Assembly: GCF_001899765.1 (NCBI RefSeq)
Contig: NZ_MKWM01000073.1
Location: 83,129 to 107,128, forward strand
DNA from: Thiobacillus sp. 63-78
GTDB taxonomy: Bacteria; Pseudomonadota; Gammaproteobacteria; Burkholderiales; Thiobacillaceae
Length of the DNA stretch: 24,000 nucleotides
Direction: 5' to 3'
The notes beneath the pieces were generated by a model. It saw only the letters and a program-made list of their open reading frames with translations. It had not been told where the DNA came from and searched no databases. The position numbers and the translations under genes were made by a program. How positions within the stretch are numbered: the first letter of the stretch is position 1; every line of letters starts with the position of its first letter. Positions 1 through 24,000 of this stretch are shown here, piece after piece.

Positions 1-297
1 GAATGCGGCGAACACGATCGCGGTGGCCAGGGCAATGGCTGCGGCGAGCCCGATCGCCCAGCGTCGCCGCAGCCACAGGCCGGTGCCGGCGGCGACATAG
101 GCGAAGCCTGCGAGAAAATTGAACCACAATACGAACGGCACATAGTTTCCGGCCGCGGCACGCGCCGCCTCATCGCCGAACAGGATCGTGCCGCCTTCCT
201 TGAGGGTGAGCAGGCCAAACCCGATCGCGATCACTGACATTGCACGGATACCGAGCCTGCGTGCCGGGATGGATGGAGCCTGGGTGGACGGGGCCAT
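1..297 (-). CDS. hypothetical integral membrane protein (3' end cut by window edge)
   Basis: Absent from the ORF track because it runs off the window. Reverse-strand ATG at 297-295, preceded by AAGGAGG (complement of 304-310, 6-nt spacer). The frame is open to position 1. Translation MAPSTQAPSIPARRLGIRAMSVIAIGFGLLTLKEGG...YVPFVLWFNFLAGFAYVAAGTGLWLRRRWAIGLAAAIALATAIVFAAF shows several hydrophobic helices. Confidence 0.5.
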   Translation of the reverse strand, partial: MAPSTQAPSIPARRLGIRAMSVIAIGFGLLTLKEGGTILFGDEAARAAAGNYVPFVLWFNFLAGFAYVAAGTGLWLRRRWAIGLAAAIALATAIVFAAF

Positions 298-353
298 GGC
301 AAACCTCCTTTTGTTGAACGATCCGACGAAATGCTTCTATGCGGCCGATGTCA

Positions 354-938
354 TCACGACACCGTGCCCATCGCCATCCGGAACAGGGCAAAGCGCGCGT
401 ATGCCTCGTGCAGCACCCGTTCGCGCTGACACAGGTTGAGGCTCAGTCTGAACGCCAGGCTCTGGATCATGCCGATCACAACACTCGCAGCCGCATGCGG
501 GTCGATGTCGGCCCTGATCGTTCCCTGCAGCCTGGCCCGGGCGATCAGCCGGACGATGCGCGATTCGTAATGGCTGACAACCTTGCGGACACGTCGCTGA
601 ATGCGGCTGTCACCGCCCTGCAGCAGCCATCGCAACAATCGTCTGGGGATCTCGGGGTGGCGCGTAATGAACGCTGCCTGAATCTTGAATGCCCGTTCCA
701 GTTCGAGGAGCGGGTCTCGATTACGCTGTGCGGCGGATTTCATGAGTCGCAGCAAATGCCCCCGCGCGCGGGAAACGAAACGGTCCCGTGCGCCATGGCT
801 GTCCAGGCCCGATTGACACAATGCGCACGCCGTCGCATCGGCATCCCATTGCCGATCGGAAAACAGATAATCGCGCGTGGTTTCCAGCCATGCCCTTAAA
901 TGCGCGGGCTTGAAAGTATTGCTGTCGTCGGTATGCAT
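354..938 (-). CDS. TetR/AcrR-like transcriptional regulator with divergent N-terminal HTH (tentative)
   Basis: ORF 354..971. The internal ATG at 938 is preferred because AGGAGG (complement of 945-950) lies 6 nt upstream. The C-terminal two thirds (RNRDPLLELERAFKIQAAFITRHPEIPRRLL...HAAASVVIGMIQSLAFRL) look like a TetR ligand-binding domain. The N-terminus (LETTRDYLFSDRQWDADATACALCQSGLDSHGARDRFVSRARGHLL) matches the TetR HTH pattern only loosely. Confidence 0.45.
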   Translation of the reverse strand: MHTDDSNTFKPAHLRAWLETTRDYLFSDRQWDADATACALCQSGLDSHGARDRFVSRARGHLLRLMKSAAQRNRDPLLELERAFKIQAAFITRHPEIPRRLLRWLLQGGDSRIQRRVRKVVSHYESRIVRLIARARLQGTIRADIDPHAAASVVIGMIQSLAFRLSLNLCQRERVLHEAYARFALFRMAMGTVS

Positions 939-992
939 GATCGACCTCCTGTTGTGCCGGTCCGGTAGCAAAGGTGCGGAGATGGCGCCGGC

Positions 993-1445
993 TTACTGAG
1001 CGGCATATCCGCTGCCATAAAAATGCGTCGCGAAGGGTTTGCGGAACTCGCTGTGGCAGGCGTAGCAGCTGGTCTGTAGCTTCTGAAAGGCGAGGATGAC
1101 GCCGTGGCCGTCCCTGGCACCGGCCGCCCGGCCCAGCGCCTGTGCCTGGGTGTGGGTTTCACCGTCAAAGGCCTTGAACTTGCCCATATCGGTGCCGATG
1201 AAGCGCATGATGCGCATCTTCTCCGCCAGCGGCGGCTGCGGATGGTCCGCGATCAGGAGGGCGGTTTTCTCCACCTGTTCCCAGTCCTCGCGGGAAATGC
1301 CATCGGTGATGGCCTGCATGTTCTTGCCCAGATCTTTCATGATCTTCTGCAAGGCAAGCGGCTCGGCGGCATGGGTGGCGCTAGCGGCACAACACAGGCA
1401 GGAAGCGGCAAGAAGATTGATCAGGTGATTGCGTAGATTGTTCAT
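993..1445 (-). CDS. cytochrome c-prime / class II c-type cytochrome, periplasmic
   Basis: 150 aa. Signal peptide MNNLRNHLINLLAASCLCCAASATHA/AEP, helical-bundle-like body, and a single CxxCH haem motif (CYACH) near the C-terminus, which is diagnostic of class II cytochromes c. The start codon lies 1 nt after the upstream permease stop (1447-1449). Confidence 0.8.
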   Translation of the reverse strand: MNNLRNHLINLLAASCLCCAASATHAAEPLALQKIMKDLGKNMQAITDGISREDWEQVEKTALLIADHPQPPLAEKMRIMRFIGTDMGKFKAFDGETHTQAQALGRAAGARDGHGVILAFQKLQTSCYACHSEFRKPFATHFYGSGYAAQ

Positions 1446-1446
1446 G

Positions 1447-2574
1447 TCAGGCCATCCTTTTCTTGAAACGAAGTGAACTCATGGTCAGCAGCGCGGTGCC
1501 CAGCACCGCCAGCGCGGCGAACTGCGGCCACAGAATGTCCCAGCCGCTGCCCTTGAGGAAGATGTCGCGGATGATGACCAGGAAGTAGCGCAGCGGGTTG
1601 AGATAGGTGAGCCACTGCGCCGGCTCCGGCATGTTCGAGATCGGGAACATGAAGCCGGACAGCAGCACCGCGGGCAGATAGAAGAAGAACGACGACATCA
1701 GCGCCTGCTGCTGCGTCTGCGAGATGGTGGAGATGAAGAGGCCGATGCCGATGGTCGACATCAGGTACAGGCCGGCGCCGAACAGCAGCAGCGCGAGGCT
1801 GCCGTGGATCGGCACCTCGAACCAGGTGATTCCGATCGCGGTGACCACCAGCACGTCGATGAAGCTGATCAGCACGAAGGGCAGGGTCTTGCCGAGGATC
1901 AGTTCGAAGGAGCGGATCGGCGTCACCATCAACTGCTCCATGGTGCCGATCTCGCGCTCGCGCACGATGGCCATGGCGGTGAGCAGCAGCGAGATCAGCA
2001 GCACCACCACCGCGATCACGCCGGGGACGTTGAAGTCGCGGCTTTTCAGGTCGGGGTTGTACCAGGCGCGCGAACGCAGTTCGATGGGTTCGGTCTGCGC
2101 TGACGCCAGCTGGGCAAGCTCGCCGGGTACGGTGCGCGCCCGCGAAAATGCCTGGGTGATGCGCTGGGCGTAGTCCATCGCCACGGTACCGGTGTTGGAG
2201 TCGGTGCCGTCGACGATGGTCTGGATGGCCGCCTGCCGCCCGGATTTCAGGTCGTCGGCGAAGCCGCGGTTGATCTGGATGCCTATGGTGACCTGGCCGC
2301 GGTCGAGCAGTTCACCCAGCCGCTCCGGCCGGTCGGTGCTGTCCACCACGGTGAAGTAGCCGGAGGCGGTGAAACGCTCGATCAGCGCACGGCTCTGCGG
2401 GCTCTTGTCGAGGTCGCACACCGCGGTCTTGATGTGGTCGACGTCGGTGGTCACGGCGTAGCCGAACATGATCAGCTGGATCACCGGCATGACGAAGATC
2501 AGCGCCTTCATGCGCGGGTCGCGCAGCACCTGGATGAATTCCTTCACCAGCATGCGATAGATACGTTCCCACAT
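1447..2574 (-). CDS. ABC-2 type transporter permease (YbhS/YbhR-like)
   Basis: 375 aa. N-terminal KEFIQVLRDPRMKALIFVMPVIQLIMFGY motif, large periplasmic loop, C-terminal cluster of 5 TM helices with EREIGTMEQLMVTP, typical of ABC-2 family permeases. GGAGG 4 nt upstream of ATG 2574. Confidence 0.9.
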   Translation of the reverse strand: MWERIYRMLVKEFIQVLRDPRMKALIFVMPVIQLIMFGYAVTTDVDHIKTAVCDLDKSPQSRALIERFTASGYFTVVDSTDRPERLGELLDRGQVTIGIQINRGFADDLKSGRQAAIQTIVDGTDSNTGTVAMDYAQRITQAFSRARTVPGELAQLASAQTEPIELRSRAWYNPDLKSRDFNVPGVIAVVVLLISLLLTAMAIVREREIGTMEQLMVTPIRSFELILGKTLPFVLISFIDVLVVTAIGITWFEVPIHGSLALLLFGAGLYLMSTIGIGLFISTISQTQQQALMSSFFFYLPAVLLSGFMFPISNMPEPAQWLTYLNPLRYFLVIIRDIFLKGSGWDILWPQFAALAVLGTALLTMSSLRFKKRMA

Positions 2575-2584
2575 ACCGCCTCCG

Positions 2585-3709
2585 TCAGGCCAGTTTCTTG
2601 CGGAATTTGCCGAGGGCGACGGCGAACACCACCACCGCGAACAGCGCCAGGAAGATCAGATCGCCCGCCACGAACGCCGGCGGGCTGGCCTTGAGAAAAA
2701 TGTTCTTCAGCACCTCGACGAAATAGCGCGCCTGCACCACGTGGGTGACCGCCTGCAGGAAGCGCGGCATGTTGTCGATGGAATAGAGGAAGCCGGACAG
2801 CAGGAAGGCCGGCAGGAAGGTGACCACCATCGCCAGCTGGCTCGCCACCAGCTGCGACTTGGCGATGGTGGAAACCATGATGCCGAGGCTGAGTCCGCCC
2901 ACCAGGAACATCGCGGTGACGCCGAGCAGGAACAGGAAGCTGCCCCGCAGCGGCACGTCGAACACCCATACCCCCATCGCCACCGAGAACAGCACGTCCA
3001 GCACGCCGATCACGAAATACGGCGCCATCTTGCCGAGAAACAGTTCGATCGGCTGCACCGGCGTGGCGATCAGCTGTTCCATGGTGCCGCTCTCCCATTC
3101 GCGCGAAACGGTGAGCGAGGTCAGGAGCGCGGTGATCACCGTCATGATCACCGCGATCAGGCCGGGGATGATGAACCAGCGGCTTTTCAGCTCGGGGTTG
3201 TACCAGACCCGCAGGCGGTTATCCACGGCGAGTTCGATCTTGCTGTCCTGCTGTGCCACGCTGAAGCGGCTGGTGATCGCCTCGGCATAGCCCAGCGCGA
3301 TGGTCGCGGTGTTGGCATCCGAGCCGTCGGCCAGCACCTGCACCCGGGTGGTGCGCCCCTGCTCCAGGTCGCGCGCGAAATGCGGCGGGATCACCAGCGC
3401 CAGGTGGGCCTTGCCCTCGTCGAGCAGGGCGCGCACGCCGGCGTAGTTTTCCGCCGTGGCGACCACGCTGAAATAGCTGGAGGCTGGAAATCCTTCCACA
3501 TAATGACGACTGGCCGCGCTCCTGTCCTGGTCGTAGACGGCGAGGTTGAGCGTCTTGATGTCCATGGTGATGGCGTAGCCGAACAGGATCAGCAGGATCA
3601 GCGGCATCAGGAAGGCCATCGCCAGCGAGCGCGGGTCGCGCAGGATGTGAATGAACTCCTTCTTCACCAGCGCATAGAGACGGGTCCAGGAGAACGCGCG
3701 TGGCTTCAT
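2585..3709 (-). CDS. ABC-2 type transporter permease (YbhS/YbhR-like), paralog of 1447..2574
   Basis: 374 aa with the same architecture (KKEFIHILRDPRSLAMAFLMPLILLILFGY ... REWESGTMEQLIATP). The start overlaps the upstream ATPase stop (ATGA-type overlap at 3706-3709). Confidence 0.9.
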   Translation of the reverse strand: MKPRAFSWTRLYALVKKEFIHILRDPRSLAMAFLMPLILLILFGYAITMDIKTLNLAVYDQDRSAASRHYVEGFPASSYFSVVATAENYAGVRALLDEGKAHLALVIPPHFARDLEQGRTTRVQVLADGSDANTATIALGYAEAITSRFSVAQQDSKIELAVDNRLRVWYNPELKSRWFIIPGLIAVIMTVITALLTSLTVSREWESGTMEQLIATPVQPIELFLGKMAPYFVIGVLDVLFSVAMGVWVFDVPLRGSFLFLLGVTAMFLVGGLSLGIMVSTIAKSQLVASQLAMVVTFLPAFLLSGFLYSIDNMPRFLQAVTHVVQARYFVEVLKNIFLKASPPAFVAGDLIFLALFAVVVFAVALGKFRKKLA

Positions 3710-4662
3710 GGCTGTCCCGCCTGTTCGTCACGGCGGTCCTCGAGCTCGATGAGCGAGACGAACACGTCCTCCATCGAGGGCGGAACGGCGCCGATGCCGT
3801 GCACCCGCAGTCCCCGTTCGGCGAGGAACGCACCTACCGCATCGGTGGCCGCCGCAGCGTCGTCGACCACCGCGTGCAGGTTGTCGCCGAACAGGGCGAC
3901 GTCTTTCACCAGACCCGAGGTTTCGAGCTGCTCCAGCGCCTCGAACGGGCGCTCGACGCGCAGTTCGAGGATGTCTTCCGGGATCAGGGTCTTCAACTCG
4001 GCGGGGCGGCCCTTGGTGATCATGCGCCCGCGGTAGATCAGGGCCAGCTCGTCGCAATATTCCGCTTCCTCCATGTAGTGGGTGGTGACAAACACGGTGG
4101 TGCCGCGATGCGACATCTGCGCGATGAGATCCCAGAACTGGCGGCGCGACAGCGGATCGACGCCGGAAGTGGGTTCGTCGAGAAACACGATGGGGGGCTC
4201 GTGCAGCACGGCGCAGCCGAGCGCGAGGCGCTGCTTCCAGCCGCCGGCGAGCGAGCGGGTGAGCAGGCTGCGCTTGTCCGCCAGCCCCGCCATCTCCAGC
4301 ACCCACTCCTTGCGCTCGCGCCGTTTGGCGCGCGGCACGTTGTAGATGCCGGTGTAGAAATCGATGTTCTCCTCCACGCTGAGGTCGTCGTAGAGCGAGA
4401 ATTTCTGCGACATGTAGCCGATGTGGCGCTTGATGATTTCCGACTCGGTCATGATGTCGAAGCCCGCCACCCGTCCCTCGCCCGAGCTCGGCAGCAAGAG
4501 CCCGCACAACATGCGGATGGTGGTCGACTTGCCGGCGCCGTTGGGACCGAGAAAGCCGAACACCTCGCCCTTGTCGACCGTCAGCGAGATGCGGTCGACG
4601 GCGACGAAATCGCCGAAGCGGCGGGTGAGTTCGTGCACCGTGACGGCGTGATCTTCGTTCAT
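3706..4662 (-). CDS. ABC transporter ATP-binding protein
   Basis: 318 aa. Walker A GPNGAGKST, Q-loop, signature LAGGWKQRL, Walker B IVFLDEPTSGVD, H-loop TTHYMEEAE. 4-nt overlap with the upstream ATPase gene. Confidence 0.92.
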   Translation of the reverse strand: MNEDHAVTVHELTRRFGDFVAVDRISLTVDKGEVFGFLGPNGAGKSTTIRMLCGLLLPSSGEGRVAGFDIMTESEIIKRHIGYMSQKFSLYDDLSVEENIDFYTGIYNVPRAKRRERKEWVLEMAGLADKRSLLTRSLAGGWKQRLALGCAVLHEPPIVFLDEPTSGVDPLSRRQFWDLIAQMSHRGTTVFVTTHYMEEAEYCDELALIYRGRMITKGRPAELKTLIPEDILELRVERPFEALEQLETSGLVKDVALFGDNLHAVVDDAAAATDAVGAFLAERGLRVHGIGAVPPSMEDVFVSLIELEDRRDEQAGQP

Positions 4663-5588
4663 GTTGCGGCGTCCTCGCCGACCTCGCGGATGAACACGTC
4701 CTCCAGGCTCGGCGCGATGATTTTCTCCGCGTGGACCGCGATCCCGGCCTCATCCAGCACGCGCCGAGCCGCTTCCGCTTCGGCTGCATCGGCGGCATAC
4801 ACGTGCAGCATGCCGCCGAACAGGCTGACGCGGTTCCAGCCGAGCGCGGCGGCCAGCGCCTCGCGCGCCGCGCGCGGCTGCGCCGTTTCCAGCTCCAGCA
4901 ACTGCCCGGCCATGCCCTGCTTGAGATTTTGCGGCGTGTCGCATTGGATGAGTCGGCCACGGTGCATCAGGCCGACACGCGAGCAGCGCTCGGCCTCGTC
5001 GAGGTAGGCGGTGGAAACGAAGATCGTCACGCCTTCCTTCAACATGGCGTAGAGGATGCGCCAGAAGTCGCGCCGCGACACCGGATCGACGCCGTTGGTG
5101 GGCTCGTCGAGAAACAGGATTTCCGGCTTGTGGATGAGCGCGCAGGCCAGTCCGAGCTTCTGCTTCATGCCGCCGGAGAGATTGCGCGCGAGGCGCTTGC
5201 GGAACGGCGTCAGGTTGGAGAAGCCGAGCAGACGCTCCTCCAGCGCGACGCGCTCGCGTCGCGGCACTTCGTACAGGTCGGCGTAGAAATGCAGGTTCTC
5301 CTCGACGGTGAGGTCGCCGTACAGACCGAAGCGCTGCGACATGTAGCTGATGCGCGCCTTGATTTCCTCGTCACCGCCCTGGATCGGGAATCCCGCCACC
5401 GTCGCCGTGCCTTCGCTGGCGGCGAGTATGCCGGTCAGCATGCGCATGGTGGTGGTCTTGCCGGCACCGTCCGGCCCCACCAGGCCGAAGATCTCGCCGC
5501 GCCTCACCTGCAGCTCGAGCCCGCGCACCGCCCACAGGTCGCCGAATGCGCGGCCCAGCCCGCTGGCCTCGATGGCGATTTCGCTCAT
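4659..5588 (-). CDS. ABC transporter ATP-binding protein
   Basis: ORF 4659..5654. Start moved to ATG 5588 (MSEIAIEASGL...) because AAGGAG lies 6 nt upstream. Walker A GPDGAGKTT, signature LSGGMKQKL, Walker B ILFLDEPTNGVD. Together with 3706..4662 this corresponds to the two halves that are fused in E. coli YbhF. Confidence 0.9.
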   Translation of the reverse strand: MSEIAIEASGLGRAFGDLWAVRGLELQVRRGEIFGLVGPDGAGKTTTMRMLTGILAASEGTATVAGFPIQGGDEEIKARISYMSQRFGLYGDLTVEENLHFYADLYEVPRRERVALEERLLGFSNLTPFRKRLARNLSGGMKQKLGLACALIHKPEILFLDEPTNGVDPVSRRDFWRILYAMLKEGVTIFVSTAYLDEAERCSRVGLMHRGRLIQCDTPQNLKQGMAGQLLELETAQPRAAREALAAALGWNRVSLFGGMLHVYAADAAEAEAARRVLDEAGIAVHAEKIIAPSLEDVFIREVGEDAAT

Positions 5589-5616
5589 GCCAGGTCTCCT
5601 TGCACGACCGTCGGGT

Positions 5617-6621
5617 TCATTGCCCGTTCCCGCCCGCCGTTGAGATGTACACATCGCCCGGCATGCCCGGCTTGAGCGTGCCGTCGCGGTTGTCGACGGT
5701 CACATTCACCGCGAAGACCAGCTTCACCCGTTCTTCCTGGGTCTGCACGTTCTTGGGGGTGAACTCCGCCTGCGACGACACGTAGCTCACCCGGCCTTCG
5801 AATTCGCGGTCGGGGAAGGTGTCGACCTTGACCCGGGCGGCGGCGCCCAGACGCACTTTGCCGATCTGATCTTCCGGGATGTAGACCCTGAGCCAGGGTC
5901 GGGAAATATCGGTGACCGTCACCACCGGACGGCCTGCACCCAGGGTTTCGCCCACTTCGGCATGCTTGCGGGTGACGACCCCGTCGACCGGGCTGGTCAC
6001 CTGCAGATCCGCCAGCGCAACGCGGGCGGCGGCGACCGCGGCCTGCGCTTCGTCGCGTTGCGCCCGCGCGGCGTTGATGGTCTCGGGGCGATAGCCGCTT
6101 TGCAGCAGCTTGAGCCGTTCCTGTGCCGCGCTCGCCTGCTGGGCCGCGACGACGGCGACGGTGCGATCCCGGTCGCGCCGCTGCCGGCTGGCGGCGCCGC
6201 CCTCGAACAGCACCTCGGAACGCCGCGCCTCTTCGTCCAGATTGGTCCGGTTGGCGCGGGCCTGTTCAAGCTGCGCGCGCGCCTCGGCGATTTCCGGCGC
6301 ACGGTAGCCCTGTTGCAGATCCTTGAGGCGGGCTTCGGCGACCTGTTGCGCGGCTTGCGCCTGCTGCAGCCGGGCGGTGGCCTCGCGGTCGTCGAGCGCC
6401 GCCAGCAGTTCGCCCGTCTTGACGCGGCTGCCTTCATCCACCGGCCGCTTGCCCAGGATGCCCGGCACCTTGAAGGCGGCGGCGATTTCAGTCGCGTCCA
6501 CCGTGCCCGAGGCGAATACCGTGCTTTCGTCCGGCCGCTCCGCCCAGGGCGCGAATTTCCATAGCGCAACGGCCACGATCCCGGCAACGGCGACGACGCC
6601 AATGACGACCTTCCTGTTCAT
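5617..6621 (-). CDS. HlyD-family membrane fusion (periplasmic adaptor) protein, YbhG-like
   Basis: 334 aa. N-terminal TM anchor (VVIGVVAVAGIVAVALW), long Ala/Gln/Arg-rich coiled-coil hairpin, then beta-barrel segment (VTSPVDGVV...RVYIPE...V.V.TFPD..F.G.V..V). AAGGAG RBS. The start overlaps the tolC-like stop by 4 nt. Confidence 0.9.
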   Translation of the reverse strand: MNRKVVIGVVAVAGIVAVALWKFAPWAERPDESTVFASGTVDATEIAAAFKVPGILGKRPVDEGSRVKTGELLAALDDREATARLQQAQAAQQVAEARLKDLQQGYRAPEIAEARAQLEQARANRTNLDEEARRSEVLFEGGAASRQRRDRDRTVAVVAAQQASAAQERLKLLQSGYRPETINAARAQRDEAQAAVAAARVALADLQVTSPVDGVVTRKHAEVGETLGAGRPVVTVTDISRPWLRVYIPEDQIGKVRLGAAARVKVDTFPDREFEGRVSYVSSQAEFTPKNVQTQEERVKLVFAVNVTVDNRDGTLKPGMPGDVYISTAGGNGQ

Positions 6622-8144
6622 AGTCTTGCTCCTTGCTGACTGGTGTGCCCCGCAAGGTTTTTTGCGGCGAGTTTTTTAGCGGGTAGAACGTCGACCGTCG
6701 CGCTCCCGGCAGCGAGGTCGTCCCCGCAAGCCGTGACGCTGTGGTGCCATGCGAGATACTGCGCAAGGGTGTCGGGGCCGAGGCCGGACGAAGACGGATT
6801 CGTCCCTGTTTTTGCGCCGGCATCCGCGGGCCGGAAGCTGTCGGGCGTGAGGTCGCCGGTGGCGCGAAGCAGGCGCGCCTGACTCACGGTAATGTCGTAG
6901 CCCGCCTGCAGCCGGTTCGCGGTAGCCGCCCACAGGGCGGATTCGGCGCCGAGCAGATCGGTGATGGTATTTTCGCCGCCGTGGTAGCGCAGGGTTTCGA
7001 TGCGCAGCGCTTCGCTGGCTTCGGTTTCGCCCTGGGTCGCCGCATCCAGCCGGGCACGCGATTCGTCCAGGCCGCCGTATGCCTGCTCGACCTCGCTGGT
7101 GATGCGGTTGCGCGCGTCTTCCTGCAGCAGGGCGTTTTGCCGCTGCTCGATCCCGGCCTGTTCCACCCGGCGCCGGCGCACGGCGCCGTCGAACAGCGGC
7201 AACGATAACTGCACGCCGATCTGCGAGTCGTCGTAGCCTTTCCAGTCGCTGCCGGTGCTTTCCTGCGCGCGCGCGACCAGATCGACCTGCGGCAGACGCT
7301 CGCCGCGCGCGATGGTGGTTTTCTGCCGGGCCGCGCGGCCCAGGGCGTCGAGCCTGAGCAGATCCGGGCGCTGCTGCATGGCGCGCTGCAACGCCGCTTC
7401 GGCCGAAGCCGGCAGGGTTGGCGCGGTCATTCCGAGGTCGGACAGGGCCGGAGCCGGACCACTCTCGCCCAGCAAGGCGGCCAGCAGCGACAAGGCATCC
7501 TTCTCACCCTGCGTGACCGATACCTTGTCGTAGCGCGCCTGCGACAACTGCGTCTGCAGCCGGATCAGGTCGAGCCGCGCGGCGCGGCCTTCCCGCAGGC
7601 GCAGATTGATGTCCTGTTCCTCGCGTTGCAGCGCCTTGATGCGGGCATCCAGAACCTGCCCGAGCTGCCGGAAATGCAAGGCCTTGGTATAGGTGGCGAC
7701 GACGTTGAACAACAGGTCCTGCCCGCCGGCACGCAACGCCTGTACCGACGCCTCACGGTTGTGCGCGGCCAGCGCCTCGCCTGCCACCAGCTTGCCACCG
7801 CGATATAACGGCAGGCTCATCGCCAGTCCGATATTCGCAACATCCCGGTCCATCGGCGGAAAGACGCCCGCCTCGCGAATCGGCGTGATCAGGCTCGGGT
7901 AGGCATGGCGCGTGTAGGCCGCATCCAGATTGACTTGGGGCAAGCGCTGGCCACGCGCAACGTCCTGTTCCAGCGTTTGCCGAGTGACTTCGGCTTGCTG
8001 GCTTTTGATCGCCGGGTTGGATTGCGCGGCGCGCGCCATCGCTTCCCACAACGGGAGCGGATCGGCGGCGAAAGCCGTTTTCCAGAAAGAAAGAAGAAAG
8101 GTGAGCAGCAGTAATCGTGACAGGGGTTTCATACGCGCATCCAT
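6618..8144 (-). CDS. TolC-family outer membrane efflux protein
   Basis: 508 aa. Signal peptide (MKPLSRLLLLTFLLSFWKTAFA), two repeated OEP units with typical motifs (PQVNLDAAYTR..., LPLYRGGK...; PQVDLVARAQ..., LPLFDGAVRRRR...). Alternative start ATG 8132. Unusual C-terminal tail of about 70 aa after ...LLRATGDL. Confidence 0.88.
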   Translation of the reverse strand: MDARMKPLSRLLLLTFLLSFWKTAFAADPLPLWEAMARAAQSNPAIKSQQAEVTRQTLEQDVARGQRLPQVNLDAAYTRHAYPSLITPIREAGVFPPMDRDVANIGLAMSLPLYRGGKLVAGEALAAHNREASVQALRAGGQDLLFNVVATYTKALHFRQLGQVLDARIKALQREEQDINLRLREGRAARLDLIRLQTQLSQARYDKVSVTQGEKDALSLLAALLGESGPAPALSDLGMTAPTLPASAEAALQRAMQQRPDLLRLDALGRAARQKTTIARGERLPQVDLVARAQESTGSDWKGYDDSQIGVQLSLPLFDGAVRRRRVEQAGIEQRQNALLQEDARNRITSEVEQAYGGLDESRARLDAATQGETEASEALRIETLRYHGGENTITDLLGAESALWAATANRLQAGYDITVSQARLLRATGDLTPDSFRPADAGAKTGTNPSSSGLGPDTLAQYLAWHHSVTACGDDLAAGSATVDVLPAKKLAAKNLAGHTSQQGARL

Positions 8145-8190
8145 TCTGGGTTTCGCGGGCGAGCCACTATAAGAAAGTAATTAGTTGCTC

Positions 8191-8218
8191 ATTATATGAA
8201 TTGAGTCCGGAGCGTCAA
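8191..8218 (-). promoter_or_regulatory. putative sigma70 promoter of the efflux operon
   Basis: On the reverse strand, TTGACG (8218-8213), a 16-nt spacer, then TATAAT (8196-8191). It lies in an AT-rich island about 47 nt upstream of the tolC-like ATG at 8144. Confidence 0.5.
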
Positions 8219-8494
8219 CCATAGAGGCTTTTATAGCTAAAAACAAGCTTATCGCAAATAGGTCATTGGCTGGTTTTCGATGATTCCCGTTATAAATAGT
8301 GACTGGTAACTTACTTATAAGTACGTGCCTGACCTGATGGAACATGCGCAGGAGCGGCCTGTGCGGAGCACGGATGCGGCGCCATCCAGTACCCGATACC
8401 GCCATTCCGTCGAGGGCGGGAGCTTGTCGCGCCAGCGTTCAGTGCCTGCCGTCGTCCCGCAGAGGACGGATGGCGTCAAGCCGGCCGGATTCAA

Positions 8495-10297
8495 TCAGAT
8501 ATCCGGATGATCCAGGCAGGCCCGCAAGGCTTCCGCCAGGAGGTGCATGTCTTCGATAGCGGTCACATAAGGCGGCATCACATAAACCGTCTGGCCGACG
8601 GGGCGGATGAACACGCCGTGGTCCAGCGCCGCCCGATGGAAACGGGCCGCAAAACCGGGGCGGGTCTGCGCGACGTCAAATGCCCAGATCATCCCCCTAT
8701 GCCGGAAATGGCGTACCCGCGGATGCGCCGCCACGTCCGCCAGCAAGTCCGTGAATGCCTGAGCCTTGACGCGGTTGGCGTCGATGACCCGGTCGCTCTC
8801 GAAAATGTCCAGCACCGCCAGCGCCGCCCGGCAGGCAAGCGGATTGCCGGTGTAGGAATGCGAATGCAGGAAACCGCGGGCGGTGGCGTCGCCGTAGAAC
8901 GCAGCATAGACGGCGTCGGTCGTCAGTACCGCCGACAGCGGCAGATAGCCGCCGGTGAGGCCCTTGGACAGGCAGATGAAGTCGGGGCGGATCGCGGCCT
9001 GCCTCGGTCCTTCTCCCCTCTCCCGCTGGGAGAGGGGCTGGGGGTGAGGGTACGCGCCAGCATGCAAGGCAGTCCAAACCTCCGAGAGCACTGCCTCGGT
9101 TTCCTGCAATACCTGATTGTTCCAGAAACGCACGACCCGCAAACCCTGCTGCCCAAGCCACGCATCGCGACGGGCGTCACGTGCGGGCTCAGCATGCTGC
9201 CCCCCATCCAGCTCGATGACCAGGCCAGCCTCATGGCAATAAAAATCCAGCGTGTAGGGCGGCATGGGATGCTGCCGACGGAATTTATGTCCGCCCAGAC
9301 GGCGATCCCGCAGCAGATACCACATCAGGGATTCTGCGTCGGTTTGTTCGTGGCGCAGCTTGCGTGCGAATTCGATCGCTTCGGGGGGGATATCTGGAAA
9401 ACGCTGGGCGTCTTGGCCAACAGCGGCGCTCTTACCGCCTGCGCCCTCACCCCCGGCCCCTCTCCCCGGGGGAGAGGGGAGCGATGCCTGCTCGAACGCG
9501 AACATCGTGCCGGTGCGGCCGAAACCCACGGCAATCTCGTCGGCGATCAGGTGCACCCGATATTGGTCGCACAGTTCGCGCGCGCGGGTCAGGTACGCCG
9601 GGTGGTACATCGCCATGCCCGCCGCGCCCTGCACCAGCGGCTCGACGATGAAGGCGGCGGTGGTGGCGGCGTGCTCGGCCAGATGTGCTTCCAGCGCCTC
9701 TGCACAGCGCAGTGCCCAGGCCTCGGCCGATTCGCCGGGCTCGGCCCGCCGCGCATCCGGCGTCGGCACCTGTACGCTGTGGCGCAGCAAGGGCGCGTAG
9801 GTGTCCTTGAACAGCGGGATATCGGTCACCGACAGCGCACCGACGGTTTCGCCGTGGTAGCCGTTTTGCAGGCTGACGAACGCGTTTTTCTCCGGCTGCC
9901 CTGCGTTGCGCCAGTAGTGCGCGCTCATTTTCAGTGCGATTTCGGTGGCCGAGGCGCCGTCCGAGCCATAAAACGCATGGCCCAGCCCGGTCAGTGCAGC
10001 CAGCCGCTCGGACAGCTCCACCACCGGCGCATGCGTCGCGCCGGCCAGCATCACATGTTCGATCCTGCCGAGTTGATCGACGATGGCGGCATTGATGCGC
10101 GGATTGCAATGGCCGAACAGGTTGACCCACCAGCTGGATATCGCGTCCAGATAACGCCGTCCGCCGGGATCGATCAGCCACGCCCCCTCGCCGCGCGCGA
10201 TCGCCAGCGGCGGCGTGGCTTCCAGCGTTTTCATCTGGGTGCAGGGGTGCCAGACGGCGGCACGGGTGCGGCGGATCAAATCATGGTCTGTTGTCAT
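8495..10297 (-). CDS. bioA: adenosylmethionine-8-amino-7-oxononanoate aminotransferase (BioA) carrying a 163-codon in-frame insertion
   Basis: 600-aa ORF. Residues 1-270 and 436-600 are colinear with BioA: WHPCTQMK, LDAISSWWVNLFGHCNPRI, ADEIAVGFGRTGTMFAFEQA and, after the insert, IRPDFICLSKGLTGGYLPLSAV with the PLP lysine, then SYTGNPLACRAALA. Residues about 271-435 are foreign (see element 9002..9485). Without the insert the protein would be 437 aa, a normal BioA length. Confidence 0.85.
   Translation of the reverse strand: MTTDHDLIRRTRAAVWHPCTQMKTLEATPPLAIARGEGAWLIDPGGRRYLDAISSWWVNLFGHCNPRINAAIVDQLGRIEHVMLAGATHAPVVELSERLAALTGLGHAFYGSDGASATEIALKMSAHYWRNAGQPEKNAFVSLQNGYHGETVGALSVTDIPLFKDTYAPLLRHSVQVPTPDARRAEPGESAEAWALRCAEALEAHLAEHAATTAAFIVEPLVQGAAGMAMYHPAYLTRARELCDQYRVHLIADEIAVGFGRTGTMFAFEQASLPSPPGRGAGGEGAGGKSAAVGQDAQRFPDIPPEAIEFARKLRHEQTDAESLMWYLLRDRRLGGHKFRRQHPMPPYTLDFYCHEAGLVIELDGGQHAEPARDARRDAWLGQQGLRVVRFWNNQVLQETEAVLSEVWTALHAGAYPHPQPLSQRERGEGPRQAAIRPDFICLSKGLTGGYLPLSAVLTTDAVYAAFYGDATARGFLHSHSYTGNPLACRAALAVLDIFESDRVIDANRVKAQAFTDLLADVAAHPRVRHFRHRGMIWAFDVAQTRPGFAARFHRAALDHGVFIRPVGQTVYVMPPYVTAIEDMHLLAEALRACLDHPDI
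9013..9050. repeat. hairpin module, left terminal inverted repeat of the bioA cassette
   Basis: CCCCTCTCCC (9015-9024), loop GCT, GGGAGAGGGG (9028-9037), followed by CTGGGGGTGAGGG (9038-9050). Confidence 0.8.
9074..9376 (-). other. DUF559 (Vsr-like, PD-(D/E)xK-fold) endonuclease domain embedded in the bioA reading frame
   Basis: The translation FARKLRHEQTDAESLMWYLLRDRRLGGHKFRRQHPMPPYTLDFYCHEAGLVIELDGGQHAEPARDARRDAWLGQQGLRVVRFWNNQVLQETEAVLSEVW matches the characteristic DUF559 pattern: AR.LR...T.AE..LW..LR......KFRRQ.P...Y..DF.C......IE.DG..H.....D..RD..L...G..V.RF.N..V. Confidence 0.75.
9444..9481. repeat. hairpin module, right terminal inverted repeat of the bioA cassette
   Basis: CCCTCACCCCC (9444-9454), GGC, CCCCTCTCCCC (9457-9467), then GGGGAGAGGGG (9469-9479). 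Its reverse complement aligns with 9013-9050 with only a few mismatches or indels. Confidence 0.8.
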
Positions 10298-10456
10298 GGG
10301 AGCTGATGGTCAAACTATCCGGCGCCTGCTCTCACCTTCGTCATCGGCAATGCGAACGGCTCATCCTGTCTGGTGACCCTGGCCAATACTGTACACCGGA
10401 CAGGCCCTGCCTTCGAGACGGTATGCGTGCCGGCCCACGCGTCCATCATGCGTGCG

Positions 10457-10816
10457 TCAATCGTGCCGGGCCGGTGCCAGACACGCGTCCAGCGCGTGCT
10501 CCATATCGCTCAGGACGGTTCCCATCACGAGCCCGGCGCAGTGGTGGTACAGGAACAGTTCGCAGGCGACCGGCCGGGTGAGATCGTCACGGCCACTGCT
10601 GGCGAATGCCCGCCAGACGAGAATCAGCTGATCCTCGGTCAGCGTGTCGATGCAGCGCCAGGCGTCATCGGTCAGTATCATTTCCAGTCCGCGATGCCGG
10701 GGCAGGCCGAGCCGCAATGGCTGGCCGCGCCGGATCAGGGCAAGCCGCACGCGGTTGTAGCACGTCGCCGATATCGTTTTCGGCATGACGCGAAGAGGTT
10801 GCGGATCGTCCGGCAT
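10457..10816 (-). CDS. hypothetical protein (orphan ORF distal to cbbX)
   Basis: 119-aa ORF on the same strand as the cbb operon. Strong G/C preference at third codon positions and a protein-like composition (…LTEDQLILVWRAFASSGRDDLTRPVACELFLYHHCAGLVMGTVLSDMEHALDACL…). No convincing SD at any of the three candidate ATGs (10816, 10786, 10681). No family recognised. Confidence 0.4.
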   Translation of the reverse strand: MPDDPQPLRVMPKTISATCYNRVRLALIRRGQPLRLGLPRHRGLEMILTDDAWRCIDTLTEDQLILVWRAFASSGRDDLTRPVACELFLYHHCAGLVMGTVLSDMEHALDACLAPARHD

Positions 10817-10866
10817 GAGACGCAGGACCTTCTATCCGCAGAGCCGGGTACGGCGGCCTTTCATGA

Positions 10867-11820
10867 CTAGCCGCCGGCGTCGCTGTCGGCGCGGCCTTCG
10901 CTGAAGACGCGGCTTGCCAGGATATCTCCGGCCTCGATGGTCATGAGATCGGTCTTGGACAGGGTTTTCGACGTACTGGCGAACAGGCGGTTGGCCTGGC
11001 GCAGGCGCGCACGGTCGAGGGCGTTGCGGACCGAGCGTGCATTGGCGAAATGTTCGAGTTTCATGCGGATCGTCAGGTACTCGAAAAACGCCTTCTCCGC
11101 CTCCGCGCTGAAGCGATAGTTCTGCGCCGCCAGCATCAGCCGGGCGATCGCGAGGAGCTCTTCCGCGCGATAGTCGGGAAAGTCGATGTGGTGGGCGATG
11201 CGCGAGCGCATGCCGGGGTTGCTGTGGAAGAATCTGTCCATGCGATCCTTGTAGCCGGCCAGGATCACGACCAGATCTTCGCGATTGTTTTCCATCACCT
11301 GCAACAGGATTTCGATCGACTCGGCACCGTAGTCGCGCTCGTTCTCGGGCTTGTACAGGTAGTAGGCTTCGTCGATGAACAGCACGCCGCCCATGGCCTT
11401 CTTGATGACCTCCTTGGTCTTGGGCGCCGTGTGTCCGATGTACTGGCCGACGAGGTCGTCGCGCGTGACCGATACCAGATGGCCTTCGCGCACATAGCCC
11501 AGACGGTGCAGGATTTCGGCCATGCGCAGGGCGACGGTGGTCTTGCCGGTGCCCGGGTTGCCGGTAAACGACATGTGCAGGGTCGGCGTCTCCGATGTCA
11601 GCGCGAACCGTTTGCGCAGCCGGTCGACCAGCAGCAGCGCCGCGATTTCTCGAATGCGCGTTTTGACGGGCATGAGCCCGATCAGTTCTCGATCGAGTTT
11701 GTCGAGCACCTCCTGAACGTTGGAGGCCTGGAATTCGGCATCGAGATTCACCAGCGTGTCGTCCGTGGCGCTCGCCGCGTCCCGTGACGCCACCTGTTCG
11801 TTGTCTTTCGTCATAGCCAT
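10867..11820 (-). CDS. cbbX: CbbX, red-type RuBisCO activase (AAA+ ATPase)
   Basis: 317 aa. Walker [21 protein letters not shown], Walker [14 protein letters not shown], plus ILAGY.DRM..F...NPG..SRI..HI.FPDY, all characteristic of CbbX. Located downstream of red-type cbbLS. Confidence 0.93.
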
Positions 11821-11834
11821 GTTGAAAAGCTCCG

Positions 11835-12389
11835 CTAACGCACCCGCACCAGGCCGGACTCCACCTCATCGCGCTTGGCGCGGCCCGCGAGCTGCTCCAC
11901 CAGCGCAAGTGCGAAATCGATGGAGGTGCCCGGGCCGCGCGACGTGACGATATTGCCGTCCGTGACGACGGCCTCTTCATGATAATGAACGCCATCGATC
12001 GCGACCTGGTCCCGGAACTTCGGATTGCTGGTCGCGTTCCGGCCCGCCAGGTGGCCGTAGGCGGCAAGGATCGACGGCGCGGCGCAGATCGCCGCGGTAT
12101 AGCGGTCCTTTTGCGTGTAGCGGTCGAGCAGGGTCTTGATGCGCGCGTCTTCGTGCAGGTGCTTGACGCCGGGCATGCCGCCCGGGAGCACCACCATGTT
12201 GAAGTCCTGACTCATCACGGCATCGAGCGGCGCGTCAGGCACCACAACCGTCTCGCGCGATCCCTTGACCGGGCCGTCCTGGAGGCCCGCGACCACCACC
12301 TTGATGCCGGCGCGGCGCAGCACGTCGATAATGCTCACCGCCTCCAGCTCCTCGAATCCTTCCGCCAGGGGTATCAGTACGCTCGCCAT
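11835..12389 (-). CDS. DJ-1/PfpI family protein (YajL/DJ-1 subfamily)
   Basis: 184 aa. [28 protein letters not shown] (conserved Glu), nucleophile-elbow Cys in [16 protein letters not shown], and [30 protein letters not shown] 6 nt upstream of ATG 12389. Confidence 0.85.
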
Positions 12390-12410
12390 GACGATCTCCT
12401 TGATCTCGTT

Positions 12411-12446
12411 GAAAAACCGGCGACGGGCCTGACACGGCTCGTCGCC
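12411..12446 (-). terminator. intrinsic terminator/attenuator hairpin after cbbS
   Basis: Reverse strand: GGCGACGAGCC, loop GTGTCA, GGCCCGTCGCC (11-bp stem with 1 mismatch), followed by GGTTTTTC. It lies between the cbbS stop (12454) and the DJ-1 start (12389). Confidence 0.5.
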
Positions 12447-12453
12447 AGACCAC

Positions 12454-12891
12454 TCAAGTGTAGCGTTCGCCTTCCGGCCGGTCCGTCGCGTAGGAATGCA
12501 CGGTGTAGTGGACAGTACGACCGGCGCCTTCCTGCCGCGTCAGACGGAAGCCGGGCTCCTTCTTCGGCCGGTTGACGATGTAGGACATCCGCGGCGATTC
12601 GACGCCGCGCGAACTGTCGAACGCGGTGACGCGAATGTAGCAGCCGGGAAAGGTCTTGCGGCAGTTGTTGACCTCCATCAGGATCCCGGCCGGATCCTTG
12701 AGGTCGAACATCGGCATGCCGAACATCTCCCAATAGGTATTGCGCGGATGCGGGTCGTCGGTGTATTCGACGTTGACGGCCCAGCCGTTGCCCAGCGCAT
12801 ATTTGATCTGCGCGGTGATCTCCTTGTCGGTGAGATCGGGCATGAATGAAAACTGGCCCTGGGTGAGGCGATTGCCTGGATTGGTCATCAT
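12454..12891 (-). CDS. cbbS: RuBisCO small subunit, red-type form I
   Basis: 145 aa. [57 protein letters not shown]... with the C-terminal beta-hairpin extension typical of red-type (form IC/ID) small subunits. Confidence 0.95.
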
Positions 12892-12925
12892 GATGTGATT
12901 TCCTTGTATGAGTTAAATGGCCGGA

Positions 12926-14575
<1,650 letters not shown>

Positions 14576-15478
14576 ATGCGTCACAGTACCTTGCGACAAC
14601 TGGAAGTATTCTCGACCATTGCCCGTCTGGGCAGCTTTACCCGCGCGGCGGAAGAGCTTTTTCTGACCCAGCCGACCGTCTCGATGCAGATCAAGAAACT
14701 GACGGACGCCGTGGGTCTCCCGCTGTTCGAACAGATCGGCAAAAAGATGTACCTCACCGACGCCGGCCGCGAGCTCCAGCAGACCTGCGACGGCATCTTC
14801 GAACACTTTTCCCGCTTCGAGATGGCCATCGCCGACATGAAAGGGCTCAAGAAGGGCACGCTCAAACTTGCCGTCGTCACCACCGCGAAATATTTCGCGC
14901 CGCGCCTGCTGGGGCCGTTCTGCCAGGCGCATTCGGGGGTCGACGTGTCGCTCAAGGTCTCGAACCGTGAGCGGGTGCTCGAACGACTGGCCGGCAACCA
15001 GGACGATCTGTACATCCTGGGCCAGCCGCCGGAAGACATCGACGCGATGGCCGAACCTTTTCTGGAAAATCTGCTGGTCGTGCTGGCGCCCGCGAGCCAC
15101 CCGCTCGCGAAAGACAGGAACATTCCGCTGTCGCGCCTTGCCAAGGAACCGTTTCTGGTGCGCGAGCCCGGCTCCGGCACGCGCGCGGCAGTGGAAAGAC
15201 TGTTCGCGTCGAAAAAGATCATCCCGAAGGTGCGCATGGAACTCGGAAGCAACGAGGCCATCAAGCAGGCCATCGTGGGCGGCCTGGGCATTTCGGTGCT
15301 CTCGCGTCACACCCTCTCGCTGGATGCGCCGCTGGGCCACATCGCCATTCTCGACGTGGAGAATTTTCCGATCAGACGGCATTGGTATGTCGCCTATCCG
15401 CGTGGCAAAAAACTTTCGGTGATCGCGCAGGCGTTTCTCGAATATCTGAAACAGGCGCCGAAACTGACCCCGATGTAG
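14576..15478 (+). CDS. cbbR: LysR-family transcriptional regulator CbbR (form I operon)
   Basis: 300 aa. N-terminal wHTH LRQLEVFSTIARLGSFTRAAEELFLTQPTVSMQIKKLTDAVGLPLFEQIGKK, LysR substrate-binding domain. Divergent from cbbL. Confidence 0.88.
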   Translation: MRHSTLRQLEVFSTIARLGSFTRAAEELFLTQPTVSMQIKKLTDAVGLPLFEQIGKKMYLTDAGRELQQTCDGIFEHFSRFEMAIADMKGLKKGTLKLAVVTTAKYFAPRLLGPFCQAHSGVDVSLKVSNRERVLERLAGNQDDLYILGQPPEDIDAMAEPFLENLLVVLAPASHPLAKDRNIPLSRLAKEPFLVREPGSGTRAAVERLFASKKIIPKVRMELGSNEAIKQAIVGGLGISVLSRHTLSLDAPLGHIAILDVENFPIRRHWYVAYPRGKKLSVIAQAFLEYLKQAPKLTPM

Positions 15479-15595
15479 CCGATCCCGAGGTGGCCTCAGC
15501 GTGGCGCGCAGGCCGCCGGTGAAGCGCGTTTTTCACCCGCTGGAAGATTGCCCACGCAGTGCCGGCCCGCCCAGCCCGAAGCGCCGCCGCCGACC

Positions 15596-18019
15596 TTACT
15601 TCGTCAACGCCATGAACAACTGCGGCAGTTGCTCGGGCAAGCGCTCGACGCGATCGATGACGCTGAACTGGCGACCGAAGATGTCGCTGACGTATTCGTC
15701 AGCTTTTGGATCGAGGCTGATGCAGTAGGTGAAAATATTGTCCCGGTCGAGTTCCTTCACTGCTTGCCGGGCGTCTTCGACCAGCAGGCGTTCGTCGTGG
15801 GCATCGACGTCGGACGGCCTGCCGTCGGTGAGGATGAGCATCAGCTTCTTGTCGGCGCGGCGCGCGCCGAGCGTGTGCGCGGCGTGGCGCATCGCCGCGC
15901 CCATGCGGGTGGACCAGCCCGCCTGCATCGCGGCCAGGCGCGCCTTGACGTCGTCGTCGAACGCTTCGCCGTAGCCCTTGATGTGCAGGTAGCGCACGTC
16001 GTGACGGGTGTTGGAATGGAAGCCGGCGATGGCGAACGCATCGCCCAGCTTCTCGATCGCCCAGGCCAGGAGCGAAACCGCTTCCTGGCTGAGTTCGAGG
16101 ATGGTCTGCTCGCTGCCCGCCGCCTTGTCGTTGAGCGATTCCGACAGGTCCAGCAGCAGCATGACGGCGATGTCGCGGCCGTCGGTGCGATGGCTCATGT
16201 TGATGCGCGGGTCGGGGGTGGCGCCGCCCTTGAAGTCGATCAGCGCGCGCAGCGCGACGTCGAGATCGAGCTCGCTGCCTTCTTCCTGATAGCGGATGCG
16301 CACCTTGTCCTGCGGCTTCAAGAGGTCGAGCATCTTCTTCAGCCGCTTGGCGAGCGCGCCGTGTTTGGCGAGCAGACGGTCGATGTCGGCGGCATTGCCA
16401 TGCGGGTGCAGCGCTTCGTACACGCTGACCCAGTCCGGGCGGTAGGTCTGGCTCGCGTAGTCCCACTCCGGATAATGGCGCGGCGGCAGACCGTGAATCT
16501 CCTCGCCCGGCTCGATCTTGCGCGGCTCGTCGAAGGCGTCTTCCTCGTCGCCGGCCTCGATGAATTTCCACAACTGGCGGTTGTCGTCGCGGTAGTCGAC
16601 CACGGTGTCGGCGAAGTGGACGCGGGCGAACTGGTCGCTCTGGCGGCGGGTTTTGGCCACATAGTTCAAGGCCAGCGCGGCGATTTCTTTGGTGCTCGAT
16701 TCTCCGTGCGCCATGACGGCATGGAAACGCTGCACGGTGTCCAGCAGGTCGGCGTCAATGTAGCCGTGCGCCGGGTCGAGCAACGCGCGCGACAACATCG
16801 CCATGCGGTGACGCAGGCAGGAGGTGGTCTCCGGATCGCAGGCGGTCTCCAAAGGCTTCGGATGCAGCGCGAGGAACAGCTTGCGCAGACCGGGGTAGGC
16901 GCGGATCAGGAGCGTCTCGACGCGGCAGTCCTCGAAGAACTCCACCGCCATGCGCTGGAACGGGCTCCAGTTGTCGGCGACCTGCGCGTCGGACCAGCGA
17001 CGGTGGCCGACGATGTGGGCGAGCGCGGCGCGGTAGCGGTCGAGACCGGAGATGACGGTTTTCCCCTCGCCCGCTTGCGGGAGAGGGTGGTGCGAAGCAC
17101 CGGGAGAGGGCCGCGTGCGTCCCTCTCCCCCGGCCTCTCGTTCAATCGGTTTGGGCTCAGCTTTTTCCCCCTCTCCCTCGGGGAGAGGGTTGGGGTGAGG
17201 GAACGGGGAGGAAGGGAGGATCAGGTCGTCGTAGACGTCGGGCAGACGGATGCCGAGCTTGTCGTAATAGGGAATCGGCTTGCGGATTTCGTCGAACGCT
17301 GTCGAATACGGCACCAGGTGGTCGTGGTCCTGCCACAGGCCGCGCAGATACAGGTCCAGTTTGCGCTCGACGTCGATCAATAACGTCCCATGGCGCTCGC
17401 GTTGCAGCACGGCGCGGCTGTCGGCCGATTGCAGGCTGAAGTAATCCTTCTGCCGCTCGGGGTGGCCACGGTAGTTGCGGATGCCGTATTCGACCCAGTT
17501 CCCGAGGCCGGCGATGGAAAGCTGCGCGAGCAGGCCGGGCGCCTGGGCGAAGAATTCCGGCAGGCCGGGGCTGGGAAAAGTGGTGTGGTGGCCGTGGATG
17601 GAGCCGGTGGTGCGCGCCTTCAGGTCTAGCGCAATGTCGAGATAGTGCTGCAGTTGATCTTCGGATTGCAGCCGCCTGGCCACCGGCGCCAGCGTCTGCA
17701 GGAAAGGCGTGATCGCGCGGCCGTTGGGTGATTTCTGCAGGCGCTGGATCAGCGCCATCACCGCCGGCAGCGCGGACTCGCCGACCGCCTGCGCGGCCGA
17801 CGGCCACTCCTCCAGGAAGGCCAGCAGCGGTTCGACGCCGCGCCCCAGCTTGCCGATGACGCGGCCGGCTTCGAGGTAGGCGTCGAGCCCCGCGCGCGTG
17901 AGCACCGCCAGCGCTTCCGCCATGACATCGTCGAACACCGCCTCCACCTGCGGGAAACGGGTGTCGAGCTGGCGCCAGTAGGCGGCCATGAGGGGGTGCT
18001 GGTAGACGGTTTCGGTCAT
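15596..18019 (-). CDS. cbbO: CbbO, von Willebrand factor A-domain adaptor of the CbbQO RuBisCO activase, carrying an in-frame repeat-derived insert
   Basis: ORF 15596..18208. Start set to ATG 18019 (MTETVYQHPLMAAYWRQLD), because the upstream 63 codons are encoded by a repeat element. C-terminal VWA domain with MIDAS DLSES (VMLLLDLSESLN) and LILTDGRPSDVD. Located immediately downstream of cbbQ. No SD before ATG 18019. Confidence 0.88.
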   Translation of the reverse strand: MTETVYQHPLMAAYWRQLDTRFPQVEAVFDDVMAEALAVLTRAGLDAYLEAGRVIGKLGRGVEPLLAFLEEWPSAAQAVGESALPAVMALIQRLQKSPNGRAITPFLQTLAPVARRLQSEDQLQHYLDIALDLKARTTGSIHGHHTTFPSPGLPEFFAQAPGLLAQLSIAGLGNWVEYGIRNYRGHPERQKDYFSLQSADSRAVLQRERHGTLLIDVERKLDLYLRGLWQDHDHLVPYSTAFDEIRKPIPYYDKLGIRLPDVYDDLILPSSPFPHPNPLPEGEGEKAEPKPIEREAGGEGRTRPSPGASHHPLPQAGEGKTVISGLDRYRAALAHIVGHRRWSDAQVADNWSPFQRMAVEFFEDCRVETLLIRAYPGLRKLFLALHPKPLETACDPETTSCLRHRMAMLSRALLDPAHGYIDADLLDTVQRFHAVMAHGESSTKEIAALALNYVAKTRRQSDQFARVHFADTVVDYRDDNRQLWKFIEAGDEEDAFDEPRKIEPGEEIHGLPPRHYPEWDYASQTYRPDWVSVYEALHPHGNAADIDRLLAKHGALAKRLKKMLDLLKPQDKVRIRYQEEGSELDLDVALRALIDFKGGATPDPRINMSHRTDGRDIAVMLLLDLSESLNDKAAGSEQTILELSQEAVSLLAWAIEKLGDAFAIAGFHSNTRHDVRYLHIKGYGEAFDDDVKARLAAMQAGWSTRMGAAMRHAAHTLGARRADKKLMLILTDGRPSDVDAHDERLLVEDARQAVKELDRDNIFTYCISLDPKADEYVSDIFGRQFSVIDRVERLPEQLPQLFMALTK
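17063..17201. repeat. cluster of three hairpin modules (same family as the bioA cassette TIRs) inside cbbO
   Basis: H1 17063-17087: CCCCTCGCCCGCTTGCGGGAGAGGG. H2: GGGAGAGGG 17102-17110 pairing with CCCTCTCCC 17121-17129. H3: CCCTCTCCC 17169-17177, loop TCG, GGGAGAGGG 17181-17189, followed by TTGGGGTGAGGG (17190-17201). Translated in the cbbO frame as PHPNPLPEGEGEKAEPKPIEREAGGEGRTRPSPGASHHPLPQAGEGK. Confidence 0.7.
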
Positions 18020-18040
18020 GGGTAGGGTGGTGAAAACCGG

Positions 18041-18182
18041 TTCACCACAGAGACACAGAGGCACAGAGGCACAGAGGCACAGAGAAAACCATCCAGCACT
18101 CGACATCCAATCGAGCGCCAGATTTATTTCCAGCACACCTGGTTCTGCTCTTTTCTCTGTGTCTCTGTGCCTCTGTGGTGAA
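18041..18182. repeat. inverted-repeat element built from CACAGAG(G/A) octamers, at the cbbQ-cbbO junction
   Basis: Left arm: TTCAC followed by 5 tandem octamers (18046-18085) and AAA. Right arm 18150-18182 is the reverse complement with 3 octamers and ends in GGTGAA. The outer 12 nt are perfectly complementary (TTCACCACAGAG / CTCTGTGGTGAA). The central non-repeated part is about 60 nt. Confidence 0.7.
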
Positions 18183-18188
18183 AGCATT

Positions 18189-18992
18189 TCAAGCAAACGT
18201 CGCATCAACCGCGTGATCCAGCGTCTCGCGAATATCGGCGTCGTCGGTGATCGGGCGCACCAGCGCCATGCGGCAGGCGTCGGCAGGCGCCACGCCGTCC
18301 TTGATCAGCGTCGCCGCGTACACCAGCAGGCGGGTCGAGATGCCTTCGTCGAGTCCGTGGCCTTTCAGATTGCGCGCGACGCCGCCGATCTTCACCAGTT
18401 GTGCCGCCACCGTTTCGTCCATGCCGGTTTCCTGCGCCACAATCTGCGCTTCCAGCGCGGCGTCGGGATAGTCGAAATCGAACGCGGTGAAGCGCTGCTT
18501 GGTCGACTGCTTGAGATCCTTCATCAGCGTCTGGTAGCCGGGGTTGTAGGAAATCACCAACTGGAAGTCGGGGTGCGCGCGGATCAGCTCGCCCTTCTTG
18601 TCGAGCGGCAGGGTGCGGCGGTGGTCGGTCAGCGGGTGGATCACCACGGTGGTGTCCTGGCGTGCCTCCACAATTTCATCGAGATAGCAGATGGCGCCGA
18701 TGCGCGCGGCGGTGGTCAACGGGCCGTCGAGCCAGCGGGTGCCGTTGGCTTCCAGCAGATAGCGGCCGACCAGATCGGACGCGGTCATGTCCTCGTTGCA
18801 GGCCACGGTGATCAGCGGCTTGCCGAGCTTCCACGCCATGTATTCGACGAAGCGCGATTTCCCGCACCCTGTTGGCCCTTTCACCATCACCGGCAGGCGG
18901 TTGCGGTAGGCCGCTTCGTACAGCGCGACTTCGTTCTTCTGCTGCTGGTAGAAGGGTTCCTGCTGAACCTTGTACTGGTCCTTGTCGATCAT
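18189..18992 (-). CDS. cbbQ: CbbQ, MoxR-type AAA+ ATPase of the CbbQO RuBisCO activase
   Basis: ORF 18189..19007 (TTG). ATG 18992 ([29 protein letters not shown]) is preferred because GAGG lies 7 nt upstream. Walker [21 protein letters not shown], Walker [12 protein letters not shown], typical CbbQ/NirQ sequence. Confidence 0.93.
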
Positions 18993-19012
18993 GCGCATGC
19001 CTCGCAACGGAA

Positions 19013-19043
19013 GAAAAAAACGCCCCCGGAAAGCCGGGGGCGT
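19013..19043 (-). terminator. strong intrinsic terminator between cbbM and cbbQ
   Basis: Reverse strand: ACGCCCCCGG, loop CTTT, CCGGGGGCGT (perfect 10-bp GC-rich stem), followed directly by a run of 7 T. It lies about 80 nt after the cbbM stop and about 20 nt before the cbbQ start. Confidence 0.7.
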
Positions 19044-19125
19044 GGAGCGCGGGATCGGTTATCAGCAGCTAGGAGACTGCTTCCAACCCGCCCCGCGAAG
19101 GAGATGACGCTTCACCCCCGTGTTC

Positions 19126-20505
19126 TTACTTGTGCACGCCCAGCTTTTCGCGCCAGCCCGGATACAGCTTGTCGGCGTCGCCCGGGAAGGACTCGAAGGC
19201 GCGCGCGAATTCCTTGTGGCTCTTGGCGAACTCGATCGGGTCGGCGCCGGCCTTCCAGCACTCGTACGACTGGCGCAGCGAGATCGCGCCGGCCGCCGGG
19301 CTGTCGATGTGGCCGTAGGAGCCGCCGCCGGAGGTGTTGATGACGTTGCCGTGGCCGAGGTTCTCGAAGAAGCCGGGTAGACGCAGCGCGTTCATGCCGC
19401 CGGAGATGATCGGGGTGGTGGGCTTCATGCCGTACCACTTCTGGAAGTAGACCGGGCCTTGGCACTCGTCGCGCTCGATCATGTAGGCGATCAGCTTGTC
19501 GTCCGCCTCGCCTTCCATCTTGCCGTAGCCCATGGTGCCGACGTGGATGCCCGAGGCCCCCTGCAGGCGCGAGATCTTGGCCAGCACGAAGGCGGTGTAG
19601 CCACGCTTGGCCGACGGCGAGGTGATCATGCCGTGGCCGGCGCGGTGGTAGTGCAGATACTGGTTGGGATACTGACGGCGGGCGGTGGTGATCATGCCGG
19701 GACCGCCGACGAAACCGTCGACCAGGAAGGCCACCTTGTCGGCGTCGGCGCCGAAGGTTTCCAGGATGTAGTCGGCGCGGGCGCACATTTCATAGTGGTC
19801 GTCGGCGGTGATGTTGGCGGAGAACAGCTTGGGCTGGCCGGTTTCATCCTGTGCGCGCTTCATCGCGTCGGCCACCAGCGGGATCACCTTCTTCATCGGC
19901 GCGAATACCTGGTTGCCCTGGGGTTCGTCGTTCTTGATGAAGTCGCCGCCCAGCCAGAACTGGTAGGCCGCGTGGGCGAACGGCTCGGGGCGCAGGCCCA
20001 GCTTGGGCTTGATGATGGTGCCGGCGATGTAGCCGCCGTTGACCACCGGGCGGCCGAGGATGCGCCACATGTCGGAGATGTCCTTGGCGGGACCGTCGAA
20101 CAGCTGGATGGCGCGCTCGGGCACGTAGAAGTCGTGGATCTTGGCGTGCTCGATGTCGCCCATGCCCTGGTTGTTGCCGATCACCAGCGTCAGGAAGGAG
20201 ACGATCATCATGCGGCCGTCGGTGACGTTGCGGTCGAACAGGTCCAGCGGGTAGGCAATCCGCATGTCCTCGGTGGCCTCGTCGATGTGGTACACCAGCG
20301 CGTCGACGCCCTTGGTGAATTCGTCGGTGGTGGACACTTCGACGTTGGTGCCGGTCGAGGACTCGGCGGCGAAGTGGGCGGCCGCTTCCAGGTAGCCGTG
20401 GCCGGCCTTGGGCTTCATCTTGTAGGCGACGAGAATGTGCTTGCCGCCCTTGATCAGGTCTTCTTCCTTGAGGCTGAGGTCGGCATAACGTGCGGATTGA
20501 TCCAT
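19126..20505 (-). CDS. cbbM: RuBisCO form II large subunit
   Basis: ORF 19126..20580. ATG 20505 ([32 protein letters not shown]) is preferred because AGGAG lies 7 nt upstream. 459 aa with form II hallmarks: [14 protein letters not shown] (active-site Lys), [31 protein letters not shown]. Confidence 0.96.
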
Positions 20506-20642
20506 GGCTTGGCTCCTGCGGGTCATAAACAAGACTTCGGGTGCAACGCTCCGAAGTGGGCAGGGGCGGACTATACGCAAGCACTTATATAATGAATATT
20601 AAATTGTTATGATGAAAATCATATAATTTTCCTTATACATCT
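20506..20642. promoter_or_regulatory. divergent cbbM / LysR control region with perfect dyad
   Basis: Sharply AT-rich block (about 20578-20642) in a GC-rich context. Perfect dyad TATGAT-GAAA-ATCATA at 20608-20623, 20 nt upstream of the LysR ATG (20643). CTTATA is repeated at 20584 and 20632. Confidence 0.45.
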
Positions 20643-21593
20643 ATGCGCCGACTCACGCTTCGCCAGTTCCGGGTATTCGAAGCCGTCGCCCGCCACCTGT
20701 CGTTTTCGCGGGCGGCCGAGGAATTGCATCTGTCGCAGCCTGCCGTCTCCATGCAGATGCGGGGGATCGAAGTCATCCTCGGCATGCCGCTCACCGAGCA
20801 ACTGGGCAAAAAAATCTTTCTCACCGAGGCCGGACGCGAGGTGCTGCACGCCAGCCAGGCGATCACTGCGCGCCTGGACGACCTGCAGCACAATCTGGCG
20901 CAACTGCAGAGCGTCGACAGCGGACGCCTCAACCTTGCCGTGACCACGACGGTGAACGCCGTCGTCACCGGCATCCTGGCCCGCTTTCGCGGCCGCCATC
21001 CCGGCGTATCGATCCATCTGGACGTGTCCAACCGCGAATCGGTACTGAACCAGCTCGCCACCAATCGGATCGATCTCGCCATCATGGGCCAGGTGCCGGA
21101 CGGACTTGACCTGGAAGCCATCCGCTTCATGGACAACCCGCTGGTCGTGATCGCGCCGCCCGACCACCCGCTTGCACGAAGAAAAAAAGTGTCGATCGAT
21201 GATCTCGCCACCGAGCCGTTTCTGGTGCGCGAAGCCGGATCGGGCACGCGCGGCGCGATGGCGCGCTTTTTTGATGCCCGAGGTCTGGCACTGCGTACGA
21301 GCATGGAGATGAGCAGCAACGAAGCGATCAAACAGGCGGTACAGGCCGGTCTGGGACTGGGCATTCTTTCGCTCCAGACACTGGAACAGGAACTGACGCT
21401 GCAGCGGCTTGCCGTACTGGCGGTGGAGGATTTCCCCATCATGCGCCACTGGTATGTCGTGCACCGCATCGACAAGCGGCTGTCGCCGGTATCACAAGCC
21501 TTCAAGACCTTCGTGCTGCAACCGGTGGGGCAACCGGACGAAGCCGCTACGCCACACTCCGAACGACTGCGCCCTGAGCGACCGGCGCCCTGA
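20643..21593 (+). CDS. LysR-family transcriptional regulator, CbbR paralog (form II operon)
   Basis: 316 aa. wHTH LRQFRVFEAVARHLSFSRAAEELHLSQPAVSMQMRGIEVILGMPLTEQLGKK. Colinear with the 14576..15478 product (shared FLVRE.GSGTR, SNEAIKQA, FPI.RHWYV). Divergent from cbbM. Confidence 0.85.
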   Translation: MRRLTLRQFRVFEAVARHLSFSRAAEELHLSQPAVSMQMRGIEVILGMPLTEQLGKKIFLTEAGREVLHASQAITARLDDLQHNLAQLQSVDSGRLNLAVTTTVNAVVTGILARFRGRHPGVSIHLDVSNRESVLNQLATNRIDLAIMGQVPDGLDLEAIRFMDNPLVVIAPPDHPLARRKKVSIDDLATEPFLVREAGSGTRGAMARFFDARGLALRTSMEMSSNEAIKQAVQAGLGLGILSLQTLEQELTLQRLAVLAVEDFPIMRHWYVVHRIDKRLSPVSQAFKTFVLQPVGQPDEAATPHSERLRPERPAP

Positions 21594-21703
21594 GCGCCCG
21601 GTGGGACAACGCGCTAGAATCGGGGGCCGGGAACCCGTCGGTGTGATGGCTTCCCTCTACACGCGTCTGGGCTCGCCCATTCTTTAATTGACGTGAGGAC
21701 AGC

Positions 21704-22081
21704 ATGGAACCCAGGATCATCCAAGCCCCCAAGCGCTGCGGCTGCGCCAATCCGACCCAAAAATGCGAGGAGATGGCGCGCACCATCAAGCCCGCCAAGG
21801 TCAACCCCGATGCCATGCTGGTGTTCGACGTGCGGCGCGAGGCCGACTTCGCCGCGTCCGATGAAATCATTCCCGGCGCGATGTGGAAAAACCCGGACAA
21901 AATCGACGCCTGGATCGGCGCGCTGCCGCGCACGCTCGACGTGGTGATCTACTGCGTGCGCGGCGGCAGCGTGTCGAGCAATGTCGTGGACCGCCTGCAG
22001 GCCGCGGGCGTGAAAGCGCGCTTCATAGAGGGAGGGCTTGAAGCCTACAAGGCTGCGGGAGGCAAAGTGGCCCGTAAATAA
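21704..22081 (+). CDS. single-domain rhodanese-like sulfurtransferase
   Basis: 125 aa. LVFDVRREADFAAS..IPGAMW, then active-site loop VVIYCVRGGSVSS, then AGVKARFIEGGLEAY. GAGGA lies 4 nt upstream of ATG 21704. The alternative ATG 21773 has no usable spacer. Confidence 0.72.
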   Translation: MEPRIIQAPKRCGCANPTQKCEEMARTIKPAKVNPDAMLVFDVRREADFAASDEIIPGAMWKNPDKIDAWIGALPRTLDVVIYCVRGGSVSSNVVDRLQAAGVKARFIEGGLEAYKAAGGKVARK

Positions 22082-22130
22082 AACGGCTAACCCATTGAAA
22101 GAAGTGCATAAAATACTTATTTTAAATTAG

Positions 22131-22159
22131 TTGACTAATTTACTTGGTTATTCTATGGT
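22131..22159 (+). promoter_or_regulatory. putative sigma70 promoter for the dsrC/tusE-like gene
   Basis: TTGACT (22131-22136), 17-nt spacer, TATGGT (22154-22159), in an AT-rich 118-bp intergenic region about 40 nt upstream of ATG 22200. Confidence 0.4.
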
Positions 22160-22199
22160 GCAGCACCCGATCATTTTATTGAACGTAAGGACTGCAACC

Positions 22200-22532
22200 A
22201 TGGAACGTGAAATCAACGGCAAAATCGTCGAGACCGACCCCGAAGGTTATCTGGTCAATCTGGATGACTGGTCCGAAGAACTGGCTATCGAACTGGCCAG
22301 GGAAGACAAGCTGGAACTGGGTGAGAAGCACTGGAAGATCATCCATTACATGCGCGACCAGTTCGCCCAGAACGGCACCGCTCCCAATCTGCGTTTCCTG
22401 CAGAAGGGTCTAAAGGAAGAAATGGGCGACGAATGGGCGGACAAGAAATTCCTGTTCAGCCTGTTCCCGTTCGGCCCCGCCAAGCAGGCCGGCCGCTACG
22501 CCGGGACCCCGAAGCCGACCGGCTGCGTTTGA
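22200..22532 (+). CDS. DsrC/TusE-family sulfur-relay protein (single C-terminal Cys type)
   Basis: ORF 22131..22532. ATG 22200 is preferred because AAGGA lies 8 nt upstream. 110 aa: MEREINGKIVETDPEGYLVNLDDWSEELA...HWKIIHYMRDQF...FPFGPAKQAGRYAGTPKPTGCV. The C-terminal arm PKPTGCV is diagnostic of DsrC/TusE. The upstream CysB position reads Gly (AKQAG). Confidence 0.85.
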   Translation: MEREINGKIVETDPEGYLVNLDDWSEELAIELAREDKLELGEKHWKIIHYMRDQFAQNGTAPNLRFLQKGLKEEMGDEWADKKFLFSLFPFGPAKQAGRYAGTPKPTGCV

Positions 22533-22551
22533 GCCTCCGTCGTCGCCTTGA

Positions 22552-22582
22552 AACGCCCCGCCCCGTGCGGGGCGTTCTGTTT
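22552..22582. terminator. hairpin terminator between convergent genes
   Basis: AACGCCCCG (22552-22560), 7-nt loop, CGGGGCGTT (22568-22576), followed by CTGTTT. Located between the dsrC-like stop (22532) and the convergent DUF486 stop (22615). The T-tract is weak. Confidence 0.45.
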
Positions 22583-22614
22583 GGACGCCCGACCATCACG
22601 ATGGGGCACCGTCC

Positions 22615-22962
22615 CTACGCCGCCTTGCGGAACATGAAATACACCGCTCCGACCAGGCACAGCGCCGCCCACAAAAAATCCCACTTCAGCTCCACCTTCA
22701 TGTAGAGCACGGCGAACGGCATGAACACCGAAAGCGCGATGACTTCCTGCATGATTTTCAGCTGCGGCAAGCTCATCACGCTGAAGCCGATGCGATTGGC
22801 GGGCACCTGCAGCAGGTACTCGAACAGGGCGATCCCCCAACTGACGAGTGCCGCGATGACCCAGGGCTGGTTGCTCATGTCCTTCAGGTGCGCATACCAG
22901 GCAAAGGTCATGAAGACATTGGAAAACGTGAGCAGAATCAGGGTTTGCAGCGAGGCAGGCAT
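22615..22962 (-). CDS. DMT-superfamily small membrane protein (DUF486-like)
   Basis: Only the C-terminal 115 codons of track ORF 22615..23634 are used. ATG 22962 has GGAG 6 nt upstream. MPASLQTLILLTFSNVFMTFAWYAHLKDMSNQPWVIAALVSWGIALFEYLLQVPANRIG... has four TM helices and the FMTFAWY.HLK motif typical of DUF486. Confidence 0.75.
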   Translation of the reverse strand: MPASLQTLILLTFSNVFMTFAWYAHLKDMSNQPWVIAALVSWGIALFEYLLQVPANRIGFSVMSLPQLKIMQEVIALSVFMPFAVLYMKVELKWDFLWAALCLVGAVYFMFRKAA

Positions 22963-23052
22963 GGTCGTCTCCGGGATATGCGGCGCCATTGTAGGGAATC
23001 CATGCGCCTGTGGCGCTGTTAAAATGCCGCCTTTCGCATTGCAGGGAGCGGC

Positions 23053-23550
23053 ATGATGAACGCGCCTCAGGTGGGGGTGGTGATGGGGTCTTCCAGCGAC
23101 TGGGAGGTGATGAAGCATGCGGCGATACTGCTGAAGCAACTGGGCATCCATCACGAAACGAAAGTGGTGTCCGCCCACCGCACCCCTGATCTGCTCTACG
23201 ACTACGCCCACCACGCCGACGCGCGCGGACTCAAGGCGATCATCGCCGGTGCCGGCGGGGCCGCCCACCTGCCCGGCATGCTCGCTGCCAAGACCCTCGT
23301 GCCGGTACTCGGCGTGCCGGTGCCGTCGAAATATCTCAAGGGCATGGATTCGCTGCTCTCCATCGTGCAGATGCCCCGGGGCATTCCGGTCGCCACCTTC
23401 GCCATCGGCGAGGCAGGGGCGGCCAACGCGGCGCTGTTCGCCGCCGCACTGATCGCCCGTTACGACAGCCGCCTGGCCGGCAAACTCGCCGAGTTCCGGC
23501 GTAGCCAGTCCGATTCGGTGCTGGCAATGGACCTGCCCGATGTCGAGTAA
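23053..23550 (+). CDS. purE: N5-carboxyaminoimidazole ribonucleotide mutase
   Basis: 165 aa. [64 protein letters not shown]: the complete class I PurE motif set. Confidence 0.93.
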
Positions 23551-24000
23551 GCTGCCGCTCCTGCCCGGTGCCACGCTGGGGATTCTCGGTGGCGGCCAGC
23601 TCGGCCGCATGTTCACCATCGCCGCCCGCACCATGGGCTACAAGGTGATGGTGCTCGACCCCGATGCCGCCAGCCCCGCCGGGCAGATGGCCGATGTACA
23701 CCTGCAGGCCGGCTATGACGACCAGGCCGCGCTGAAACGGCTGGGCGAGACCTGCGCCGCCGTCACCACCGAATTCGAGAACGTCCCCGCCGCCAGCCTG
23801 ATCGAACTGGCAGGGCATTGCCGGGTATCGCCCGGCGCGGACGCCGTCGCCATCGTGCAGGACCGCGGCCATGAAAAATCCTGGCTCGCCGGAAACGGCT
23901 TCGCCACCGCACCGTTCGCACTGATCCGCAGCGAGGACGATCTCGACGCCGCGCTGGCGGAATTTGGCACGCCGTCGCTCCTCAAGGTGTCGCGTTTCGG
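23540..24000 (+). CDS. purK: N5-carboxyaminoimidazole ribonucleotide synthase (5' part; runs off window)
   Basis: Absent from the ORF track because there is no stop in the window. ATG 23540 overlaps the purE stop by 11 nt. [42 protein letters not shown]...VTTEFENVP... is the PurK N-terminal/ATP-grasp signature. Confidence 0.88.

Follow-up and report, generated by a model that had tools for sequence, protein, structure and literature searches.

The window, the whole 24,000-nucleotide stretch of Thiobacillus sp. 63-78 DNA that was analysed, carries a bioA gene (encoding adenosylmethionine-8-amino-7-oxononanoate aminotransferase) that is interrupted in frame. The best relatives of the encoded protein are Thiobacillus BioA proteins of 434-448 aa (84-88% identity). 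Neither the window nor the syntenic 21.8-kb locus L008 contains bio genes besides bioA, and bioA thus stands apart from other bio genes as the preliminary description had stated. The features of the gene and its insert are as follows.

8495-10297, minus strand: bioA ORF (600 aa including the insert)
8996-9484, minus strand: in-frame insert of 163 codons (residues 272-434), comprising the whole cassette and its junction codons, placed by alignment with empty alleles and by the DNA junctions
8963-8965, minus strand: codon for K445 (LSKG motif), the lysine that binds PLP, 11th residue beyond the insert junction
8997-9002, no strand: direct repeat GCCTGC, downstream copy in gene sense, a possible target-site duplication
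9486-9491, no strand: direct repeat GCCTGC, upstream copy in gene sense
Junction peptides of the 600-aa BioA fusion: ...FAFEQASLPSPPGR and QAAIRPDFICLSK

The protein reads ...GFGRTGTMFAFEQA(271), SLPSPPGRG...GEGPRQA(434) and AIRPDFICLSK(445)GLTGG, with the middle segment derived from the insert. The conserved domain Aminotran_3 (Pfam; E-value: 9e-92) is matched in two separated stretches. The alignment and junction coordinates agree with the earlier observation that BioA homology is broken in frame and resumes beside the PLP lysine. K445 is taken to be this lysine from established knowledge on class III aminotransferases; S444-K445-G446 is invariant in the BioA alignment, as are all of the PLP-site motifs. 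Excision of the insert together with one repeat copy gives GAG CAG GCC GCG ATC (EQAAI), matching the empty alleles, and the direct repeat is kept as CAGGC / AGCAGGCA in alleles L001 and L009. In the window bioA no in-frame ATG, GTG or TTG lies between the upstream terminal repeat and the core of the inserted domain, and the cassette has no stop codon from hairpin to hairpin, such that the domain is start-less and stop-less as first described. Because the cassette has no start or stop of its own and is open through both repeats, its only route to transcription and translation is as a domain within the host protein.

To our knowledge, no biochemical function has been demonstrated for DUF559, the domain encoded by the insert, and we know of no PD-(D/E)xK nuclease that carries out strand transfer alone. 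The domain is located as follows.

9065-9373, minus strand: DUF559 / Vsr-like PD-(D/E)xK nuclease domain (Pfam PF04480; residues 309-411)

The PF04480 match (E-value: 3.1e-36) scores 124 bits against a gathering cut-off of 20.6 and covers profile positions 5-108 of 109. This part of the protein is also similar to PDB 3HRL (50% identity, E-value: 6.7e-24). Residues R44, E51, Q71, E91, D93, G94, D103 and W121 are invariant across 91 sequences and all are present in the window copy; the family-invariant D in ..LDF.., E.DG..H and R/W in RFWN were likewise found. Together with the PF04480 score, the retention of every invariant residue bears out the first assignment of the interior to DUF559. Allele L001 is altered at two near-invariant basic residues. 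Other than Aminotran_3 and DUF559, Pfam detects in the window BioA only the related nuclease family MTES_1575, and this below threshold. In an AF2 prediction of the 600-aa fusion, the DUF559 part is confident (pLDDT 85-96), with linkers below 40. The BioA part of this model, made with a 98-sequence alignment, is poor (mean pLDDT 65, pTM 0.44), probably owing to the close relationship among all of the BioA rows. Structure prediction, which had been proposed as a way to see whether the insert projects from a surface loop, therefore delivered the nuclease domain but not the geometry of the insertion site; from natural length variation only, we infer that this site is surface-exposed.

Repeats of the boxC/PIT/TM type have been known since the 1990s and are present in hundreds of bacterial genomes; we know of no origin for them. 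Two such units form the ends of the bioA cassette.

9444-9481, minus strand: upstream (5' in gene sense) terminal repeat, a boxC/TM unit matching the TM_ECO consensus (Table 1 of PMC4666352); in the minus-strand reading it has a hairpin (9457-9479) and a GGGGTGAGGG tail (9444-9453) and is translated as LPSPPGRGAGGEG
9013-9050, minus strand: downstream (3') terminal repeat, a boxC/TM unit in inverse orientation; in gene sense it has the tail' CCCTCACCCC and then the hairpin, and is translated as YPHPQPLSQRERGEG

These terminal inverted repeats are 38 nt long and 92% complementary. Each has a perfect 10-11-bp hairpin stem followed by the tail, and shows the boxC arrangement of pyrimidine block, loop, complementary purine block, loop and G-rich third block (GGGTGAGGG). 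The hairpin at 9015-9037 folds at -11.5 kcal/mol with the tail unpaired, using a tool that models Watson-Crick hairpins only. The hairpin pattern is observed three times in the window versus zero times in 100 dinucleotide shuffles, and boxC/TM units are found at 9014-9050 (+), 9444-9483 (-) and 17167-17201 (+). The boxC / PIT / TM repeat of E. coli (Holder et al. 2015, PMC4666352) has the same structure (CCCTCTCCC, loop, GGGAGAGGG, 2-3 nt and the tail sequence given above), and the 23 E. coli copies listed in that study agree with the window repeats in length and block order. The terminal repeats of the bioA cassette are this known repeat and are not private to the cassette; the reported inverted repeats of about 38 bp, folding as GC hairpins with a tail, stand. 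The published copies are described as strictly intergenic, whereas the window hairpins (four counted) all lie within the bioA and cbbO ORFs and are translated. A further difference is that in bioA two inverted copies bracket a predicted nuclease gene.

The boxC-derived sequence in cbbO also forms an in-frame insert.

15596-18208, minus strand: cbbO ORF (true start near 18034)
17057-17224, minus strand: boxC-derived in-frame insert inside cbbO (56 codons, three hairpins, without a nuclease)

Hairpins of this insert are located at 17064-17087 and 17167-17201, and its translation is LILPSSPFPHPNPLPEGEGEK...PLPQAGEGKT. The segment is missing from eight CbbO homologues of other lineages (P0241-P0248).

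Comparison with BioA orthologues shows that the bioA insert is an insertion. The site is empty in about 85 of 112 close Thiobacillus BioA clusters (MFACEQAA(I/V)RPDF; DNA empty site GAGCAGGCGGCCATCCGC), which confirms the empty site ...FEQAAIRPDF... that had been predicted. DUF559 is present in only six alleles, on scattered branches and always with flanking repeats; this is not the pattern of an ancient BioA domain fusion without such repeats. Elsewhere the same site has solo-hairpin or degenerate boxC remnants that add 11 to 16 aa, and there is also a variant that adds 43-49 aa. A C-to-F change in MFA[C/F]EQA was considered as a marker of filled alleles but dismissed, since C is present in the filled alleles L007, L009 and L012 and F also occurs in several empty ones.

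Signs of homing-type spread at this site are mixed. The filled alleles are scattered polyphyletically over the host tree, L012 shares 96% identity with remnant-bearing alleles, and the synonymous divergence of the L012 cassette is significantly greater than that of its host gene (bootstrap confidence interval excludes 0). Yet the bioA cassettes are monophyletic in the DUF559 tree, their nearest non-bioA relatives are at most approximately 68% identical, and no very recent gain or loss of a full cassette was found (identity to the nearest alleles that are empty or bear a remnant is 91-96%). One old insertion followed by vertical descent and losses would explain much of the distribution without active homing.

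The reading frames are intact in five of the six insert-bearing alleles examined, the exception being L007, which is frameshifted in the left repeat. In the DUF559 core, dN/dS ranges from 0.09 to 0.17; the values are 0.07-0.11 in the N part of BioA, 0.17-0.24 in its C part (downstream of the insert) and 0.3-0.87 in the repeat-coded linkers, and low values recur over dS 0.46-2.6. GC3 is 0.60-0.73 in the DUF559 core versus 0.79-0.85 in the host gene; together with the excess divergence of the L012 cassette, this suggests a foreign or mobile past. As both the DUF559 core and the downstream BioA part are under purifying selection, bioA and its insert are, judged from these sequence data, a translated fusion and not a pseudogene. 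The selection on the insert could partly reflect the folding of an internal domain rather than catalysis. It is very improbable that bioA is a disrupted pseudogene or that an assembly error at a repeat produced the arrangement, the long ORF being a by-product of high G+C. High GC content does give spurious long ORFs (a 599-aa antisense ORF is present at the window bioA), the L007 frame is broken and contigs L010 and L011 are cut at the repeat. Set against this are the same in-frame arrangement in independent assemblies from ENA, Logan, JGI and NCBI, the invariant PLP-site motifs and the dN/dS of both BioA parts; the cryptic pseudogene allowed for in the preliminary description is contradicted by the C-part values and the five intact frames.

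The same low dN/dS over a wide range of dS, and a bioA site long occupied in several lineages, would be expected if a former mobile insert were now kept for a host benefit such as BioA regulation, moonlighting DNA binding or repair, or defence. This exaptation is judged improbable, although less so than an artefact: most Thiobacillus BioA are empty or have decayed remnants, L007 is frameshifted, and the same type of cassette is found in unrelated enzymes (MetG, MetH, RibD and BioA) in which a nuclease role is not obvious.

In-frame DUF559 cassettes bounded by boxC are found in MetG (four loci), MetH, MmeI-type enzymes (five loci), HsdS, RibD, Ham1, HsdM and the C-terminus of RuvC, and these hosts belong to several phyla. 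Each of the 13 in-gene cassettes examined reads through both hairpins without a stop, and nine of the 13 lack an internal start. The right-end repeat orientation has a stop in no frame, and the proposal of ends built for translation is borne out. These in-gene cassettes form one clade apart from free-standing DUF559 genes in the tree. Gene callers sometimes split such fusions (P0002, P0006, P0010). Free-standing cassettes are found in Gallionella, with 4-5 copies in each of two MAGs (83-94% nucleotide identity over 440-490 bp); these copies have sharp ends and terminal inverted repeats of approximately 40 bp that are 97-100% identical between copies. With the cbbO cluster in the window and the cassettes of other genes and genomes, the further copies of repeat and cassette that had been sought are at hand.

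The repeat-nuclease-repeat order, with conserved orientation, is present in Pseudomonadota, Chloroflexota, Kapabacteria, CPR bacteria and viral contigs. Within 200 bp of DUF559, hairpins occur at 1.42 per kb, compared with 0.11 per kb more than 400 bp away (12-fold), and one or more hairpins lie near DUF559 at 39 of 75 loci. The association extends to viral contigs, E. coli ycjD and an N. gonorrhoeae homologue. Relatives on viral contigs are at most 52% identical, free-standing and often flanked by boxC. A plasmid protein search returned only free-standing DUF559 genes of less than 60% identity, giving no support for plasmid carriage of the lineage. This is a multi-copy family found in many host genes, with DUF559 in physical association with boxC.

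This association can be read in another way, with boxC moved or recombined by the host or another trans factor (slippage, recombination at structured DNA or an unlinked transposase) and DUF559 as trapped cargo with a cellular role in repair or defence that has nothing to do with mobility. It would account for boxC without DUF559 in the window cbbO, at the bioA site of other strains and at 23 E. coli sites versus one DUF559 gene, for the many free-standing DUF559 homologues without boxC recognisable by the regular expression used, and for a target-site duplication that is not general. This reading is nonetheless unlikely, since the conserved repeat-nuclease-repeat arrangement recurs in several phyla and viral contigs, the whole unit, beyond the repeats alone, is multi-copy with sharp ends in Gallionella, hairpins are enriched beside DUF559, and boxC has no other linked candidate for a mobility gene (PMC4666352, which reports no mobility gene and no function beyond genomic instability).

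The relationship of the cassette to known classes of mobile element can be considered in turn. In 16 cassettes the longest flank match is 4.6 nt versus 4.4 nt in random flank pairs, with a 6-8-bp direct repeat in the bioA lineage only. The direct repeat behaves as the suggested target-site duplication in that lineage, but a general duplication or common target motif was rejected for the family; because the flanks match no better than random, the 6-bp repeat cannot be generalised. In the absence of either feature, classical cut-and-paste transposition is not supported. The cassette shares with TIR transposons and MITEs its terminal inverted repeats and, in Gallionella, multiple copies with sharp common ends. 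It does not share a transposase of a known family: no transposase domain is present in the insert (DUF559 is the only domain found by Pfam) or in the genes flanking the cassettes examined.

Rfam gave no match over the whole window, and hence no sign of an intron or ribozyme by which the insert would be removed. Likewise, Pfam finds no Hint/intein domain in the window BioA. Inteins have Cys, Ser or Thr at position 1 and His-Asn followed by Cys, Ser or Thr at the C-junction. The junctions here are EQA|SLPS and PRQA|AIRP; these Ala|Ser and Ala|Ala positions are unable to support splicing, and the insert would stay in the mature protein. Inteins with homing-endonuclease domains do resemble the bioA insert in being in-frame selfish insertions beside an active-site motif of a conserved enzyme, translated with the host, with a nuclease inside and a patchy distribution at one site among orthologues. 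They differ in that the bioA insert lacks a Hint splicing domain and is unspliced. Vsr-like (EDxHD) homing endonucleases ('fractured genes', I-Bth0305I; Dassa et al. 2009, PMC2677866; PDB 3R3P per PMC3424549) belong to the same nuclease superfamily and occur in selfish elements within conserved genes; Vsr, DUF559 and an intron homing endonuclease form one clade (PMC3424549). However, theirs are separate ORFs with start and stop, between split-intein halves or in group I introns, and their host gene is fractured or spliced, whereas the bioA ORF is continuous without intein or intron.

Rickettsia palindromic elements (RPEs) had been named as a precedent. The cbbO insert and the 11-13-aa BioA remnants do behave as in-frame palindromes do, but the precedent does not cover the nuclease-bearing cassette: RPEs encode no enzyme, are limited to Rickettsia and are unrelated in sequence, whereas the bioA unit has a conserved, selected nuclease domain. 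The host here is Thiobacillus, the repeat is boxC and no Rfam family is matched in the window; the unit is not an RPE. REP / RAYT systems and REPINs share with the cassette a nuclease gene between inverted cognate hairpin repeats, with the repeat also scattered as singlets or doublets. RAYTs, in contrast, are HUH Y1 transposases that are usually single-copy and domesticated, and REPs are extragenic; DUF559 has another fold, and the boxC-DUF559 unit is multi-copy and intragenic.

The 489-bp unit is probably a copy of a mobile selfish cassette, consisting of a DUF559 nuclease gene and two inverted boxC repeats, start-less and stop-less and translated by the host. This supports the initial reading of a selfish nuclease cassette that parasitises host translation, on each of the points raised against it: the interior scores as DUF559, further copies exist and the BioA alleles do not indicate an ancient repeat-less fusion. 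In the selfish-cassette model, the nuclease ORF of the in-gene sub-family would have lost its own start and stop and become open through both repeats, the G/C-rich sequences of which would encode disordered linkers rich in Pro, Gly and Ser. The cassette would persist where the host tolerates a tethered extra domain, such as the BioA loop by the PLP lysine or the interdomain linkers of MetG and MetH, and BioA would remain functional with the insert. The DUF559 nuclease may be the element's own mobility enzyme, acting on the empty allele or on the structured ends (hairpin, cruciform or triplex) of the element. Copying of the cassette could then repair the resulting nick or break, much as in homing, within orthologous bioA alleles, and decay by deletion would presumably leave solo hairpins of 11-13 codons.

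More tentatively, and with somewhat more doubt than belief, boxC/PIT/TM repeats in general may represent the termini of a widespread DUF559 mobile element, together with its non-autonomous derivatives, and DUF559 (E. coli YcjD among them) may be the structure-specific nuclease that mobilises these repeats. One clade would then have become an unspliced, start-less and stop-less 'domain parasite' in BioA, MetG, MetH and RibD, with the repeats as translated flexible linkers and with transcription and translation signals provided by the host.

No description of boxC-bounded or in-frame DUF559 cassettes was found in the searchable open-access literature. The results point to several new aspects: boxC as the ends of a cassette, boxC-bounded in-frame DUF559 in MetG, MetH, RibD, MmeI-type and type I restriction-modification genes, the multi-copy free-standing cassettes of Gallionella, the nuclease-free boxC insert of cbbO, and a seemingly undescribed mode of persistence of a selfish element. 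If the model is correct, it would provide a candidate function and natural substrate for DUF559, a very common domain that includes E. coli YcjD, and a candidate mobility gene for the orphan boxC/triplex repeats, for which the main published study sought one and found none. Permanent in-frame residence would be a third route for selfish nucleases beside introns and inteins. Oversized BioA, MetG, MetH and restriction-modification proteins in which an "endonuclease domain" is annotated internally are mosaic proteins, and the occupied sites represent naturally validated permissive insertion points with built-in linkers, of use in protein engineering.

The bioA gene of the window encodes a 600-aa protein in which a class III aminotransferase domain (Pfam E-value: 9e-92) is split by a DUF559 nuclease domain at residues 309-411 (PF04480; E-value: 3.1e-36, 124 bits against a cut-off of 20.6 bits). 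BioA homology ends with ...GTMFAFEQA(271) and resumes with AIRPDFICLSK(445)G, so the PLP-binding lysine of class III aminotransferases, which we take to be K445, lies 11 residues past the junction. The features of this locus are as follows.

8495..10297, minus strand: bioA ORF, 600 aa
8996-9484, minus strand: in-frame insert of 163 codons between the BioA segments
9444-9481 and 9013-9050: terminal inverted-repeat arms, 38 nt, 92% complementary
8997-9002 and 9486-9491: direct repeat GCCTGC

Each arm contains a perfect 10-11-bp hairpin followed by a GGGGTGAGGG tail, a hairpin pattern with three occurrences in the window and none in any of 100 dinucleotide-preserving shuffles. The stretch from the upstream repeat to the DUF559 core lacks any in-frame ATG, GTG or TTG, and the cassette reads without a stop from hairpin to hairpin; its co-translation with the host is obligatory. 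The preliminary description, which had proposed a start-less and stop-less DUF559 cassette bounded by hairpin-forming inverted repeats of about 38 bp and lying in frame beside the PLP lysine of bioA, is borne out point by point. A 599-aa ORF antisense to the entire bioA gene (8507-10306, plus strand) is most likely a high-GC artefact.

Full-text searching with the repeat sequence turned up Holder et al. 2015 (PMC4666352), whose "TM_ECO" motif is the same as boxC and PIT. The repeat unit of the window matches its form, CCCTC(T/G)CCC-loop-GGGAGAGGG-NN-GGGGTGAGGG. According to these authors, the motif is found in >260 genomes, forms a stable triplex in vitro and is linked to genomic instability; all 23 copies in E. 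coli K-12 are intergenic. They report that neither a transposase nor an integrase nor any further mobility function has ever been found near it, and nowhere mention an endonuclease (PMC4666352). The window carries a further boxC insert in cbbO (15596..18208).

17057-17224, minus strand: 56 extra in-frame codons with three boxC-type hairpins, nuclease-free

This segment (translated as ...PFPHPNPLPEGEGEK...PLPQAGEGKT) is missing from CbbO of other lineages (eight homologues, P0241-P0248) and is shared with the near-identical locus L008. In the source organism, therefore, boxC units invade ORFs in frame whether or not they carry the nuclease. The cbbO-cbbQ intergenic region (18041-18182) contains a palindromic element of a different kind, about 140 bp long, with two 28-nt arms of CACAGAGG octamer repeats (93% complementary, 86 nt apart) that spurious ORFs read as ...SPQRHRDTEKRAE... 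and ...LCLCASVPLCLCGE....

The insert-stripped window protein is most similar to Thiobacillus BioA proteins of 434-448 aa (84-88% identity). In this genus, 112 BioA sequences were classed by their content between GFGRTG and PDFICLSKG.

Content of the bioA site among 112 Thiobacillus BioA sequences
Empty, TMFACEQAA(I/V)R: 85
+11 aa: 13
+12 to +16 aa: 6
+43 to +49 aa, host segment duplicated: 4
DUF559 cassette: 6

The site is thus polymorphic for insertion. Read as DNA, the +11-aa class consists of one solitary boxC-like hairpin (CCCGCTCCCGCTTGCGGGATCGGG), and reiterated CCCTCACCCC tails make up one +13-aa allele. Cassette-bearing alleles are dispersed over the tree of host parts: one carrier, L012, is 96% identical to remnant-only alleles, and the closest neighbour of the window, leaving aside P0121 as its near-twin, is an allele of the +11-aa class (91%). 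In silico deletion of the insert and one direct-repeat copy gives the empty-site sequence in the window, L001 and L009. By these comparisons, the bioA unit is inserted DNA and its site a hot spot. In the related allele L007 a deletion in the left repeat causes a frameshift that splits bioA, so such insertions can also kill the host gene. The direct repeat had initially been noted as looking like a target-site duplication; the repeat itself and the restoration of the empty site hold, but a search across the cassettes found no general target-site duplication. This result, together with the failure to find a transposase for the element, counts against a classical transposon.

In L002 (3001-4434, P0183), P0153, P0178 and P0179 the identical bioA site is occupied by another kind of insert, ~129 nt long. 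Host sequence duplicated over 39 bp (GRTGTMFAFEQAA ... RTDTLFACEQAA) flanks this insert, which may be a repair footprint. The BioA of the syntenic locus L008 (P0121; 10001-11803) is identical to that of the window (8495-10297) in its N-terminal part and cassette. Divergence covers most of its last ~90 residues, host-part identity being 93%, and suggests a recombination breakpoint within bioA downstream of the insert.

Nei-Gojobori dN/dS was calculated for four independent in-frame alleles (window, L001, L009 and L012). Values were 0.09-0.17 for the DUF559 core, 0.07-0.11 for BioA upstream of the insert, 0.17-0.24 for BioA downstream and 0.3-0.87 for the repeat-encoded linkers. Both fusion partners are under selection, and the DUF559 ORF, being start-less and selected, is therefore read from the bioA start. 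That bioA is a pseudogene, or the fusion an assembly artefact, is scarcely credible, a pseudogene being ruled out by selection on the downstream segment. Of the positions invariant in a DUF559 alignment of 91 sequences, all eight are kept by the window copy, which also matches 3HRL, a solved Neisseria DUF559 protein (E-value: 6.7e-24). In an AlphaFold2 model residues ~301-415 are confident (pLDDT 85-96) and residues 270-300 and 417-458 unstructured; the BioA part is poor (pTM 0.44), making the model uninformative on insertion geometry.

A one-genome-per-species scan gave 77 loci with relatives of the insert. Among them, stop-to-stop ORF analysis and Pfam reveal in-frame DUF559 cassettes with boxC ends in a wide range of host genes.

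Host genes of in-frame, boxC-bounded DUF559 cassettes outside bioA
Methionyl-tRNA synthetase (L014, L020, L021, L028): always in the linker directly before the C-terminal tRNA-binding domain
MetH, methionine synthase (L016, Anaerolineales): between the pterin-binding and B12-cap domains
MmeI-type restriction-modification enzymes (L013, L017, L019, L022, L024)
Type I HsdS subunit (L015)
RibD (L074, a candidate-phyla-radiation bacterium)
RuvC, at the C-terminus (L067)

Ham1 and HsdM are further hosts among protein-database matches. The layout is kept across phyla, with a hairpin and tail on the left and the complementary tail and hairpin on the right. No stop interrupts any of the 13 in-gene cassettes from one hairpin through to the other, and nine of them are also free of internal starts. 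Free-standing relatives (L039, L066, L080) are built differently: their left tail contains a stop (TGA of GGGGTGAGGG), the ORF has a start of its own, and it is closed by a stop ahead of the right repeat. Of the three reading frames, two run open through the left repeat; all three do so through the right one, and each of these is actually read in one host or another. The ends are intrinsically ORF-compatible. In-gene cassettes form one clade, separate from free-standing DUF559 genes. Two MmeI-type carriers have a second, solo in-frame boxC hairpin ~70 codons downstream (L017 1681-1706 and L022 3052-3077; ...CVIIGFYLPSPAG...). Cassettes and their ends can also be reiterated in frame, as a 263-aa metagenomic ORF (P0001) has two tandem DUF559 domains linked by boxC-coded peptides and the left boxC of L013 is doubled (2501-2567; LPSPTGRGAGGEG twice).

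The DUF559-boxC family is mobile and multi-copy. Two Gallionella MAGs hold 4-5 copies each of a 440-490-bp unit (83-94% identity) with sharp ends in inverted repeats of roughly 40 bp, a boxC variant (CTCCCTCCCCTTCAAGGGGAGGG-TT-GGGGTGGGGATGGGG); an ATG directly follows the left tail and the ORF is open through the right repeat. Some Gallionella copies (L027, L047 and L049 on the right, L033 on the left) break off midway through the hairpin loop (…CCCTCCCCTTGAAGG / CATAGGTATCTACACAA), and identical foreign sequence adjoins either end in either orientation, which hints at breakage and rejoining at the loop. Across 75 loci, hairpin density is 1.42/kb within 200 bp of the DUF559 match versus 0.11/kb at distances >400 bp, and 39 loci have one or more hairpins nearby; DUF559 is likewise hairpin-flanked, often by doubled hairpins, in an independent viral-contig sample. 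A passenger nuclease caught between independently mobile repeats would be a less likely reading of the element than the model given below, and an exapted domain an improbable one. The E. coli DUF559 gene ycjD terminates (...SPSP*) within a degenerate hairpin, with a full boxC, TM no. 9 of Holder, ~170 bp downstream, and the 3HRL homologue in N. gonorrhoeae has degenerate boxC copies at its flanks. In E. coli K-12 (L086 1705-1925), ycjD is followed by a partial copy of its own 3' end (GGAGACGGTGCTGGAGAATATTC...) and then a complete boxC, an arrangement resembling the remnant of an element that was rearranged or in tandem.

GC3 is 0.60-0.73 in the DUF559 core versus 0.79-0.85 in bioA of the same alleles. 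Between L012 and the other three alleles, over 109 codons, synonymous divergence of the cassette significantly exceeds that of bioA (bootstrap 95% interval excludes zero), whereas the trend is reversed in the remaining three allele pairs. Base composition and divergence would fit cassette movement between bioA alleles. A single old insertion that was then inherited vertically, lost in places and occasionally recombined is also possible, because the comparison is this short and the bioA cassettes are monophyletic.

In the open-access literature searched, DUF559 cassettes that are boxC-bounded or in frame are nowhere described. Like inteins, the cassette is in frame, beside an active-site motif and nuclease-bearing, but Pfam finds no splicing domain. 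It shares in-frame palindromes with Rickettsia palindromic elements, which, unlike it, encode no enzyme, and a nuclease between cognate hairpins with REP/RAYT, although the DUF559 fold is unlike and the bioA element is intragenic. It also resembles the Vsr-like homing endonucleases of fractured genes (PMC2677866), yet leaves its host gene unfractured. The diversity of host genes and the lack of any clearly recent gain count against simple homing. The proposed model is as follows. DUF559 would be the mobility nuclease of the element, with the structured ends or empty alleles as its substrate, and repair would then copy the cassette.

Follow-up and report, generated by a model that had tools for sequence, protein, structure and literature searches.

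The question raised by this locus is how the gene for a Rubisco activase subunit came to carry, in frame, a long low-complexity segment encoded by palindromic DNA. The gene lies on the minus strand at 15596..18019 of the window (the whole 24,000-nt stretch that was analysed) and is assigned as cbbO, encoding the adaptor of a CbbQO-type Rubisco activase, on the family properties given in PMC4660213: Pfam predicts a VWA domain starting near residue 619 of 807, the MIDAS residues D624, S626, S628, T704 and D732 (DxSxS..T..D) are invariant, and the ORF list contains the form II operon order cbbM-cbbQ-cbbO. The frame spans 870 residues, and matches to orthologues start at M64, giving 807 residues from the conserved ATG; Thiobacillus proteins named CbbO or NorD are 85–91% identical to it. 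With its open frame, conserved MIDAS motif and intact operon, cbbO of Thiobacillus sp. 63-78 looks otherwise intact.

The variable linker comprises 58 codons (LILPSSPFPHPNPLPEGEGEKAEPKPIEREAGGEGRTRPSPGASHHPLPQAGEGKTVI; 17051..17224, minus strand) between DVYDD and SGLDRY. It is rich in Pro, Gly, Glu and Ser, and the 54 residues beyond the four-codon state argued below to be ancestral amount to a net insertion of 162 nt. A preliminary description of the window had reported that the cbbO frame reads straight through a Pro/Gly/Glu segment of about 45–50 residues, and had suggested that this linker may sit between the N-terminal region and the VWA domain. The minus-strand frame is indeed open across the entire repeat segment and its translation gives exactly the quoted peptide, the length has to be corrected, and the suggested position does not hold: the insert occupies residues 266–323 of 807, ∼300 residues N-terminal of the VWA domain. 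By comparison with A. ferrooxidans CbbO, in which residues 1–444 form the CbbQ-binding region (PMC4660213), it falls within that N-terminal region. Matches in the PDB are limited to NorD relatives, which cover the VWA part at the C-terminus and do not place the loop, and no known protein domain was matched in the 58-residue peptide. An AlphaFold2 model of CbbO from 120 close homologues is poor throughout (mean pLDDT 44.5, pTM 0.27), including residues 269–320 (pLDDT below 50, no secondary structure), and is therefore too poor to support a surface-loop location for the insert.

At the DNA level, GGGAGAGGG/CCCTCTCCC occurs nine times in the window against 0.15 expected, with five copies in cbbO (17079+, 17102+, 17121-, 17169- and 17181+) and the other four in bioA. 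Across the genome, GGGAGAGGG alone is found 72 times, roughly what base composition gives by chance, and enrichment of the plain 9-mer was dropped as a signal. The signal resides in a paired three-block arrangement, for which the census proposed in the preliminary description did find copies elsewhere in the genome (9 strict and ∼24 relaxed, against none in five shuffles). Exceptional folding was likewise discarded as a property of the 171-nt cbbO segment (-39.7 kcal/mol, z = -1.4 against shuffles), since sequence with such runs of G and C still folds well after shuffling, and so was membership of a known RNA family, the Rfam scan of the segment returning only chance matches far below threshold.

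Three BoxC/PIT/TMECO repeat modules, one of them nested within another, make up the cbbO segment; we consider this reading, in which they arrived stepwise in an ancestrally four-residue loop, likely with a probability of about 80%. The published pattern of this family is CCCTCNCCC-N3-6-GGGNGAGGG-N3-GGGNGAGGG (Holder 2015, PMC4666352, which cites earlier work by Bachellier and by Hoyne/Maher). Its design combines an arm rich in C with an arm and a tail that are both rich in G, and such a sequence would be able to fold into a hairpin or into an intrastrand triplex. Module M3 (17064..17110, plus strand), encoding PSPGASHHPLPQAGEG, consists of CCCTCGCCC, the loop GCTTGC, GGGAGAGGG, a 14-nt second loop that is itself a mini-hairpin (GGTGC-GAA-GCACC) and a further GGGAGAGGG; this module type is also present in IleRS (PSPDPAGHPLPLAGEG) and in many CbbO alleles. 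Module M2 (17140..17201, plus strand), encoding PHPNPLPEGEGEKAEPKPIER, has a 29-nt extension (GTTCAATCGGTTTGGGCTCAGCTTTTTCC) ahead of its type-A triplex-motif core, CCCTCTCCC-TCG-GGGAGAGGG-TTG-GGGTGAGGG (17169-17201), which matches the published pattern exactly; there are nine exact matches in the genome and none in shuffles. Only a relaxed pattern accommodates the other two modules, whose second loops measure 2 nt in M1 and 14 nt in M3.

M1 was recognised by comparison with the P0007 allele, in which it is uninterrupted and reads CTCCCCTCTCCC-GCAAGC-GGGAGAGGG-GCC-GGGGGAGAGGG. In the present allele M1 lies on the minus strand in two parts. The distal part (17121..17139), encoding (E)AGGEG, holds on the coding strand a remnant of the G-arm (GAGAGG), CC and the tail GGGGGAGAGGG, making it type B with a CCG-type second loop; the proximal part (17205..17219), encoding (I)LPSSP, is a degenerate C-arm (coding strand CCTCCCTTCCTCCCC) that aligns to the CTCCCCTCTCCC of one- and two-module alleles. 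M2 is missing from P0007, and comparison of the DNA of alleles with and without it places M2 inside M1. Of the three hairpins of the preliminary description, the one at 17064-17087 (9 bp with one mismatch, loop GCTTGC) belongs to M3 and the one at 17169-17189 (9 bp without mismatch, loop TCG) to M2. The middle pairing (17102-17129), with its G-arm first, is not a module and arises from the M3 tail pairing with the M1 tail; M1 itself makes up the number of three modules, its hairpin being interrupted by M2. Nor do two of the hairpins share one tail, as had been thought: TGGGGTGAGGG occurs exactly only once (17191-17201), the M1 tail is GGGGGAGAGGG, and in M3 the tail is the GGGAGAGGG that follows the 14-nt loop.

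These comparisons suggest an order of events in which the type-B module M1 would have arrived first, M3 would have followed beside it, and M2 would then have entered the hairpin of M1, with at least M2 probably copied from another locus. The M2-inside-M1 junction was not found elsewhere among 61 genomes of the genus, being present only at cbbO, so there is no general evidence of modules targeting each other, and a preference for insertion into the loops of other modules was not retained. Three properties may explain why such modules persist: stop codons are rare or absent in all of their reading frames, copies that disrupt the host frame would be lost, and the cbbO loop appears to tolerate changes in length.

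The ancestral state of the loop is indicated by its distribution. In the comparison of orthologues proposed in the preliminary description, most of them lack the insert: the linker has four residues in 77 of the 120 closest CbbO proteins (64%) and is expanded in 43. It is short, with no Pro/Gly/Glu-rich segment, in all 43 distant CbbO/NorD homologues (27–53% identity), and the paralogue encoded in the same genome is contiguous across the site; the short state in close CbbO proteins, paralogue and distant homologues together spans 4–10 residues. This argues that the short linker is ancestral. Within Thiobacillus the loop is polymorphic, with zero to three modules and linkers of 4 to 59 residues, and some genomes carry other, unrelated REP families at the same site. 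Linker states require at least 21 changes on the CbbO protein tree, which is unrooted, so that parsimony alone cannot give their direction; the scattered alleles could reflect recombination and not repeated insertion. CbbQO Rubisco activase is an assayable protein, and this natural range of repeat-built linkers makes tolerance of the insert directly measurable; population data can show in which order the insertions came and where modules were gained or lost.

The tolerance of in-frame repeats suggested for a second gene extends to many. About half of the ∼24 relaxed copies lie in frame within conserved genes, and in-frame copies are found in LeuRS, IleRS, AlaRS, HrpA, UbiB, YgiQ, BioA and CbbO; in the first six of these, full-length single-stretch NCBIfam matches span the modules. 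One repeat family is thus translated in several unrelated, otherwise full-length proteins, and low-complexity segments that stem from repeats are to be expected in essential genes wherever Thiobacillus proteins are aligned or annotated by pipelines. The situation is reminiscent of the Rickettsia palindromic elements (RPE, PMC10969869), small palindromic repeats found in frame in unrelated housekeeping genes and translated at tolerant sites. The resemblance is an analogy only, since length and composition differ, and the two are probably unrelated in sequence: RPE measure ∼100–150 bp and the modules 33–62 nt, the present host is a free-living betaproteobacterial autotroph, and RPE have no nuclease cassette.

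BoxC or triplex-motif repeats, which occur in E. coli and other Proteobacteria, have been known for some 30 years as unexplained intergenic repeats. The Thiobacillus modules share with them not only the pattern itself but also the two second-loop types, TT(A/G) and CCG (here TTG and (G)CC(G) are both present), the pairing of type A (T-T-A) with type B (C-C-G) in inverted orientation, and a high copy number that varies strongly among related genomes. They differ in that the E. coli K-12 motif was reported to be always intergenic, with no mobility gene nearby (PMC4666352), whereas here about half of the copies are translated within conserved genes and pairs bracket a DUF559 nuclease gene; in addition, some Thiobacillus copies have the 29-nt extension or the 14-nt second loop. 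We treat intergenic location as a property reported for E. coli and not as part of the structural definition of BoxC. The literature that we searched yielded no report of BoxC repeats translated in conserved enzymes or bracketing a nuclease gene.

The nuclease in question is encoded by an in-frame cassette in bioA, which ends in a three-block module on its C-side (9016..9050, plus strand) and another on its N-side (9444..9478, minus strand), both B-like in the second loop. The resemblance noted earlier between a CbbO peptide and the C-side junction of BioA is borne out, PHPNPLPEGEGE in CbbO and PHPQPLSQRERGEG in BioA being translations of the same tail-plus-hairpin module with a 1-nt difference in the second loop. 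This is the only DUF559 copy in the genome; it is fused within BioA, has no start codon of its own and can be made in Thiobacillus sp. 63-78 only as an in-frame BioA domain. DUF559 is a predicted nuclease, which we take to have a Vsr-like fold akin to that of EDxHD homing endonucleases such as I-Bth0305I. The bioA cassette, to which this comparison applies and not to the nuclease-less cbbO segment, likewise lies in frame inside a host gene; it differs in having no removable intron or intein, and its activity is predicted only.

The preliminary description regarded the cbbO segment as a MITE-like, nuclease-less derivative of the bioA element. Kinship survives from this proposal: the modules belong to the same family as the cassette ends, presence of the nuclease goes with abundance of the repeat across the genus and, as with MITEs, there are many more of the short repeated elements than of the protein-coding relative whose end sequences they share. 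The architecture does not, since the segment is not a collapsed pair of cassette ends: each of its three modules has a structure and a subtype of its own, and one is nested in another. Solo modules also depart from MITEs in their termini and targets. Inverted ends were not found on M2-type modules (from CCCTCACCCC.. to ..CCCAAACCGAT), and comparison of filled and empty sites at alaS revealed no target-site duplication, the module replacing 12 nt. Furthermore, the coding relative is a Vsr-like nuclease, not a transposase.

How the modules spread is a matter on which we are more tentative. Breaks made by the Vsr-like DUF559 nuclease at or near modules may start copying, with repair from other copies, a mechanism to which we assign clearly less than an even chance. 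It would explain why targets are not duplicated and why some of their bases are replaced. Across the genus, inward-facing modules lie within ∼125 nt of 12 of the 18 DUF559 genes, and the flanking pairs keep this inward-facing geometry constantly. Each of 41 Thiobacillus genomes holds between 0 and 50 strict modules, with a median of 9 in genomes that have the DUF559 subfamily and 0.5 in those that do not, a correlation that is overstated because related genomes are not independent. The broader proposal, in which BoxC modules are non-autonomous mobile elements whose copying is triggered by DUF559, is possible but doubtful. If it were true, the series of cbbO alleles, which have 0, 1, 2 or 3 modules, would document in nature how a working enzyme takes up in-frame insertions step by step. 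Against nuclease-triggered copying stand the fusion of the only DUF559 copy of this genome within BioA and the modules of genomes that have no DUF559; to our knowledge, this DUF559 subfamily is not associated with any established nuclease activity, cut site or transposition.

Alternatively, and with a real if minority chance of being correct, DUF559 may be a passenger: the modules would spread, or be generated, by host processes such as replication template switching at hairpins or triplexes or recombination between copies, and the nuclease gene would home into, or be retained between, module pairs that already existed. Such a view accords with the link drawn by Holder (2015, PMC4666352) between the motifs and local genome instability, where E. 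coli has no mobility genes nearby. It would also account for the ratio of solo modules to the single nuclease copy (∼20 to 1), for the presence of up to 8 modules in some genomes that have no DUF559, and for the absence of the M2 extension (..GCCCAAACCGAT..) from all 20 DUF559 loci of the genus that were scanned (18 clear copies). The strong co-occurrence of nuclease and modules across the genus and the constant geometry of the flanking pairs argue against a mere passenger, as do near-identical copies at the unlinked loci cbbO and alaS. Free-standing DUF559 cassettes that were examined have no fixed loop pairing: in each of two such loci a type-A-like (AA) module lies downstream, and the upstream module has a CA loop in one (L034) and a TT loop in the other (L036).

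Selection for the long linker itself, as a flexible tether on the CbbQ hexamer or as an mRNA structure that tunes translation, is improbable. It would fit the position of the insert within the CbbQ-binding region and the preservation of the frame in all 43 expanded alleles, except that a protein database would display intact-frame alleles only. The segment is, moreover, absent from the majority of close orthologues and from all distant homologues examined, and its content and length vary freely, to the point that unrelated REP families take its place in some genomes.

Growth of the segment solely by local duplication or slippage of one cbbO hairpin has a slight chance at best and was already disfavoured. 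One 9-mer does serve as the arm in all of M1, M2 and M3, and tandem module arrays do exist in relatives (e.g. genome G051). However, neither the loops nor the tails nor the orientation are the same in the three modules, and the 29-nt extension of M2 is common to the copies in alaS, hrpA and ubiB, the alaS copy of the same genome being identical to M2 over 31 + 21 nt, an exact match over 52 nt in total. It is less probable still that a REP-associated tyrosine transposase (RAYT) moves the modules and that they are ordinary REP sequences. The genome does encode one RAYT-like Y1 transposase, but another inverted repeat (GGGGTCAGACACGAT) flanks its gene, no GGGAGAGGG-type module was found within 1.5 kb of it (3.3-kb locus), and RAYT was dropped as the mobiliser. 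Finally, the notion of an ancestral Pro/Gly/Glu-rich segment that most lineages have lost by deletion can draw only on the directionless parsimony of the unrooted tree and is refuted in practice by the outgroups, the paralogue and all 43 distant homologues having short linkers; the dispersed repeat family of which the DNA is built also speaks against it.

The segment within cbbO, the gene for the CbbQO-type Rubisco activase adaptor, consists of BoxC/TMECO-type repeats inserted in frame. The gene follows cbbM and cbbQ and was placed at 15596-18019 on the minus strand (807 aa), because orthologue matches start at residue 64 of the stop-free minus-strand ORF at 15596-18208. Its variable linker (17051-17224, minus strand) spans 58 codons and adds a net 162 nt, and its minus-strand translation matches exactly the Pro/Gly/Glu peptide quoted in the preliminary description. 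The cbbQ-cbbO spacer (18020-18208) is another repeat element, reading SPQRHRDTEKRAE...SLCLCASVPLCLCGE in the cbbO frame, and has translated matches at seven places in the Thiobacillus genome G004 and at a single place in both G021 and G028.

Across 12 same-genus genomes the orthologue aligns as two abutting pieces and the DVYDD/x/SG(L/I)DRY junction is hypervariable: the linker has four residues in 5 of the 12, while hairpin-type sequence lengthens others by 15, 42, 45 or 54 nt, and G001 (L008) and G010 (L013, G010:C67) carry unrelated REP families in the same loop (+72 nt and +324 nt). The REP families in G010 and G001 are of the GTAGGGTGCGCCGTGCGCACC and GCGGGCAAGCCCGCTCCCAC types, and G010 cbbO has a second extra segment of ∼147 nt, ∼100 codons downstream of the loop. 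Nor is an equivalent segment general among orthologues: in the 120 CbbO proteins nearest to this one, which are all of Thiobacillus type and 82-91% identical at the aligned positions, linkers have 4 residues in 77, 8-9 in nine and 15-59 in 34, the last group being composed of the repeating peptide units PSPASGRGAGGEG, PSPGASHHPLPQAGEG and PHPNPLPEGEG..KAEPKPIER. A cbbO paralogue in the same genome, on contig C30, is uninterrupted at the site, and no comparable segment was found in 43 CbbO/NorD homologues (27-53% identity), all of which have short linkers; the short linker is therefore the ancestral state.

The preliminary description counted three hairpin copies in this stretch. That number stands, but their identity does not. 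Hairpins lie at 17064-17087 and 17169-17189, with a third pairing at 17102-17129, and the element was dissected by comparison with the DNA of three metagenomic cbbO alleles (P0006, P0007 and P0017). P0007 has two modules, M1 (CTCCCCTCTCCC-GCAAGC-GGGAGAGGG-GCC-GGGGGAGAGGG) and M3 (CCCTCTCCC followed, after a 14-nt mini-hairpin, by CCCTCTCCC-GCAAGC-GGGAGAGGG). Both recur in the window allele (M3 at 17064-17110), but there a 62-nt module, M2 (17140-17201; coding strand CCCTCACCCC-AA-CCCTCTCCC-CGA-GGGAGAGGG-GGAAAAAGCTGAGCCCAAACCGATTGAAC), splits M1 between its C-rich and G-rich arms (17121-17139 and 17205-17219); in P0006 and P0017, M2 likewise lies within a split module of the same kind. The true third module is therefore the split M1, and the middle hairpin (17102-17129) is rejected as a module of its own, being a chance pairing of two adjacent tails.

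TMECO repeats are defined as CCCTCNCCC-N3-6-GGGNGAGGG-N3-GGGNGAGGG, with second loops of two types, TTA and CCG, and with inverted pairs that in every case contain both types (Holder et al. 2015, PMC4666352). The M2 core (17169-17201) matches this pattern exactly, with zero matches in shuffles, and second loops of TTG and CCG types both occur in the modules of this genome. The family signal is the three-block arrangement (C-rich arm, G-rich arm, G-rich tail) and not the bare 9-mer: the proposed genome-wide census yielded 9 exact and ∼24 relaxed three-block copies in 3.21 Mb (63% GC) against 0 in shuffled genomes, while GGGAGAGGG itself is not enriched genome-wide (72 copies, approximately the chance number by our own estimate). 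Within the 24-kb window, GGGAGAGGG or its complement occurs nine times against 0.15 expected, five times in cbbO and four in bioA. The M2 extension ..ATCGGTTTGGGC.. is common to ten copies together with those in alaS and hrpA, and the intragenic copies (cbbO, alaS, hrpA) share a TCG loop and a GGGTGAGGG tail, making them a subtype of their own.

In E. coli K-12, TMECO repeats are always intergenic, with no mobility genes reported nearby (PMC4666352), whereas the Thiobacillus modules lie in frame within eight conserved genes. Open frames cross modules at many loci of the genome, and full-length, single-stretch NCBIfam equivalog matches span them in LeuRS, IleRS, AlaRS, HrpA, UbiB and YgiQ; with CbbO and BioA, these genes contain 12 hairpins that are still intact, along with several decayed copies, bearing out the suggestion that more than one conserved gene tolerates in-frame repeats. 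The ileS gene (L057, G000:C35:2029-5118) has two BoxC-type modules and, near its C-terminal end, a stretch of a different repeat (..FGQSLSKPSSDTQGPSTSSGRTG..) that also stays in frame. Of 36 genus genomes, three carry the alaS module (this genome, G003 and G051; L065/L066/L069); in these, 63-81 nt replace 12 nt (TQTA) of the empty site, and comparison of filled and empty sites revealed no target duplication; an extra 18-nt change disrupts the hairpin in this genome's copy.

A MITE-like, nuclease-less derivative of the bioA element, as first proposed, is right in spirit, in that the modules and the cassette ends are of one family, the modules being non-coding relatives of the nuclease-bearing unit, but the three are of different subtypes, one of them nested, without inverted ends or target duplication. 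Local duplication as the source of M2 is rejected by its identity over 31 + 21 nt to this genome's own alaS copy; as M2 in cbbO of other strains differs at ∼6 positions, at least M2 belongs to a dispersed, recently homogeneous set. A RAYT-like Y1 transposase is rejected as the mobiliser, the single one present (238 aa; L051, G000:C42:33067-36390) lying between inverted GGGGTCAGACACGAT repeats that are different from, and a system separate from, the BoxC-type modules.

On a FastTree phylogeny of the 120 CbbO proteins, with linker columns left out, a minimum of 21 changes between empty and filled states is required, of which well-supported branches force 13, and the four M2-bearing alleles are scattered without clustering. 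Among 61 species genomes the M2-inside-M1 junction occurs only in the window's cbbO. One origin, with later allele exchange and losses, is no less likely than insertion on several occasions. Three unrelated repeat families occupy the cbbO loop, which argues that the hotspot is mainly due to tolerance of the CbbO protein at this position.

The linker does not sit at the VWA boundary as had been supposed: the insert comprises residues 266-323 of 807, and the C-terminal VWA domain, whose metal-site (MIDAS) residues are conserved, starts at approximately residue 619. Work on A. ferrooxidans CbbO assigns binding of the CbbQ hexamer to residues 1-444 and binding of Rubisco to the VWA/MIDAS part (PMC4660213), which places the insert in the CbbQ-binding part. 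An AF2 model predicts it to be unstructured and flanked by two short strands, but this is suggestive only, the model being poor (pLDDT 44.5, shallow alignment). No relative in the PDB covers this region, and neither Rfam (insert) nor Pfam (insert peptide) gave a match.

The only DUF559 (Vsr-like nuclease) copy in this genome is that of the in-frame cassette in the bioA region (8495-10297). At least four further Thiobacillus species (L039, L041, L046, L047) have the cassette at the same position, and the insertion is old or recurrent, since the nuclease sequences have diverged between species. DUF559 is found in 15 of 41 genus genomes, and 12 of the 18 clear copies examined have three-block modules within ∼125 nt of the domain, facing inward on both sides in 7 of the 12, and five are the same bioA insertion in other species; a second subfamily (5 loci) has no flanking modules. 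One of the clear copies sits within the reading frame of a DNA methyltransferase of G014 (L038, G014:C3), directly after AVRVSLVCFGH. The relative of that gene in this genome (L064, G000:C19:124500-128200) has inward-facing type-B modules 1.2 kb apart. Two free-standing cassettes each have a forward module ∼28 nt upstream of the ATG and, downstream of the stop, a reversed CCCTCACCCCAACCCCTCTCCCC module, which is the M2 core sequence; M2's 29-nt extension is absent at all DUF559 loci examined. Strict modules number a median of 9 per genome (range 1-50, n = 11) with the module-flanked subfamily and 0.5 (range 0-8, n = 30) without it (Mann-Whitney p = 6e-6, related genomes not being independent). 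The flanking and the difference in counts support a functional link between nuclease and modules that may run in either direction; the route of module movement is one that we infer. In G051, 13 of 31 strict modules lie within ∼8 kb of DUF559, nine of them in one array. These modules are at G051:C1:1490847-1502165 and the DUF559 gene at 1493785-1494096; the nine copies alternate in orientation with a period of ∼70 nt.
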